Below are positions 1 through 64,000 of a DNA stretch of 64,000 bases, one piece after another. The notes under the pieces are model-generated. The model did not search any database. It saw nothing but the letters and a program-made list of their open reading frames with translations, and had not been told where the DNA came from. Within the stretch, counting starts at the first letter, position 1; every line of letters starts with the position of its first letter. Source of the DNA: Vicinamibacterales bacterium (GTDB lineage Bacteria > Acidobacteriota > Vicinamibacteria > Vicinamibacterales > JAMQPK01). The translations under genes were made by a program, and so were the position numbers. Location: assembly GCA_963832375.1 (NCBI GenBank), contig CAWHUA010000008.1, positions 1,008,133 through 1,072,132 of the forward strand, read 5' to 3'.

Positions 1-2202
1 CGTCGCCTCGAAGCCGCCGCCTTGCGTCACCTGAACGGCGTGTCCACCGCCGCGAGGCATTTTCCAGATCTCATCTTTGCCTGAACGGTTCGACCGGAAA
101 TAGATCCACTTCCCATCCATCGAATAGCTCGGCCGGCCCTCGTCGGAGACCTCCCCTGTGATCCGCTTCGTAATCCCACCATCGGCGGGCACGGTGTAAA
201 TGTCGCGGTTCGAGCCCTCGAGGACAGCGAAGACGAGCTCACGCCCGTCCGGGGACCAGCGCACGCCATCAGCAACCAGGCTTCCAAACGACGTGAGTTG
301 CGCGACCTGACGGCCCTGTGCATCGCTGACATAAATCTCCCATCCGCCGGTCCGGTCCGAGACGAATGCGATCTTGCTCCCATCGGGCGAGAACTGTGGA
401 TTGAAATCTCGGCGCGTCGACGCGATCAACTGCGTCCGAGTCCCCTCGGTCGAGGTCCAGATGTTCTCGTCAGAGATCCCACGCGTATACGCCAGCCGCC
501 GTGCGGCCGCCGAAAACGCGGGTTGTCTGGCGCCGTCCTCCAGTCCCGGGATGCTCGACGGCTCTCCCGAGTTGATCGGCACGCGCCATAGAGCAGTGGG
601 CCCGGCGAGCTCGACCACGGCGACGACCGCGTCGCCATCGGGAGTCCACGCCAGTTCATAGATGAAATTGTTGGTCAGCTCGAGCCGCTTCAAAGGGCCG
701 CCAGAGAGCGGCGTCACATACAGTTCCCCTGCACCGATGCTCGTGGACCGTCGAGCGAACGCGAGCGCGTTGCCATCGGGAGACAACGCGAACCACCTGT
801 CGCCACCACTCGTTGGAGGTGGATAGGTCAGCTGGCGCCGCGCACCAGTCTGCAGGTTCAACAGAATGATGGCGCCGGGCACATCCACGAAGGCGATGGA
901 CCTGCTGTCTGGCGTCCACGCAATGTCCGAAGTGACCCCATCGGTCAGCTTTCGCTCTGCGCCACCGAGCGGCGGTACGAGGTAGATGGCCTGCTGGCGA
1001 ACGAACGCGACATGTCGGCCATCGGGAGACCATTTGGGGATCCGATCGGGCGCCGGATCGGTCGTGAGACGCAGAGGATTTCCCCCATCAACCATCTTGA
1101 CGTAGATGTCGAAGTTGTCGCGCGTCTCGCCGTTCCAGGCAAACGCCACCTGACGGCCATCGGGAGAAAAACTGGGATTGATCTCCGCTCCCGGATAGGT
1201 GGTGAGTGGAGTGCGTATCGGGGTTTCGACCGGGACGGGCTGAACGCTCGAAAGTCGTAACGCCCCGAACGCCGCTACCGCTACGACTGCCGCGGCCGCC
1301 GCCCAACCCCATCCAGGTGTGACGCGCCGTTTGACTTCAGCTCCCTTCGCTGCCAGACGTCCGCTCTCGGAATCTTCGCGAAACTCGTCGAGCGCGAGTC
1401 GGACGTCGTCGATGTGCTGGGTTCGTCGAGCCAGGTCCTTGCGCAAACAGCGTCGAATGATTTTGTCGAGATCCGGCGGTGCGTCCTCGATCGACTGCGG
1501 CTCGTCCTTGAGGATGGACGAAATGGTGGACATCTTCGAATCGCCGGCAAACGCCTGCCGGCCGGTCACCATTTCGTAGAGCACGGAGCCAAAGCTGAAG
1601 ATATCGCTGCGGCCGTCGAGCGGGCGGCCTTCGGCCTGTTCCGGCGACATGTAGGCCGTCGTGCCCATAATGATGCCCTCGTCGGTTTTGAGGGGCTGTG
1701 TCCGGGTGCGGTCGTCCTCGGCAGGGGGCATTTCGATCAGCTTCGCCAGGCCAAAATCGAGCAGCTTGACATGACCGTCGTCGGTTACCATCACGTTCGC
1801 CGGCTTCAGATCGCGGTGGATGATACCGGCGGAATGGGCTTTCGCCAGCGCATCGGCGATCTGGATGGCGATCTTCAACGCCGCCCCAAGGCGCATGCCA
1901 TGGCGTGGGATGAGTGCATCCAGCGTCTTTCCAGCCACGCACTCCATCACCATGTAGTCGATGCTGTCTTCGCTGTTGATGTCGTACACGATCACGATAT
2001 TCGGGTGATTCAGTGCCGAGGCGGCTTGCGCTTCCTGCACGAAGCGCTGCTTTCGGTCCGGGTCGGCGACGCGGTCGGCGGGCAGGATCTTGATGGCGAC
2101 GATACGATTCAGGCGCGTGTCGCGGGCCTTGAACACCTCGCCCATGCCGCCCGCGCCCAATCGTTCCACGATCTGATAATGTCCCAGCATCTGACCAATC
2201 AT
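1..2202 (-). CDS. Hanks-type Ser/Thr protein kinase with C-terminal PD40/TolB-like beta-propeller (3' end beyond window)
   Basis: Manual translation from ATG 2202: MIGQMLGHYQIVERLGAGGMGEVFKARD..VAIKIL..HRDLKPANV..VKLLDFGLAKL..GTTAYMSPEQ..DIFSFG, then a TM segment and WSPDG/FSPDG repeats. Frame is still in register at position 1; absent from the ORF track because there is no stop in the window. Confidence 0.92.
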   Translation of the reverse strand, partial: MIGQMLGHYQIVERLGAGGMGEVFKARDTRLNRIVAIKILPADRVADPDRKQRFVQEAQAASALNHPNIVIVYDINSEDSIDYMVMECVAGKTLDALIPRHGMRLGAALKIAIQIADALAKAHSAGIIHRDLKPANVMVTDDGHVKLLDFGLAKLIEMPPAEDDRTRTQPLKTDEGIIMGTTAYMSPEQAEGRPLDGRSDIFSFGSVLYEMVTGRQAFAGDSKMSTISSILKDEPQSIEDAPPDLDKIIRRCLRKDLARRTQHIDDVRLALDEFREDSESGRLAAKGAEVKRRVTPGWGWAAAAAVVAVAAFGALRLSSVQPVPVETPIRTPLTTYPGAEINPSFSPDGRQVAFAWNGETRDNFDIYVKMVDGGNPLRLTTDPAPDRIPKWSPDGRHVAFVRQQAIYLVPPLGGAERKLTDGVTSDIAWTPDSRSIAFVDVPGAIILLNLQTGARRQLTYPPPTSGGDRWFALSPDGNALAFARRSTSIGAGELYVTPLSGGPLKRLELTNNFIYELAWTPDGDAVVAVVELAGPTALWRVPINSGEPSSIPGLEDGARQPAFSAAARRLAYTRGISDENIWTSTEGTRTQLIASTRRDFNPQFSPDGSKIAFVSDRTGGWEIYVSDAQGRQVAQLTSFGSLVADGVRWSPDGRELVFAVLEGSNRDIYTVPADGGITKRITGEVSDEGRPSYSMDGKWIYFRSNRSGKDEIWKMPRGGGHAVQVTQGGGFEAT

Positions 2203-2469
2203 CGGCAGTTCTCCACTAGCTGGGTGTCTCAAGAGTCGCTTGATTTGACAAGCACAAGGCCATCAGCGGGCGCGCTACGCGGCGGAAAAACCCGCTGAGG
2301 CGCACTGATCCTACACCAGCCCACCGAGACAGCCCCGCGCGACCGATGAACGCATCGGACAGCACCTTACGTTCGATGCAGTTCAGGAGCAGCTCGGGTG
2401 ATCCGGCTCAGGGCACCACGCAAGTGACCATTACTCGTTGGGGACGCCAACCGTTGGACCTGCGGTCAG

Positions 2470-3363
2470 CTACTTAGTGGCGGTGGCAACACCAAGCACG
2501 TGCTCAATCACTCGCACGGTCAACGGAGGATCGTTCTGATGCACCATATGGCGCAAGTGCTTTGAAGTGATAAACAGCCCTTGTGGCGCTTGCAGAGCCC
2601 ATTCCTGCTGATGCTTGATCTGCAACCGCAATAGTGCGTCGACTATCTCAGGCGTTGCGCCGGGCCACGTCTTTCCTGCACCAACAACGACTGCCGCCGG
2701 AATGTGCGCCGGGGGACGTGCCGCACGCGCTTCTGCAAATTCCGTCCGAATGTTCTGAACGATATTCTCCATCTCTGCTCGTAGACCCAGGGGGACGTCA
2801 GGCGGGATGACGGGCACGTTGAAGATCACCTGCCGTGCACCAGCCGGGAGCGCGTCGGCTTCTGCGTAGGTCACCTCGATATCGGGAACGTCGAGGTACA
2901 CGAGCCCCGCAACATCATGCGGGTTGCGTTGCGCGTACGCACGGATCACAACCCCGCCATAGGATTGGCCAACCAGAACGTACGGTGGCGGCACGTCGAG
3001 AGTGCTCAGCAGGACCTTCAACGAACTCACAACATGACTGAGAGTTTGAGCCTGACCATCTGCGGCAGATTGGCCCAGTCCACGACGGTCATACGAAATA
3101 ACGGGCGCAATCGCTGCGATCCGAGTGAACACTGGATCCCAAGCTTCCAATCCCGAGCCAGCGCCTGCCTCCAGGATCACGACTGGTCGCGCTGGTTGGC
3201 GTGCGGCAAGTCCCTGGCTGCGAACGCGCATAACATGGCCGTTCACGTCCACCATTCTTGTTGCGGCGGAGTCCGTCTGACCCGGCACGACAACCGACCA
3301 AACCGTGATAGCTAGCATGACCGCGAGCAGCGAGCCGAGCAGGAGGCGGTAGCGCGAACGCAT
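2470..3363 (-). CDS. Secreted alpha/beta hydrolase
   Basis: Signal peptide, EAGAG oxyanion loop, YDRRGLGQS, GQSYGG nucleophile elbow, HMVH; GGAGG SD before ATG 3363. Confidence 0.88.
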   Translation of the reverse strand: MRSRYRLLLGSLLAVMLAITVWSVVVPGQTDSAATRMVDVNGHVMRVRSQGLAARQPARPVVILEAGAGSGLEAWDPVFTRIAAIAPVISYDRRGLGQSAADGQAQTLSHVVSSLKVLLSTLDVPPPYVLVGQSYGGVVIRAYAQRNPHDVAGLVYLDVPDIEVTYAEADALPAGARQVIFNVPVIPPDVPLGLRAEMENIVQNIRTEFAEARAARPPAHIPAAVVVGAGKTWPGATPEIVDALLRLQIKHQQEWALQAPQGLFITSKHLRHMVHQNDPPLTVRVIEHVLGVATATK

Positions 3364-3433
3364 GGTCCCCTCCGGGTTAAAGAAGACGCGAATCCCTGTC
3401 AGCACCGGTTGAACCGTTAGGATACCGAACCCG

Positions 3434-3790
3434 CTATCGCTTGCGCAGAACTCTGGGGCCGCCCTCGATGGCTGTTTCGTAGTATCCCTCCCGAGCAGTT
3501 AAGCGAAAACCTCGTAGTTGAGCTTTCGGTCCGGGTTCGTACGTGGTGGGCGAACATGTGTCGAACAGGATCTCGATCTCACCGCCGGAAGGAATCACGC
3601 GCGGACCCGGACAGCGAAGATACACGTGCCAGCCATCGCGTCCGTCACCGATGTATGGGCCTTCCGTTCTCACTTCCGCATTCGGAGCAGAAACGAAGGG
3701 CAGCGGGATTTCGCTCGCGCATGAGGTTAAAGCCAAGCGCAGCAGGCCACCGACGGCGAACAACATGCCACGCACCACAGGATTTGACAC
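3434..3790 (-). CDS. Hypothetical protein, possible lipoprotein
   Basis: 118-aa ORF filling the gap, lipobox-like LTSC; start uncertain. Confidence 0.45.
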   Translation of the reverse strand: MSNPVVRGMLFAVGGLLRLALTSCASEIPLPFVSAPNAEVRTEGPYIGDGRDGWHVYLRCPGPRVIPSGGEIEILFDTCSPTTYEPGPKAQLRGFRLTAREGYYETAIEGGPRVLRKR

Positions 3791-3842
3791 TCATTGTTGA
3801 CTATCGGTTCCTGACGGCATTCTGACTACGCGGCTCGATGGC

Positions 3843-3879
3843 TTGATGCACGGCGGAAGATGCATTACACTGTAGTACA
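3843..3879 (+). promoter_or_regulatory. sigma70 promoter (TTGATG-17-TACACT) of TA operon, leaderless, with overlapping imperfect palindrome (possible operator)
   Basis: -10 ends 7 nt before ATG 3879; TGCATTACA-C-TGTAGTACA inverted repeat overlaps the -10. Confidence 0.55.
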
Positions 3880-4175
3880 TGTCTCGCAAGAGTGAGGTCT
3901 ACACGTGGCGCGTCTCGCCCTCGATGAAGGCCAGCCTCGAAGAGGCGGCGCGCAATACGAATCGAAGCGTCGCTAAATTGTTAGACGAGATCGTCGCTGA
4001 ACGACTCGACGCAAAGGCGCAGACGGGCGCGGCGGACATGGACAACCAGCGCCGCCTTCATGCCCGGGCCGCTCGTTTCGCCGGACGATTCTCCGGCACC
4101 GACCCACTTCGGAGTGCGAAGGCCAGGGCTCGGATACGAGCGCGCCTGACAGAACGCCGCGCACGTGTACGTTAG
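3879..4175 (+). CDS. Antitoxin, RHH/CopG-like
   Basis: YTWRVSPSMKASLEEAARNTNRSVAKLLDEIV RHH pattern; overlaps the downstream PIN gene. Confidence 0.75.
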   Translation: MSRKSEVYTWRVSPSMKASLEEAARNTNRSVAKLLDEIVAERLDAKAQTGAADMDNQRRLHARAARFAGRFSGTDPLRSAKARARIRARLTERRARVR

Positions 4176-4584
4176 GGGGCTCGCTGACGCCGGGGCCTTG
4201 CTCGCGTACCTCGACGCCGCGGACCGGTGGCACGAGCGCTGCCGGTCGGCCTTCGCGCAGTTTCGACTGCCGCTGACGACATCAACCGCGGTCCTTACGG
4301 AGCTATTTCACCTGGTCGGCGATAGTCCCCGCGAGCTGGACATCACGTGGAGGTTCGTACGCTCCGGTGCGCTCACCGTCGCGTCGCTATCCGATCGGGA
4401 CCTGCCTGACATCGAAGCGCTGATGCGCAAGTATCATGACCGGCCAATGGACTACGCCGACGCCACGCTCGTGCATCTGGCGCAGCGTGAGTCGCTCTCG
4501 ACTATCTTCACGATCGACCACGACGACTTTGAGACCTACCGGGTCAGTGGACGCAAACGGCTGCGCATCCTGCCGGCCAAATGA
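4165..4584 (+). CDS. vapC: PIN-domain (VapC-like) toxin
   Basis: LADAGAL, VLTEL, MDYADATLV, IFTIDHDDF acidic PIN motifs. Confidence 0.9.
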   Translation: MYVRGLADAGALLAYLDAADRWHERCRSAFAQFRLPLTTSTAVLTELFHLVGDSPRELDITWRFVRSGALTVASLSDRDLPDIEALMRKYHDRPMDYADATLVHLAQRESLSTIFTIDHDDFETYRVSGRKRLRILPAK

Positions 4585-4618
4585 CAGCCGGATGAGGGTT
4601 CGCGTACCGTCAGTCCCG

Positions 4619-4822
4619 TTAGGTCGTTGTGCGCCGGACGTTCTCGGCCCGCGGACCCTTCGGCCCTTCGCCAAGGTCGAATTCCACCCCGTCACCCTCC
4701 TTCAGATCCTCAAGACCCTCGCCATACACGGCGCTGCGGTGAAAAAAGTACTCCTTCCCCGCATCGTCCTTGATGAACCCGAATCCCTTGTCAACTCGTA
4801 ACGTTCGAATCGATCCCGTCAT
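4619..4822 (-). CDS. Cold-shock domain protein
   Basis: KGFGFI (RNP1), YFFHRS (RNP2), GPKGPRAENV; 67 aa. Confidence 0.95.
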   Translation of the reverse strand: MTGSIRTLRVDKGFGFIKDDAGKEYFFHRSAVYGEGLEDLKEGDGVEFDLGEGPKGPRAENVRRTTT

Positions 4823-4846
4823 CGGTATTTGCCTTTCTGCCCGCGA

Positions 4847-6081
4847 TTAACGTTCGGAAAACATTCCGCTCCGCTTTCTCCCACATAGTGGCGTACGGGG
4901 CGACCACAGGGCTGTCCCATTCAGGACATTGCACGTCGAATACCCGTGGTGGAGGAAATCGCGACTCACGACGACGTGGCGAGCTGCGGTGGCTCGCACG
5001 CTCATTCGAAGCGACTCGCGCCCGTTGTCTTCGGTGATCACCCGCGGGTGCGAGGGCTCGGCGATGAACGCGAGCTGATCGGCGAGCATGGCGCGCAGCA
5101 GATCGCCATAGACCGTCATCTTCGTGGCCGGCGGCGACGTCAGGGTGATGCGCTGATAGGCCTCGTAGGTCTTGTGACGCGCACGGAGCAGCCCGCTCCG
5201 ACGGGGCGTAGAGCGTGCTCCACGTCGATGCGCGCACCTGGAAAGATCGACGCGAGCGCACGGGTCGCGCCTTCGTCCAGAGCCGTGCGCACGACGGCCT
5301 GCGTCGGGAATCCACTCCCGCAGCGTCACGTCTCCACGCTCGAAGAGGAGGCGCAGCTCCTGACGGTCCATCCGGCCCGCTTGCGTAAAGCCATGGTAGA
5401 AGCGTCACGGGCACGTCGCCGTAGCGAGCGGTGCAGTAGACCTGCTCCTCGATCCCCGATCCGGGGCGCAGCACGCGTCCCGCCGATTCGACGCGTCCCG
5501 CCGCCGAGCCAGCCCGCGAACATGTCGAAGAAATGCACGCCGTGCTCGATGAAGATCCCGCCGCTCTTGGTCCGGTCCCAGAACCAGTGGTCCGGGCCGA
5601 GCCCTTCGTCGCAGGCATAGTTCTCGAACGTTCCGCGCAGCACGTCGCCGAGCAGCTTCGAGTCCACGAGCGCCTTGATCTGCGCGAAGAGCGGGTTGTA
5701 GCGCTGCATCAGATTGGTGACGAGGAGGAGCCGCGTGTCTCGCGCGAGGGACACGAGCTCGTCGGCCTGCTCCATCGTGACGGCCAGAGGCTTCTCGACG
5801 ATGACGTGCTTACCGGCGTGAAGAGCGTCTCGCGCTTGCTCGTAGTGGAGAAATGGCGGCGTGGCGATGTAGACGAGCTGCACGTCGGGCATCGCGAACA
5901 GCACCTCCGCGCGTTGCACGTCCGCAAGACCGAACCGCGCGGCGCAGGCGAGCGACGCTTCGCGATGCGTGCCTGCGATGCACCGCAGCGCGGCCCCCGG
6001 CACCTGCGCGAACTGCTGCGCGGCGAACATGGCGAAGCCGCCAAAGCCGAGGATGCCGATGCCGACCGCGTTCGCTGACAT
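4847..6081 (-). CDS. Gfo/Idh/MocA oxidoreductase, frameshifted (3' end uncertain)
   Basis: GILGFGGFA, YIATPPFLH, HVIVEKP, SGGIFIEHGVHFFD; continues through ORFs 4791..5618 and 4847..5371 via several frameshifts. Confidence 0.8.
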
Positions 6082-6474
6082 GAGGTGCGTACACCCTCTC
6101 GGAGCCGATGTGCGCTCGCGGTACTCTGTCACACATTGTCGATTCTTGGTTTGTGAGCCGCTGAGACGACTGGGCGGCGAGCCAAAGGGCCACCCGCCTC
6201 CGTGAATGGCCGAATCTGCACGTTCGCGGCAGTTCAGTGAATGAGCTCGCAACACATCGCCTGACAGTGGCGCGTTGCAATACGTTTCTGCAGCTCCCGT
6301 TGGGGACAATCCCCTCATTCCGATACGCCGGTCGAGTAACCGGCCGTCACCCAAGTCACCCGCAGCCCATCCCCGTCGCGGCAACCTGCCGCGTGGTCCC
6401 GTCTGTGGTACCCACTAGACAAGCTCTCACTGATGACCCTGGATCATGGAGAGGTGTTTGCAGGGAGATATCAC

Positions 6475-6912
6475 ATGAAGAAGAAGATCTTAACGGCCGT
6501 TTTCCTGGCCGGCTTTGTCGGCGCAGTGCCGGCGCAAGCGGGACAGCACAACGTGCCGGCGGTCAAGGACAAAAAGCCAGCGACCAGCAAGGACAGCATG
6601 AAGCCGTCGACGATTACCGGGTGCGTGGTTCAATCTGACGCCCGGTACCGACTTGACCATGCCATTGTCGCCACTGATCCAGATGTGGACACACAGAACA
6701 GGCCTGGCACCGAGGCGAGCGCAACTCCGAAAATGATGTCTTACACTCTCGTCGGAGCCGAATTGAAGTTGCATCTCGGTCACAAAGTGGAGGTGACCGG
6801 AACGATATCGAGCGACAAGACGTCGAAGGACATCGCAGGACCCCTAGGAATGAAAATCGGCGGGACTCTGAACGTGGCGTCCGTAAAGATGGTCTCAAAC
6901 ACCTGCCCGTAG
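6475..6912 (+). CDS. Secreted hypothetical protein (TITGCV...HLGHKVEVTGT...C, OB-fold-like)
   Basis: Signal peptide MKKKILTAVFLAG..AQA, GGGAG SD, terminal Cys pair. Confidence 0.75.
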   Translation: MKKKILTAVFLAGFVGAVPAQAGQHNVPAVKDKKPATSKDSMKPSTITGCVVQSDARYRLDHAIVATDPDVDTQNRPGTEASATPKMMSYTLVGAELKLHLGHKVEVTGTISSDKTSKDIAGPLGMKIGGTLNVASVKMVSNTCP

Positions 6913-6970
6913 CCTGCCACCAGATTGCGCGTGGATGGGTCGGCGTGAACTGCAATTGGAGATACTCGAC

Positions 6971-7321
6971 ATGGCGAAGCGTGCTTTAGCAGTAGAGGAA
7001 ATTGCATCTGAGGTTGGACGGCTGTTCGGGACAACCGAGGCTCATGCGCGAAAGTGGCTGGCGCAGCGCAAGGAGTTAGTTAGCGCCCTATCCACCGTTC
7101 GCCATAAAGCAACCGGACTAATAAGTGAGCTCGGCGGTGAGGCTCCCTTCCCCTGGCGACGCCGCCCCGGACGCAAAGCCAAAGAAGGCATTCCAGTTGT
7201 TCAGCCAGGCATGCGGGAGAGTCGCAAGAAACGTGTGATGTCAGCTCAAGCCAGGGCAAAGATGAGAGCGGCAGCGAAGAAACGCTGGGCTGACATTAAG
7301 AAGAAGACCAGGCGCAAATGA
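6971..7321 (+). CDS. Small basic protein, putative nucleoid-associated/DNA-binding
   Basis: N-terminal helical region, RRRPGRK, C-terminal MSAQARAKMRAAAKKRWA; GGAG SD. Confidence 0.7.
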   Translation: MAKRALAVEEIASEVGRLFGTTEAHARKWLAQRKELVSALSTVRHKATGLISELGGEAPFPWRRRPGRKAKEGIPVVQPGMRESRKKRVMSAQARAKMRAAAKKRWADIKKKTRRK

Positions 7322-7858
7322 CGCTTCTGGTCGAAGCACCAGACACTAGCCTCCCACCGCCTCCGCCGCAGCCATTGCCGTCAACGACCTGCAACAGCTC
7401 TATCTGCTGACCGTCGCTCTGAATCGTTTAGAGAGACGGGAGCGCCTGATGAGTCAAATTATTGCTTGGCTAGTCGTCATCGTTGCCTGCGGCGGCGGTG
7501 AACGTGGGACCCGAATCCATTCGCTGGACATGCCATCACCTACGGCACCGTCGCAAAGTGCCTCTCGTCCAACTCTCGCCTCGGAGAGATAGAAGGCCGC
7601 GTCATTGAGGCCGACTTTGAGAACCCCATCCCTCGCGCGCATACCACGGCGGCTTCGGTTTGCGACCAGGATGGTTGCGAGCCGACAGATCAACCCTGAA
7701 GACAAAAACGCATGTCAAGGCGGGCGGTAGTCCGGTTGCTATTCTGGACTAGCGAAAAGCGAACTTAAGACCAAGACGCCGAGAGCTCCCCCCTCGTCGT
7801 CTCCATGCACAGCGTGCTCTTGCTCTAACCGCTCGTTACTTCCTCGCAGACGCGCGCC

Positions 7859-8870
7859 CTACTTTCCAGCGCCGCTTTTCTTCGCCGCTTCCTCGGCAGC
7901 CTTCTCTTCGGCGCGAGCGCCGCCGAGAATGCCACTCATGGCGTAATTCCCCTCATGACACGCGTACTCATAGATCCGGTAGTTCGGCAGGCTTGTCATT
8001 GGACGAACGGCCGTCCATGGCCTGGTGTACACCGTCGGGTCGTCGATCGTGAATTGGTAGTCGATCACATTGTCGGCGACACGTGTGAAGCGTTCGACCG
8101 CACGCGTGTGTCGCGACGAGGGGAATCGCAGCTGCGTGTTGTCACTGTAGTTGGTGGTCTCGACGACCAGGGTCTTCCCCTCCCAATGACCGCGGGAATC
8201 CCCGTTCCACTGGCGGATGCTGTCGCTCAGACGCGGGCGCCCATCGAGCGGGATGAGGCGGACATCGTGGATATTCTCGACGAGAATCGCCACGTAGCCA
8301 GGGGTCTGAAAAATCTGATACGTGTTGTTGTAGCCCGTCGAGATCGGCGGCACACCGTGGTACGTGATGCACCGATCCCAGGCGCTTCGGTCCAACCACG
8401 AGTCAGCGGGGTGCGCGCGCGCGTACTCCGCTTTCGCCACGATTCTCTGCTGCGTTTCCGCGGTCAGACGGAAGTCTGCCATCGGGCGGATCGACGATCA
8501 GCGACGTTCGGAGATTCGAGGTGATTTTGCCACGGTCCCACCAGACTGCATTGTAGGTACCCGGGTCACCCGGTGGAGGAGGTGCGTCCACCGCAGCTTC
8601 CGCCTCCCGTGCGGCGGCTTCCTCGGGCGTAAAAAACTCTCTGCCGGCGACCGCGGCAGACCGTTCGAGGGGCGTCAGCGTGGCATACGACCAGACGCCC
8701 TGCAGGTCTGGGTCGCCCCACGCGGTACGCGGCGTTGTCTCCGTCTTCGTTGTGCCCTTCGTGTTCGCCGCCGACGACGGGGTCTGGCCCGCGACGGGCG
8801 CCATCGCGCATGGTGCCCACACGATGAGCGCCGCGAGCACTCCGACTTCGGTCGACCATTCGTGTCTCAT
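7859..8870 (-). CDS. Secreted conserved hypothetical protein (PRTAWGDPDLQGVW / GDSRGHWEG family), one frameshift near 8480
   Basis: ORFs 8403..8870 and 7859..8482 join at DPPDGRLP/LTAE; YEYACHEGNY motif. Confidence 0.8.
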
Positions 8871-8989
8871 GAGAAACCCCCTGCTTCTTCAGGAATTCAT
8901 CACTGCAGGCGATACTACGCTCGTTCGCGCCTGGCCAAACCAGAATCCTCAGTGATTGAACAGGGCCGGCGAACGTGTGTCTCTGTCGA

Positions 8990-9018
8990 TTGACACGTTC
9001 ACGGCTATCCGGTATACG
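8990..9018 (+). promoter_or_regulatory. sigma70-like promoter
   Basis: TTGACA-17 nt-TATACG upstream of AGGAGG SD and ATG 9064. Confidence 0.5.
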
Positions 9019-9063
9019 AAAACGTCTGGTTTTGCGTCAGCCATTGGTTCATAGGAGGAGCGC

Positions 9064-9699
9064 ATGATCTCTCTGCTCCGATGCGCAGCCACACTGATCG
9101 CGGTGTTCTGTTTGAGCCTGCCCGTGCAGGTCCAGTCATCAATCCCGAATGCGTTGACACCGGCCGAACGGGCTGCGGGCTGGACGCTCCTGTTCGACGG
9201 ACGATCGCTGGCGGGGTGGCAGCCGAGCCAGCAGGCCGTGTGGTCCGTCGAGGACGGGACGATCATTTCCCGCGGCAAAGAGCCGGGGATTCTCAGAACA
9301 ATCGCCACCTACCAGAACTTCGAGCTGAAAGCCGACTTCTGGGCCGACGACACGATGAACAGCGCGATTTTCGTCCGCTGTCCTTCGGACCTGAACGCCA
9401 GCCTGTCGTCGAAGGTGTGTTACGAGGTCAACATCTATGACCCGCACGCATCGTGGCCGACGGGCAGCGTGAACGAGGTGCAAACCACCTTGCCCGAGCG
9501 GATTCAAACGGCGGGCAAATGGAACTCCTTCGAGATCACGCTCGAGGGCAGCAGAATCGCCGTCAAGTTGAACGGGAAAACCACGGTGGATGCCAGGAAC
9601 GACCTGTTTACGAGTGGGACGATCGCTCTCCAGGCAAACGGCCCCGGATCAGGGGGCGGGACGATCAGGTTTCGGAATATCAGGATTCGTCCGATGTGA
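9064..9699 (+). CDS. DUF1080 / 3-keto-disaccharide hydrolase family protein
   Basis: GWTLLFDGRSLAGW, NSAIFVR, YEVNI, GKWNSFEI, IRFRNIRIR; signal peptide. Confidence 0.92.
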   Translation: MISLLRCAATLIAVFCLSLPVQVQSSIPNALTPAERAAGWTLLFDGRSLAGWQPSQQAVWSVEDGTIISRGKEPGILRTIATYQNFELKADFWADDTMNSAIFVRCPSDLNASLSSKVCYEVNIYDPHASWPTGSVNEVQTTLPERIQTAGKWNSFEITLEGSRIAVKLNGKTTVDARNDLFTSGTIALQANGPGSGGGTIRFRNIRIRPM

Positions 9700-9830
9700 T
9701 CGATACGAGGCGGCCAGGAATACTTGGTTCGCGTTGCTCGCCTGTTGATGCGGTAGACAGGCATACGAATCGGCCACTACGCGAGCCAAGCCCGGAGCAG
9801 CTGCCCTATAATCCAGTGCCTCACATTCAT

Positions 9831-10316
9831 ATGTCACGACATCTGCCGTATGTCGCCGTGCTCCTCGTCCTGTCAGCGTGCGGCAGCCCCTCGTCTCCGG
9901 ACGGTGGTGGGATTCAGGCCCATCTGGACAGGACGACGCCCGATCTCAAGGTCAACGGTGCCACCATCCAACCTGGGTCGACCACCAGCATTGCCGTTGG
10001 GTCCAGGGCCGATTTCCGAATCGACTTCACCAATCGTTCCGGTCAGAATTTGCACCACGCCATCGTCTTCGTCAGAGACGATGGCGTCGAGCGCCTCCTT
10101 CTGTGCGGTGTCAGCGGCAGTGGAGGAGAAGGTGGGGGCTCGGGGGTGGGCACGACAATCTTTCCGGAAGACCGGGGACACACAGTGAGGGTGATGCTGC
10201 TCGGCGCGTACGGCCCGAGCTCGCAGTGCCTCCTTCAGTCGTCGACTGGGTCGTTCCAGGTGAATCACGCCAACGTTCAGGCACAGCGTCTCCTGATGAC
10301 GCTCACCGTACAGTAA
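9831..10316 (+). CDS. Hypothetical lipoprotein
   Basis: MSRHLPYVAVLLVLSAC lipobox; TATAAT at 9807-9812. Confidence 0.65.
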   Translation: MSRHLPYVAVLLVLSACGSPSSPDGGGIQAHLDRTTPDLKVNGATIQPGSTTSIAVGSRADFRIDFTNRSGQNLHHAIVFVRDDGVERLLLCGVSGSGGEGGGSGVGTTIFPEDRGHTVRVMLLGAYGPSSQCLLQSSTGSFQVNHANVQAQRLLMTLTVQ

Positions 10317-10345
10317 CGCCCTTCGGCAGTCGCATCCGACGGGCT

Positions 10346-11545
10346 TTACGGCTTCTGATCGGATACCCCCTTGAAGGCGAATCGTTGCGTGCCGTAGTCG
10401 AGTTCTGCCGTGTAGACGTTGCCCTTCGAATCGATCGCCATCTGGTGTGGCCGAACGGTTCCTCGCGCGCCGAAACGGTCGTGGGCCAGGACGGTGAGCG
10501 TCTTTCGATTCACGATCAGAATCTGATTGCCCTCTCCGACATACAAAAACTGCTGATCTTTGTCCGGCGACAGGGCAAGGCCGCCCGGTGAGCCGCCCGT
10601 GAACAACTGGCCCATGTATTTGCCCGCCAGCGTGAACACCTGCACTCTCCCGTTACTGCGATCCGCGACGTACACCAGGCCGTCGTTCGAGACGCGAATG
10701 GCGTGAACGGGCCCGCCGAACTGTTGAGGACCTGGAGGCGTTCTGGCTGGCGCTGGTGTCGCCGCCGCGCCGGCGGGCGGTGGTGTTTCAACCCCTGGTT
10801 CCGCGAAACCCGAAAAGCCAGGCCGTAACGGCGCGGGCTCGGCATCGACCGGAACATTCCCGAAGGCGCCCCACATGCGTTTGAACGCGCCGGTATCGGC
10901 ATCCAGCACGAGCACGCGGCGATTGCCATAGCCGTCGGCGATGAACGCTTCGTTGGTTTTCCGATAGATCACGAGATCGGCAGGCTCTTTCACATTTTTC
11001 GTGTCCTGGTTTCCAGTGCTGGCGTTCTGCTGGCCAATCTGCTGCAGGAACTTTCCTGTCGTCGTGAACTTGAGCAGCATGTCGTCATCGACGGGCACAC
11101 GCTGGTTGGCCACCTTCTTGTACCTGACGACGCCCGCGCCTGTTCCCGCCTGGCCGCCAATCCAGACGATGTCTTTGTCGTCGACGAAGATGCCATGTTC
11201 GTTCTCGGGCCATTCGTAGCCGGCTCCCGGTCCGCCCCAGCCCCGAACGAATTGTCCCGCTGCGTCGAATTCGAGCACAGGAGGCGCGCGATGAGCGCTC
11301 TGATCGGCGGGAATGAAGCGTGGACGGTGCAGAAGCCAGACATGATCGCGCTTGTCGATCGCGACCGACGACATCTGCCCCATCACCCATCCGTTGGGCA
11401 GCTTCGGCGGCCACGCTTTGTCGAGCTCGAATGTCGGCAGCGCTGTGGGCGTCTGCGCCGGTGCTGCGGTCGACTGTGCCAGGATTCCGCGCCCGGCGAG
11501 GAGCGCCAGCACCAAAGCGACGATGACGAAGAGTGCCTTCTTCAT
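10346..11545 (-). CDS. Secreted NHL-repeat protein (PAL-like beta-propeller)
   Basis: WPPKLPNGW, HGIFVD, IADGYGNRRV, VYVADRSNGRVQVF; signal peptide. Confidence 0.9.
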   Translation of the reverse strand: MKKALFVIVALVLALLAGRGILAQSTAAPAQTPTALPTFELDKAWPPKLPNGWVMGQMSSVAIDKRDHVWLLHRPRFIPADQSAHRAPPVLEFDAAGQFVRGWGGPGAGYEWPENEHGIFVDDKDIVWIGGQAGTGAGVVRYKKVANQRVPVDDDMLLKFTTTGKFLQQIGQQNASTGNQDTKNVKEPADLVIYRKTNEAFIADGYGNRRVLVLDADTGAFKRMWGAFGNVPVDAEPAPLRPGFSGFAEPGVETPPPAGAAATPAPARTPPGPQQFGGPVHAIRVSNDGLVYVADRSNGRVQVFTLAGKYMGQLFTGGSPGGLALSPDKDQQFLYVGEGNQILIVNRKTLTVLAHDRFGARGTVRPHQMAIDSKGNVYTAELDYGTQRFAFKGVSDQKP

Positions 11546-11707
11546 GTGCGCATTCTGCGCCCGAAGGCCGGCGCTGGGCAACACGATCTTCTTCGGGTTC
11601 GAGGTCGTTCGGTACGGTCCGAACGCTTGAAGTAGCCCCGCCGCCTTCCATGCGCTAGATTCTGTCTAGACGCTCGCGGTGGTCCGCGGGTGTGGAAGGG
11701 GGAGGTC

Positions 11708-11986
11708 GTGGACAGTACCTTCAGTCGGCGAGCATTCGTGACAGCGTTGGGGATGCTGAGCGTCCCGCTTATCGCCTTCGCACAGGATAGAAAGAAGGAG
11801 GGCGAGAGCCGCGAAGAGAAGAAGAAGGAAGCGGAGGAGAAAAAGGAAGAGAACAAGGAGAAGAAGGAAGAGGCAAAGGACGAGGCCAAGGAGAAGGCTG
11901 AGGACAGGGACGATGTCGTCGACACACCCGGAACCGATCGCAGCCAGGACCGGCGGCAGGATCGACGGCGGGATGCCGTCAAGTAA
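11708..11986 (+). CDS. Small Tat-exported Lys/Glu-rich protein
   Basis: SRRAF twin-Arg signal ending AFA-Q, GGAGG SD before GTG; low-complexity KE body. Confidence 0.7.
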   Translation: MDSTFSRRAFVTALGMLSVPLIAFAQDRKKEGESREEKKKEAEEKKEENKEKKEEAKDEAKEKAEDRDDVVDTPGTDRSQDRRQDRRRDAVK

Positions 11987-12072
11987 CGAAACGTTCCAGG
12001 CGGCCAGCGCCTGCTGAATCGATCGCGTATCGTCGTGTCAGCGTCCGGTCGGGCGCGTACTCGTCGGTCGAA

Positions 12073-12642
12073 TCACATCAAGTTCGTCGTACACAACCCC
12101 CACGCATCGCCGTTTGTATGCCCGCGGCCGAAGTAGTAGAGCTGCACCTCGTCGGGTCCCTTGAAGAGCGTCAGACGATCGTCGAACGTCCGCTTTGGCA
12201 GCCCCTTCCCCTGGTTCTGGTCGAAGATGGTCGGCTTGTTCGCGCCGGGCTTGCCCATTCCCGGCGGTGACATCATCTCCTTCATGTTCGCCGCGGTGTT
12301 CTCATGGACCACGATGTCGACCGTCGCCGGGAACTCGACATTGCCACTGACGTGATCGCCGTGCGAGTGCGTGTTGATGATCGTCGTCACCGGCCTCGGA
12401 CTGAGCTCCTTGATCTTTGCCAGAATCGGCGCGCCCCAACCGGGGTTCTTCGTGTCGACGACGGTGATGCCGTCCGATTGGACGAAGACCGTGGTGTTGC
12501 CGCCGCCCCCTGTGAGAACGAAGAGATTGTCCTTGAGTTTCTGGACTTCCACGACCATCGGCTTCTGGCCGCCCTGCTGCGCCACAAGATACGAAACCGC
12601 GCATGTTGCGAGCAGGGCCGTGAGCACTACGATGCGTTTCAT
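12073..12642 (-). pseudogene. MBL-fold metallo-hydrolase, truncated/internally deleted paralog of 53974..54897
   Basis: THSHGDH and GHTNGDAW present; diverges from the paralog right after GDAW. Confidence 0.75.
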
Positions 12643-12655
12643 GCCGCAATGATAA

Positions 12656-13414
12656 ATGCGGTGTCAACGAGCGGCAACTGGTGCATGTGAAGCTGGAAAC
12701 ACGGCCTCAGGATATGCTGTATGCCTGTTTCGATTTCTACTGACGGTCGCGCTTTGTGGTGCCGCGAACATTGCTTCCGCGCAGAGTTTTGACTGCGCCA
12801 AGGCGCAGACGCGCGTCGAGAAGATGGTCTGCGCAGATCGTGCGATTGCAGAGCTCGATGAATACCTCGGCCGCTACTATTCCGCATCGCGAGCCGAGAT
12901 CCCCGGCGCTGAGGCGTGCCTGCGGTCCGATCAGGCGCAGTGGCTCAAGTCGACGCGTGACGCCTGCGTCGACGGCGCGTGTCTGAAATCGGCATATCTC
13001 AATCGTCTCGCCGAGCTCGATCCGTTGCAGCCTGGCGCTACCGTGCTGAAGAACGTCGCGCTGCCGCCGGTTCCGGCGCTGGTATGGGTCGTTCCTCCTG
13101 CCGCGGACAAGGTGGCGGCGCCGCCGAATCCGAAGGCCAAACCATACGAAGCCATCGGCACCCTGATCGACGACGTCGGCACGAATCCGAACAGCGATGG
13201 ACTCGCGATCCGCTTGAAAGACGGCGCGCGGATACCGCTGGTGATGCTGATGTTCCTCGAGGGGGCGACCCAGGAACGTCTGGCGATCCTGGCAAAGGAT
13301 CGCACCACCACCTTCCGCGCGCGCGGCTACGTAGCCATTGACGGCAGGGGGCAACTGTTCTTCGAGCCAAGCCGCTGCGTGTTCCTGCACCGACTGCCCG
13401 CCAGAAAGCCTTGA
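12656..13414 (+). CDS. LprI/DUF1311-like secreted protein (true start probably near 12725)
   Basis: AQSFDCAKAQTRVEKMVCAD..LDEYL..DQAQWLKSTRDAC..CLKSAYLNRLAEL. Confidence 0.8.
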   Translation: MRCQRAATGACEAGNTASGYAVCLFRFLLTVALCGAANIASAQSFDCAKAQTRVEKMVCADRAIAELDEYLGRYYSASRAEIPGAEACLRSDQAQWLKSTRDACVDGACLKSAYLNRLAELDPLQPGATVLKNVALPPVPALVWVVPPAADKVAAPPNPKAKPYEAIGTLIDDVGTNPNSDGLAIRLKDGARIPLVMLMFLEGATQERLAILAKDRTTTFRARGYVAIDGRGQLFFEPSRCVFLHRLPARKP

Positions 13415-13432
13415 TCGACCGATAAATCGGCT

Positions 13433-14173
13433 ATGAAGTTATGTGTAGCCGTTCTCGCCTTTGTCTGTATTTCCGGTAATGTGAGTGCGCAACGCTGGTT
13501 TGTTTTACAACATCGGCCAAACGGACGTGTCATTGGACTACTCGACCTCCCGGATATCACGAACGACTTTGCAGACGATGTATGCCGGTCGACAGAATTG
13601 GCTGCTGTTCCGGTCTACAGCGAGCCGTCCAGGAACGGAGCCGCGATCGGTACCGTCTACAAGCGCAATCATCCCGAATATGGGTGCGGATTGCTTTTCA
13701 CGCGAACGGGAACGTCCACCGAAGAAGAATTGCCATCTGAAGAGCGCGGTTATGAGATCGCCGCGGCCGTCGTATACGAACGCCGCGGGCGATGGTTCCG
13801 TATCGCCGTACCACAAGGTGCCGCATGGGTTGAGGAGGCACACGACGAGGCCTTTCTTCCCTATCCTCAGCTACTTTCGCAGCGAATGGCTTATCTCAGG
13901 GACGACTGGGACGGGCAATGACGACAGAGTGCCGGCTTTGGGTTCCCGAGCGAGCCCCTGCCCGCTGAGTGGAAGGAGCACGTTTTCCGCCAGATCGGAG
14001 TCGAAATGCTCGGCGTGACGCGAGTCGGCAACGACGATTGGATCCACGTGCGATTGGTGAACGAGAGGTGTGGAGACGACACTCTCGAAATGTTGAAACC
14101 AGTGCAAGGCTGGCTTCCAGCGTATCGACCGGACGGAATGACCGCCGCGTGGTTCTACTCAAGGGGTTGCTAG
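13433..14173 (+). pseudogene. Secreted hypothetical protein interrupted by in-frame TGA at 13919-13921
   Basis: Frame stays open after the TGA for 83 codons, ending GWLPAYRPDG..WFYSRGC*. Confidence 0.65.
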
Positions 14174-14189
14174 CGGAGCGTGATCGGCT

Positions 14190-14258
14190 CTTCAGTCTTC
14201 AGTCGTCAGTCTTCAGTAGCCTCGCAATTGAGAACTGACGACTGAGAACTGAAAACTG
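14190..14258. repeat. Inverted 7-bp tandem repeat cluster (TCAGTCT/G...CTGACGA/CTGAGAA), probable bidirectional terminator
   Basis: Seen directly between convergent genes. Confidence 0.75.
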
Positions 14259-14264
14259 CTTTAA

Positions 14265-15365
14265 CTAGTATCCCCTGCTGGCTCCGCCGCCGCCTGAGCT
14301 GCCGCCGCCGAAACTGCTTGAACCGCCTGACGAACCGCTCGACGAAGAAGAGCTCGCCTGGATGCGCGGAAGGACCTTCGAGTACTCCCGACTAAAGCTG
14401 CAGAACGCGCACTGCTCCACGACACGCGCGCTGCCGCTCGTGGTCGTGGTCGCCTGCTTGATGACCGTCTGGGTGGACGACTTCGTGCGATAACGACACT
14501 GCGGGCACTTCGCGTAGCTGCTGATCCACTTCGGGTACCGCAGCGTGAAATGATGCGAACAGGCCCCGCACTTCCACACATCGTAATCGACGCTCTCCAC
14601 CCGCTCTTCGGCCTGCTGCCCCTTCTCGATCAGCGCATCGTCGTCCGCTTCGCCGAGACAGACCATCGGCGCCTGACACGCCGGGCACCGGCGGCGCCGG
14701 TGTCTCCTCCACTTCCGAAACCCGACGATCGAGCCCAAACCAACCGGGATCGCACCCAGCAGACCCATCACCAGGGTACTGATGCTCGACGACCCGTCCT
14801 CGTAGGACTCGCTCCCCGAAGACGACAACTCGACTGGCTCGTTGCGGACCGCTTTCAGGAGCGCATCGACGCCGGCAAGCAGACCTTCATCGAACTCGGC
14901 CGATTTGAACTTCGGAACAACGTAGGCATCGAGAATCTCGCCAGTCTTGGCGTCGGGAAGAACGCCCTCGAGCCCATACCCGACCTCGACGCGAATGCGG
15001 CGGTCGCCGGTGGACCACAGCAGCAGCAGCCCGTTGTCCTTGTTCTTCTTGCCGATGCCCCAGAGATCGAACAGTTTGTTCGCGGCTTCCTCGATCGACA
15101 GGCCATCGAGCGAGCCAATCACGACGACGGCCATCTCGGCGCCGGTTGTTCGTTCGAGATCGCCGATGGTGGAGTTGAGCCGCGCGACCGTTTCAGCGCG
15201 CAGCGCCCCGGGCATGTCGGTCACCCACGTGCCGTCGCGGGAGCGCGGATTGGGGATGCTGGTGAGAGGCTCTGCGCCGATGGCAGCGCTCAAAAAAAGG
15301 ATGAGCGCACCCAGAGCGATCGAGGTATGTGACCGAATGGACAAACTACGGCGCGTGAGAGCCAC
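14265..15365 (-). CDS. TPM-domain protein with TM helix, four CxxC pairs and Gly/Ser tail
   Basis: WGIGKKNKDNGLLLL, IRVEVGYGLEGVLPD; CPAC/CGAC/CPQC/CAFC; FGGGSSGGGGA. Confidence 0.92.
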   Translation of the reverse strand: MALTRRSLSIRSHTSIALGALILFLSAAIGAEPLTSIPNPRSRDGTWVTDMPGALRAETVARLNSTIGDLERTTGAEMAVVVIGSLDGLSIEEAANKLFDLWGIGKKNKDNGLLLLWSTGDRRIRVEVGYGLEGVLPDAKTGEILDAYVVPKFKSAEFDEGLLAGVDALLKAVRNEPVELSSSGSESYEDGSSSISTLVMGLLGAIPVGLGSIVGFRKWRRHRRRRCPACQAPMVCLGEADDDALIEKGQQAEERVESVDYDVWKCGACSHHFTLRYPKWISSYAKCPQCRYRTKSSTQTVIKQATTTTSGSARVVEQCAFCSFSREYSKVLPRIQASSSSSSGSSGGSSSFGGGSSGGGGASRGY

Positions 15366-15418
15366 GTCGTGTGAATCCTAGCGCAGGTCGCTCAGCCGCC
15401 AGCAGCCTTCACGAGCGC

Positions 15419-16183
15419 TCAGTAGCAGCTCGCCGCCTCGCAGGCCCACGGCCGCTTGAACGCCATCAGGTTGGCAAAGCTCCTCGTCGGGTTGAGGAAA
15501 ATCGTCAGGGTGTTGGCCCACTTCGGGTGGTTCGCACGCAGCCGCCGAAGAACGTGCTGCGCCGCGAGGTCCTCGCCCACCGACCACACGGTTCCCAGGG
15601 TGGGCGTGAGCCAGAGGTCGATCGAGGCCTGGTGTATGTTCCCCAGGGAGGATTCCGACAGCGGTCCGATCTCGAATTGTATCGAATAGGCGGTGGCAAA
15701 GAGGAATTGTTTGCCCTTGGCCCGCCAGTAGGTGTTGCCGGAACCGACTCTGTTCTCCAAATACTCCGGGTCGTTCTGCCCGAGGATGTGCGCGGCGACC
15801 GATCCCATCATCGGGTGGGCAACATAGTTCGTCCAGATTTTACCGCCATCGTTGAAACGATTGAGTGAGCGAACCGAGTCGAACCAGTCGTTCACGAACG
15901 GCCCACCAAGACGGCTGACGGTACGGTCTTCGATAAAACGTGAGAGGTGCTGGGCCGTCAGGAAGAGCAGGCTCTCGCTCAGAACCGGCCGCCAGGCGAT
16001 GCCACCGTCGCGGTGGTCAGCCGCCGACTGGGCCGACACATTTCCGGCGGTTGGTTCCACCCTGGTTTCCAGAACAGTGGCCGCGGCATCCTTTTGCTCG
16101 TGCTCTTGAGCCAACGCCGGCATCACCGCCGCAACGACGGTGAGTCCGAGGGTCGCCACAATGAGGCCTGACCTATTCCCCAT
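15419..16183 (-). CDS. Exported/membrane hypothetical protein (DUF3943-like)
   Basis: Signal peptide; NYVAHPMMGS, YSIQFEIGPLSESSLGN, NPTRSFAN. Confidence 0.7.
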   Translation of the reverse strand: MGNRSGLIVATLGLTVVAAVMPALAQEHEQKDAAATVLETRVEPTAGNVSAQSAADHRDGGIAWRPVLSESLLFLTAQHLSRFIEDRTVSRLGGPFVNDWFDSVRSLNRFNDGGKIWTNYVAHPMMGSVAAHILGQNDPEYLENRVGSGNTYWRAKGKQFLFATAYSIQFEIGPLSESSLGNIHQASIDLWLTPTLGTVWSVGEDLAAQHVLRRLRANHPKWANTLTIFLNPTRSFANLMAFKRPWACEAASCY

Positions 16184-16196
16184 TGCGACGCGCCTG

Positions 16197-16212
16197 TGCA
16201 AGGGCAGTTCCA
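16197..16212 (-). promoter_or_regulatory. Putative sigma54 promoter
   Basis: TGGAAC-TGCCC-TTGCA (GG-N10-GC), 13 nt before ATG 16183. Confidence 0.5.
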
Positions 16213-16347
16213 GAGTGAGGGGGAACGCTCAATCGCGTTGATACCCACTCACTTGCGCCGATTCCGGCCGTGGCGACGGGTCCCGCAGCCATCGGAACTC
16301 CAACTGTGCCCCCCGAAATAGCGTGGGTCAGAGGGCGATGCCGTCGG

Positions 16348-17016
16348 TTACGGGAGGGTGACATGCGTCCCGGGCCGTCGGATTTCCACCTGCTTGTCCC
16401 ACCGCTGGCCGTTCTCGAACCATGTGACCTTGTAGGGCCCCGGCACCACATCGTCGAACGCGAAACGCCCGGCACCATCGGCAATGTTCACGAACGGCAT
16501 CGACGCGACGACAATCGTCGCCCGCATCGACGTATGGAGGTTGCACGACACCTCGTAGTAGCCGGGTTCGTCGAACGCAAACGTGTACGAGCTGTGCGGG
16601 GTTGTCGCCACGTTGAAGACGGGCGCGTGTGTGCCGGTTTCCTGTACGCTTACGTTGTGCAGAACGTCCTCGTTGTTCCGGAACTGCACGGTTTGCCCGG
16701 TCCGGGCGACGAGAAGAGCCGGGACGAATTCCATGCCGGTTTGATCCATATAGGCAGACCCGACCACCGGCGGGAAGTCGTGCTCGAACAGAGGCTCCAT
16801 CACGACCATCGTTCCGGACGGCCCCTTGCCGCTCAGCGATGCACGCACGGGCTTAGGCGCTACGTCACCTGCTGTTTCCGGCACGGCGGCGCCGGGCGAC
16901 TGCTCCGGCCGGGAGTCAGCACATGCGGCCGCCACGAGCGCGGTCATGACAACCACGAGCACGTTCCGGTGAACCCGAAAAGTCGAAAAGCACCTCCTCA
17001 TCTTCTGACCGTGCAC
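16348..17016 (-). CDS. Lipoprotein with cupredoxin domain and carboxypeptidase-regulatory-like Ig domain (start uncertain)
   Basis: LHNV plus CNLHTSM type-1 copper ligands; ADGAGRFAFDDVVPGPY; AAAC lipobox. Confidence 0.8.
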   Translation of the reverse strand: MHGQKMRRCFSTFRVHRNVLVVVMTALVAAACADSRPEQSPGAAVPETAGDVAPKPVRASLSGKGPSGTMVVMEPLFEHDFPPVVGSAYMDQTGMEFVPALLVARTGQTVQFRNNEDVLHNVSVQETGTHAPVFNVATTPHSSYTFAFDEPGYYEVSCNLHTSMRATIVVASMPFVNIADGAGRFAFDDVVPGPYKVTWFENGQRWDKQVEIRRPGTHVTLP

Positions 17017-17036
17017 AACCTGCGCGCGATCGTCGC

Positions 17037-18515
17037 CTACCGCGGCGCCGGATTCGCGGCAGGCGCGGGCGCGGCGTACCGGGTCTCCTCCATCAGACGC
17101 CGCAGCTCGGCCTGCATGTGCTGAAGGGTCTCACGTGCATCCGAACGGTCAATGACGTTCGTCTCCTCGTTGGGATCCTCATCCAGATTGTAGAGCTCGT
17201 CCATGCCCTGAAGCTCGCGGTACTTGATGTACTTGTGCCGCCAGGTTCGGATTGCCACATAGCCCATGTTCCGAATGCGCGGAAATACGGTGTCGGTGAA
17301 GTACTCGATGAGGAACGACGTGCGCCATTCTCGTGCCTCCTTCTTAAGCACGGGCACAAGTGAGCGCCCCTGGATTTCAGCGCCGGGCTGCAGTCCGGCC
17401 ACGTCGAGCAGAGTCGGGGCGATGTCGAGATTCAACGCGATTTCTGACGGCGTCGAACCCGCAACCGTCAACGGTGGATAGCGGATGACGAGCGGAATAC
17501 GGATCGTCTCTTCGTACGCCAGACGCCGCTCCTCGTTCAGTCCGTGCTCGCCGTAGAAATATCCGTGATCGCTGGCAAATACGATCATCGTGTTATTCAG
17601 CACACCCTTGCGCTCCAGCGCTGCGAGGATCCGCCCCAGGCTGTCGTCGACGCCAAGCAACATCTCCAGACGGCCTCTGATCTCCTCATCGGATGTCGCG
17701 GTCTTCGGACCAAGCGGAGGAAGCCGGTCGATCTGGCGAAGCAGCGCGGGCTTTCCGAGCGGAGGCTTGAACGCGCTCGCTCGCCGGGGCATGGTACGGC
17801 CGATGTAGCGGCCGCGGTGGCGATCCGCGGCAACAAAGCCGCCAGGCTGTCCTGGAATCGGCACCAGACTCCCATCGTCACGCTGAATGACGTTGGGATG
17901 GATCGCCTTGTGAGCCAGGTACACGAGGAACGGACGATCCGAAGGACCATCCATGAACCGCTCCACGTAGTCGGTGAGCAGGTCGGTCGTGTAGCCCTTC
18001 GCGTGCACGCGCTCGCCGTCGACATTCAGCGAAGGATCGACCGCTTCGCCTTGTCCCGGCATAGCGACCCAGTGGTCGAATCCCGGGCGAGGGCTGTCGT
18101 CGTTGCCCATGTGCCACTTGCCGAAGAAGCCCGTTCGGTAGCCGGCACGCTGAAGCTCCAGCGTGAACACGGGCAGGTTATGGCTCGGTCGAGCGGTGTT
18201 GTCGATGATGCCGTTGGTGTGCGGGTATTGCCCCGTGAGAAAGCCCGCCCGGCTGGGAGAGCAGAGTGGGGTCGTCGCGAATGCGTTCGTGAACCGCGCC
18301 CCTTCGCGCGCGAGCCGGTCCATATTCGGCGTGTCGATGAACGGGTGGCCGGCCACCCGCATCTCATCCCAACGCATGTCATCGACGAGCACCATGACGA
18401 TGTTCGGCGGACGAGATTCGGCGGGTACGGGCGGTGTGTTCTGGCGCTCGCCTGGCGCCGCACACGTCGTGGCAAGCAGTGCCGCCGCGACAACGAATCG
18501 CCGCGGAATCTTCAA
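17037..18515 (-). CDS. Sulfatase (Cys-type)
   Basis: PNIVMVLVDD, CSPSR, GKWHMG, SDHG; probable TTG start just after the NHL gene stop (5' part of the 773-aa ORF is spurious). Confidence 0.92.
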   Translation of the reverse strand: MKIPRRFVVAAALLATTCAAPGERQNTPPVPAESRPPNIVMVLVDDMRWDEMRVAGHPFIDTPNMDRLAREGARFTNAFATTPLCSPSRAGFLTGQYPHTNGIIDNTARPSHNLPVFTLELQRAGYRTGFFGKWHMGNDDSPRPGFDHWVAMPGQGEAVDPSLNVDGERVHAKGYTTDLLTDYVERFMDGPSDRPFLVYLAHKAIHPNVIQRDDGSLVPIPGQPGGFVAADRHRGRYIGRTMPRRASAFKPPLGKPALLRQIDRLPPLGPKTATSDEEIRGRLEMLLGVDDSLGRILAALERKGVLNNTMIVFASDHGYFYGEHGLNEERRLAYEETIRIPLVIRYPPLTVAGSTPSEIALNLDIAPTLLDVAGLQPGAEIQGRSLVPVLKKEAREWRTSFLIEYFTDTVFPRIRNMGYVAIRTWRHKYIKYRELQGMDELYNLDEDPNEETNVIDRSDARETLQHMQAELRRLMEETRYAAPAPAANPAPR

Positions 18516-18523
18516 TCGACACT

Positions 18524-19762
18524 TCAACGCGGGGCCTGCGGCCAGGGCACGCCCTGATCCTTCCGCGTCACCGGCTTCACTCCTTTGAACAGGAACCGTT
18601 GTACCCGTGCTCCAGTGTAGGTTTCCGTCGCGTACAGATTGCCCTTCGAGTCGGTCGCCAGGTTGTGGACGCCGAAGAACTGTCCGGGCTGCCGCCCGCC
18701 GTCGCCGAATGACGTCAGCACCTCGAGCGAACTGCGCAGCAGCACGTTGATCTTCTCGTCTACCCCGTTCGCGGCGTAGATGTAGGTTTGCTGCGCATCG
18801 CGCGAAAAGGCCATGTCCCACACCGACCCGGACCGGTACGTCATCCGATCGACGAACGCTTCCTTCACGAACGTGCCGTCCTTCCGGAAGACCTGGATGC
18901 GGTCGTTCACACGGTCGCAGACGTACACGAAGCCGTCGTTCGAGACGATGACGCAGTGCATCGTGCTGAACTGCTTCGAGGGAGGAGCCTTCGGGTTGTA
19001 CGGCGGCATCTTCACGTCGTCCGGTTTGTTGCCGTAGGCGCCCCAGTGCCGCTTGTACGCGCCGGTGTCGGCGTCGAACACGATCACGCGCCGGTTCCCG
19101 TAGCCGTCCGACACATACACTTCGTTGGCCGACGGATCGGCGAAGACCTTCGTCGGCTGCCAGAAGTTCTGCACATCGTTGCTGCCGTTGTGCACGCCGT
19201 GCTTGCCTATCTGCAGCAGGAATCGCCCGTCGTTCGTGAACTTGAGAATCTGTGTGTCCTTCTGCCCGTTGCCGCCGAGCCAGACGTTCCCTTTGTGATC
19301 GACGGTGATGCCGTGATTGCTGTCCGGCCAGTCGTACCCTTTGCCGGGACCTCCCCACGATTTCACGAGCGTCCCGGCCTGGTCGTAGACGAGAACCGGC
19401 GGAGCGACCTTACAGCAGACGCCGATCGGATCCGTGGCGCTGACACGGGCCGGCTGTCCCGGCTGAACCTCGTCGTCTACGGCCTGATTCGCCTTCAGGT
19501 CGGCCGCCTTGAAGTTGGCCTCGACAGAGTCTGGCCGGTGAATCGTCCAGACGTTGTCCTGCGCATCGACGGAGAGGCCGATGGTCGAGCCGGTCACCCA
19601 GTGGTTGGGCAGCGGCTTCGGCCAGAAGGGATCCACTTCGAACATCGGCGCCTGAGGCGACTGTGCCGCGACGGTGTCCGACGACCCGATCGGTGCGCGC
19701 GTCACCATGAACGCGCCCGTCAACGCAATCACGAGCAACCCGGCAAAGCGTGCAGATTTCAT
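18524..19762 (-). CDS. Secreted NHL-repeat protein (PAL-like), paralog of 10346..11545
   Basis: FEVDPFWPKPLPNHW, SDGYGNRRV, CDRVNDRIQVF. Confidence 0.9.
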   Translation of the reverse strand: MKSARFAGLLVIALTGAFMVTRAPIGSSDTVAAQSPQAPMFEVDPFWPKPLPNHWVTGSTIGLSVDAQDNVWTIHRPDSVEANFKAADLKANQAVDDEVQPGQPARVSATDPIGVCCKVAPPVLVYDQAGTLVKSWGGPGKGYDWPDSNHGITVDHKGNVWLGGNGQKDTQILKFTNDGRFLLQIGKHGVHNGSNDVQNFWQPTKVFADPSANEVYVSDGYGNRRVIVFDADTGAYKRHWGAYGNKPDDVKMPPYNPKAPPSKQFSTMHCVIVSNDGFVYVCDRVNDRIQVFRKDGTFVKEAFVDRMTYRSGSVWDMAFSRDAQQTYIYAANGVDEKINVLLRSSLEVLTSFGDGGRQPGQFFGVHNLATDSKGNLYATETYTGARVQRFLFKGVKPVTRKDQGVPWPQAPR

Positions 19763-19797
19763 CGGTACCTCCGCGAAAGATGGCTGTGGACCTACGA

Positions 19798-20523
19798 TCA
19801 CTTACGTCGCGTGAACATGGTCGCGTCCACGCTGAAGGCACTCGTCGGTGAGCCTGCGACCGGCAGGAACGTATGCGATGTCGCGGCGCCCTTGTCGGGC
19901 GTGAAGACGATGGTCAACCCCTTGACCGTGACGGTTCCGCTCCTGGTCGCTTCGGTCGCCGTGGCACGTCCTGCCACGGTGCCGCCCGTCGTGCTCATCC
20001 ATTGATAGCGTCCATCAGGCTGGATGACGAGCGAGCTGGCGACATTGATTCCCGAGCCACCGGCGATCGCCGTTCCGCGGGCGGATTCCCATTGACCCGC
20101 GATAGCCGTCAATGGAACAGAGACCGGTTTCGTGTAGCGCTTTCCGTAGAACTCGATGCCGTCCGGCCGCGCCGTCAACGGACCCTCGTGCACGCCACCG
20201 TCTCCCCACGCGATGGCCACCTGGCTGCCGCGCATCTCCCAGCGTCCCGAATCTCGTCCGTGGGCGGTCAGGTGCGCCGCCCAGTCGAAGCTCTCGAGAC
20301 CGCCTTCGGGAATAAAGCGAGTGACGCGGCCGCCGCTGAGGAACAGCAGGCACACCGCGCGGCCGCTGAGGAGACTGCGGCTGACGAACATTCCCTGCGG
20401 CACGCCGTTGACGACGCCCGCGTCGGGCACACGTTCGGGGCGCACGCTTCTCGTCTGCTTCGCGTCGGTGTGCGCCGCGACGACCAGGCTCAGAGCGCCG
20501 ACGGCAATGGCCATTCTTGACAT
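19798..20523 (-). CDS. Secreted hypothetical protein
   Basis: Signal peptide, beta-rich, co-directional in the gene run. Confidence 0.7.
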   Translation of the reverse strand: MSRMAIAVGALSLVVAAHTDAKQTRSVRPERVPDAGVVNGVPQGMFVSRSLLSGRAVCLLFLSGGRVTRFIPEGGLESFDWAAHLTAHGRDSGRWEMRGSQVAIAWGDGGVHEGPLTARPDGIEFYGKRYTKPVSVPLTAIAGQWESARGTAIAGGSGINVASSLVIQPDGRYQWMSTTGGTVAGRATATEATRSGTVTVKGLTIVFTPDKGAATSHTFLPVAGSPTSAFSVDATMFTRRK

Positions 20524-20532
20524 GCGGCCGTG

Positions 20533-21762
20533 CTACTTCGGCGACATCGTCTTCAGACGCGCCAGCAACTGTTGGTGGTGCGCGATGAACCGATCGTAGG
20601 TGCCGAACTGGTGCCACTCGAGAATCCGCTCGATGTCGAAGTAGTCCTGCTGGGCCTGGCGCAGCGCGGAAAACCGTCCCTGTCCTCCACGCGCGGGTGC
20701 GGCGCCCGGTGCGGCTGTCAGTTTCCCGAGTGCGTTTTCGATGTCGAGCAGGAGAAGGTTGATCTCCTTGATCTTCTGCTGGCGCGGCGGCACGTTGGCC
20801 GGCGGGTTGACCAGCGCTTCGGCCAGAATCCGTCCGTCCGCGTTCAGCGGCGGGTTCACCCCCATGAGGTAGCAGAGCGTGGGCACGGTATCGATCGCCT
20901 CCGTATAGTCGAAGGTGACGCCCTTCTTGATGCCGGGGCCCACCATCACGAGCGGCATCGTCCAGGCCTCCGGGACGTTCGCGGGATGCCCGCCTGCGGT
21001 CTGCTCGCCGTGGTCGCCGGTGATGAACATCACCGTCTTTTCCCACTTGCCGCTTTTCTTCAGCGCGTCGACGAACTGGCCGAGGTACACGTCCTGCTGT
21101 TGCAGCGCTCTTATATAAGGTGAGCCCTCGGCCCAGATGTTGTCCTTGTAGGGCGAACCCGCAGGCGCGCTGCGGCTCTCGCCTGCAGCCACGCCGGTGT
21201 CCTGCATGTGAATCCACATGAACGTGGGATTGACTTCGCGAAGAAACGTCGTCGCCCAGAACAGTGTCTTATCGTTTCCCACGTTGTAGCCGGCCGCACG
21301 CATCCCGGATCCGCCCGCCTGCGCCGTGTAGTGGAAACTGCCGTCGAGCGAGCGATAGCTGATCTCGTTCACCACGTGCGCCGTGATCTTGAGCGGGAAG
21401 AACGAATCCTGCACGTACTTCTGCTTGCCGCCCGGCAGGATCATGGCCGTGCCGGACATCTGCACCACATTCGGAATCGATGATGTGTAACCGTTTTGCG
21501 CCCACGGACTGGGTGGGAACCCATTGGACGGGTCGGCCGTCTGCACGGTCCAGTTCTGACGGAAGTACGCGCCCTGCGCCATGAGCGCTTCGAAGTTCGG
21601 CATCTTCACGTGCCCCGGCGCTTTGTCGCTGAGGCCGTCGACAGTATAGAGAATCGCGATCTCCGGACGCGGGGCCGCCGCCGGTTGTTGCGCGTCAATG
21701 TTCAGAGGAATGAAAGAAAGCGCAGCAGCAAAGCTGACGCACGCGACCAGGAAACGTTTCAT
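20533..21762 (-). CDS. Alkaline-phosphatase-superfamily (nucleotide pyrophosphatase-like) secreted protein
   Basis: YTVDGL, MPNFEAL, TSSIPN, HMQDTG, ITGDHG, MVGPGIKKG. Confidence 0.8.
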   Translation of the reverse strand: MKRFLVACVSFAAALSFIPLNIDAQQPAAAPRPEIAILYTVDGLSDKAPGHVKMPNFEALMAQGAYFRQNWTVQTADPSNGFPPSPWAQNGYTSSIPNVVQMSGTAMILPGGKQKYVQDSFFPLKITAHVVNEISYRSLDGSFHYTAQAGGSGMRAAGYNVGNDKTLFWATTFLREVNPTFMWIHMQDTGVAAGESRSAPAGSPYKDNIWAEGSPYIRALQQQDVYLGQFVDALKKSGKWEKTVMFITGDHGEQTAGGHPANVPEAWTMPLVMVGPGIKKGVTFDYTEAIDTVPTLCYLMGVNPPLNADGRILAEALVNPPANVPPRQQKIKEINLLLLDIENALGKLTAAPGAAPARGGQGRFSALRQAQQDYFDIERILEWHQFGTYDRFIAHHQQLLARLKTMSPK

Positions 21763-21975
21763 GGCGACCTCCAGGGATTCAGACACCCGCGCGGCGATGT
21801 CGGATGAGGAGGAGTAGACACCAAAACCCGGCGCCGCGCAAACGACGGACCGAACCTGCACTCTACAACTGGGCGCGTCCAGGAGAGTAACCCTTCGGGG
21901 AATAGACGAAGCGGCCGCCAGCGAGTACAAAACTCCTGCAATAAATCCGTTGAGCAGACAGCAAAAGGAGAAGAT

Positions 21976-23130
21976 ATGGTGACCAACGTGAAGGAAGGCA
22001 ACCCGCCTCGTCGTCTTGCGTGGGTGCTGGGCGCCCTGGTGTTCGCGGCGATGTTCAGCATCTTCAGCGCCGAATCAGAGGCGGGAACGCACTGGGTCGG
22101 CAGCTGCGGCGCCACTCTCATGGGCGACGAAACCTACGTCCTGGTGGAGGACATCGAATGCGACGTCTTCCCGGCCATCACGGTGGTCGGACCGGCGAAG
22201 CTGCAGTTGAACGGATATTCCGTGAGCTGCCTCATCGAGGACGAGGTGCCGGAACACTCAATCGGCATCCTCGTCGAAGGCCACGACGGCGACGTGCTCG
22301 GCAGCGGCAAGACGGCGCCGCGGCTGGCCGCCAACACGGTCACAGGCTGCGAGACGGGCGTCCACGTCAACGGCGACGGCAAACATCGCGTTCAGGGCGT
22401 CACCGTGACGAGAAGCACGGACGCCGCGTTCCTCATCGAGTCCGACGAGAACAAGATCGTCGGCAATATCATCCGGCAGAACCGAATCTGGAATGGGCCA
22501 TTCCCCTCAGTGTTGCTCTTCCCCGTTGAAGGAAGCGGCTTCGTCGTCGAGGGCGACGAAAATCTGCTCGTCGCGAATTCCGCCGCCGACGTGGAAGGCG
22601 ACTACGGCGACGGCGTCGCAGATCCAGATGCAGCGTACAGCATCCACGGGAACTGGAACGTGCTGGAGGGCAATCTCGCTAACGACAACGAGGCGTACGG
22701 ATTCCTCGTCGCCGGTTCGAACAACACGCTGGACGGGAACTCGGCCCTGAAAAACCTCACGGATGGGTTCTTCATCGCGGCCGACGCGACCAAGAACGTG
22801 CTCAAGCACAACAAGGGTTTCGAGAACGGCGATGAGCCGAAGGATGGGGACGCCGCTTCGGGTTTCCACGTCGCAGGCCCGGGCAACACGCTGGAAGAGA
22901 ACCTCGCGATGCGAAACGGCTTCTACGGCATCCACGTGGCGGAGGGGGCGATCGGCAACGAGGTCAGCAAGAACACGGCGTTCGACAACCTCGGATGGGA
23001 CGAAGTAGAAGATGTTAATCCCGACGTCATCGGCGGCTCCAGGATCGACCTCCTCGACGAAAACGCTTGCGGGGCGAACAAGTGGACCCTCAACGTCTTC
23101 GGCGTCCGGTCGCAGTCCTGCATCAAGTAA
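21976..23130 (+). CDS. Secreted right-handed parallel beta-helix protein
   Basis: Repeated N-x-L-x-x-N-x-A-x-x-N..GF motifs; AAGGAG SD. Confidence 0.85.
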   Translation: MVTNVKEGNPPRRLAWVLGALVFAAMFSIFSAESEAGTHWVGSCGATLMGDETYVLVEDIECDVFPAITVVGPAKLQLNGYSVSCLIEDEVPEHSIGILVEGHDGDVLGSGKTAPRLAANTVTGCETGVHVNGDGKHRVQGVTVTRSTDAAFLIESDENKIVGNIIRQNRIWNGPFPSVLLFPVEGSGFVVEGDENLLVANSAADVEGDYGDGVADPDAAYSIHGNWNVLEGNLANDNEAYGFLVAGSNNTLDGNSALKNLTDGFFIAADATKNVLKHNKGFENGDEPKDGDAASGFHVAGPGNTLEENLAMRNGFYGIHVAEGAIGNEVSKNTAFDNLGWDEVEDVNPDVIGGSRIDLLDENACGANKWTLNVFGVRSQSCIK

Positions 23131-23149
23131 CCTCGGCGTAGTCTGAATT

Positions 23150-23179
23150 CAGGTCGGGTGCGGCGGCGCACCCGACCTG
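23150..23179 (+). terminator. Hairpin terminator
   Basis: CAGGTCGGGTGCG-gcgg-CGCACCCGACCTG after stop 23130. Confidence 0.65.
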
Positions 23180-23185
23180 TTCCTC

Positions 23186-23421
23186 GCGCAACTGAAGTTG
23201 CGCCCTACCTTCAATTGAAATTGCGCCGTGCCTTCAACTGAAGTTGCGCCCTGCCTTCAACTCCCAGCCGAATGAACTAGTCCGCCGGGCTAATCCCATT
23301 GCTGAATTGACCGTCGTACGGGTCACCTGTAGAGTGACTGACGCCCCGACCCCGCCGCCTGGATCTGCCACGGAAAACGCATGGGGCCGCTGATCTAAAG
23401 GTAGGGCAACTTCAGTTGCGC
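23186..23421. repeat. GTAG-type REP cluster: three tandem 23-bp units plus one inverted copy
   Basis: GCGCAACTGAAGTTGCGCCCTAC and variants at 23186-23262; GTAGGGCAACTTCAGTTGCGC at 23401-23421. Confidence 0.75.
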
Positions 23422-23439
23422 CAAGTTGGAGTCGATTGC

Positions 23440-24360
23440 ATGGCGTCCATGATGCTCAGTCTCAGACTGCTCGTCGCCCTGGTACTGGCGGCCCCCGCGC
23501 TGACGGGATGCTGGGAGTTGCCTGCGCTCACCGAGGAAGACGTGCGGGATCCGGAACCACCCGCGTTCGATCCCGCGAACTTCGTCGATCCCACTCTGAG
23601 CACCAACCCGCACCAGCCCACGCGCCCCGGCTTGCAATGGGTTCGCGGCGGTACCACCGAGGTTGGACTACGCAAGGTCCCTCACGTGGTCATCAGCACC
23701 ATGACCGACGTCGTCCGGATGATCGACGGGGTGCCCTGCATTGCCATGCTGGATCAGTCGGCGGATTCCGGCGAGATCTCCCAGGTCGGGTTCGACTACC
23801 TTGCCCTCGACAAGGACGGCAACGTCTGGCTCATGGGCGGGTACGCAGAAGATTACGAGGGCGGCCAGTTCACCGTCCCCGAAACCGCGTGGCTGGGAGC
23901 GACCGGTGGCCTCCATACCCTTCACCAGAATAGCCGCGGTCCAAAACGCACGAGCATCACGGGGATCCTCGTCCCGAAGGTCGTGACGATGGAGACACCG
24001 CGCTGGTACATCAGCACGTCGGGAGACGAAGACCCGTCCGGTGCGGAACCGTTCGCTCTTGGAGAAAACGTGACCGTCGCGTTCGGAGAGTTCAAGAATG
24101 TGACCGTCGTGCTCGAGGGAGCGCTCAGAGCGATCGACAACGAGCTGAAGTATTACGCGCCCGGCGTCGGCGTGGTGCTGAACATGCCCCGCGACGCAAG
24201 TATTCACCAGGATCATTTCGAGTTGGTGAACTTCATCGAGCTCTCGCCTGCAGGCCTCGCGGAGGTGAGTCAGGTGGTGCTCGATCTCGAGGAACACGCG
24301 CGAACGACGGCGCCCGCCGTGTACGGGTCGGCGCCCAAAGCCAAGCGGGTGCGACAATGA
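23440..24360 (+). CDS. Lipoprotein heading the ABC exporter operon
   Basis: LTGC lipobox; DKDGNVWLMG, KYYAPGVGVV; ATGA overlap with next gene. Confidence 0.8.
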   Translation: MASMMLSLRLLVALVLAAPALTGCWELPALTEEDVRDPEPPAFDPANFVDPTLSTNPHQPTRPGLQWVRGGTTEVGLRKVPHVVISTMTDVVRMIDGVPCIAMLDQSADSGEISQVGFDYLALDKDGNVWLMGGYAEDYEGGQFTVPETAWLGATGGLHTLHQNSRGPKRTSITGILVPKVVTMETPRWYISTSGDEDPSGAEPFALGENVTVAFGEFKNVTVVLEGALRAIDNELKYYAPGVGVVLNMPRDASIHQDHFELVNFIELSPAGLAEVSQVVLDLEEHARTTAPAVYGSAPKAKRVRQ

Positions 24361-25019
24361 CAACCCCTCTCGTCAGGCTCAGCGGCGTATCGAAGAGTTT
24401 TCCGTCGTCCAACGGCGCCACGAACGTGCTGGACGAGGTGGACTTCGAAATCAAGGCGGGACAGAAGGTGAGCCTGGTCGGCGCCTCCGGCAGCGGCAAG
24501 TCGACCCTGCTGTCCTTGATTGCCGGACTCGTTTCACCGGACAACGGGACGGTCGAGTTTGACGGCGTTCCGCTGAACAACCTCGACGATGACGGGCGCA
24601 CGGCCCTTCGCGCGCGCCAGATCGGCATCGCGCTGCAGTCCGAGAATCTCATCCCGTTCCTGACCGTGCTCGAGAACGTCGAGCTCGCGCTCGATTTCGG
24701 CGGTCATCGTGACGCACGGTCACGAGCGATGGAACTGCTGACCCGCATGGGCGTCGCCCACCGCGCCAGTCACCTGCCCCGTCAGGTCTCGGGTGGCGAG
24801 GCCCAGCGTGTGGTGCTGGCGGTGGCGATGGCCAATAAACCACGACTCCTGCTGGCCGATGAAATGGTGACCGCGCTCGACGCCGTCACAGCGGGCACGG
24901 TCGTCAGCGACATCTTCAGAACCGACATGGCCGTGTTCTTCGTCACGCACGACACGACGCTGGCAGACCAGGCCGACGTGCGCCTGTGGTTACGCAATGG
25001 ACAGGTGGTCACACGATGA
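24357..25019 (+). CDS. ABC transporter ATP-binding protein (LolD/MacB-like)
   Basis: GASGSGKS, VSGGE, LLLADE, VTHD. Confidence 0.92.
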   Translation: MTTPLVRLSGVSKSFPSSNGATNVLDEVDFEIKAGQKVSLVGASGSGKSTLLSLIAGLVSPDNGTVEFDGVPLNNLDDDGRTALRARQIGIALQSENLIPFLTVLENVELALDFGGHRDARSRAMELLTRMGVAHRASHLPRQVSGGEAQRVVLAVAMANKPRLLLADEMVTALDAVTAGTVVSDIFRTDMAVFFVTHDTTLADQADVRLWLRNGQVVTR

Positions 25020-25708
25020 GCGACAGAAATACCATCGAAGTCCGCGACCTGGTTGTCGAACATCCGACCGTCTCGGGTGCACTCCGCGTCCTGAACTGTC
25101 CAACCCTGAAAATTGCCGGAGGCACGACCACGGCCATCACCGGACGGAGCGGAAGCGGGAAATCAACGCTCCTTGGCGTGCTGTCCGGCCTGGGCATGCC
25201 GACCGGCGGCTCGGTGACGATCGGTGCCACCAACCTGACGGCCCTGCCCGAAGACAGGCGCGTGGCCTTTCGCAAGGACGTAATCGGCCTGGTGTATCAG
25301 GCCGACAACCTGCTTCCGTTCCTCACCGTCGCGGAGAACATCCAGCTCCAGTTGACGCTGTGCGGGGATCACGATCAGACGGAACACCGGATAACGGATC
25401 TCCTGAACCGGTTGGGGTTGGGCGATCTGGTGGATCGGCTCCCCGACCAGCTGTCGGGCGGGCAGCGTCAGCGCGTGGCCGTTGCGCGCGCCATCGTCCA
25501 CCGGCCGGCGGTGATCCTCGCCGACGAGCCCACCGGCGCACTGGACGAAGACAACGCGGCCGTCGTCATCCAGCTCCTGCTCAACGCGCACGAGCGCCTC
25601 GGGTCGACGCTGGTCGTCGTCACCCACGACATGTCGATCGCCAACCGTATGAGCCGGGTGGTCGAGCTCGGCGACGGTTCCATCGTGAGAGATCGTCAGA
25701 GTTCCTGA
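25016..25708 (+). CDS. Second ABC transporter ATP-binding protein (LolD-like)
   Basis: GRSGSGKS, LSGGQRQRV, ADEPTG, VTHD; ATGA overlap. Confidence 0.92.
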   Translation: MSDRNTIEVRDLVVEHPTVSGALRVLNCPTLKIAGGTTTAITGRSGSGKSTLLGVLSGLGMPTGGSVTIGATNLTALPEDRRVAFRKDVIGLVYQADNLLPFLTVAENIQLQLTLCGDHDQTEHRITDLLNRLGLGDLVDRLPDQLSGGQRQRVAVARAIVHRPAVILADEPTGALDEDNAAVVIQLLLNAHERLGSTLVVVTHDMSIANRMSRVVELGDGSIVRDRQSS

Positions 25709-25717
25709 GAGGTTCTC

Positions 25718-28700
25718 ATGTTTGCGAAGTATGTCTGGGCCGACCTGGTCCGCAATCCGCGCCGCACCCTCTCCACCATGATCGGCGTGATCCTCGGGGT
25801 GGGACTGGCGTGCGCCATCCTGTTCTTCGTCGACGGTCTGTCGTCTTCGATGACCGAACAGGCCGTCTCGCCCCTGGCGATCGATATGCAGCTCATCCAG
25901 ACCAATCCCGTTTCTGGTGATCTGCGGCTGGGGTTAGACGTGACACCCGCCGGCAAGGCAGCCGCCGGCGACGTCATCCAGGTACGGCTCACCGTCAAGA
26001 ACCACGGCAACACGCCCGCCAACGAAGTCGTGGTGCGTTCCCTTCCTGCCTCGGGCCTTGCCTATCGCACCGGTTCGACCGTGGCAAACGGCCAGGCGGT
26101 GCCCGAAGAAGGAGAGAGTCCCCTGGCTCGCGGCGGGGCCCGGATGGGCCTGAATATCGGAACCGTCGAGCCCGGCGCCACAATCGAGATCCGCTACGAG
26201 GCGACGGTATCGGAAGCGCGCGATATTTCGGTTGCGGCGTTTCCGTCCACGATCTCCTCCCGAGAAGCCCTCCTTCCAGTTGCGGCAAATACCGGCAAGC
26301 AGCCTGGCCTGACTGAACTGGCGAGCCGCATCAGGTCGGTCGATGGCGTGTCGTCAGCCGAACAGCTCTCCTTTGTCGATCTCCCGCCCGGGTCGCTCTC
26401 GGCCGCTGTTCCTGTGGTCGGTCAGGTGCGCCTGTTCGGGTTCGATCCGGGCTACGTGGCGCAGGATGCGACGATCACGATTGTCGAAGGCGCGCAAGTA
26501 CCGGGCGAAGCGCTCGTCAGCGCCGAGGCTGCACGGGCTCTCTCTGTCGGGCTTCACGATGCCATCTCGGTGAAGCTGCCCGATGGCACGCAGTTGGAGA
26601 GACGGATCAGCGGGATTGTCGATCTCACGCGGGCCCGTTCGCTCTTCCTGAGCCGCCTGGGCACCAACCTCGAGCTGTTCTTCTATGTCCCGGCCTCGGT
26701 CATCGTCGATGCGGCGGCCTTCGACGAGCTCGTCATGCCGGCGTTCGAGCGGGCGAATACGGGCCGGGGCGAGCGGCCCAAGATGCTGCCCGTGCGCGAA
26801 GTTGACGTGCGCGTCCGCCGCGAGCTGCTCGAAACCGAACCGGTGGCGGCGCTCGCCCAGACGGCGCGCATCGCGACGTCAGTGATGGGCGCAACGCTCG
26901 ATCATCACCAGAAGCGGCTCGACGATGGCGGGGTCAACCAGCAGAGCTTTCTGCTCGACAACATTTCGAATACGTTGACGGTGGCCCGCGACGATGCGGC
27001 GGTGGCCAAGCGCATGTTTCTCTTTCTGAGTATTCCCGGCGCGATGCTGGCGGCGTTGCTGGGCGCCTACGCGGGCATCGTGCTGGCGGGGGCTCAGCGC
27101 CGGGAGCAGGCCATCTTGCGTGTGCGCGGAGCCACCCGGCGAAACCTGCTGTGGATGCTGTGGTTGCGTGTCGCGTGGATCACGGCGGGTGGAGCGGCGG
27201 TCGGTCTCGTGCTGGGCTACGCCTCGGTTGTCGCCGTCCTCGGCGGCGACACGCTGGCACGCGTGACGACACAGAGTCTCGCCGTCTCCGGGATCCTCGG
27301 GACAGTCTTCGGGCTGTTGGGGACGGGCGCCGCGCTCTACTGGACCGGGCGCTCGACCATCGATCGCGGAGTCCATACGGATCGGCTAGGGCTGGCGACT
27401 CAGCGGCCCATGTGGCTACGCTACGACCTCGACCTCGTGGCACTGGCGGCGCTCATCATCGCCACGGTATTGGCCGTTTCGACCAACAGCTTCGAGGGAA
27501 TTCCGGGCTCGGTGTATGAAGGTCGTTCGGTCGAGCTGTCTCTGAGCCTGCTCCTGTTGCCCATCGCGGCATGGGTGGCGGCAAGCCTGTTCGGCGGACG
27601 GCTCTTCGCCGGCCTGTTGTCGCACCTCTCGACAAGCGCCCCCACGGGTTCGATGAGCGCGCTTTCGCTCCTCTACTGGCGGAGCTTGAAACGGCGCTCG
27701 TGGTCGCTCGTCGTGGCCACGCTGATCCTGGGCATGATCGTCGCGCTGGCCACGAGCCTGGCCGTCTTCACGGCTTCGTACGACGCGGCGAAGGTGGCCG
27801 ACGCACGATATACGGTTGGCTCCGACCTCAAAATCACCCCGCGCCCCGCCAGCAAGCGCACGTACAAGGCCGAGGACGCCTCGAGCCTTACCGTCGCAGG
27901 GATCGACATGGTGGTTCCGGTCATTTACGGTGTGCACAACGTCCAGCTTCGCTCGTATCGCACGACAGACATCGTGAACCTGGCGGCGCTCGATCCGACC
28001 GCCTACGCCACGGTCGCCCCCTTCGAAGAGGCTCACTTCCTGAAAAGCTCGCCGAGCGAGGGCCTGCGCATCCTTGCCGACGAGCCCAACGCGCTCTTGC
28101 TCAGCCAGGAGATCGCCGAATTCATCAGGGTGCAGGAAGGGGATACCGTCTGGGTGTTGCTCGGGCGCGGCACCGCAGAGCAGGTTGAGATCGAGACGAA
28201 GGTGCGGGTGCTGTACGAACGGTTGCCCGGCTTTCCGGACGGCGCCGACGCGCTCATGGACATCAAGCAGTACCAGAAGGCCATTCCCTCGGCTGTTCCG
28301 ACCTTCTTTCTGGCACGGACGAGCGAGCGCTCGGATGTCCAACTTGAACAGGCGGCCGCGGCGCTCCACAGCGGCCCTGGTGCTGCAGACGCCTTGCGCG
28401 TCGACACTCGCCTGACCGCGCTCGGCAAAGATCAGTCGAGCCTGGCGTCGCTCAACATCAATGGCCTCCTGAGGCTCGATTCTGCCTATTCCCTGGCGAT
28501 GGGCACGGTCACAGTCGCGATTTTCGTCTTTGGCCTCCTGCTCCAGCGCCGGCGCGAGTACGTCACGTTGCGGGCACAGGGCATGTCGCCGAAGAGCATC
28601 CAGACCTTCATTGGCGCTGAAGCCGGCACCACCGCGGTCATGGGCTGCGTGCTGGGGGTGGTGGTAGGACTGGCGATGGCCTACTACTTTATCAATGTCC

Positions 28701-28858
28701 TCCGCCCTCTCTTCGTGCTGAAGCCCGAGTTCGTCGTGCCGTTGTCATCGGTGAGCGCGATCCTGGCTTTGATCCTCGTGGCAACGGTCGTCACCTCGAT
28801 GGCGGCATCGGCACTTGTGAATCAACTGCAGGCCATGGAGCTCCTGCGCGACGAGTAA
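25718..28858 (+). CDS. Double FtsX/MacB-type permease with DUF11-like Ig insert
   Basis: RNPRRT N-terminus, QRREQAILRVRGA and RRREYVTLRAQG FtsX motifs; AAAGDVIQVRLTVKNHGN..LAYRTGST. Confidence 0.88.
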   Translation: MFAKYVWADLVRNPRRTLSTMIGVILGVGLACAILFFVDGLSSSMTEQAVSPLAIDMQLIQTNPVSGDLRLGLDVTPAGKAAAGDVIQVRLTVKNHGNTPANEVVVRSLPASGLAYRTGSTVANGQAVPEEGESPLARGGARMGLNIGTVEPGATIEIRYEATVSEARDISVAAFPSTISSREALLPVAANTGKQPGLTELASRIRSVDGVSSAEQLSFVDLPPGSLSAAVPVVGQVRLFGFDPGYVAQDATITIVEGAQVPGEALVSAEAARALSVGLHDAISVKLPDGTQLERRISGIVDLTRARSLFLSRLGTNLELFFYVPASVIVDAAAFDELVMPAFERANTGRGERPKMLPVREVDVRVRRELLETEPVAALAQTARIATSVMGATLDHHQKRLDDGGVNQQSFLLDNISNTLTVARDDAAVAKRMFLFLSIPGAMLAALLGAYAGIVLAGAQRREQAILRVRGATRRNLLWMLWLRVAWITAGGAAVGLVLGYASVVAVLGGDTLARVTTQSLAVSGILGTVFGLLGTGAALYWTGRSTIDRGVHTDRLGLATQRPMWLRYDLDLVALAALIIATVLAVSTNSFEGIPGSVYEGRSVELSLSLLLLPIAAWVAASLFGGRLFAGLLSHLSTSAPTGSMSALSLLYWRSLKRRSWSLVVATLILGMIVALATSLAVFTASYDAAKVADARYTVGSDLKITPRPASKRTYKAEDASSLTVAGIDMVVPVIYGVHNVQLRSYRTTDIVNLAALDPTAYATVAPFEEAHFLKSSPSEGLRILADEPNALLLSQEIAEFIRVQEGDTVWVLLGRGTAEQVEIETKVRVLYERLPGFPDGADALMDIKQYQKAIPSAVPTFFLARTSERSDVQLEQAAAALHSGPGAADALRVDTRLTALGKDQSSLASLNINGLLRLDSAYSLAMGTVTVAIFVFGLLLQRRREYVTLRAQGMSPKSIQTFIGAEAGTTAVMGCVLGVVVGLAMAYYFINVLRPLFVLKPEFVVPLSSVSAILALILVATVVTSMAASALVNQLQAMELLRDE

Positions 28859-28908
28859 GGTTCACACACCTTGACGCGGTATACTCCCCAGAAAACAAGG
28901 AGGCTACC

Positions 28909-29910
28909 GTGATATCACCGAACACGTTGGTCGTGCTGGCCATGGTTTTGGGCGCGGTGCCCGCCCTGGCCCAGACCCCGGCTCCTGCTCCGGCGGCGCC
29001 ACCTGCGCGCGGCACGCAGCCGAACCACTGGTCCCAGCCTGGCGCGGAAAACGGTCCGGAACGCACCGTCTGGGCGGCGCAGAAGGATCCGGAGACACCC
29101 TATACGGGCGTCAACAAGCCACACTGGAAAATCGCCGACATTCTCAAGAAACATCAGGGACAACCGCGCTGGGAGGAGAAGGTCGTGCTGACGCGCGACT
29201 TCGACGGGCGCTACGTGCAGATGGCGCCGGGCGACAAGGCCAAGTGCGTGTTCTACGCCGACGACCGCGTCTTCGGCTGGGTCTACAGCGGCTCCGTGAA
29301 GATGACGATCGACGGCCAGGAGCCCAAGGTCATCTCCAAGGGCTGGGCGTTCAACGTGGCGCCGCGCCTGTCGTACTGCATGGAGACGGCCGGCGCCGAG
29401 CCGGTCATCTATTACCGCAACACGCCTGCCGGGCAGGTGCCCTCTTATCCGGAAAGCGAAACACCGACGCCCATTCCCGGCTACAAGTACATCAAGACCA
29501 AGATCACCTCGACCGGCGGTTACGACTCATTCAACGTCCCGTTCTTCAACGTAACGGAGTATGGCGATTCGACGCGCACGGGTCAGCGATTCCTGTACGA
29601 CGGCCATACGTCTTCGAACTTGAACCTTGGGATGCCGCTTAAGGAGCTGCCGCCTGCGACGAACTGGGGCCACTGGCACGCCAACATGGTGGAGCTCTGG
29701 GTGAATGTGTACGGCAACGTGTGTGCGCTGATCTCCGGCGTCGGCGTCGTCCATGGCGAAGTTGGGGATGTGATCAACGCCAATGAAGAACGCTGGCATC
29801 GCGCGACCAGCTGCCCGAACACCGGCAAGAGCATCCGCATGGCGATGACGCCGCGCAGCAAGGAAGGCCAGGTGCATTACTTCCAGACGGACTTACCGCA
29901 TGAAAAATAG
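28909..29910 (+). CDS. Secreted bicupin-like protein
   Basis: Signal peptide; C-terminal GHWH..E..WH cupin ligands; collinear with 32545..33549. Confidence 0.8.
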   Translation: MISPNTLVVLAMVLGAVPALAQTPAPAPAAPPARGTQPNHWSQPGAENGPERTVWAAQKDPETPYTGVNKPHWKIADILKKHQGQPRWEEKVVLTRDFDGRYVQMAPGDKAKCVFYADDRVFGWVYSGSVKMTIDGQEPKVISKGWAFNVAPRLSYCMETAGAEPVIYYRNTPAGQVPSYPESETPTPIPGYKYIKTKITSTGGYDSFNVPFFNVTEYGDSTRTGQRFLYDGHTSSNLNLGMPLKELPPATNWGHWHANMVELWVNVYGNVCALISGVGVVHGEVGDVINANEERWHRATSCPNTGKSIRMAMTPRSKEGQVHYFQTDLPHEK

Positions 29911-29913
29911 GGA

Positions 29914-29997
29914 TCGGTCGTCAGTTGTCAGTTCTCAGTTGTCAGTTCTGTGAATCACTGAAATCTGACGACTGACAACTGACGACTGATAACTGAT
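29914..29997. repeat. Inverted 7-bp tandem repeat cluster (TCAGTTG...CTGACGA/CTGACAA)
   Basis: Seen directly after stop 29910. Confidence 0.75.
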
Positions 29998-30012
29998 GCG
30001 CAGTCCCAACTC

Positions 30013-30468
30013 ATGAGCGATTCCGTAGTCGAGCGTTATCTGGAAGATTTCACGGTCGGTCAGACCTTCCGCACACGCGATCGGCACATCACCGCAGAAG
30101 AGATCAAGCGGTTTGCCGCGGATTTCGATCCGCAGCCGTTTCACCTGGACGAAGTTCTAGCTGAGGGCAGTGTGTTCAAAGGCCTTGCCGCCAGCGGCTG
30201 GCATACCGCCGCCCTCACCATGAAGCTGCTGGTCGAAAGTGACTTCGTTCCCTCCGGCGGCATGATTGGGCTCGGCTTCGAGGGCCGGTGGCCGAAGCCG
30301 GTGCGACCAGGCGACACACTGCACGTCGAGTCGGAAGTGGTCAATATCCGGCGGTCGAGCTCGAATCCTCTGCGCGGAGTGATGACCGTCCGCGCCACGA
30401 CGCTCAATCAGAACGGCGAGGCCGTGCAGCAATCAACGTTCAATCTGATCGTACCGTGTCGATCCTGA
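30013..30468 (+). CDS. MaoC-family dehydratase
   Basis: FAADFDPQPFHLD, GLAASGWHT, PVRPGDTL. Confidence 0.92.
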   Translation: MSDSVVERYLEDFTVGQTFRTRDRHITAEEIKRFAADFDPQPFHLDEVLAEGSVFKGLAASGWHTAALTMKLLVESDFVPSGGMIGLGFEGRWPKPVRPGDTLHVESEVVNIRRSSSNPLRGVMTVRATTLNQNGEAVQQSTFNLIVPCRS

Positions 30469-30480
30469 CGGCACACAACA

Positions 30481-32349
30481 TCAACGTGCGAAGCCCTCGG
30501 GCAGAACTTCGATCGCCGTGGCCGTGCCCTCCGTGGCATCGTTCTCTCCGTGTGGCGGGCGCCAGGTGAGATACACGTCCATCGCGGGCTTCTGGGCGCC
30601 GCAGTTGATTGACGTCGACGCCAGCGTGCGGTAGGCGAGGAACTCGACGTCATCGAACTTCGCGGCGCGTGCTCTCACCACTGTGCGCTCGGAGGTCCGC
30701 ACCACGAACACCACACCTTTCGGGTCGCACTGGACGGCTTCGAAGACGCCCAGAGCGCGCCGTTCACCCTCGCCGAGGCCCCGGAACACAGGAATCACTC
30801 TCGGAGACTTTGCGCCTCCACGTGCGTCGGCGGTTACGCGATTGGCTGTCGGCGCGGGCGCGGCGGGCGGCGCATCGCGCAGCGCTTCCAGTTCGACCGC
30901 TCTTCCCAACAACATCCTCGCGCGGTCGAGCTCGGCGGCGTCGCTGGCGCGGGCGATCACGGGGCCCAGCACCGATCGGACGCCGGCAAAATCGTGCAGC
31001 GCCACGAGGGCTTCGGCGAGCCGCAGTGCCGCGAGGTGATTGGTAGGCTCCGCGCGGACGACAGGCAGCAGGAGATCGCGGGCGGCGGTGGCCTCGCCTG
31101 AAGCGAGATAGACGTATCCCAGCAGTAACTTGGCTTGCGTGTAGCCAGGCCTGAGCGCAAGGGCGCGCTGCAGCGCGCGCGAGGCCTGCTGCAGTCCGTC
31201 TGGCTCGCTGGATCCAAGCCCGTCCTGAGAGACGAGCGCGGCTGCATAGAGGTAATGGGCCGTCTCGTTCGCCGTTCCCAGGGCCTGTGCTCCCTTGAGG
31301 TGCGCCAGACCTTCGGAAAGTTTTCCCTGACGCATCTGCAGCGCGCCAAGCGAGGCGTGCGCGAGCGCCATGTCCTTGTTCGCGGCCAGCGCCTTCGCCA
31401 GCCGTACCTCCGCGTCCTCATCGCGGTCCATGTGCGCCAGCAGATCTCCAAGCCAGGCGTCAGCCTCCGCATCGGAAATCGCTGCCGCGCGCGTGTCGAT
31501 ACTGCTCACGAGATCGCCCTTGAATTCATGCGTGGTGTAGCCGTGAGAGAACTGCTTGACGTAAGACTGCACCTCTCGCTCGAGATCGCGCACGTCGATG
31601 CCATAGGCTGCGCGAAAGCTCTCTTCGGTCGATCCACCGTCGGCGATCATCGTCACGAAGGCCAGCAACTGATTGCGGCGCCCGGACTCGCCGTGAATGG
31701 CGTGGTGCACGATGGCCCACGCCTGGGCGTAGAGCAGAGTCCGGTCCATCGAGTCCTTGATGTATTCGGGCGAGGTGCGATCGATCGCGAAGAACCGTGC
31801 AAACGGCATGGTGCGCGATTGCAGCAGGCGCAGGTGATCCTGATCGGGTTTGCCGATGTTGGCGCGCCGGCTCGACGTGACCTCGAACGTGCTGTAGTAC
31901 TCGGCCAGCCCCTCGTTGAACCAGACCGGCGCGTCGTTGAAGACGCCGCGCAGCAGCAGATGGGCGAACTCGTGGAACACGACCGGCAGTCCCTGGCCGG
32001 CCGACTCCAGCGTCAGGGCGATGTAGTTGATGTCGTCGCCGGGCTGGAAAAACCCTCCAACCGGCACGACGTTCCCGTCCACGACCGGCATGAACGGCTT
32101 GAAGGCGTTCCTGTCCTTGAAGACCACGATGACGACGGGAGGCGCGCTGCTCTTGCCAAGCATCGCCGGGTTCAACTGGCTGATGACGTCGCGAAACTGT
32201 TCGAATTTCAGGGCGACGTTCCGAAGATCGTGTTCGCCGGCCTCGCCGATCACCTGGAAGTGTTCAGACCGTACCGAGAGCCATTGGGCGGAAGCTGTGG
32301 GGGGTGAGACGAGCGGCATCAGTGCCGCGAGGACTAATGCGAGTCGCAT
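30481..32349 (-). CDS. Secreted gluzincin-like (DUF1570-like) domain + TPR protein
   Basis: WLSVRSEHF, HEFAH..PVWFNEGLAEY, TPR helices; start MRLALV. Confidence 0.85.
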   Translation of the reverse strand: MRLALVLAALMPLVSPPTASAQWLSVRSEHFQVIGEAGEHDLRNVALKFEQFRDVISQLNPAMLGKSSAPPVVIVVFKDRNAFKPFMPVVDGNVVPVGGFFQPGDDINYIALTLESAGQGLPVVFHEFAHLLLRGVFNDAPVWFNEGLAEYYSTFEVTSSRRANIGKPDQDHLRLLQSRTMPFARFFAIDRTSPEYIKDSMDRTLLYAQAWAIVHHAIHGESGRRNQLLAFVTMIADGGSTEESFRAAYGIDVRDLEREVQSYVKQFSHGYTTHEFKGDLVSSIDTRAAAISDAEADAWLGDLLAHMDRDEDAEVRLAKALAANKDMALAHASLGALQMRQGKLSEGLAHLKGAQALGTANETAHYLYAAALVSQDGLGSSEPDGLQQASRALQRALALRPGYTQAKLLLGYVYLASGEATAARDLLLPVVRAEPTNHLAALRLAEALVALHDFAGVRSVLGPVIARASDAAELDRARMLLGRAVELEALRDAPPAAPAPTANRVTADARGGAKSPRVIPVFRGLGEGERRALGVFEAVQCDPKGVVFVVRTSERTVVRARAAKFDDVEFLAYRTLASTSINCGAQKPAMDVYLTWRPPHGENDATEGTATAIEVLPEGFAR

Positions 32350-32361
32350 CGGCTCCTTATA

Positions 32362-32377
32362 TGCAATCGGCTGTCCA
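32362..32377 (-). promoter_or_regulatory. Putative sigma54 promoter
   Basis: TGGACA-GCCGA-TTGCA (GG-N10-GC). Confidence 0.45.
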
Positions 32378-32491
32378 AACGTGGCGCGGCTGAAGTCGCG
32401 CCATACCGACCAAGGCCGACCCAAAAGCGCAGGCCTTGGAGTGCCGGGTCTGAAAAAACAAGACCCGGCTGCACCTATGTGTCGGTCGTAC

Positions 32492-32535
32492 GTAGTGTCC
32501 GGCTTTAGTACGTACCGTTCGTTTTTACCCGGACT
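32492..32535 (+). repeat. Interrupted GTAG-type REP
   Basis: GTAGTGTCCGGCTTTAG...CCGGAC with an internal insertion. Confidence 0.5.
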
Positions 32536-32544
32536 TCTCGACCC

Positions 32545-33549
32545 TCAGCGCTTGGTCGGCGCGATCGCCGTCGGCAACGCGCTGTCGGCGCCTCCGTCAC
32601 CTGGAAACACGTGCGAAAACGCGTACCCCACGACGGCAAGTCGCGTCGCCATCTCGGTGCCCGCGAATCGCAGCTGGTGCCACGCAGTCGCAGGCGCGTA
32701 GATGATGTCCCCCTGGTCGGCGACGAAGGTCGGGACCGAGCCAATCGTCGCTTCCATTTTCCCTTCGAGGACGAACCAGAACTCCGGACCGGTGACGTGC
32801 AGGTGCCCCTTGTCGCCGGGCGCTGCCGGCTTCTGAGTCTTCGGATCGCCGCGCAGGATGTTCGCGATGCCCACGTTCACATAGCCGCCGTCGTGGGCGT
32901 CGCCGACAAACTGGGTGGGGTTCTTCTTGGTCAGCGGCTTGCCGGCCATCACCTGGTTGTAGTCGATGTACGGCACGTTGGCGGCGTCGTACGCCCCCTT
33001 GCTGTTGGCGACTTTCGTCTTCTCGAACCTGATCCCAGGAGTCGCCGGCGGCGTCTCATCGGCCGGATACATCGTCTGGGAATTCGCCATCAGCACTTCG
33101 AACCGCAGCGACGGCCGGTCGCCGACCGTCTCCATGCTGTACACCAGCCGCTTCGGCACCTGCACGAGGAAGCCCTTGGTCGCCACAAACGGCTGCTGCC
33201 CTTCGATCGTGAAGCGAATCTGCCCGTCCTGCACGATCCAGAACGCGCGGTTGTCCTGATGGAATCGCCGCGGCGTCTTCGCGCCCGGCGCCATCGAGAT
33301 GTACTCGCCGTGGAAGAGGTTGTCGTCGACGATGAGCTCGGACCAGTTCTGCTGGCCTTTGTGCTTTGCGACCACCTCCGAGAGCTTCGTCCACGCCTTG
33401 TGCGGGGGAACGAAGGGATTCGGTTTCACCGGCAACGGCGTCCAGGCCTCGATCTGCGCCTCCTGCCCCTGCACGGCTACTGGAGGACCCGACATCGCCA
33501 GCACCAGACCCACTCCAACAAAGATTGCGATCGACCGGCTGAGTTTCAT
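32545..33549 (-). CDS. Secreted bicupin-like protein
   Basis: Signal peptide MKLSRS; GHLH..PEFWFVLEG..GDIIYAP..WH; GGAGG SD. Confidence 0.85.
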   Translation of the reverse strand: MKLSRSIAIFVGVGLVLAMSGPPVAVQGQEAQIEAWTPLPVKPNPFVPPHKAWTKLSEVVAKHKGQQNWSELIVDDNLFHGEYISMAPGAKTPRRFHQDNRAFWIVQDGQIRFTIEGQQPFVATKGFLVQVPKRLVYSMETVGDRPSLRFEVLMANSQTMYPADETPPATPGIRFEKTKVANSKGAYDAANVPYIDYNQVMAGKPLTKKNPTQFVGDAHDGGYVNVGIANILRGDPKTQKPAAPGDKGHLHVTGPEFWFVLEGKMEATIGSVPTFVADQGDIIYAPATAWHQLRFAGTEMATRLAVVGYAFSHVFPGDGGADSALPTAIAPTKR

Positions 33550-33693
33550 CGAAGAACCTCCTGTAAGGAAAATCTTATGCTGTAGGGAAAATCTTATACA
33601 CCATCGCACTCGTTCCTGCAGCCGCGCTCCCATCCGGTTCGAGTATGCTACCCCTCGCAGGACCAAGGATGACCTCTGAGGTGTGAAGAAGAC

Positions 33694-34994
33694 ATGAAGA
33701 AGCATTTCTGCGCCGCCTGCCTGCTCGTCCTGTTCTCCGCCGGCGCGCGCGCGCAAAGTCCGTTGGCCACAGAGATCGACCGGCGCGCGCAGCAGGTCGC
33801 CGGCAAGGTGGTTGGGTGGCGCCGCGATCTTCATCAGCATCCGGAGCTGGGCAATCGTGAAACACGCACGGCCAAAGTGGTGGCCGACCATCTTCGCAGC
33901 CTCGGCATCGAAGTTCGAACCGGCGTCGCGCACACCGGCGTCGTCGGAGTGCTGAAGGGCGGCAAGCCGGGCAAGGTGGTGGCGCTTCGAGCCGACATGG
34001 ACGGCTTGCCCGTCACCGAACTGGTGAACCTGCCGTTTGCGTCGAAGGTGAAGGCGACCTACAACGGCCAGGAGGTCGGCGTGATGCACGCGTGCGGCCA
34101 CGACAATCACGTCGCCATCCTCATGGGCGTAGCGGAACTGTTTGCCGGCATGAAGGATCAGCTGCCCGGCACGGTGAAGTTCATCTTTCAGCCGGCCGAA
34201 GAGGGAGCACCCAGCGGAGAGGAAGGCGGGGCGGCGCTGATGGTCAAGGAAGGCGCCTTCGACAATCCGAAGCCGGATGCCGTGTTCGGTCTCCACGTGG
34301 GGCTGGGCGCGGCACCGTTGGGAACGTCCGATACCGCTCCGGCGCGACGATGGCGAGCGCGGACATGCTGCGGATCGTTGTGCGAGGAAAGCAGACGCAC
34401 GGCGCCATACCGTGGGGCGGCGTGGATCCGATTGTCGTGGCCTCCCAGATTGTGCTCGGGCTTCAAACGATCGCGAGTCGTCAGATCGACGTCACAAAGA
34501 CGCCCTCGATCATCACCATCGGCAGTATGCACGGCGGCGTTCGGTTCAACATGATCCCCGACGAAATGCAGCTCGAGGGAACCATCCGGACGTTCGGTTC
34601 CGCCGTGCAGCGCGACGTGCACCGCCGGATCACGCTGACGGCTCAGTCGATCGCGGCCAGCGCCGGGGCCGAAGCCACTGTCACGTTCACGCCGTTTGCG
34701 CCTGTGACGATCAACGATGCGAAGCTCACCGACACCATGCTCCCTACCCTGCGCCGGGTGGCCGGAGCGGACATGGTGTCGGAACAGGCGCTGGTGACGG
34801 CCGCCGAGGATTTTTCAATCTTCGCGCAGCGCGCGCCGGGGCTGTTCGTCTTTCTTGGGTCGACCAGGAAGGGTGTGGATCCGGCCACCGCGCCGGCCAA
34901 CCACTCGCCGCTATTCGACGTGGACGAGGGCGTGCTGCCGCTCGGCGTTCGGACGTTAGCCCATCTCGCGGCCGATTTTTTGTCGCAGAAGTAG
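33694..34994 (+). CDS. M20D amidohydrolase (secreted), one frameshift near 34315
   Basis: RRDLHQHPEL, LRADMD, MHACGHD, FQPAEEG; second frame GKQTHGA, AEDFS, NHSP. Confidence 0.9.
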
Positions 34995-35064
34995 TTTTTA
35001 GTTGCCAGTTGTCAGTTATCAGTCTGACTGAAAACTGACGACCGAGAACTGATGACTGAGAACT
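34995..35064. repeat. Inverted 7-bp tandem repeat cluster between convergent genes
   Basis: CAGTTGTCAGTTATCAGT...CTGACGACCGAGAACTGATGACTGAGAAC. Confidence 0.75.
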
Positions 35065-35750
35065 TATCTCCCGGAGGCCCGGCCGACCACGGGCAGCATA
35101 TCCACGAATCCACGCCAGCCTTGCTCGCTTGCAGGGCGATTGGTCGATAACGCCAGGCCGCACCACATCGCGGGCGTTGACAGCCCCGTCGCCGACCGCG
35201 CCCAGACTCGCTGTACCGTCACGGCCACCCCAATCAACGGCACGCGGACGTTGAAATGCACCGGCACGTCAGATCGGCCACGGCCCGGCATCTCGAGCAG
35301 CAGGCCATGATGGCTGGCGTCGATGATGCGCGACGGCGCGTCGTTGACGACGGCTTCGAAACAGTTTGCGATCTTTCGCGGCGACCGGCGCATCGGCCGC
35401 CCTTCCATAATCGCCATCATCACCGTACAGAGAAGTGTGGCGCGATCGAGCGGTCGATCCAGGTACATAGCGTGGCGGCTGACGCGTGGATCGACCTCAG
35501 CGCCGTTGCCGATGACGACAGCGGCCGTCGATGGATTGCGTTGACGGCTCACGTTGAGAAGTCCATCGCGCACGGCGAACGTGGCATCGGTGACCAGGAG
35601 ATCGAAATCACGCGCGTGCATTTCCCGCGCGGCGGTGCGAGCGTTCTCCTGTCGAACGGGCTCGAAGTGATTGGCCGAGAGCCACTCGCCGATGGTCGCG
35701 CACTCAACAACATCGGGCAGCGCGACGATAACGCGGGGGGAAACGGCCAT
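35064..35750 (-). CDS. Degenerate receiver (REC) + PilZ-domain protein
   Basis: FDLLVTD and YLDRPLD REC elements; RRSPR (RxxxR) and DASHHG (DxSxxG) PilZ motifs. Confidence 0.75.
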   Translation of the reverse strand: MAVSPRVIVALPDVVECATIGEWLSANHFEPVRQENARTAAREMHARDFDLLVTDATFAVRDGLLNVSRQRNPSTAAVVIGNGAEVDPRVSRHAMYLDRPLDRATLLCTVMMAIMEGRPMRRSPRKIANCFEAVVNDAPSRIIDASHHGLLLEMPGRGRSDVPVHFNVRVPLIGVAVTVQRVWARSATGLSTPAMWCGLALSTNRPASEQGWRGFVDMLPVVGRASGR

Positions 35751-35770
35751 GTGCGGGTCGTGAAATGGTG

Positions 35771-35786
35771 TGCATTCCACATGCCA
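35771..35786 (-). promoter_or_regulatory. Putative sigma54 promoter
   Basis: TGGCAT-GTGGA-ATGCA (GG-N10-GC), 20 nt before ATG 35750. Confidence 0.55.
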
Positions 35787-35901
35787 GCGAAAACATTGAG
35801 GAATTCTTCCCGGCGACGGTTTCTGACTTTCAAAAGCGAATCTGCGACGCAGAAAACTGTCGTCAGTGACGGTTTTGAATCAGCCGCTCGTCCCAGGGTC
35901 T

Positions 35902-36339
35902 CTAGGGCTTCTTCGGTGGAACGGCGGCTTCCGCCGCCTTCCTCAAATCGGTACGCCACCAGTCGTCTGAATTCACCCGCTGCGCCTGGTTGATGCCGAT
36001 GACGATGGATCCGGCGGGATCGACCGGGCCGCCGTCGAGGACGACCGTCGAATACTTCGTGGTCTTGGCTTCGAGCGTCCTTCGTCCTGGCGCGATTTGC
36101 TGGGTTTTGAGAATCCCCTTCGCGTCGAAGATGAACACCTCGACCGTGAACTGCTCGAGGTCGTTGCTTGTCTGATTGGTCGCCGAATAAAGCACGACGG
36201 GGGGATCGCCGGCAACGGTCACCACGGTCGCCTTGCCGATTTTCACAGGCGAATCCGCAGCTTCAACCACCACCGCGGCTTGCTCGGCCGCCGCGGCCGC
36301 CACCAGCATCCCGGCCATCGTCGCACTGAGTAGGATCAT
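35902..36339 (-). CDS. Secreted hypothetical protein
   Basis: Signal peptide, GGAGG SD, Ig-like beta pattern. Confidence 0.75.
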   Translation of the reverse strand: MILLSATMAGMLVAAAAAEQAAVVVEAADSPVKIGKATVVTVAGDPPVVLYSATNQTSNDLEQFTVEVFIFDAKGILKTQQIAPGRRTLEAKTTKYSTVVLDGGPVDPAGSIVIGINQAQRVNSDDWWRTDLRKAAEAAVPPKKP

Positions 36340-36438
36340 GGGCCCTCCGACCTCAGTCTAACGCACCGCCATGTGGTCTCGCGGTGATGTATCGATCTTT
36401 TAGCGCCGGTACCCGGGTTTGGCGTAGTGTAGTCATTC

Positions 36439-37719
36439 GTGGCGCGCCTCATTCTCGCCGTGATGATCTGCCTGGGGGGAAGCGGGCTGTTCCATGCGGC
36501 TGTCCAGGCACAATCGACGTCCGCTCCGCCGGCACACGCGCGCGTCGCCGTTCCGGAGCCCAGCGAGAAGGCGTTGTCTTACCATCGCAGCGGCAACATC
36601 CTGTGGATGGTCAGCATTCTCTGGTCCATGGTCGTGCCGCTCGCGTTTCTCTGGACGGGTCTTTCGGGCCGCATCCGGGACGTCGCCGAGCGATTCGGCC
36701 GGCGGCGGTTCTTCGTCATCGGCATCTACTTCATCATCTTCAGCGTCATCGGCTTCGTGCTCGATCTGCCGCTCTCCTACTATGGCGGGTACGCTCGAGA
36801 GCATGCGTACGGCCTGTCGAACCAGACGTTCGGCAAGTGGTTTGGCGATGCGGTGAAGGGACTCTTCGTCGGCCTCTGCTTCGGCGTCGCCTTTCTGTGG
36901 CTGCCGTTTGCGCTGTTGCGACGCAGTCCGCACCGCTGGTGGCTGTATGTCGGGATGCTGATGGTTCCATTCCTGCTGTTCGTCTCGCTGATTTCACCGA
37001 TCTGGATCGATCCGCTCTTCAACAAATTCGGCCCGATGAAGAACAAAGCGCTCGAAGCGAACATTCTCGAGCTCGCCGATCGGGCCGGTATTCAGGGCAG
37101 CCGCGTGTTCGAGGTCGCCAAGAGCGAGGATACGAAAGCGTTGAACGCCTACGTCACCGGGTTCGGCGACACGAAGCGGATCGTGCTGTGGGACACGATC
37201 ATCGCGGCGCTCGACGAACGCGAGCTGCTCGTGGTGATGGGTCACGAGATGGGTCACTACGTGCTCGGTCACGTCTGGCGCACGGTCGTGTTTTTTTCGC
37301 TGCTGATCATGGCGACGCTCTACGCGATCTATCGCACGGCCGGCTGGGTGATCGGGCGCAATCGATCGCGCTTTGGCTTCGGTGACCTGTCCGATGTGGC
37401 CGCCCTCCCGCTGATTCTTCTGCTCTTCAACGCGTACCTGTTTCTGATTTCGCCCGCGATAATGGGGTTTACCCGGTATCACGAGCACGAAGCGGACAGA
37501 TTCGGGCTGGAGATTACGCGCGACAACCACGCGGCGGCGACGGCGTTCGTCAAGCTGCAACAGGAGAACCTGGTCGTTCCCCGGCCGGGTTGGCTGTATA
37601 CGATGTGGCGGGCCAGCCATCCGCCGGTCGGCGAGCGCATCGACTTCAGCAACGACTATCGGCCGTGGGAGCGGAATCAGCCGCTCGTCTACGAAAGCCT
37701 CTTTCGAAAAGGAAAATGA
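36439..37719 (+). CDS. M48 (Ste24-like) membrane zinc metallopeptidase
   Basis: NAYVTGFGDTKRIVLWDT, HEMGH, EHEADRF, SHP. Confidence 0.93.
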   Translation: MARLILAVMICLGGSGLFHAAVQAQSTSAPPAHARVAVPEPSEKALSYHRSGNILWMVSILWSMVVPLAFLWTGLSGRIRDVAERFGRRRFFVIGIYFIIFSVIGFVLDLPLSYYGGYAREHAYGLSNQTFGKWFGDAVKGLFVGLCFGVAFLWLPFALLRRSPHRWWLYVGMLMVPFLLFVSLISPIWIDPLFNKFGPMKNKALEANILELADRAGIQGSRVFEVAKSEDTKALNAYVTGFGDTKRIVLWDTIIAALDERELLVVMGHEMGHYVLGHVWRTVVFFSLLIMATLYAIYRTAGWVIGRNRSRFGFGDLSDVAALPLILLLFNAYLFLISPAIMGFTRYHEHEADRFGLEITRDNHAAATAFVKLQQENLVVPRPGWLYTMWRASHPPVGERIDFSNDYRPWERNQPLVYESLFRKGK

Positions 37720-38358
37720 GCAAGGCGTTCACGAAGGAATCCGACGGCGAAGAGCGACGAGCACGACCACGAGCCGCCGAAGAGGCCGCACACGCCGAGC
37801 TCGCGGGAGTCAAGAACTACATCACGCCGAGCGGCTTGCAGCGACTCAAAGACGAGCACGGTTTCTGCTCACCAGGGAACGGCCGGCGGTGACGCAGGTG
37901 GTGGCCTGGGCGGCGAGCAACGGCGATCGCAGCGAAAACGCCGACTATCAGTACGGCAAACGGCGGCTGCGCGAGATCGATCGGCGGATTCGCTTTCTCA
38001 CCAAACGAATCGATGCCGCGGAAGTGGTGGACCCGGAAGCCCCGAGAAGCGGGCGGGCGGCGACGCACGTCTTCTTCGGCGCGACCGTGCGCTACGCCAA
38101 CGCCGCTGGAACGGAGCGGGTGGTGAGCATCGTCGGCCTCGACGAGGTCGATCTGGATCGCAACTACATCAGCTGGATGTCGCCACTGGCGCGCGCGTTG
38201 ATGAAGTCCGGACCAGGCGACTCCGTGGTCCTTCACGCGCCGGGCGGCGACGGAGCAACTGGAGATCCTCGAGGTGCGTTACGAGCGCATCCCCGTGGAG
38301 CCCTTCAGCGAACCACCCGGGGCCGAGGTCCGCGCCGAAGGCTCGTCCTCGCACCTGA
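37716..38358 (+). CDS. greB: Transcription elongation factor GreB, frameshifted (end approximate)
   Basis: MSKAFTKESD..NYITPSG; WAASNGDRSENADYQYGKRRLREIDRRIRFL; ISWMSPLARAL across frames. Confidence 0.88.
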
Positions 38359-38379
38359 ACACCCATCCCACAAAGGCCC

Positions 38380-38934
38380 ATGATCCGAACCGAATTCAAG
38401 CGCCCTGACACGGCCAGGCGTCAACTGCCGCTAACCGCTGTCCTCCTTCTGCTCCTCATCGCGCCCGCGTGCGATAGCGTGCGTGGGCCTACCGAACCAA
38501 CGCAGGGTCCGTTTACAACGACACCAGGCGTCGAACCGGTCGTCCGGGAGATCCTCTCGCAGATGGATAGCCCGCCGGGAGCGCCAGGCCGGCGCCTGAC
38601 CCTCGTCCGCTACACTATCGCTCCAGCCGCACAGCTTGCGCCTCACATTCATCCGGGCGTACAAATGGCGTCGATCCTGTCGGGCACGCTGAGCTACGAA
38701 ATCGTGTCGGGAACAGTCACCATCCAGCGGACCGTCGGCGCGAACGGCGTTCCCGCGAGGACAGAGGCTCTTGCCGGTCCGGCTCAAACGACGTTGCGTC
38801 CCGGCGATACGGTCATCGAAGAGGGACAGATGGTGCACTTCGGCTCGAACCGGACGAGCGAGCCGGTGGTAATCTCGGCGACCCTGATCACGGAAGGTTC
38901 CGATCTCTCACTTCCCGCTCCAGGCACCAACTGA
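38380..38934 (+). CDS. Cupin-domain lipoprotein
   Basis: APAC lipobox; PHIHPG, HFGSN. Confidence 0.8.
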   Translation: MIRTEFKRPDTARRQLPLTAVLLLLLIAPACDSVRGPTEPTQGPFTTTPGVEPVVREILSQMDSPPGAPGRRLTLVRYTIAPAAQLAPHIHPGVQMASILSGTLSYEIVSGTVTIQRTVGANGVPARTEALAGPAQTTLRPGDTVIEEGQMVHFGSNRTSEPVVISATLITEGSDLSLPAPGTN

Positions 38935-40898
38935 TGGACAACATCCAGCCCTGCGATCTGCTCCTCACCAACGCCCTCATCGTCACGATGGACGAGCAGT
39001 TCACGATTCACAGCCCGGGCTCGATCGCCATCGCGGGGAGCGGGATCGTTGCCGTCGGCGACATCGCCGGCGACTTCGAGGCAGTGACGCGCGTCGACTG
39101 CGGCGGACGCGTCGTGATGCCCGGCCTCGTCAACGCCCACACGCACGCACCGATGACGCTCGTTCGCGGTCTCGCCGACGATCTTCGCCTCGACGTCTGG
39201 CTGATGGGCTACATGATGCCGGTGGAACGCGAGTTCGTCCGCCCGGATTTCGTCGCGCTCGGCACCCGGCTGGCGTGCGCCGAGATGATTCGCTCGGGGA
39301 CGACCTGCTTCGCCGACATGTACTACTTCGAAGCCGCCGTCGCCGAGGCGGCGGCCGCCGCCGGCGTCCGCGCGCTCTGCGCGCAGACCGTCCTGAAATT
39401 TCCAACGCCCGATGCCGCCAGCTACGAGGACGCGCTCGAGATGGCCCGCGCCTTCATCCAGACATGGAAGGGACATCCCCTGATCGTGCCCTCCGTCGCC
39501 CCGCATGCGCCGTACACGTGCACCGCCGAAATCTTTCGCGCGTGCGCCGAGCTGGCCACCGAGTTCGACGTCCCGCTGCACACGCACCTGGCCGAGACGG
39601 CGCTCGAGGTCGAGCGCGCGCGCAAGGAATACGGCATGCCCGTCGTGCCATGGGCGAAAAAGCAGCGGCTGTTCGATGCGCGAGTTCTCGCGGCGCACTG
39701 CGTTCACGTGGACGAGGGCGAAATCCGGACGTTGCGCGACGCACATGCCGGTGTCGCGCACAACCCTGCCAGCAATCTGAAGCTCGGGTCGGGCGTCGCA
39801 CCGGTTACGAAGATGCTCGAGCTGGGACTCGATGTCGGGATTGGCACCGATGGGGCCGCGTCGAACAACGACCTCGACATGTTCGAGGAGACGAGGCTGG
39901 CGGCCCTCCTGGCCAAGGGGACGAGCGGCGATCCCACCGCGATCCCCGCGCGTACGGCGCTCGCCATGGCCACGCGCCTGGGCGCGCGGGCGATGCACCT
40001 CGGCGACATCACCGGATCGCTCGAGCCCGGCAAGCGCGCGGACCTCATCGTCGTCGATCTCGACGGGTCCCACACGACGCCGCGCTTCACGCGCGACGCC
40101 AATGCCATCTACTCCCAGATCGTGTACGCCGCGAAGTCGACCGACGTCGTCGACGTGATGTGCGACGGCCGCTGGCTGATGCGCGACCGGCGCCTGCTGA
40201 CGCTCGATGAAGCGGAGTTGTTGTCGGGCGCAGCCGAGGTGGCCCGGCGGATCGACGCATTTCTCATCACGCGGGAGCAGAGCGTGCTGCAGAAGCTCAT
40301 CGCGATCGGCGGCGCCGCCGAACAGGAGAGCTTCGAAATCCAGGTCAAGGCACGCATGGCCTCCGAAGCCTCGGTGCTCCGCGCACTCGAAAGCGACGAC
40401 ATCGCGATCATCCGCCAGGTGCACTACCACCAGCACGACAAATATTTCTTCTTCCGCGATCCCGAGCAGGGCCGCCTTCGCTACCGGGAGGACGAATTCC
40501 TCGATGCCGACAACCAGGTCGTCAACGCCCGCGCGCGGCTGACGCTGACGGGGCCGGCACGCGAGCACGCCTTCGGTTCGGTGTTGCTGTTTCGATCGCG
40601 TTTCTTCGCGCCTGCGATGCACTCGCCGCGCTTCTACCGCGAATACTTCAAGCCGTCACGCGAGAGAGACGTGGACAAGGATCGGCGGCGCTGGCTCGTC
40701 GCGTACAGCGGCGTGCAGTTCTACGTGCACCTCGATCGTCTGATGAATCCGGCGGCCGGCGGCTATTTCGTCGAAGTGAAATCGCGCACCTGGTCGCGGC
40801 GCGACGCCGAGGACAAGGCGGCCGTCATTACCAGGCTGCTCGAGCGGCTGGGCGCCCGGCCAGAGGACACGATCGAAGCGGATTACGTGGAGCTTTGA
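38934..40898 (+). CDS. MTA/SAH deaminase-like amidohydrolase fused to C-terminal CYTH domain
   Basis: NAHTH, HTHLAE, AAHCVH, GTDGAASNN; C-terminal FEIQVK, RLRYRE, DKDRRRW, YFVEVK. Confidence 0.88.
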   Translation: MDNIQPCDLLLTNALIVTMDEQFTIHSPGSIAIAGSGIVAVGDIAGDFEAVTRVDCGGRVVMPGLVNAHTHAPMTLVRGLADDLRLDVWLMGYMMPVEREFVRPDFVALGTRLACAEMIRSGTTCFADMYYFEAAVAEAAAAAGVRALCAQTVLKFPTPDAASYEDALEMARAFIQTWKGHPLIVPSVAPHAPYTCTAEIFRACAELATEFDVPLHTHLAETALEVERARKEYGMPVVPWAKKQRLFDARVLAAHCVHVDEGEIRTLRDAHAGVAHNPASNLKLGSGVAPVTKMLELGLDVGIGTDGAASNNDLDMFEETRLAALLAKGTSGDPTAIPARTALAMATRLGARAMHLGDITGSLEPGKRADLIVVDLDGSHTTPRFTRDANAIYSQIVYAAKSTDVVDVMCDGRWLMRDRRLLTLDEAELLSGAAEVARRIDAFLITREQSVLQKLIAIGGAAEQESFEIQVKARMASEASVLRALESDDIAIIRQVHYHQHDKYFFFRDPEQGRLRYREDEFLDADNQVVNARARLTLTGPAREHAFGSVLLFRSRFFAPAMHSPRFYREYFKPSRERDVDKDRRRWLVAYSGVQFYVHLDRLMNPAAGGYFVEVKSRTWSRRDAEDKAAVITRLLERLGARPEDTIEADYVEL

Positions 40899-40905
40899 GG
40901 GCTGA

Positions 40906-40929
40906 GGCTCGGCTGAAGCCGAGCCCTAC
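40906..40929 (-). repeat. GTAG-type REP overlapping M48 stop codon
   Basis: GTAGGGCTCGGCTTCAGCCGAGCC perfect hairpin between convergent genes. Confidence 0.7.
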
Positions 40930-41702
40930 TCTGTTAGTTGTGCGAGGCGTTCTTCGGTCGCGGGATGGGTTGACAGGTAGCGCAGCGCGCTCGGCGTGCC
41001 GGACGCGCCGCTCGCCATTTCAAGCCGCCGCAGCATGCCGGCCAGGTGGCTGAGCGGAATACCGTTCAGCTTCAGCACTTCAATCGCAAACGCATCGGCT
41101 TCGCGCTCGAGATCGCGCGAGTAGTTCGCCTCGAGCAGCGCCGCCGCGGCCGCGGGTGCCACCGCGCTGGCATCGCCGGCGATCCAGGCCACCACCAGGC
41201 CCATGAGCGAGCTCTGAACAATCCCGCGTAACCCGTGGTTGCCCTCGACGTGACCCGCCTCGTGCGCCAGCACGCCGAGAATCTCGCGGTCGTCCCGGGC
41301 CAGCGCCACCAGTCCGTCGGTCACGACGATGGTCCCCGACGGCAACGCCATGGCGTTGGCACCCAGAGCCTCGCTCTTCCGGAACTCGAGGCGGTACGAC
41401 CCGGTCGATTCGGCCGGCATCTTGAGCTGACGGAGCGCCGACTCGATCGACCGCTGCCGCTCACGCGGCAGCGCACTCGGCGTAAAGACCTCCTGGTCGA
41501 GCGACCGCATCGTTTCGCGGGTCAGCGCTTCCCGTACCGATCGCGGCATCCTCTCGGCTATCTCGCCCGCGACCAGGGGAATGCCATACACATAGGCCAT
41601 CACCACGAGCGCGATGCCCAGCAGGGGCAGAATCAGCAACCATCGCGGCAGGCGATCGCCCCACTGCGTATTCGGGGATGGCTGGGGCTGCTGCGGGATC
41701 AA
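40926..41702 (-). CDS. M48 metallopeptidase, single TM
   Basis: ANAMALPSG, HEAGH, EREAD, LSTHP; TATAGT 7 nt before TTG 41702. Confidence 0.88.
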   Translation of the reverse strand: MIPQQPQPSPNTQWGDRLPRWLLILPLLGIALVVMAYVYGIPLVAGEIAERMPRSVREALTRETMRSLDQEVFTPSALPRERQRSIESALRQLKMPAESTGSYRLEFRKSEALGANAMALPSGTIVVTDGLVALARDDREILGVLAHEAGHVEGNHGLRGIVQSSLMGLVVAWIAGDASAVAPAAAAALLEANYSRDLEREADAFAIEVLKLNGIPLSHLAGMLRRLEMASGASGTPSALRYLSTHPATEERLAQLTE

Positions 41703-41827
41703 TGACGGAACTATATCGCCATCGAGCGTTCGTGGCTGCGGCGGGCGTCCATGTGCAACGGCGTGCAGCCCTGTGCAGCAGTCGTGAGGCACTACCGTAC
41801 AGATCTGTAAGCGCCGACAAAAAGGGC

Positions 41828-42028
41828 ATGGAAAAACGCCTCTCCCTCGGCGAAGTACTCGACAAGTACCGGTTGATCTGCCCCAGGTGCCGTTGCAACG
41901 AAGCCATCGTGCTCATCGACATCGCCTTTGAAGTGACGTGGCAGTGTGTCGACTGCGAGACGCGCTGGCCGGCGAGCGATGCGGAAAGAGAGTTGCTGCT
42001 TGGTCCGTCTCTAAAGATGATCCATTAG
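41828..42028 (+). CDS. Small CxxC..CxxC zinc-ribbon protein
   Basis: 66 aa; CPRC..WQCVDC. Confidence 0.6.
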   Translation: MEKRLSLGEVLDKYRLICPRCRCNEAIVLIDIAFEVTWQCVDCETRWPASDAERELLLGPSLKMIH

Positions 42029-42029
42029 C

Positions 42030-42197
42030 CCCCGCACCTAAGTGCGTCAGGTGCGTTGGGTGCGTCAGGTGCGGAACGTCGGCACCTTCGCACTCATCGC
42101 ACCTCTCGCATCCGCCTTCGCGCTCCCACCGCACACTCGGAAAGAATTTCCCAAACAGGCAGAAATGTTCCTCGGCGTCTTTTGCGCCTCTGCGTCG
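42030..42197. repeat. Inverted 9-bp repeats (AGGTGCGTC / CGCACCTCT) plus a GCGTCTTTTGCGCCTCTGCGTC element
   Basis: Seen directly; intergenic. Confidence 0.65.
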
Positions 42198-42373
42198 TGT
42201 TTTGCCTGAAAATGGGCGAGCGGGGAGGCAAAACACGCCTCCCGTCGTTGGGGTTGGAATTTGCCGTCCGCCTTGAGGTGGGGACGAGCGCAGCTGATTC
42301 TAGAGATAGCAACGAGCGTGCCGTCGTTTTCGAGGCGTTTTTGGTCTCCTTTCACTACAACTAGAATCATCGA

Positions 42374-43540
42374 GTGAAGTTTTCCGCGCGTATCCTCGCC
42401 AGCCTCAGCTTCTGCCATCTGCTGAACGATCTGATGCAGTCGCTGCTGCCCTCGATCTACCCGCTCTTGAAGCAGACCTTTGGTCTCAGCTTCGGCCAGA
42501 TCGGCATCATCACGCTCGTCAATCAGATCATCGCGTCGGTGCTGCAGCCGGTAATCGGCGTGTATACGGATCGGCGGCCCCTGCCCTACTCGCTGGCGGC
42601 GGGCATGGCGTTCACGCTGGCGGGCATGGTGCTGCTCGCCTTTGGCCCGACTTACGGTGCCGTCATCGCCGCGTCCGCCTGCATCGGGCTCGGGTCGGCC
42701 GTGTTTCATCCTGAATCGTCCCGCGTCGCGCGTCTGGCCTCGGGAGGGCGCCACGGATTTGCGCAGGCATTCTTTCAAGTGGGCGGTAACGTCGGATCGG
42801 CTGTCGGCCCGCTCTGCGCGGCGTTCGTCGTGCTGCCCCACGGACGAAGCAGCATCGCCTGGTTCTCGCTGATGGCGATCGTGGGCATGCTGTTTCTGTG
42901 GAACGTCGGAAACTGGTACAGACAAACCACCGCGTTCACGGGGACCGCGGGCGCCGTGGTGACGCGCCAGACAGGACTGTCACGCAACCAGACGCGTGTC
43001 GCGCTGGCGTTGCTGCTCGGCCTGCTCTTCTCGAAGTATGTGTACCTCGCGAGCTTCGGCAGCTATTACACCTTCTACCTCATCCACCGCTTCAATCTGA
43101 CCGTGCGAAGCGCGCAGGTCCATCTCTTTTTCTTCCTGGGCGCGGTGGCCGCAGGCACGATTTTCGGCGGGCCCATCGGCGATCGTTTCGGACGGCGGCG
43201 GGTGATTCTCGGGTCGATTCTGGGCGTGCTGCCGTTTTCGCTGGCGCTGCCCTACGCCAATCTTTTCTGGACGCGCCTCCTGACGATCGTCATCGGCCTC
43301 ATCCTCGCATCGGCCTTCTCCGCCATCATCGTCTTTGCGCAGGAACTGGTGCCGGGCCGGGTGGGCGCCGTCGCCGGACTGTATTTCGGCTTTGCCTTCG
43401 GCATCGCCGGGCTCGGCGCCGCCGTGCTGGGCGAGCTCGCCGACCGCACCAACATTACGGTCGTCTATCACGTGTGCTCGTTCCTGCCGGCGATTGGCGT
43501 ATTGGGATTCTGGCTACCGAAGCTGGAACGCCGTGAATAA
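42374..43540 (+). CDS. fsr: MFS transporter, Fsr (fosmidomycin resistance) family
   Basis: HLLNDLMQS, FHPESSRVARLASGGRHGFAQAFFQVGGN, GDRFGRR. Confidence 0.9.
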   Translation: MKFSARILASLSFCHLLNDLMQSLLPSIYPLLKQTFGLSFGQIGIITLVNQIIASVLQPVIGVYTDRRPLPYSLAAGMAFTLAGMVLLAFGPTYGAVIAASACIGLGSAVFHPESSRVARLASGGRHGFAQAFFQVGGNVGSAVGPLCAAFVVLPHGRSSIAWFSLMAIVGMLFLWNVGNWYRQTTAFTGTAGAVVTRQTGLSRNQTRVALALLLGLLFSKYVYLASFGSYYTFYLIHRFNLTVRSAQVHLFFFLGAVAAGTIFGGPIGDRFGRRRVILGSILGVLPFSLALPYANLFWTRLLTIVIGLILASAFSAIIVFAQELVPGRVGAVAGLYFGFAFGIAGLGAAVLGELADRTNITVVYHVCSFLPAIGVLGFWLPKLERRE

Positions 43541-43559
43541 CATCTGTTACCCTCGGGCC

Positions 43560-44138
43560 ATGAAGGCACTGGTTATTGTGTTCCTGTCTGGGACCTCTCT
43601 GTTTGCTCAGGCGCCGGCGACGTGGCTCGACACGCCGCTCGCCAACTGGAACAAACCAGGCGCGCCGATTCCCGCGGCGGAACCTGCGCAAGACGAGCCC
43701 ATCGCGGCGCTGTCGACACGATGCGGCTATCTGCCGCTCCTCCAGACGACCGCCGGCGAGCGTGCGCTCGTCGCCGCAGGATGGGTTCCCTTCCGGATGT
43801 TCGACAAGCAGATCGTCGATCGCGACGTCGAAATCATCGGCGGCCTTGTCGGCGCCGACGGCATGTGCCGGCCGATGAACTTCAACGTGTTCGTGTTCGT
43901 CAACGGGCGGCTTGCCGGAACGCTGTCGCCGCAGACGATGGAATCGCGCACCGACGGCAGCATTGGCGGCGCGCTTCGTCTCGCCGCCGACGACACCATC
44001 CAGGCGGGATTTGCGCGCTACCTCGACTCGGACGCGCTCTGCTGTCCGTCGAGCCATGTCACGGTTCGATACGGGATCGACCGGAAGGTGACGCCGCCTG
44101 TTGTCGTTCCGGTCAGCGTTCGCGTCACGCGGCCATGA
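43560..44138 (+). CDS. LppP/LprE-like secreted protein
   Basis: WLDTPLANWN, DGMCRP, DALCCPS. Confidence 0.75.
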   Translation: MKALVIVFLSGTSLFAQAPATWLDTPLANWNKPGAPIPAAEPAQDEPIAALSTRCGYLPLLQTTAGERALVAAGWVPFRMFDKQIVDRDVEIIGGLVGADGMCRPMNFNVFVFVNGRLAGTLSPQTMESRTDGSIGGALRLAADDTIQAGFARYLDSDALCCPSSHVTVRYGIDRKVTPPVVVPVSVRVTRP

Positions 44139-44146
44139 TGTTCGCC

Positions 44147-44162
44147 GGGAACAGGTCTTGCT
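44147..44162 (+). promoter_or_regulatory. Putative sigma54 promoter
   Basis: GGGAAC-AGGTC-TTGCT (GG-N10-GC). Confidence 0.4.
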
Positions 44163-44174
44163 AAGGCTCCATGT

Positions 44175-44417
44175 ATGGGTATGAGCCGCCAGATCGGACA
44201 GTTCGCCACACGCAGAGCCACACGCAAGCTCACACGCGCCATTCCCTGGGTGGGCGCCGCGATCGCGCTCTTCACGCTCGGCGCCGCCATCAAACGCAAA
44301 GGTTTCTTCGGCGGCTCCCTCGACACGGCCCTCGACTTCACGCCCGTCGTCGGGACGTTGAAAAACGTGGCCGAGGTGGGACGCGGAAGGGATTTCATTC
44401 CCGACAGGGCCCGGTAG
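44175..44417 (+). CDS. Small hypothetical membrane-associated protein (PT-TG-like motif)
   Basis: 80 aa; ALDFTPVVGTLKNVAEVGRGRDFI. Confidence 0.7.
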   Translation: MGMSRQIGQFATRRATRKLTRAIPWVGAAIALFTLGAAIKRKGFFGGSLDTALDFTPVVGTLKNVAEVGRGRDFIPDRAR

Positions 44418-44488
44418 CTATCTCAACGCCAAGACGCAAAGACGCAGAGGCTTTGTTCCCAAGGCCGAGACTAGCGCCCGGAAACCCA

Positions 44489-44523
44489 TTGCCCGTTGCT
44501 ATTGAGAATGGTATTTTGATGGT
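44489..44523 (+). promoter_or_regulatory. sigma70 promoter of TA operon (leaderless)
   Basis: TTGCCC-17-TATTTT, 6 nt before GTG 44524. Confidence 0.5.
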
Positions 44524-44778
44524 GTGAAATCTACCATCGACAAGGCAGGCCGGGTCGTGATTCCGGCGGCCCTGCGCGAGCGGGCCGGCCTGACGCCTGG
44601 ATCGGAGCTCGACATCACGGAAGACGAGCTCGGCATTCACCTCAGGCGTGTCGCGCCAGGTCCTCGCCTCGTCAAAGTCGGCCGCCGTCTTGTCGCGCGA
44701 CCGACCGCTGCCGCAACCGAGCGTCCCCGCGTCGACATCGCGTCGCTCATCGAAGAAGAGCGCAACCGCTGGCCGTGA
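44524..44778 (+). CDS. AbrB/MazE/SpoVT-family antitoxin
   Basis: TIDKAGRVVIPAALRERAGLTPG. Confidence 0.92.
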   Translation: MKSTIDKAGRVVIPAALRERAGLTPGSELDITEDELGIHLRRVAPGPRLVKVGRRLVARPTAAATERPRVDIASLIEEERNRWP

Positions 44779-45242
44779 TGGTGTTCCTCGACACGAGCGT
44801 GCTTCTGGCCGGGCTCGTCGATTTCGGCCCGCAAAGCGCGCCCGCGCAGTCGGTGATGCACGCCGTCGCCGAAAAGCGTGTCAACGAGGTCGGCACGGCG
44901 TGGCACTGCTGCCTGGAATTTTTTTCCGTCGCGACCAGACTGCCGGCCGAGTTTCGCCTGACGCCAGCCGATGCCGCGCGGCTGCTCCAGGAAGAGGTGT
45001 TCTCGAGATTGGCCGTTCACGATCTGCCGTCGAACGATCGCGGGGCCATGCTGCAGGCCGCGGGCCGCGACGGCGTCGCAGGCGGCCGAATCTACGATTC
45101 CCACATTGCTGAGGTTGCCCGCGCCGCGGGCGCGACCGTCGTCGTCACCGACAATCGCCGCCATTTCGTGAGTGCGCTTCGCTACGGGATGAAGGTGGAA
45201 ACGCCTGCGGAGTTTCTTGCGGTTTTGAAGAAGCCAAAGTGA
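44775..45242 (+). CDS. vapC: PIN-domain toxin
   Basis: VFLDTSVL, LEFFSV, IYDSHIA, VVTDNRRHF. Confidence 0.9.
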   Translation: MMVFLDTSVLLAGLVDFGPQSAPAQSVMHAVAEKRVNEVGTAWHCCLEFFSVATRLPAEFRLTPADAARLLQEEVFSRLAVHDLPSNDRGAMLQAAGRDGVAGGRIYDSHIAEVARAAGATVVVTDNRRHFVSALRYGMKVETPAEFLAVLKKPK

Positions 45243-45359
45243 CCGGCTTTGGGTCCGGCGGAGAGGCGTTCGTCACGACGACAATTCGTTGACGGATATC
45301 CTTCTCTTCGTCTGTCCGAGCCATGCTGTCGGCCGGGTCAGAGAACAGACCCGGCCTAC

Positions 45360-45410
45360 TTTCCTTCGTATCTTCGTGTCGTGTGGTCGTGTCTTCGTGT
45401 GTCCGTCGTC
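45360..45410. repeat. Short degenerate tandem repeat (TCTTCGTG/GTCGTGT) between convergent genes
   Basis: Reverse complement resembles 62923-63047. Confidence 0.5.
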
Positions 45411-47142
45411 ACGCGGCTTCGATTCGGCCTCTTAACGCCGACAGCTCGGCGCTCAGATTGACGAGCTCGGCCTCTGTCGTTTCGAGCTTTTCTCCTTCAG
45501 CCCGCACGAAGCGACTGTACGGCGCGATGCTCGTGCGGATGCGATCGGACGCCCGCGCGATCTCCTTTTGGAACTGCGTCCGCAGGGCATCGCCGAGACG
45601 TTGCCGCACCTCCGCAATCTTCCGGCGCATCTCTTCCTTGCCCTTCTTCCGTTTGGCGGGAATGACGAAGAACCCGATGGTCGCAATCAGAGAGGCCATG
45701 ACCAGCCCGGTGACGTCGGCGGCCGCGGTCGAGGCGGCGACAGTGACAATCGCGCCGAGGCCGACGGCCCCTGCCCCGACAGCCGCCGCGGTGGCCACGG
45801 CATTGCGCGCACCATCGGCCAGATCGCTCGCCTCCTTCTGACGATCGTATCCATCCACGACGCGTTGTGCCTCGCGTCCGACGGAATCGATCATCCGGCG
45901 TCGGTCGAAATGGAAGCGCTCGGTGTCGGGGTTGTCGATAATCGCGCCCGCATATTGCTGGCGGCGTTTCGCCAGGTGCGCCGTCACCCCCTGCCAGTGC
46001 CGCAGATCGGCATCAATCATCCAGTCAATCAGCTCGCCGACCTTTCGATCGATCTGCTGCGGCGCATCGGCCACGACCTGGCGGCTGAAGGCCTCCTGAA
46101 CCCGGCTGCGATTCAACAGGTCCATCACCCGGCCGATGCGCATCGTGTCGTCGAAAAACATATGCCCGCGGCGCTCCATCTCGAGCAGCACGTTCTCGAC
46201 GTCGGCGATGCGCAGCCCGAAGTCGCGCTCCATGTCGCGCTGGTAAATGGCCAGCTGGTTTTCGACCTGTTCCAGCGTCGCGAAGTCGTCCTTCAGAAGC
46301 GCGCGGCGGTCGCGCACCGACGCGAGCTGTCGCGCAGCGACCGACGCGGCCACGCCGAGCGGGTTCAGCAGCTTGAGCTGCGCGCGGCCCGACGCATTCA
46401 GAGACGTCGACACATAGTTCTCGAGCGCCTCGAATCCGCTCGCCGCCCATACCGATGGCTCTCCTCGTTTCGCTCGAAGCGCCAGCTTCGAGCTGACGAA
46501 AAAGATGTCGGGCTCGAAGCCCAGCAGCGAACGCGCATTGCCGGCCACAAACGCCCGTATCTCGGACACCTGCGCCGGTCCTTCGAGAATGTCGCTTTTG
46601 TTCACGACAACGACAATTTTTTTGCCCCAGCCGCGAATGTGATCCATGAAGGCACGCTCGGTCTCGGTAAACGGACGATCCGCCGAGGTGACGAAGAACA
46701 CCAGATCGGATCGCGGAATGAACTCGGCGGTCATCGTCTCGTGCTCGCGAATGATGGCGTTGGTGCCCGGCGTGTCGACGATGCGAATCTCACGAAGCAG
46801 ATCGACCGGCGCCTTGATCACGAGCAGGTTTGCCTCGCGCACGGTTTGTTCGGCCGTTTCGCCATGCTCGAGCAGGGTGATCACGGCTGTGGTCGGCGTC
46901 ACGCCTTCCAGCATGAGCGGCTGGCCAACAAGCGCGTTGATGAATGCGCTCTTTCCGGCGTTGAATTCGCCGACAACGACGAGCAGGAACAGCTCGTCCA
47001 GTTGTGCGATGGACCGTTCGAGGGCCTGCTGCTGATCTGCGCTGGCGTCAGTACGCGCGAGCGACGCGCGGAGGCGCACGAGCACTCTCCGTTCCTCCCG
47101 GAGGAGCGCATCCTGTGTGGCTGAGAGAACGCGTGTCAGCAT
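45409..47142 (-). CDS. Bacterial dynamin-like GTPase with C-terminal hydrophobic hairpin
   Basis: G1 GEFNAGKS, G2 TPTT, G3 DTPG, G4 NKSD; coiled coil; two hydrophobic segments. Confidence 0.9.
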   Translation of the reverse strand: MLTRVLSATQDALLREERRVLVRLRASLARTDASADQQQALERSIAQLDELFLLVVVGEFNAGKSAFINALVGQPLMLEGVTPTTAVITLLEHGETAEQTVREANLLVIKAPVDLLREIRIVDTPGTNAIIREHETMTAEFIPRSDLVFFVTSADRPFTETERAFMDHIRGWGKKIVVVVNKSDILEGPAQVSEIRAFVAGNARSLLGFEPDIFFVSSKLALRAKRGEPSVWAASGFEALENYVSTSLNASGRAQLKLLNPLGVAASVAARQLASVRDRRALLKDDFATLEQVENQLAIYQRDMERDFGLRIADVENVLLEMERRGHMFFDDTMRIGRVMDLLNRSRVQEAFSRQVVADAPQQIDRKVGELIDWMIDADLRHWQGVTAHLAKRRQQYAGAIIDNPDTERFHFDRRRMIDSVGREAQRVVDGYDRQKEASDLADGARNAVATAAAVGAGAVGLGAIVTVAASTAAADVTGLVMASLIATIGFFVIPAKRKKGKEEMRRKIAEVRQRLGDALRTQFQKEIARASDRIRTSIAPYSRFVRAEGEKLETTEAELVNLSAELSALRGRIEAA

Positions 47143-47206
47143 AAGCGTTCGGGGATGCAGGAATCAGACCAAAGGGTCCGACCCCAGACGTCGAGGCTCC
47201 AGGATG

Positions 47207-48142
47207 CTATTCATTGAGGCGCCCAATCAAGGTCAGCAGCGCTCGATACGCCTGCGCCATGGCGCGCGGCTCGGCGAGCGACGGCGTATCGGCAGCGGTG
47301 TGAATGGTTCGCAGAACCTCGGGCATAAAACCCTGCGCCAACCCCGATTCCTTGCCCCCGTTGATAAGAAGCAGGAGCTGGTGTGCCTGCAGTTCGGGAA
47401 TCGCCGCGATAGACAACGTGGGAATCCCTGCCTTCTGAAAGCTCAAGTCGTCGCTCGGCGGCATCGTCGGAAATTCGACGCAGGCGCGAACCACTTCGAC
47501 GCAGGTTGCCCGCATCGCCTGGAAGAGGGCGTCGTTGGCGGTCGAGCGCGGCCCGAAGATGAGTGTGTCGCCGAAGGCGTTGACGTCGAGGTTCACCATC
47601 GCGCGTGTCTTCCGATCGCGGTGGTCCTGCGCGTATCTGGCCGACCCGAGCAGCCCCAGCTCTTCCATGTCGAAGAAGACGATGCGCACCTGGCTCGCCG
47701 GGCGCGTCTTCTGCCACGTTTCCGCCAGCCGGACCAGAATCAGAACGGACGCAGCGTTGTCGACGGCCCCTTTGCTGAGGGTGCCATCCTGTAACCGCAC
47801 GGCGTCGTAATGCGCGCCGATGACGATCTCGGGTTCCCGTCCTCGAATAGTGATGACGACGTTGCGGCCCTCGGTGCGCGACTCGGTCTTGCGCGGCTCG
47901 ATCGTGAACGGCTCGACCTCGAAGGAGATGCCGCGGGCTTTGAGCATCCCGGAGAGCGCATCGAACCGCGCCTCGTTCGACGATTGCCCCAGGCGCGCCA
48001 GATCGTCGGCGGCGGTTGCGAACAGCTGCTCGGCAACGGGCGCAGACACCACGGGCGCGGTGCGGGCCGCACAAGCTGACGCGGCGAAGAGGCCAAGAGA
48101 CAGAGCTAAAGCTCTGTGCCACCGAACTCCACGAACCATCAT
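47207..48142 (-). CDS. M28 family peptidase (lipoprotein)
   Basis: IGAHYD, GAVDNAAS, DMEELGLLGS, NLD, SDD, IHTAADT; ATGA overlap with upstream gene. Confidence 0.9.
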   Translation of the reverse strand: MMVRGVRWHRALALSLGLFAASACAARTAPVVSAPVAEQLFATAADDLARLGQSSNEARFDALSGMLKARGISFEVEPFTIEPRKTESRTEGRNVVITIRGREPEIVIGAHYDAVRLQDGTLSKGAVDNAASVLILVRLAETWQKTRPASQVRIVFFDMEELGLLGSARYAQDHRDRKTRAMVNLDVNAFGDTLIFGPRSTANDALFQAMRATCVEVVRACVEFPTMPPSDDLSFQKAGIPTLSIAAIPELQAHQLLLLINGGKESGLAQGFMPEVLRTIHTAADTPSLAEPRAMAQAYRALLTLIGRLNE

Positions 48143-48745
48143 GATCGGTATGGTATTTCCCCGAACATCGGCAGCCCCGCGGCCTTGATGATGTCGGTCA
48201 GGCCCTGACGAGTGTGAAATTCCATCCCGTCCCGGTTGACGACGACCGTGTTGGGATAGCCGGGCGCCAGCCGGCGGAACTCGGCGTCGATCAGGCGGAA
48301 ACGCCGCACCATGTTTTCGGCAGCCTCGTGCGGGCGGTTGCGCAGCCTGATGTGCTTTTCGATCGTGTCCACGCTCGACGTCAGCACGATGACCTTCTCG
48401 GGATTCCACCAGTCGCCGATCGACAGCACCTCGCTGAAGGGCCGGATGGTCCTGGGCTGGGTACTCGGCCATGTGCGCTTCGAGCGTGATGCGCGCCCCC
48501 TCGAAGAAGATCACCCGGTCGGGCCGGTCGTGCTCGGCCGCGTCGCGGTAGTTCGCGTCGTAGATGCGGGCGAAATACTCGGTGACGCCCACCGCGTTCC
48601 GGCCGGCGGCGATGTCTTCGAGCATGCGGCGGTCCCACACGCCCTCCTCGCCCTCTCCGTAGGTGCCGTTGTGATAGAGGTCGCCAAGCTGGCGAATCAG
48701 CGTGCTCTTGCCGATTCCGGGGCCTCCGACGATGGCGACACGCAT
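48139..48745 (-). CDS. P-loop kinase, deoxynucleoside/thymidylate-kinase-like; one frameshift near 48430
   Basis: MRVAIVGGPGIGKSTL, VIFFEG, PEKVIVL..IRLRNRPHE lid (ORF 48139..48429 supplies the C-terminus). Confidence 0.75.
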
Positions 48746-50794
48746 CAGATATCGACGCTCACGACGCTCGTGACTTCCTCGACGGTCGTCAGTCCCTCGG
48801 CGAGCAGCCAGGCGGCGTAGCGCTTGAGATCGATCATCCCCTCCTCGACGGCCGCCGCGTGAATCTCTTCGGAGCGGGCGCCGTCGCCGACGAGCGCGCG
48901 AAGACGGGGCGTCATCTTCATCACCTCGTAGATGCCCGACGCGGCCTCTTCACGCCCTTGCCGCCGCAGCTGCGTGCAGCCCCGCCCCTCGTAGATCGTC
49001 GTGCCTTCCGGCAGCCCGAAGAACCGCGCGATGTTCGCATCGGCCGGATAGGGCTCCTTGCACTCCTGGCACAGCCGCCGCGCCAGCCGCTGCGCGATGA
49101 CGCCGATCGTCGACGACGACACGAGGAACGGCTCGACGTCCATTTCCTGGAGCCGCGTGAACGCGACCGCGGCGCTGTTGGTGTGGAGCGTCGTAAAGAC
49201 GAGATGGCCCGTCAGCGCGGCTTCGACGGCGGTGTGCGCGGTCTCCTTGTCGCGCGTCTCGCCCACGAGCAGCACGTCCGGATCCTGGCGCAGAAACGCG
49301 CGCAGCACGCTGGCGAACGTCAGGCCGATGGCGGTGTTCACCTGAATCTGCGTGACGCCGGGCAGGTCGTACTCGATCGGATCTTCGGCGGTCGAGATGT
49401 TCACGCCGGGATCGTTGATTTCCGCCAGCGCGGAATACAGCGTCGTCGTCTTGCCCGATCCGGTCGGCCCGGTCACGTAGATGATGCCGTAGGGCTGCTG
49501 GATCATCTCGCGCACGAGCGCCAGCGACGGCGGCATGCGATGATCAGCTTGTCGAGGCCGAGCGTGGTGTTCGACCTGTCGAGGATGCGCATGCACGACC
49601 TTCTCGCCCCACTTGCCCGGCACGGTCGACACGCGGAAGTCGATCGGCTTGCCGTCCATGCGTCACGCTGATGCGGCCGTCCTGCGGCAGCCGCTTCTCG
49701 GCGATGTCGAGCTGGCTGAGAATCTTGAACCGCGAGATCAGGCCCAGCTGCACGCGCTTCGGCAGCTTCTGCACGACCTGCAGCACGCCGTCGATCCGGA
49801 AGCGCACGGTGACGTCCCCTTCCATCGGCTCGATGTGGATGTCGCTCGCTCCCCTGCTTGATGGCGAGGCCGAGGATCGAGTTGGCCAGCCGGATGATGG
49901 GCGCGTCTTCCGACGCGCTCATCAGATCCTGCTTGGTTTCGGCCTTCGGCTCGTCGGTGTCGGCCGCCAGCTGCAGCTCGCGGATCAGATCCGACTGGAG
50001 CAGATCCACACCGCCAGGCGCGGCCGGCTTTGCGCCGGCCGCAGGCGCGCCCGGCGCGCGGGCGGGCGCCGGCTTCGTGCGGCGGGAGCCCCGTCGTTGT
50101 CCTGCGCCATCAGCTGCGGGTAGGTCGTGTCATGAAGCGCTTGAAGTCGTCCTCGGTCACGACCGCCGGCTCGATCAGCACGCCCTTGAGGACCCGGCGC
50201 ACATCGTCGAACGCGACGATGTTGTTCGGATTGGTCATCGCCAGCGTCAGCCGGTTGTTGGCAAACGCGATCGGGACGACCTTGTGCTCGTTGACGATGG
50301 CCGGCGGCAGCAGCGTGAGGACGCGCGGATCGATCTTCACGCGCGACAGGTTGACGAAGTCGACGCCGATGTGACGGTTCGCCGCGTCGAGACGCTCGGC
50401 CAGCGCCGCCATCATGCGCCCGCGCGGCCGCCGGGATGCTCGGCGAGCAGCTGATCGAAGTCCGCCTGCTCGAGGATGCGCGCAGGTCGTCGCCTCGAGC
50501 GCGACGACCGATGGCGGTGCGCGGCTTCCCCGTGAGCAGCGCCATCTCGCCGAACATCTGTCCCTCGCCGAGCTCGGCGAGCAGGAACTCGATGCCGGAG
50601 TCCGGATCCTTGCGGCGGACGGCCACCGGCCCGATAGGACGATGAAAGCCGAGTCGTCGGCGGCTGCCCTCTCGGACGATGACCGAGCGGGGCGCGAACT
50701 CGCGGCGACGCATCCGGTGCTCGAGACGCGCGAGCGCATCGGATGAGACCTCGGTGAAGAGCGGCAGGCGACCGAGCGATGCGCCGGAATTCAT
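48745..50794 (-). CDS. cNMP-binding domain fused to PilB/GspE-type ATPase (several frameshifts)
   Basis: FGEMALLTGKPRTA phosphate-binding cassette; LTLAMTNP T2SSE N domain; SDIHIEP, RFRIDG, GPTGSGKTT, TAEDPIE, LRQDPD, TGHLVFTTLHTN, CQEC. Confidence 0.85.
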
Positions 50795-50832
50795 CGATGC
50801 GCGCATCTTACAACAGCAAACTCGCGTATCAT

Positions 50833-52790
50833 GTGAGCGACGATGAATCAACCGATCACTCGACGCGATCTGCACACGACGTCGGGGACGCCTGGACCAC
50901 GGTCGACGCCGCCGAGCTCTACGAGATTGCCCGCTGGGGTCAGGGCTACTTTTCAATCGGCGAAAACGGTCACGTCAAAATCCACCCGACGAAAGAGCCG
51001 CACCGCTCGATCGATCTGAAGCAGCTGGTCGACCATCTGCAGCTGCGCGGCATCAGCCTGCCGACGCTCGTGCGATTCCGCGACATCCTCCAGCACCGGC
51101 TGCAGGACATCCACGAGGCCTTTCAGGCGGCCATCACGCAGCACGAATACACGCGGCAATTACATCTGCGTCTATCCGATCAAGGTGAACCAGCAGCGCC
51201 AGGTCGTCGAGGAGGTCTTCAATTTCGGCAAGCCGTTCAAGTTCGGCCTCGAGGCCGGCTCGAAGCCCGAGCTGCATCGCGGTGGTCTCGATCGCCGACA
51301 ACGACACGCCGATCATCTGCAACGGCTTCAAGGACGCCGAGTTCATCGAGCTGGCCATGCTGGCGCAGAAGATCGGCCGGAAGATCATCCCGGTCGTCGA
51401 GAAATACACCGAGCTCGACCTCATTCTCGAGCATGCCGAGCGGATCGGCGTGCGGCCCGAACATCGGCATGCGCGTCAAGCTCGCCGCCCGCGGCGGCGG
51501 TCGCTGGCAGTCGTCGGGCGGCTACCGCTCGAAGTTCGGCCTGACGGTCGCCGAGATTCTGCAGGGCCTCAAAGAGCTGAAGACCCGCGGCATGGAAGAC
51601 TGCTTCCAGCTGCTCCACTTCCACCTCGGCAGCCAGATTCCGAACATCCGCATCGTCAAAGGCGCGCTCAACGAAGCGGCCCGCGTTTACGTCGAGCTCG
51701 CGCAGGCCGGCGCCGGCCTGAAATACATGGACGTCGGCGGCGGGCTGGGCGTCGACTACGACGGCTCGCAGACCAACTTCGAGTCGAGCGTCAACTACAC
51801 GCTGCAGGAATACGCCAACGACGTCGTCTATCACCTGCAGACGGTGTGCGACGAGGCCAAGGTGCCGCACCCGACCATCATCTCGGAGAGCGGACGGGCG
51901 ATCGTCGCGCATCACAGCCTGCTGGTGTTCAACGTGCTCGGGCGCGATCGGGATTCGGCACGACGAAGTGCCGACGCGCAGCGACCCCGGAAATGGAGCG
52001 GCCGCTCGTCGACCTGATCGAGACCTACAGCAGCCTGACGACCCGCAACGCGCTCGAGAGCTACCACGACGCCCAGCAGGCGCTCGACATGGCGATCAAC
52101 CTGTTCTCGACCGGCTATCTGCCGCTCGAGCAGCGGTCGCAGGCCGAGAGTCTCTACTGGGCGATCTGCATGAAGCTGCAGAAGCTGGTCAAGACGATGG
52201 AAGAGGTGCCGGAAGACCTGCAGCACCTCGACGAGTCGCTGTCGGACACCTACTTCTGCAACTTCTCGCTGTTCCAGTCGGTGCCCGACAGCTGGGCGAT
52301 CAAGCAGCTGTTCCCGGTGATGCCGATTCACCGGCTCAACGAGCAGCCGACGCGGCACGCCGTGCTCGGCGACATCACCTGCGACTCGGACGGCAAGATC
52401 GATCAGTTCATCGATCGCCGCGACGTGCGCCGCACGCTGCCGCTGCACGCGTTCAACGGCGTCGCCGTACTACCTCGGCGTGTTCCTGGTCGGCGCCTAT
52501 CAGGAAATTCTGGGAGACCTGCACAACCTCTACGGCGACACGCACGCCGTCCACGTGAGCCTCGATGCCGACAACGACGTCGTCCTCGATGCGGTCATCA
52601 AGGGGGACACGGTGCGCGAAGTGCTGAAGTACGTGCAGTTCGACGGCGAGGCGCTCATCAGCGAAGCTGCGCGCCGACGTCGAAGCCGCCGTGCGCGACG
52701 GCCGGCTCGACTACGAAGAGTCAGGCCGGCTGCTGCCGTTCTTCGAAGAAGGGCTGCACGGGTACACGTACCTGGAAGAGCAGAGAGTGA
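50833..52790 (+). CDS. speA: Biosynthetic arginine decarboxylase (several frameshifts)
   Basis: [65 protein letters not shown]. Confidence 0.93.
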
Positions 52791-52796
52791 GGGGCT

Positions 52797-52840
52797 TCGC
52801 ACGTATTCGCAGATTCGGCAGATTGGTGGATTGGTGGATT
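52797..52840. repeat. 8-bp degenerate repeats (CAGATTCG/GGATTGGT)
   Basis: Between convergent genes. Confidence 0.5.
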
Positions 52841-53661
52841 ACGAGCCGCCAGTCTGCGACTGCCGCCACCGTTACCGCGCCGGCTGAGAGAGCATGGCAC
52901 CTTCCTGAACATCTCGGCGCGCAGCGGGAGGATGAACGAGAACCGGTAGTCGGCCTCCATCCGGCCGATCGGAATACCGACGAGATTCCCTTCCTGATTC
53001 AGCACTCCCCCACCCGACACGCCCGGATGCCCGTCGGTTAACGACGTGACGAGGCCATCCGCCGTCCGCTGACCGATGTAGCCGGTGCTCAGGATGATGC
53101 CCTTCGAGTAGTCGTTGCCGAGACGGAAGATCGGATCGGCGAACGCGTACGTGTAGCTCATGTCGAGGGTCAACGGCGGCAGGTCGATCGTCGTCGCACC
53201 TTGATGATGGCCCAGTCGCCTGGATGGACTTCCGCAGTCGGCGGTGCCGCTGTCGACGACCGTCGCCGCAAGCGACTCACCCTTGTAGAGCAGCCGCACC
53301 GATGTCGTCTGCTGCTGGTTGTTCGGTCAGCGGCATCACGCCGTGTTTCACGGTGATGAAGTATCCGTTGCCGAGGTAACCGGCGGTGCTGTACCGCATC
53401 GCGCCGAACTCGTCGTAGGCGTTCACCTCGACGAAGCTGTTGCGCCGGTCGCGCAGCATGCTGATCGGCATCAGTCCCATCTCGCTGCGACAGGTGTGCG
53501 TGACTCGGTCAGCAGTGGCGTTCTGCGCGTCGATGGCCTCGGCGATTCGACGTCTCGAGACGGCGCTGCGAATACCAGGCGCCCAGCGAGAAGCTGGAGG
53601 CGGCCAGGCAAAATGCCAGCATATAGACGAGTAACACACGTCGACGTCGGCTCAAGCGCAT
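52839..53661 (-). CDS. Trypsin-like (S1) serine protease with N-terminal anchor, frameshifted
   Basis: MRLSRRRRVLLVYMLAF; FITVKHGV; GHPGVSGGGVLN..LVGI. Confidence 0.75.
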
Positions 53662-53877
53662 AGCGCTCTCAGCTCCGCCGTGAGGGGCCGAGGCCCATCA
53701 CGATAAGATTGTTAGGAGTGGCAGGGATACCCGAACGCTCATGGACAGCGCGCGGGCAGTAATCAAGAGTAGGGAGGACCACCGGATAAGTCAAGGGCTG
53801 TCACAAAATTACCCAGCAATTCATGACTTGATGGTGCAAAAGGGACACGTTCCGGGTTCCGGTCGCCCGGGTTCCTC

Positions 53878-53965
53878 ACAGAAGATCAGAAGACCAGGAG
53901 GCCTTTTGATCCTTAGATCTCTCGATCTTTAGATCTCTCGATCTCCTGGCCTTCTGATCCTCTGT
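53878..53965. repeat. 23-bp inverted repeat enclosing 8-bp tandem repeats (TTAGATCT/CTCGATCT); probable terminator
   Basis: ACAGAAGATCAGAAGACCAGGAG ... CTCCTGGCCTTCTGATCCTCTGT. Confidence 0.7.
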
Positions 53966-53973
53966 TTCGGCCC

Positions 53974-54897
53974 CTATTTGATCTCGTCGAAGATGACCTG
54001 CGCGTTCGAACGCAGGCGCGCTTCCTGGACATCGGCATAACCCTGGAACTTGGCCGGCTGCTTCCAGGTCTTCACGACCTCTTCCACGCCCTGACCGCCC
54101 TTCTTGGCCGCCCGCATGGCATCGGCGAATTCGCGGTTGAACGTGGCGTATTCCATCAGCTCGGTCATGTTCATGTTGACGCTGTGACCGGTGACGACCG
54201 TATCGGCCACCTTGCTGAACGTGCTCTGCGCCTTGGCAATGGTGTCGCCGATCTCGAGACCGCTGCCGCCGTTGTTGGCGTCGAGCAGCGGCAGGTTCTT
54301 GCCCGAGACGATGTCGCCCGCGGAAACCACGCGCAGCGCCGGGAAGAGCACCCACGCGTCGCCGTTGGTGTGGCCGCGGCCGAAGTAGTAGAGATCGATC
54401 TGGTCCGGCCCTGTGCCGATCGTCATCCGATCCTTGAAGGTGCGCTTCGGAAGACCCTTTCCGCCATTCTGCTCGAAGATATTGGTCGGCGGCGGCGCGC
54501 CGGGCTTGCTGATCCCGGTGACGGCGCGCATCTGCTTCATGTTGGTCGCGGTGTTCTCCTGCACCACGATGTCGACCGTCGTCGGGAACTCGACGTTGCC
54601 GCTCACGTGGTCGCCGTGCGTATGCGTGTTGATGATGGTCGTGATGGTCTTGGGGCTCAGCTCCTTGATCTTCGCCAGAATCGGCGCGCCCCATCCCGGG
54701 TTCTTCGTGTCGACGACGCTGATGCCGTTGGACTGCACGAACACGGTCGTGTTGCCGCCACCGCCCTTCAGCACGAACAGGTTCTCTTTCAATTTCTCGA
54801 CTTCGACCACCATGGGCTTCTGCCCACCCTGCTGTGCAGCGACGTAGGTCATCGCGCCGACAGCGACCAGGGACGTGAGAAGAACGATGCGCTTCAT
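53974..54897 (-). CDS. Secreted MBL-fold metallo-hydrolase
   Basis: THTHGDH, GHTNGD, AGD, VTGH; ATGA overlap with upstream gene. Confidence 0.93.
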   Translation of the reverse strand: MKRIVLLTSLVAVGAMTYVAAQQGGQKPMVVEVEKLKENLFVLKGGGGNTTVFVQSNGISVVDTKNPGWGAPILAKIKELSPKTITTIINTHTHGDHVSGNVEFPTTVDIVVQENTATNMKQMRAVTGISKPGAPPPTNIFEQNGGKGLPKRTFKDRMTIGTGPDQIDLYYFGRGHTNGDAWVLFPALRVVSAGDIVSGKNLPLLDANNGGSGLEIGDTIAKAQSTFSKVADTVVTGHSVNMNMTELMEYATFNREFADAMRAAKKGGQGVEEVVKTWKQPAKFQGYADVQEARLRSNAQVIFDEIK

Positions 54898-55976
54898 GCC
54901 GTGCCTCCAGGAAAGAAGACCCGTTGAACGAACCACAAGACGCCGGCCAGCATGACGATCACCGACCCGGCTATCGCGAGCCGCCGTCCGGCGGTCTCGC
55001 CCTGCAATCGAATCCGCGCGAACAACCACGCAAGGGCTACCGCCATCGCGAGCTGCCCGATTTCGACCCCTATATTAAAGGAGAACAGGGCCCATCCAAG
55101 CGCCCGATTCGGCAAATCCAGCGCCCGCAGTACGCTGGCGAACCCGAACCCGTGAATCAGGCCGAAGCCGAACGCCACCCAGGCCCGCGTGTCGCGGCCG
55201 CCCGCCCCCACGAGCAGATTGTCCGCCCCGACATACACCACGCTGAGCGCGATAGCCGGTCCGATGGCGTTCTCGGGCGGGATCACCAGCCTGAGCGCGG
55301 CCAGCGCCAGCGTGGTGCTGTGCGCGACGGTAAAGGCCCCCACGACGATGAGAAGGTGCCTGAGCGTGCCGCCGAGGAGGAGCAGACCCGCCAGAAACAT
55401 CAGATGGTCCGACCCAAGAACAAAGTGACGCACCCCCGCCTGCACGAAGCTCCGCACCACCGCCCACACGCCCTGCCTCGTATCCATGAAGTACTGAAAC
55501 GTCGTCTTGCTTCTGTCCAGAATGGCCTGGGCCACGATTTGGCCGCTGTCATAGACGTTCAGGAAGGTCTTGTGCTGAGGATCGTAGGGAAACATGAGCG
55601 TTTCGACGTCCGCCCGGCCGAATGGACCATCGAGGGCGTAGCGCGTGTGAAAGCGGACGGATTGACGCTCGGGCAGCGCCTCCGGCGCGGACCATGCCGA
55701 ACGGGTCAGCGTGCGGCCGTCGGTCCGGACCTGCAGGCGGGCATCCAGCAGCTCGAAGAGCGCGCCTGCGCGAGCCTCGAGCGTGTCGCGTTCGAGCAGC
55801 TTTTCAATCGGCTGAATCTTGAGATCGTTGGCGAGGTCGAACATATGCGCCACGACGGTGACGTCGATCGCGTCCGATTCGATTCGCGCATCGATGAAGC
55901 TGAACGGGACAGGGTGGGCGAGCGCCGACGCGGCAAGACAGCACGCGACGACCGCCGAGAGCGCGGCCTTTCTCAT
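54894..55976 (-). CDS. HupE/UreJ-family membrane protein
   Basis: ALAH signal; GSDHLMFL, FTVAHS, FGLIHGFGFA, FNIGVEIGQ. Confidence 0.9.
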   Translation of the reverse strand: MRKAALSAVVACCLAASALAHPVPFSFIDARIESDAIDVTVVAHMFDLANDLKIQPIEKLLERDTLEARAGALFELLDARLQVRTDGRTLTRSAWSAPEALPERQSVRFHTRYALDGPFGRADVETLMFPYDPQHKTFLNVYDSGQIVAQAILDRSKTTFQYFMDTRQGVWAVVRSFVQAGVRHFVLGSDHLMFLAGLLLLGGTLRHLLIVVGAFTVAHSTTLALAALRLVIPPENAIGPAIALSVVYVGADNLLVGAGGRDTRAWVAFGFGLIHGFGFASVLRALDLPNRALGWALFSFNIGVEIGQLAMAVALAWLFARIRLQGETAGRRLAIAGSVIVMLAGVLWFVQRVFFPGGTA

Positions 55977-56004
55977 AGCCGCAGAGATGGTAGTGCATCT
56001 CACC

Positions 56005-56046
56005 ATTGGTAGATTGGGAGATTGGAAGATTGGTAGATTAAGAGAT
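56005..56046. repeat. 8-bp tandem repeat (ATTGGTAG variants)
   Basis: About five units directly before ATG 56050. Confidence 0.6.
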
Positions 56047-56049
56047 GTC

Positions 56050-56421
56050 ATGCGAGCAAAGAAGGGCGCGTTCGATGTCGTTCGAGAGCTCGCGGCGGCT
56101 CTACCCGGCGTCGAGGAAGGCACGATGTACGGCTCACCCGCGTTGAAGCTGCGGGGAAAGATGGTGGCGTGCATGGCGACCAACAAGGCGGCCGACCCCG
56201 ATTCGCTGGTCGTGCAGGTGGGATTCGTGAACCGCGATCTCCTGGTCGTCAAAGACCCGAAGACGTATTACCTGCGCAAACACTACGAGGGATATCCGGT
56301 GATGCTGGTGCGCCTGAGCGTCATCGCGCGCGACGAACTGCGCGAGATTCTCGAGATGGCGCATCGTCACGTATCAGTCACCGCGAAGCGCAAAGGCCGC
56401 AAGGTTCGTCGACCTCGGTAA
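56050..56421 (+). CDS. MmcQ/YjbR-family protein
   Basis: LPGVEEGTMYGSPAL, HYEGYPVMLVRL. Confidence 0.88.
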   Translation: MRAKKGAFDVVRELAAALPGVEEGTMYGSPALKLRGKMVACMATNKAADPDSLVVQVGFVNRDLLVVKDPKTYYLRKHYEGYPVMLVRLSVIARDELREILEMAHRHVSVTAKRKGRKVRRPR

Positions 56422-56482
56422 GCTGACCCCTCATCGATCGAAACTGCGCGGACGGCCGCGGCCAGCCGTTCCCCATCAGGAT

Positions 56483-56713
56483 GCGGTTTCAAAACGGATG
56501 AGCGGGTCCTGTCGCCGGGCTGCCCCGTCCCCACGGCACCCCAACGCGGCTGCCGCGTTGGGGACCCCGCGTCCTCGGTCCGAACAACACGTGTACGAGA
56601 GACGGACCTGCGCCCTTCGATAAACTCAGGGCGTCCCGAGCGCAGTGGAGGGGCGGGCGTGGCCGGGGCGGCCCCGCCCGGCGCCACCCGCTCATCAGAG
56701 GTTTTGAAACCGC
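56483..56713. mobile_element. Non-autonomous MITE-like element with nested palindromes
   Basis: TIRs GCGGTTTCAAAAC..GATGAGCGGGT / ACCCGCTCATC..GTTTTGAAACCGC; no ORF. Confidence 0.65.
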
Positions 56714-56736
56714 GCCTTCTACGCACTGACTTTCGA

Positions 56737-57396
56737 CTAGCGACTGTCGACCTGCGACTGTCGACTGACCAGTGCTTTATCAAACAAGATCGGCCCGACG
56801 TGTTCCGCGGCGATCGAGGCAAAGTAGGCGCGGTCGCCGAACCGGTGATCGATGTACGAGCCCCGTACGCGCTCGACGAATCCCTGCTTGCGGAAGATGT
56901 GCTGCGAGGTGGTGTTGGTCGCTTCCGTCACGGCGATGTGAAAGCCCCGCGGGGCGGCATGCTCCAGACAGGCCGCCACCAGGCCGTGACCGATCCCGCG
57001 ACCGGCGTGCATCCGCGCGACACCGAGCAGAAACAGGTGCAGGCACTCCCCTTTCCGCGGAGGCTCACCCTTGCGGTACGCGGCGTCCAGTCGTCCGAGG
57101 ATGTCGAAGATCGGATCGAACCTCGGGCTCAACGTTTCCATTCCGTCGGGCATGATCGACGCGGAGTCTTCGGCCAGGAGAGCCCCGACCATCTCTCCGG
57201 TCTCCCTTGCGCGAGCGACGATCGCGAGCCCTTCTTCGGCCGCTTTCGGGCACAAGAGCCGCACGAAGTGCTCGAAGTCGGCCGACGTGAGACCGGTGGC
57301 CACCGCCGGCGGATCGCGTTCGCTGAAGACCTCGCCGAGCAACGCAGCCATCTCGTCGCAGTCCGACCGGCGATACACGCTGTAGTCGATCGTCAT
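56737..57396 (-). CDS. GNAT N-acetyltransferase (3' end runs into 7-bp repeats)
   Basis: LLGV..HAGRGIGHGL, TEATNTTSQHIFRKQGF. Confidence 0.88.
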   Translation of the reverse strand: MTIDYSVYRRSDCDEMAALLGEVFSERDPPAVATGLTSADFEHFVRLLCPKAAEEGLAIVARARETGEMVGALLAEDSASIMPDGMETLSPRFDPIFDILGRLDAAYRKGEPPRKGECLHLFLLGVARMHAGRGIGHGLVAACLEHAAPRGFHIAVTEATNTTSQHIFRKQGFVERVRGSYIDHRFGDRAYFASIAAEHVGPILFDKALVSRQSQVDSR

Positions 57397-57432
57397 GGCC
57401 CCGTCCGTGGCGGAAGTATAAACTCGTCACGC

Positions 57433-58113
57433 ATGTCGCCACTGAGGTTTGCGGCCGCGGTCGTGCTCTTCTCGGCAGCAACAGCGCTGGCTCAGACGGC
57501 CGCGGCGCCAGGCGTCCATCCCGTATCCGGCCGCCGGTTTGCCAACGTCATGGGCTGGCAGGGAGCGAACTGGCTGGAACGTTCGGAGCGCGAGTCCGAG
57601 GAGGAGCCCGACAAAGCGCTCGACGCGCTGGGAAGCCTCACCGGGCTGACCGTCGCCGACGTGGGCGCGGGATCGGGCTACTTCACTATCAGGCTGGCGT
57701 CGCGCGTCGGACCTGCAGGCCGCGTGTTTGCCAACGATCTCCAGTCCGAGATGCTGAAGATGCTCACCGCCCGGCTGGCCCGCGAACGTGTGACGAACGT
57801 GACGCTCGTGCAGGGCGCGATCGACGATCCGAAGCTTCCCTCCTCATCCCTGGATCTCGCGATCATGGTCGACGTCTATCACGAGTTCTCCGAGCCGCAG
57901 AAGATGCTGCGTGGCCTGCGCGCTGCGCTGAAGCCCGGCGGGCGCCTGGTGCTGCTCGAATATCGCAAAGAGGATCCGCAGGTGCCCATCCGGTTCGAGC
58001 ACAAGATGTCGGTGGCCGAAGCGCGCCTCGAGCTCGAGGCCGAGGGATTTCTGTTCTCGAGGCTCGACGACCGCCTGCCCAGGCAGCACATCCTGATTTT
58101 TTCGAAATACTAG
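57433..58113 (+). CDS. Class I SAM-dependent methyltransferase with signal peptide
   Basis: VADVGAGSGYF, VDVYHEF, LKPGGRLVLLEYR. Confidence 0.92.
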   Translation: MSPLRFAAAVVLFSAATALAQTAAAPGVHPVSGRRFANVMGWQGANWLERSERESEEEPDKALDALGSLTGLTVADVGAGSGYFTIRLASRVGPAGRVFANDLQSEMLKMLTARLARERVTNVTLVQGAIDDPKLPSSSLDLAIMVDVYHEFSEPQKMLRGLRAALKPGGRLVLLEYRKEDPQVPIRFEHKMSVAEARLELEAEGFLFSRLDDRLPRQHILIFSKY

Positions 58114-58176
58114 CGGGTTCGGCTACCATTGGGCGTCCCCGAACATTCCGGTCTTCCCAGGAGAGGAGCCCAGGCG

Positions 58177-59010
58177 ATGAAGCGAAGAGCGTTCCTCGAA
58201 ACAGTCGGCGTCGGTTTGATGGGCACAGGTCTGGCGAGCGCACAGTCGGCGCCCGCGCGCCAGGGATCGGCGTTCCTCGGCGAAGGCACCCGAAAACCCC
58301 AGACGTCAATTCCCGTCAAGAAAATCAAGACGGTCGCGCTCTTCAAGAGCCCCGAGATGTACCCGAACGGGATTGCGGTCTCGCCCGAAGGCCTGTGGAT
58401 TGCCGAACAGAAGTCAGACAACGCGGTGCTGACCGACTGGGAAGGCAAGCTGCTGAAGACGATCAAGACCCCGTCGAAGAACAGCAGCGGCATTGCGTAC
58501 GGCGGCGGGCGCGTGTGGATGGCCGCGAACCGCGCGCCGAATGGCATCTTCGAAATCGACATGAACGGCACGGTGGTCTCGCACCGCCAGATTCCGCTCG
58601 GTCCGAAGGAAGACGGCGGCGGATGCCACGGTATTGAATACGTCGACGGGAAGCTTTACATCGCGGCGCTTCGCATGCGCGGCATTCTGCGGGTGGACGT
58701 CAAGACCTGGCAGCCCGAGATGTTCATCAGCTACAACGTGCCCCGCGCGCACGGCATGGCGTACGATCGCCGCGACAACTCAATCTGGCTTGTCACCGGC
58801 CTGCAGGACGGATCCGCCGGATTGATTCAGTACGACGCGGCCACCGGCCGCACGCTCTCGACGGCGCAGTTCGCCAAGACCGACAGCGACCCGCACGGCC
58901 TCGCGTGGTACAACGGCGTGCTCTACAGCAGCGACGCCGGCATCCACCCCGGCTGGGAGGACGACGTCTCGCCGACGCACGGGTATATCTTCAGGATCGA
59001 TTTCGTGTAG
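58177..59010 (+). CDS. Tat-exported beta-propeller protein
   Basis: MKRRAFL; repeats PNGIA, SGIAY, HGIEY, HGMAY, HGLAW. Confidence 0.8.
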   Translation: MKRRAFLETVGVGLMGTGLASAQSAPARQGSAFLGEGTRKPQTSIPVKKIKTVALFKSPEMYPNGIAVSPEGLWIAEQKSDNAVLTDWEGKLLKTIKTPSKNSSGIAYGGGRVWMAANRAPNGIFEIDMNGTVVSHRQIPLGPKEDGGGCHGIEYVDGKLYIAALRMRGILRVDVKTWQPEMFISYNVPRAHGMAYDRRDNSIWLVTGLQDGSAGLIQYDAATGRTLSTAQFAKTDSDPHGLAWYNGVLYSSDAGIHPGWEDDVSPTHGYIFRIDFV

Positions 59011-59019
59011 TTCGTGGTG

Positions 59020-59084
59020 GGTAGGTCGGGGTCGGGAGGGGTTTTCGTGCAAGGGCAGAAAACCCCTCCCGACCCCGACCTACC
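59020..59084. terminator. Perfect 27-bp-stem hairpin between convergent genes
   Basis: GGTAGGTCGGGGTCGGGAGGGGTTTTC / GAAAACCCCTCCCGACCCCGACCTACC. Confidence 0.8.
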
Positions 59085-59517
59085 AGTACGCAATCAGCCT
59101 TCCCGCCGAGATCGCGGCCATCCACGCGAGGAGCGAGATGCCGCCAACGAGCGCCAGTCGCCAATTCTCCTCGCGCGAGAGATCGCGCTGCCCCATCGCC
59201 TGCCACGCCGGCGATGTTCGAACGGCCGCCGCGTTGGCGATGCCCACGGCAATCGCGGCAAACTTGATGAACAGAAATGGATTGTCGACGTACTCTGTCG
59301 CCTGCGTGACAAAGAGTGCCACGCCCGTCAGCACGGCAAGACACACGCCGACCACCGCGACAGGGACGGTGATTCTCGTGACCGACGTCAGCGGCACGGT
59401 GCGCCACACACCCAGGAGCCGAAGGTCGAGGATGACCGTCGCGCCGAAGAGCGCGCCGATGGCAAAGACGTGAAGCAGGTTGACGGCCGGGTACGTCCAG
59501 AGGCTGGACGTCCGCAT
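59080..59517 (-). CDS. DUF6644-like membrane protein (start may lie slightly upstream)
   Basis: YPAVNLLHV, DLRLLG, NPFLFIK, GRLIAY. Confidence 0.8.
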   Translation of the reverse strand: MRTSSLWTYPAVNLLHVFAIGALFGATVILDLRLLGVWRTVPLTSVTRITVPVAVVGVCLAVLTGVALFVTQATEYVDNPFLFIKFAAIAVGIANAAAVRTSPAWQAMGQRDLSREENWRLALVGGISLLAWMAAISAGRLIAYW

Positions 59518-59572
59518 GAACTCGCCAAGCGCAGAGTGCTCGGCCCAATGAAACGCGTCCCGCAGCTCGCGC

Positions 59573-59944
59573 CTACTTTCGATCCGGATAGACGTTGTAC
59601 GTCTTGCCGTTGTACATGACGCGCTCGGTCTTCACTTCGAACCGCTTCGCATCGCGATGGCGATGACCGTGGATCGTCACCTTGGCGCCGAGGGGAATGG
59701 TCGTGGCGTGCAGCCCCGAGCCCTCAACGCGTGGCGGCGGAGCCAGGGTGATGTCCCACACCTGCCCGTCCGCTGCCTTGATTTGCATCGTGCCGTGAGG
59801 CCCGGCCAGCTTCACCGGCGTCTCCACCGTCCCGGTGATTTCGAACTCCTGGTCCGAATATCCGGCCCATCCATGATGTGCCACTATCGGCACTCCCGCT
59901 ATCATGACGAGCATCAGCAACGCGGCGAGATTTCTCATGTGCAC
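59573..59944 (-). CDS. DUF6152-like secreted protein
   Basis: AHHGWAGY, ITGTV, GPHG. Confidence 0.8.
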   Translation of the reverse strand: MHMRNLAALLMLVMIAGVPIVAHHGWAGYSDQEFEITGTVETPVKLAGPHGTMQIKAADGQVWDITLAPPPRVEGSGLHATTIPLGAKVTIHGHRHRDAKRFEVKTERVMYNGKTYNVYPDRK

Positions 59945-59989
59945 CTCACAGCCCTAGGTTAGCATCTTCGTCTCAACCATGAGGCCCTG

Positions 59990-61582
59990 ATGTCGAATCC
60001 GACCAGACGCGATTTCATCGGCACCACAGCGGCCGCAGCGGCCGCGCTCGTCTCCACCCGGATGGGCGGGCGCGCGGCGGCGCAGGCGGTTGCCGCGCCC
60101 GCGGCCGATCCCCTCGCCGTCGAGCTCGCCAACGAAGCGCTGAACGTCGTTCGCGGCGCAGGCGCCACATACGCCGACGCGCGAGTCGGGCGCTACCGGC
60201 GGCAGACCATTCAGACTCGCGAGCGCCAGGTGAGCGGCGTCTCAGACGAGGAATCGTACGGTCTGGGCGTGCGCGCGCTCGTCAACGGGTGCTGGGGGTT
60301 TGCCGCCACCAGCACGATGACCCGCGCCGGCGTGCAGAAGGCCGCTCAGGACGCCGTCGCCATTGCGCGCGCCGCACGGGCGGTGCAGCGCCACCCTGTC
60401 GAGCTTGCACCCACGGCGCCCGTCACTGGCACGTGGATGACACCCGTCAAGCGCGATCCGCTCGAGGTGCCGCTCGAGGAGAAGATCGCCCTGCTCATCA
60501 AAGCCAACGAAGCCGCCCTCCGGGTGAAAGGCGTCCGCTTTGTCACGTCCGGGTTCCAGTTGCTGCGCGAGGTGAAGACGCTCGTCACCTCGGAAGGCAC
60601 CAACGTCACGCAGACGTTCATCCGCGTCGGTCCGTCTTTCAGCGCCACCGCCACCGCACCGGGAGATTTCCAGACCTACGAGCACGAAACGGCGCCACGG
60701 GGACAGGGCTGGGAATACGTCGAGTCGCTCGACATTCCGGGCAACGCCGAGCGCTGGGCGTCGATCGCGGCCGAGAAGCTCACGGCGAAGAGCGTCGAGG
60801 CCGGTCAATACGATCTGGTACTCGACCCGACCAACCTCTGGCTGACGATTCACGAATCGATCGGCCACCCGACAGAGCTGGACCGGGCGATCGGCCAGGA
60901 GGCCAACTATGCTGGCACCAGCTTCGTTGCGCCGCCGGACAAAACGATTGGCAAGCTGCGCTACGGGCCGGAGTTCATGAACGTCCAGGCGGACCGGACG
61001 CAGGAAGGCTCGCTCTCACGCGTGGCATGGGACGACGAGGGTGTGCCCGCCGACCAGTGGCTGATCGTCGAGAAGGGCATCTTCAAGGACTATCAGACCA
61101 CGCGCGAGCAGGCGAAGTGGATCGAGCACCTGACGGGCGTCCGGCGCTCGCACGGGTGTTCGTTCGCCCAGTCGTGGAACGACGTGCAGTTCCAGCGGAT
61201 GCCGAACATCTCGCTGCTTCCCGGCGAGCGCGACATCACGCTCGACGACATCGTCGCGGCCACCGACCGCGGCATCGTCATCAAGAACCGCGGGTCGTGG
61301 TCGATCGACAACCAACGCTACAACTTCCAGTTTTCAGGACAGGTGTACTACGAAGTGCGCAACGGCAAGATTGCCGGCATGTTGCGCGATGTCGCGTACC
61401 AGAGCAACACGCCGGTGTTCTGGAACGCGATGGACATGATCGGGGGCAAATCGTCGTACTGGCTGGGCGGTTCGTTCAACGACGGCAAGGGCGAACCGTC
61501 GCAGGTGAGCTCGGTCAGCCACGGATGTCCGCCGTGCCGGTTCCGCAACGTCACCATTCTCAACACGGGGCGCAAGTCATGA
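59990..61582 (+). CDS. tldD: TldD metalloprotease with Tat signal
   Basis: TRRDFIG; HESIGHPTELDR; QRMPNI; SHGCP. Confidence 0.93.
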   Translation: MSNPTRRDFIGTTAAAAAALVSTRMGGRAAAQAVAAPAADPLAVELANEALNVVRGAGATYADARVGRYRRQTIQTRERQVSGVSDEESYGLGVRALVNGCWGFAATSTMTRAGVQKAAQDAVAIARAARAVQRHPVELAPTAPVTGTWMTPVKRDPLEVPLEEKIALLIKANEAALRVKGVRFVTSGFQLLREVKTLVTSEGTNVTQTFIRVGPSFSATATAPGDFQTYEHETAPRGQGWEYVESLDIPGNAERWASIAAEKLTAKSVEAGQYDLVLDPTNLWLTIHESIGHPTELDRAIGQEANYAGTSFVAPPDKTIGKLRYGPEFMNVQADRTQEGSLSRVAWDDEGVPADQWLIVEKGIFKDYQTTREQAKWIEHLTGVRRSHGCSFAQSWNDVQFQRMPNISLLPGERDITLDDIVAATDRGIVIKNRGSWSIDNQRYNFQFSGQVYYEVRNGKIAGMLRDVAYQSNTPVFWNAMDMIGGKSSYWLGGSFNDGKGEPSQVSSVSHGCPPCRFRNVTILNTGRKS

Positions 61583-62922
61583 CGCGCGACGAAGCCAGAG
61601 CGCTCGCCGACCGCGTGCTGGCACTGAGCAAAGCGGCAGACGAGACCCGCGTGAACATCACCAGCGAATGGGGCGGCAATACGCGGTTTGCCGACGCCAG
61701 CATCACGACCTCTGGCGGCGTGACCAACGTCACCGTGACGGTAACAGCGACCGTCGGCCGAAAGCGTGCGGCCGCCTCCACCAACGTGCTGGACGAGGCG
61801 GCGCTGAAACGAACCGTCGATCTCGCGGCTCAGCTCGCGCGCCTCTCGCCAGACGATCCCGAGCTGATGCCCGAGCTCGGGCCGCAGAAGCATGTGGCGG
61901 TCAACGCCTACATCGAAGACACCGCGAACCTGAATCCGGTCGTACGAGCGGGCGCCGTCCAGCGCGCCGTTCAAGGGACTGGCGGCGGGCAGATTTTTTC
62001 CGCGGGGTTTCTCGACGTCCACGCCGTCGAAGTGGCCGTCGCCACGTCGAGAGGCCTGTTTGCCTATCACCGGACCACGGATGCGGATCTCTCGATGACG
62101 GCGCGGACGCCGGACGGCACCGGCAGCGGCTGGGCCAGCATCGGGTCGCGCGACTGGGGCGCCATCGATCCCACCGCGATCGGCCGCATGGCCGCGCAGA
62201 AAGCGACGGCCAGCCGCAACCCGCAGGTCATCGATGCCAGACCCTATACGGCCGTCCTGGAACCGCAGGCGGTCAACGATCTCGTCCCGCTGCTGTCAAA
62301 TGCGCTCAACGCGCGCAACGCCGATGAGGGCCGGAGTGCCTTCTCAAAAGCCGAAGGGGGCACACGCATCGGCGAGAAAGTCTGCGACGAGCGGGTGACG
62401 CTGTACACCGATCCAGCGGACCCGGATCTGCTCGGCGTCCCGTTCGACATCGAAGGACTCCCCATTCGCCGCACGGTGTGGATCGAGAAAGGCGTCCTGC
62501 GGAATCTGGCGTACTCGCGCTTCTGGGCGCAGAAGCAGAACGTCCAGCCGACCGGCGAAGACATCTACAGCGGCGCGTCGGTGTTTGCCGGCGCCGGCCT
62601 GAAGCTGACGGGCGGAACGAAATCCACAGAGGAGCTGATCGCGGGATGCGAGCACGGCGTGCTGGTGACGCACTTCTTCTACATCAGGTCGCTCGAGCCG
62701 CGAACGGTGCTCTTTACCGGGCTCACGCGCGATGGCGCGTTTCTGATTGAGAAAGGCAAGGTCACGCGCCCGGTGAAGAACCTGCGCTGGAACGAGAGCC
62801 CGCTGTTGATGCTGAACCGCCTTGAAGACATCGGCCGGTCCGAGGCCGTCGCGGCCGGCCGCCACATGCCCGCGCTGCGCATCCGCGACTTCAACTTCAC
62901 GTCGCTGTCCGACGCCGTGTGA
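61579..62922 (+). CDS. tldE: TldE/PmbA-family partner subunit
   Basis: ATGA overlap with tldD; NTRFA, PFDIEG, TGLTRDG, NLRWNES; no HExxH. Confidence 0.88.
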   Translation: MTRDEARALADRVLALSKAADETRVNITSEWGGNTRFADASITTSGGVTNVTVTVTATVGRKRAAASTNVLDEAALKRTVDLAAQLARLSPDDPELMPELGPQKHVAVNAYIEDTANLNPVVRAGAVQRAVQGTGGGQIFSAGFLDVHAVEVAVATSRGLFAYHRTTDADLSMTARTPDGTGSGWASIGSRDWGAIDPTAIGRMAAQKATASRNPQVIDARPYTAVLEPQAVNDLVPLLSNALNARNADEGRSAFSKAEGGTRIGEKVCDERVTLYTDPADPDLLGVPFDIEGLPIRRTVWIEKGVLRNLAYSRFWAQKQNVQPTGEDIYSGASVFAGAGLKLTGGTKSTEELIAGCEHGVLVTHFFYIRSLEPRTVLFTGLTRDGAFLIEKGKVTRPVKNLRWNESPLLMLNRLEDIGRSEAVAAGRHMPALRIRDFNFTSLSDAV

Positions 62923-63075
62923 CCACGACGACTCGACGATACGACGGCACGACGATACGACCACGAAGACACGGAACCGCGAAGACACGAAGGCACGAAC
63001 CACGACGACGCGACGGCACGAACCACGACGACGCGACGGCACGACGTTACCGGTAGCGCAGGGCTTCAGCCTTGC
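62923..63075 (+). repeat. 8/9-bp tandem repeats (CACGACGA/CACGAAGA) followed by a GTAG REP
   Basis: Repeat run 62923-63047; GTAGCGCAGGGCTTCAGCCTTGC at 63053-63075. Confidence 0.7.
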
Positions 63076-63124
63076 CTGTCACCTTTTCCGCGGTCGCGAC
63101 TCTAATGACTTCAGGAGTATCTTC

Positions 63125-63802
63125 ATGCACATGGTGAGCGGGACGGTGCTCGAGCGTTGGAGCGGCCTTACCGACGAAGACGTCGTTCTGCGCGTGCTTC
63201 AGGGTCAGACGGCGCTCTTCGAGGTATTGATGCGGCGCCACAACGAGCGGCTCTACCGCGCGGCACGCGCCATCCTGCGCGACGGGCGCGAGGCCGAAGA
63301 CGTGATGCAGCAGGCCTATGTGAATGCGTACGCACACCTGCGGCAGTTCGACGGGCGTTCGACCTTCGCCACATGGCTGACGCGGATTGCGATCAACGAA
63401 GCGATTACCCGCGCGAGGAAAGAGGGCCGGTACGAACGGCTCGAACGCGAGGAGCACGTGCTGGAGACCATCTCGTCGGGAAGCGCGGCGCCAGACCCGG
63501 AACGGCTCGCGTTCGCGCGCGAGCTCGCGGCGCTCGTCGAAGCCGCGGTCGACGAGCTTCCCGACGGATGCCGCGAGGTCTTCGTGCTCAGAGAAATCCA
63601 GGGCCTGAACACGTCAGAAACGGCCGACATACTCGGCGTGAGCGACGACGTGGTGAAAACACGGCTGTCGCGCGCAAAGGCGACGCTGCGGCGCGATCTT
63701 CTGGAGCGTGCCGGCCTGAGCGCGCCGCACACGTTTACGTTCCACCAGTTGCGGTGCGACCGTGTCGTCGCGGCGGTGTTCGGGCGAATCGATGGGAGCT
63801 AG
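63125..63802 (+). CDS. ECF RNA polymerase sigma factor
   Basis: EAEDVMQQAY, FATWLTRIAINEA, VKTRLSRAK, C-terminal RCDRVV. Confidence 0.92.
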   Translation: MHMVSGTVLERWSGLTDEDVVLRVLQGQTALFEVLMRRHNERLYRAARAILRDGREAEDVMQQAYVNAYAHLRQFDGRSTFATWLTRIAINEAITRARKEGRYERLEREEHVLETISSGSAAPDPERLAFARELAALVEAAVDELPDGCREVFVLREIQGLNTSETADILGVSDDVVKTRLSRAKATLRRDLLERAGLSAPHTFTFHQLRCDRVVAAVFGRIDGS

Positions 63803-64000
63803 CTAGGGCTGTTTTTTCGCGTCGTACAGGTGATTGAGCGACGGCATCGTGCTCTGCGTGAGCCGGCAGTTCAATCCTTCCGTGCCCCAGAACTGGGGCG
63901 AATGGAACGTCCCCGGGACGGCATACAGCACGTCGCCCTGTCTGGCCACGATGGCCGTCTTCTCGTCCCCTTCGAACACCCATCGCAGCTCGCCGAGCAT
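63803..64000 (-). CDS. C-terminal part of a cupin protein (5' end beyond window)
   Basis: VARQGDVLYAVPGTFH resembles the C-terminal cupin of 32545..33549. Confidence 0.7.
   Translation of the reverse strand: MLGELRWVFEGDEKTAIVARQGDVLYAVPGTFHSPQFWGTEGLNCRLTQSTMPSLNHLYDAKKQP

Follow-up and report, generated by a model that had tools for sequence, protein, structure and literature searches.

The locus described here raises the question of whether a motor ATPase of the PilB/GspE type can be controlled directly by a cyclic nucleotide. To our knowledge, the control that cAMP or cGMP exerts on pili is transcriptional or indirect. For c-di-GMP, direct control of PilB/GspE-type motors by this small messenger has been established, and it operates via MshEN (PMC5013675, in part). 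In a 64-kb stretch of a Vicinamibacterales genome (hereafter the window, meaning the whole stretch of DNA that was analysed), a sequence-only reading had claimed that, once frameshifts are corrected, one protein joins a cyclic nucleotide-binding (CNB) domain to a complete ATPase of this type. Intact orthologs from the same genus bear this out: three were compared, of 678, 680 and 677 residues, and Pfam finds three domains in a single protein, in the order cNMP_binding, PF05157 (N1E or "MshEN") and T2SSE ATPase. The gene runs on the minus strand from an ATG at 50794 to a stop codon at 48745-48747, and its parts are placed as follows.

48745 to 50794, minus strand: whole gene of the PilB/GspE-type ATPase with a cyclic-nucleotide sensor, stop included; about 680 residues on read-through (orthologs and Pfam).
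50377 to 50794, minus strand: CNB domain, C-helix included (ortholog residues 1-137); PF00027, beta-barrel plus helix 119-137 in the model, and Foldseek.
50509 to 50554, minus strand: phosphate-binding cassette F-G-E-M-A-L-L-T-x-K-P-R-T-A-S (ortholog residues 80-94), by conservation.
50111 to 50367, minus strand: N1E-type domain PF05157, now "MshEN" in Pfam (ortholog residues 141-226); Pfam and Foldseek.
49941 to 50098, minus strand: Ala/Pro-rich low-complexity linker (ortholog residues 231-283); pLDDT below 50 at 231-262 and 279-283.
48769 to 49916, minus strand: T2SSE ATPase core, N2 and C-terminal domain (ortholog residues 292-671); PF00437 and Foldseek.
49447 to 49470, minus strand: Walker A, GPTGSGKT; K445 kept in 105 of 109 family members.
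49372 to 49386, minus strand: Asp box, EDPIE, by family conservation.
49249 to 49284, minus strand: Walker B and catalytic Glu, DPDxLLVGETRD; E509 kept in 105 of 109.
49180 to 49212, minus strand: His box, TGHLVFTTLHT, by family conservation.
48966 to 49071, minus strand: region of the tetracysteine zinc site, CxxC ... CxxC; each of the four Cys in 108 of 109.

The profiles PF00027, PF05157 and PF00437, suggested by the same reading as a check, are all matched in the orthologs: in P0001 with 74.5 bits for cNMP_binding (E 6.6e-21, cut-off 27.5), 61.7 bits for PF05157 (6.6e-17, cut-off 23.1, the match being confined to the N1E-type half) and 421.5 bits for T2SSE (3e-126, cut-off 24.9), and in P0002 with E-values of 6e-20, 9.8e-17 and 5.4e-125, respectively. 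When the five frame pieces of the window were searched with Pfam, PF05157 was matched with an E-value of 7.8e-17 and T2SSE twice (7.9e-13 and 5.2e-85; 48.2 and 285.8 bits), one piece gave no Pfam match, and cNMP_binding reached 27.1 bits (4e-6), just below the cut-off of 27.5 because the domain is split across frames. The three domains are present in all of the best 120 homologs listed and in 23 of 24 diverged representatives (23-88% identity), and the cassette shares a single frame with Walker A and the His box at 23 of 32 independent loci. The automatic name of the cluster in a protein atlas, "Cyclic nucleotide-binding/MshEN domain-containing protein" (scores 0.88-0.92), was taken as a lead only. 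As had also been claimed, the ATPase is complete: it has Walker A and B, the Asp box, the His box and two CxxC pairs, and each motif, as well as each of the four cysteines, is kept in at least 100 of the 109 family members.

The window copy itself is broken. Compared with the three intact orthologs it carries 16 single-base indels (13 insertions and 3 deletions) within 2 kb, and an inserted base near 48974 breaks the second CxxC. If these indels were real the copy would be a pseudogene, and two further facts would fit this idea: the gene has a patchy distribution (present in 8 of the 24 genomes from the genus and in 6 of 401 in a sample of the phylum) and therefore is dispensable, and among the public runs searched there were no reads of this strain that would contradict the indels (the best run shares 0.10 of the sampled words). 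The damage, however, extends to other genes.

48000 to 54000, no strand: poor-consensus patch, with 52 of the 65 frameshifting indels counted against the nearest relative.

This 6-kb patch also breaks speA and the gene for an AAA_28-like protein, and its flanks are clean. Insertions, mostly of G or C, make up 39 of its 52 events and only 1 of the 52 lies in a homopolymer, so that the patch resembles a consensus artefact. The pattern of substitutions, in addition, is that of purifying selection: differences number 39, 15 and 122 at the first, second and third codon positions, with the third dominant, 113 substitutions are synonymous vs 48 nonsynonymous, no in-frame stop occurs, and all of the 23 key residues checked with ortholog-guided codons are retained. 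The frameshifts are seen in this assembly alone; among the matches listed, contigs of relatives from four public runs, which are other strains, depart from the window at 10 or more of the 16 indel places. Given that the indels cluster locally, in a patch where speA is also affected, assembly errors are their most likely cause, rather than gene decay, and we regard a true pseudogene as very unlikely.

At the N-terminus, the sequence-only reading had recognized an intact phosphate-binding cassette of the CRP/PKA type, and the family supports it. G81 and E82 are present in 109 of 109 members, A93 in 108 and R91 in 107, position 92 is occupied by T in 74 members, by A in 14 and by S in 11, and the cassette residues Gly-Glu ... 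Arg-(Thr/Ser/Ala)-Ala are all kept in the window. With Foldseek, the best matches of a model of the N-terminal part were the cAMP receptors MtbCRP and GlxR, the CNB-B domain of PKG, and MloK1; this model, built from 6 sequences and with a low pLDDT of 65, was used for fold matching only, the full-length model being better. By sequence, the best CNB matches are cGMP- and cAMP-binding domains (69 bits to the CNB domain of PKG). The domain has the same fold and cassette as the CRP/GlxR receptors and the CNB domains of PKG, PKA and MloK1, but the protein has a motor ATPase as its output, in the place of their DNA-binding, kinase or channel parts. The organism makes cyclic nucleotides, judging by the 4 domains of class III cyclases in its genome, which also has 12 matches to cNMP_binding.

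The presumed ligand is cAMP or cGMP. The fold by itself would allow otherwise, since CRP/FNR-type folds with effectors other than cyclic nucleotides are known; the domain could bind another ligand or be a structural or dimerization module, and the variability of position 92 would suit this. Two PROSITE-type CNB patterns, applied as a rough check, gave divided results: one misfits by eye, and the cassette pattern fits 98 of the 109 members. Considering the latter, the near invariance of the ribose-phosphate contacts Gly-Glu and Arg-(Thr/Ser/Ala)-Ala, and the cGMP- and cAMP-binding domains found as closest sequence matches, a CNB domain that senses neither nucleotide seems improbable.

The c-di-GMP sensor was sought as the tandem 24-residue motif RLGxx(L/V/I)(L/V/I)xxG(L/V/I)(L/V/I)xxxxLxxxLxxQ, in strict and relaxed form (Wang et al. 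2016, PMC5013675, in part). Neither form occurs in the 3 orthologs or in the 120 best homologs listed, in agreement with the earlier observation that the ATPase has no RLGxxL motif. Only about 3-4 residues separate the C-helix of the CNB domain (119-137) from the PF05157 match (141-226), so there is no space for a four-helix bundle; an "MshEN" domain is formally present because this is the current Pfam name of PF05157, and its N-terminal four-helix half, which binds c-di-GMP, is missing. In the PilB of the type IV pilus (T4aP) system of a relative, MshEN-like helices directly precede N1, and the CNB domain occupies the same place in the window ATPase. The idea that this domain replaces MshEN is thus right as regards position, which is exactly that of the helices in the PilB paralog, and overstated if a recent swap is meant, since the cNMP-bearing ATPases form one old, separate clade. 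The accompanying premise that PilB and MshE usually begin with RLGxxL was too strong: the GspE-like and PAS-kinase-adjacent paralogs of the relative lack the motif, and in cyanobacterial PilBs it has been reported as not fully conserved (PMC10124867, in part).

A close parallel is with MshE of V. cholerae and the MshEN-bearing PilBs (PMC5013675, in part). In both cases a messenger sensor lies just N-terminal of PF05157 and the PilB/GspE core, and a small nucleotide acts, or in the window ATPase would act, on the motor itself. In contrast to MshE, a CNB beta-barrel with its cassette forms the sensor instead of a four-helix tandem 24-residue motif, cAMP or cGMP is the presumed ligand, the surroundings hold no MSHA or pilus genes, and the protein belongs to a separate clade.

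This clade contains all of the 30 cNMP-bearing ATPases sampled for a tree, apart from PilB and the GspE-like paralogs (UFBoot 90 / SH-aLRT 96), and it is old; the node that would place it nearer to PilB or to GspE is a polytomy, and the long branches P0165, P0242 and CpaF were flagged. Each of the carriers found is an uncultured MAG. The protein belongs to the PilB/GspE-type superfamily by its PF00437 score, its motor motifs and the N2 plus C-terminal domain fold of the structure model (pLDDT 85.9), and it scores below the equivalog cut-offs of NCBIfam for both PilB (TIGR02538, 545.4 bits vs 675.65) and GspE (TIGR02533, 555.1 bits vs 630.25). The best sequence matches are with PilB and PilF, at 430 bits (430.7 for M. 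xanthus PilB; 405.6 for GspE). The core is 47-49% identical to PilB of M. xanthus (3jc8) and G. metallireducens (5tsg/5tsh) and to PilF (5oiu), with TMt values of 0.92-0.94 (Foldseek: 0.92 and 49% identity for G. metallireducens 5tsh, 0.94 for T. thermophilus 5oiu), and has the zinc site and the full set of motor motifs in common with them. The N-terminus, however, is not that of PilB. With GspE/EpsE (V. vulnificus 4pht, in complex with GspL; V. cholerae 1p9w and 4ksr) the likeness includes the tetracysteine site and the N1E, N2E and CTE domains, aligned by Foldseek over 514 columns with 40% identity in the GspE-GspL complex (4pht); the CNB domain is extra in this comparison. Our literature search, which left subscription journals and supplements outside its scope, found no description of a CNB-PilB/GspE fusion, and the family is unstudied.

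The surroundings of the gene also set it apart from both classes. That it is an orphan, with no pilin, PilC or secretin gene in the window, had been noticed before, and Pfam indeed found no pilin, T2SSF or secretin family in 56 further frames across the 64 kb. The same holds for related loci: tblastn revealed platform, pilin, secretin or second motor genes within 8-10 kb at 0 of 37 loci (510 kb in total), in a search of limited sensitivity that used one query per family, the GspF and GspM of the own genome among them. Unlike pilB, the gene is not beside pilT, pilC or pilM, none of which occurs in the window or at the 37 loci, and the organism separately encodes a canonical PilB, in a pilB-pilT-pilC-pilSR cluster on another contig. 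Unlike gspE, it has no gspF, gspL, gspM or gspD near it, in the window or at the 37 loci (GspF and GspM as tblastn queries). Three orphan PilB-like ATPases were counted in this genome alone.

The neighbours that do occur change from one lineage to another. In close Vicinamibacterales relatives, and only there, the following gene is conserved downstream.

48145 to 48745, minus strand: P-loop (AAA_28-like) gene; its ATG overlaps the stop codon of the ATPase gene (TGATG).

In this group, genes for a peptidase of the M28 family and for a dynamin-like GTPase come after the AAA_28 gene that overlaps the stop codon. At 12 loci of the Syntrophorhabdaceae/"delta" lineage, genes for a MoxR-type AAA protein, a VWA protein, UppS (in 6), the ATPase and DedA/VTT succeed one another on one strand, with BacA on the opposite strand in 3, and at 12 Terriglobia-type loci the ATPase gene precedes one for a BadF/BadG/NagK-like ATPase. 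A sugar kinase of the NagK/BadF type, accompanied by a GalT-like enzyme, is also counted among the tightly linked neighbours. Two further candidates, "unk231" and "unk315", were discarded as conserved neighbours: they are Arg-rich frames without a family, one of which overlaps a PIN-domain frame on the opposite strand, and they are probably not genes. Since the neighbour changes between lineages, none of these is a family-wide partner; the lineage-specific ones (DedA, the BadF/BadG-type ATPase, AAA_28) might be real partners.

If they were, a cNMP-gated ATPase could serve no pilus or secretion machine at all, and work instead with its co-transcribed neighbours or as a signalling switch of nucleotide state at the cell envelope or membrane. 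The absence of platform genes near all 37 loci and the lineage-specific arrangements just described would agree with this, and there is a precedent in M. xanthus PilB, for which signalling independent of pilus assembly has been reported (PMC5544727, in part). Synteny within a lineage, however, can be inherited without a functional link, an IS630 element splits the AAA_28 from the M28 gene in genome G024, no neighbour is family-wide, and the protein retains an N1E-type docking domain and the full set of motor motifs. We consider such a role possible but rather unlikely. A narrower version, in which the whole clade was recruited to cell-envelope or membrane homeostasis, is more doubtful still; it would draw on the DedA/VTT, UppS and BacA neighbours, which belong to the metabolism of the undecaprenyl-phosphate carrier, on the sugar kinase and its GalT-like companion and, in the lineage of the window, on the AAA_28 kinase-like protein, the M28 peptidase and the dynamin-like membrane GTPase.

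The reading that we favour, tentatively and at somewhat short of even chances, is a PilB/GspE-type hexameric motor that is gated by a cyclic nucleotide and whose partner is encoded elsewhere, the frame breaks being assembly errors. The data show the architecture, the conserved ligand-binding and catalytic residues, the fold and the orphan position; binding of the ligand, gating and the identity of the partner are inferred. The CNB domain leads directly into the docking domain of the N1E type, at the place where MshE and many PilB proteins have their four-helix sensor. cAMP or cGMP made by the class III cyclases would bind to the conserved cassette and move the C-helix, which continues directly into N1; this shift would alter either the docking of N1 to a membrane partner or the cycling of the hexamer, and ATP-driven work would in this way be gated by the messenger. 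In support of a docking function, N1 aligns with the GspL-binding N1E of GspE (4pht, Foldseek). The only constants across the family are the three domains of the protein itself, therefore the partner, a type IV pilus or a T2SS-like platform, is probably encoded elsewhere in the genome. This fits with the T4aP and T2SS-like clusters with T2SSF of this genome and with the presence of T2SSF in 5 of 5 complete carrier genomes, although the latter does not discriminate, given that nearly all members of the phylum probably have T2SSF. Against a pilus motor stand the 0 of 37 loci with platform genes and the scores below both the PilB and the GspE cut-offs; in this light, the earlier suggestion of a swappable pilus or secretion motor is overstated.

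The practical value of the family is limited, as its carriers are uncultured MAGs and the window copy is damaged by assembly errors. If the sensor is wired into the motor, the family would provide a simple test system in which a single protein meets a single ligand and ATPase activity is read out. That the gene stays strictly apart from pilus genes leads to the question of what orphan PilB-like ATPases do. If the envelope role were true, the motor fold of type IV filaments would have been re-used for another membrane task under direct control by cAMP or cGMP, and if gating by a cyclic nucleotide is true, a second messenger would be added to the post-translational control of these motors.

The gene for the cyclic-nucleotide-binding ATPase (cNMP-ATPase) lies on the minus strand exactly where the sequence-only reading had placed it, with its ATG at 50794 and its stop codon at 48745-48747, and in the window assembly it is scattered across all three frames. 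When the five frame pieces were submitted to Pfam, cNMP_binding was recognized with an E-value of 4e-6 (27.1 bits, the cut-off being 27.5), PF05157 with 7.8e-17, and T2SSE with 7.9e-13 and 5.2e-85; for one piece Pfam gave no match. Using one window piece as query against 40 relatives, strong matches (E 5e-29 to 5e-70) were obtained in 8 of the 24 genomes of the same genus, and the 16 other genomes of the order, each of another genus, gave matches at the level of the N1 domain only, or none. The frame is uninterrupted in three of the eight matching genomes (678, 680 and 677 aa), and there Pfam finds the domains that had been assigned to a single protein:

Domains of the intact ortholog (residues, family, Pfam E-value)
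29-117, cNMP_binding (the CNB domain), 6.6e-21
141-226, PF05157, 6.6e-17
292-671, T2SSE, 3e-126

Aligned at the nucleotide level with these orthologs, the window shows private indels of one base each, 13 of them insertions and 3 deletions. Once these are set aside, the gene has no in-frame stops, 628 of 676 residues are identical to those of the nearest ortholog, all 23 key residues checked are kept, and the differences fall at codon positions 1, 2 and 3 in 39, 15 and 122 cases (113 of the codon changes are synonymous, 48 nonsynonymous). Comparison of approximately 20 kb with the nearest relative's locus, L013, showed that 52 of 65 frameshifting indels are gathered in the patch 48,000-54,000, where the cNMP-ATPase gene, the AAA_28 gene, speA and the next gene are broken; the flanks are clean, including the gene for a 577-aa dynamin-like protein, and DNA identity to this relative is 91% in the patch versus about 96% in the flanks. 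Insertions, mostly of G or C, account for 39 of the patch events and deletions for 13; only one of the 52 involves a homopolymer of at least four bases, and their surroundings are enriched in the 4-mers ATGC and TGCG. At 10 of the 16 indel places of the gene, relatives' contigs from four runs omit or add a base. Given the substitution pattern, the clustering, the type of event and the relatives' contigs, the breaks are very probably errors of this assembly and the gene of the organism is intact; that the window copy is a true pseudogene in this genome is highly improbable. Candidate causes of the patch are a consensus that was left unpolished or mixes strains, or basecalling errors tied to a sequence motif; among the public read runs none carried this strain (best share of words, 0.10).

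Conservation was evaluated in an alignment of 109 family members with 23-97% identity to the intact ortholog P0001, whose numbering is used here.

Conserved positions (members of 109)
G81 and E82, cassette that binds the phosphate: 109 each
R91, cassette: 107
A93, cassette: 108
position 92: T in 74, A in 14, S in 11
K445, Walker A: 105
E509, catalytic: 105
H527 and H534, His box: 102 and 101
four Cys: 108 each

Judging from this alignment, sensor and motor are both under selection. The variation at position 92 would suit a CNB fold that binds another ligand, a possibility compatible with the other readings, but the near invariance of G81, E82, R91 and A93 makes it improbable. The genome contains four class III cyclase domains and 12 cNMP_binding matches, and a messenger, either cAMP or cGMP, is therefore plausible. 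The AlphaFold model (mean pLDDT 85.9, with a disordered linker at 231-283) has a core that superposes on PilB of G. metallireducens (5tsh; TMt 0.92, 49% identity) and PilF of T. thermophilus (5oiu; TMt 0.94), and GspE of V. vulnificus, in its complex with GspL (4pht), aligns with the model across 514 columns. The N-terminal part (pLDDT 65 in the query model) resembles cAMP-bound CRP/GlxR, CNB-B of PKG, and MloK1. Sequence matches were 430.7 bits to M. xanthus PilB, 405.6 to GspE and 69 to the PKG CNB domain; the NCBIfam cut-offs were reached neither for GspE (555.1 < 630.25) nor for PilB (545.4 < 675.65).

With residues 1-290 as query, 689 proteins pass an E-value of 0.001 among 8000 candidates scored, and the three Pfam domains are present in all of the best 120 of these; the names given by the sources are generic ('type IV pilus assembly protein PilB', 'ATPase, T2SS/T4P/T4SS family'). 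According to Wang et al. (2016, PMC5013675), MshEN is defined by two 24-residue motifs, for which they also give a relaxed pattern. Neither the strict nor the relaxed pattern occurs in the three orthologs or in the best 120 of the 689 homologs, in agreement with the earlier remark that the c-di-GMP motif is absent. PF05157 is now named 'MshEN' by Pfam, so that the domain is formally present, as its N1E-type half only. In the model the CNB C-helix spans residues 119-137 and only three or four residues separate it from the PF05157 match, which leaves no room for a four-helix bundle. In the canonical PilB of G024, a clean relative genome, N1 is immediately preceded by N-terminal MshEN-like helices with one relaxed motif; the cNMP-ATPase, in contrast, has the CNB domain at this place. 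The statement that PilB and MshE usually begin with RLGxxL proved too strong, since no MshEN motif is found in the GspE-like and PAS-kinase-adjacent paralogs of G024, and according to a review the MshEN domains of Synechocystis do not have the motif fully conserved (PMC10124867).

A library-wide search yielded 90 representatives at E 1e-30 or better, and all three domains were found in 23 of 24 full-length, diverged representatives picked from it. Hundreds of family members stand in public databases under generic or automatic names, and in the full-text literature, subscription journals aside, no account of a PilB/GspE ATPase with a fused CNB domain came to light. The CNB+N1 module, counted where the match reaches at least query residue 223, is present in 34 of the 80 loci kept from named genomes. 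Its carriers among these are MAGs only, and belong to Vicinamibacterales, Terriglobia, 'Acidiferrales', Syntrophorhabdaceae, Syntrophus, other 'Deltaproteobacteria' and one Myxococcales MAG. A single frame covers cassette, Walker A and His box in 23 of 32 loci; in the others a contig end or a frameshift interrupts the gene, or the patterns used did not match. The cNMP-ATPase is sparse: among 401 genomes drawn evenly from the phylum it occurs in 6, and among 228 genera in 4. In the IQ-TREE analysis, a branch with UFBoot 90 and SH-aLRT 96, present in 91% of bootstrap trees, separates the 30 cNMP-bearing ATPases from the rest of the tree, and the relation of this clade to the PilB of G024, its GspE-like ATPase and the two other orphans comes out as a polytomy. 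From this single branch the CNB-ATPase fusion looks old and single, and the word 'replacing', understood as a recent swap, is not supported. Four MAGs whose record titles name Bifidobacteriaceae, Alphaproteobacteria or Acidimicrobiia (L016, L017, L025, L042) carry the gene, 62-85% identical in residues 1-290; L017 and L042 are nested in the Vicinamibacterales branch, L016 and L025 have the Vicinamibacterales gene order, and the taxonomic labels of the four bins are probably wrong.

As had been proposed, the gene is an orphan: across 56 further frames scanned, the window has no pilin, T2SSF or secretin families. The same genome carries a pilB-pilT-pilC-pilSR cluster on contig 3, a GspE-GspF-GspM cluster on contig 8, 600 kb from the cNMP-ATPase, and a Tad cluster. 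Three PilB/GspE-like ATPases, the cNMP-ATPase among them, have no adjoining platform gene; of the other two (C8:1257222-1258367 and C2:475255-476410; L037, L038), one is beside a PAS-PAS histidine kinase and the other adjoins a DnaJ-domain gene and has a GGDEF gene in its vicinity. A tblastn search of 37 related loci, together 510,525 bases, for the GspF and GspM of this genome gave no match and no second T2SSE gene was found there, and in five distant loci Pfam detected no pilus or secretion family among 52 ORFs. Each of the five complete carrier genomes tested has two or more T2SSF-type genes elsewhere, which fits a platform encoded elsewhere but does not discriminate.

The immediate neighbours vary with lineage, so that none is a family-wide partner.

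Neighbours in the window
48145-48745, minus: AAA_28-like P-loop gene, 202 aa, its ATG overlapping the ATPase stop (TGATG)
47213-48124, minus: M28 peptidase, same strand as the ATPase/AAA_28 pair
45412-47142, minus: bacterial dynamin-like GTPase, intact, 577 aa

Neighbours by lineage
Close Vicinamibacterales: speA divergent, 48 bp upstream; downstream AAA_28-like gene, M28 peptidase, dynamin-like GTPase
Syntrophorhabdaceae/'delta' (12 loci): MoxR/MadB-like AAA, VWA (CoxE-like), UppS in 6, ATPase, DedA/VTT, on one strand
Terriglobia-type (12 loci): BadF/BadG/NagK-like (actin-fold) ATPase of roughly 400 aa after the cNMP-ATPase

The Vicinamibacterales order is kept in close relatives, with exceptions (no GTPase match in L014 and L018, no M28 match in L023). 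The AAA_28-like protein, 90-94% identical among relatives and more conserved than the cNMP-ATPase, has no NCBIfam match; its gene has one frameshift in the window and is split as well in L013 and L022. In G024 an IS630-type element (DDE_3 + HTH_Tnp_IS630; L012 12887-13871) lies between the AAA_28 and M28 genes, hence co-transcription of both is not required. An Arg-rich minus-strand ORF that might pass for a conserved neighbour is probably not a gene; it is overlapped by a PIN-domain frame at 44520-45239 (plus). The Syntrophorhabdaceae/'delta' array was seen in MAG loci L024, L026, L058-L061 and L063-L069, with BacA opposite it in three; three of all these families belong to undecaprenyl-phosphate metabolism. 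In the Terriglobia-type MAG loci (L020, L048-L054, L056, L057, L071, L072) a GalT-like gene is divergent upstream in five, and the cNMP-ATPases have N-terminal extensions of about 100-260 aa ahead of the CNB domain (the L052 protein has 952 aa; that of L020 has a zinc ribbon). These settings bear on the main rival explanation, a role unrelated to pili, exerted with lineage-specific neighbours or as a signalling switch: a non-pilus role of M. xanthus PilB in EPS control is reported (PMC5544727), but no neighbour is common to the whole family, and we consider this rival less likely than a gated pilus- or secretion-type motor.

The results above establish the architecture, the conservation, the fold and the orphan position; for ligand binding, gating and partner we infer the following. 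Binding of cAMP or cGMP to the cassette would move the C-helix, which continues straight into the N1E-type docking domain; this movement would gate the cycle of the hexamer or else its docking, the platform being of PilM/PilC or GspL/GspF type with genes elsewhere in the genome. Taken as a whole chain, this preferred reading is tentative, quite possible though short of probable: the family may represent PilB/GspE-type hexameric ATPases gated by a cyclic nucleotide.
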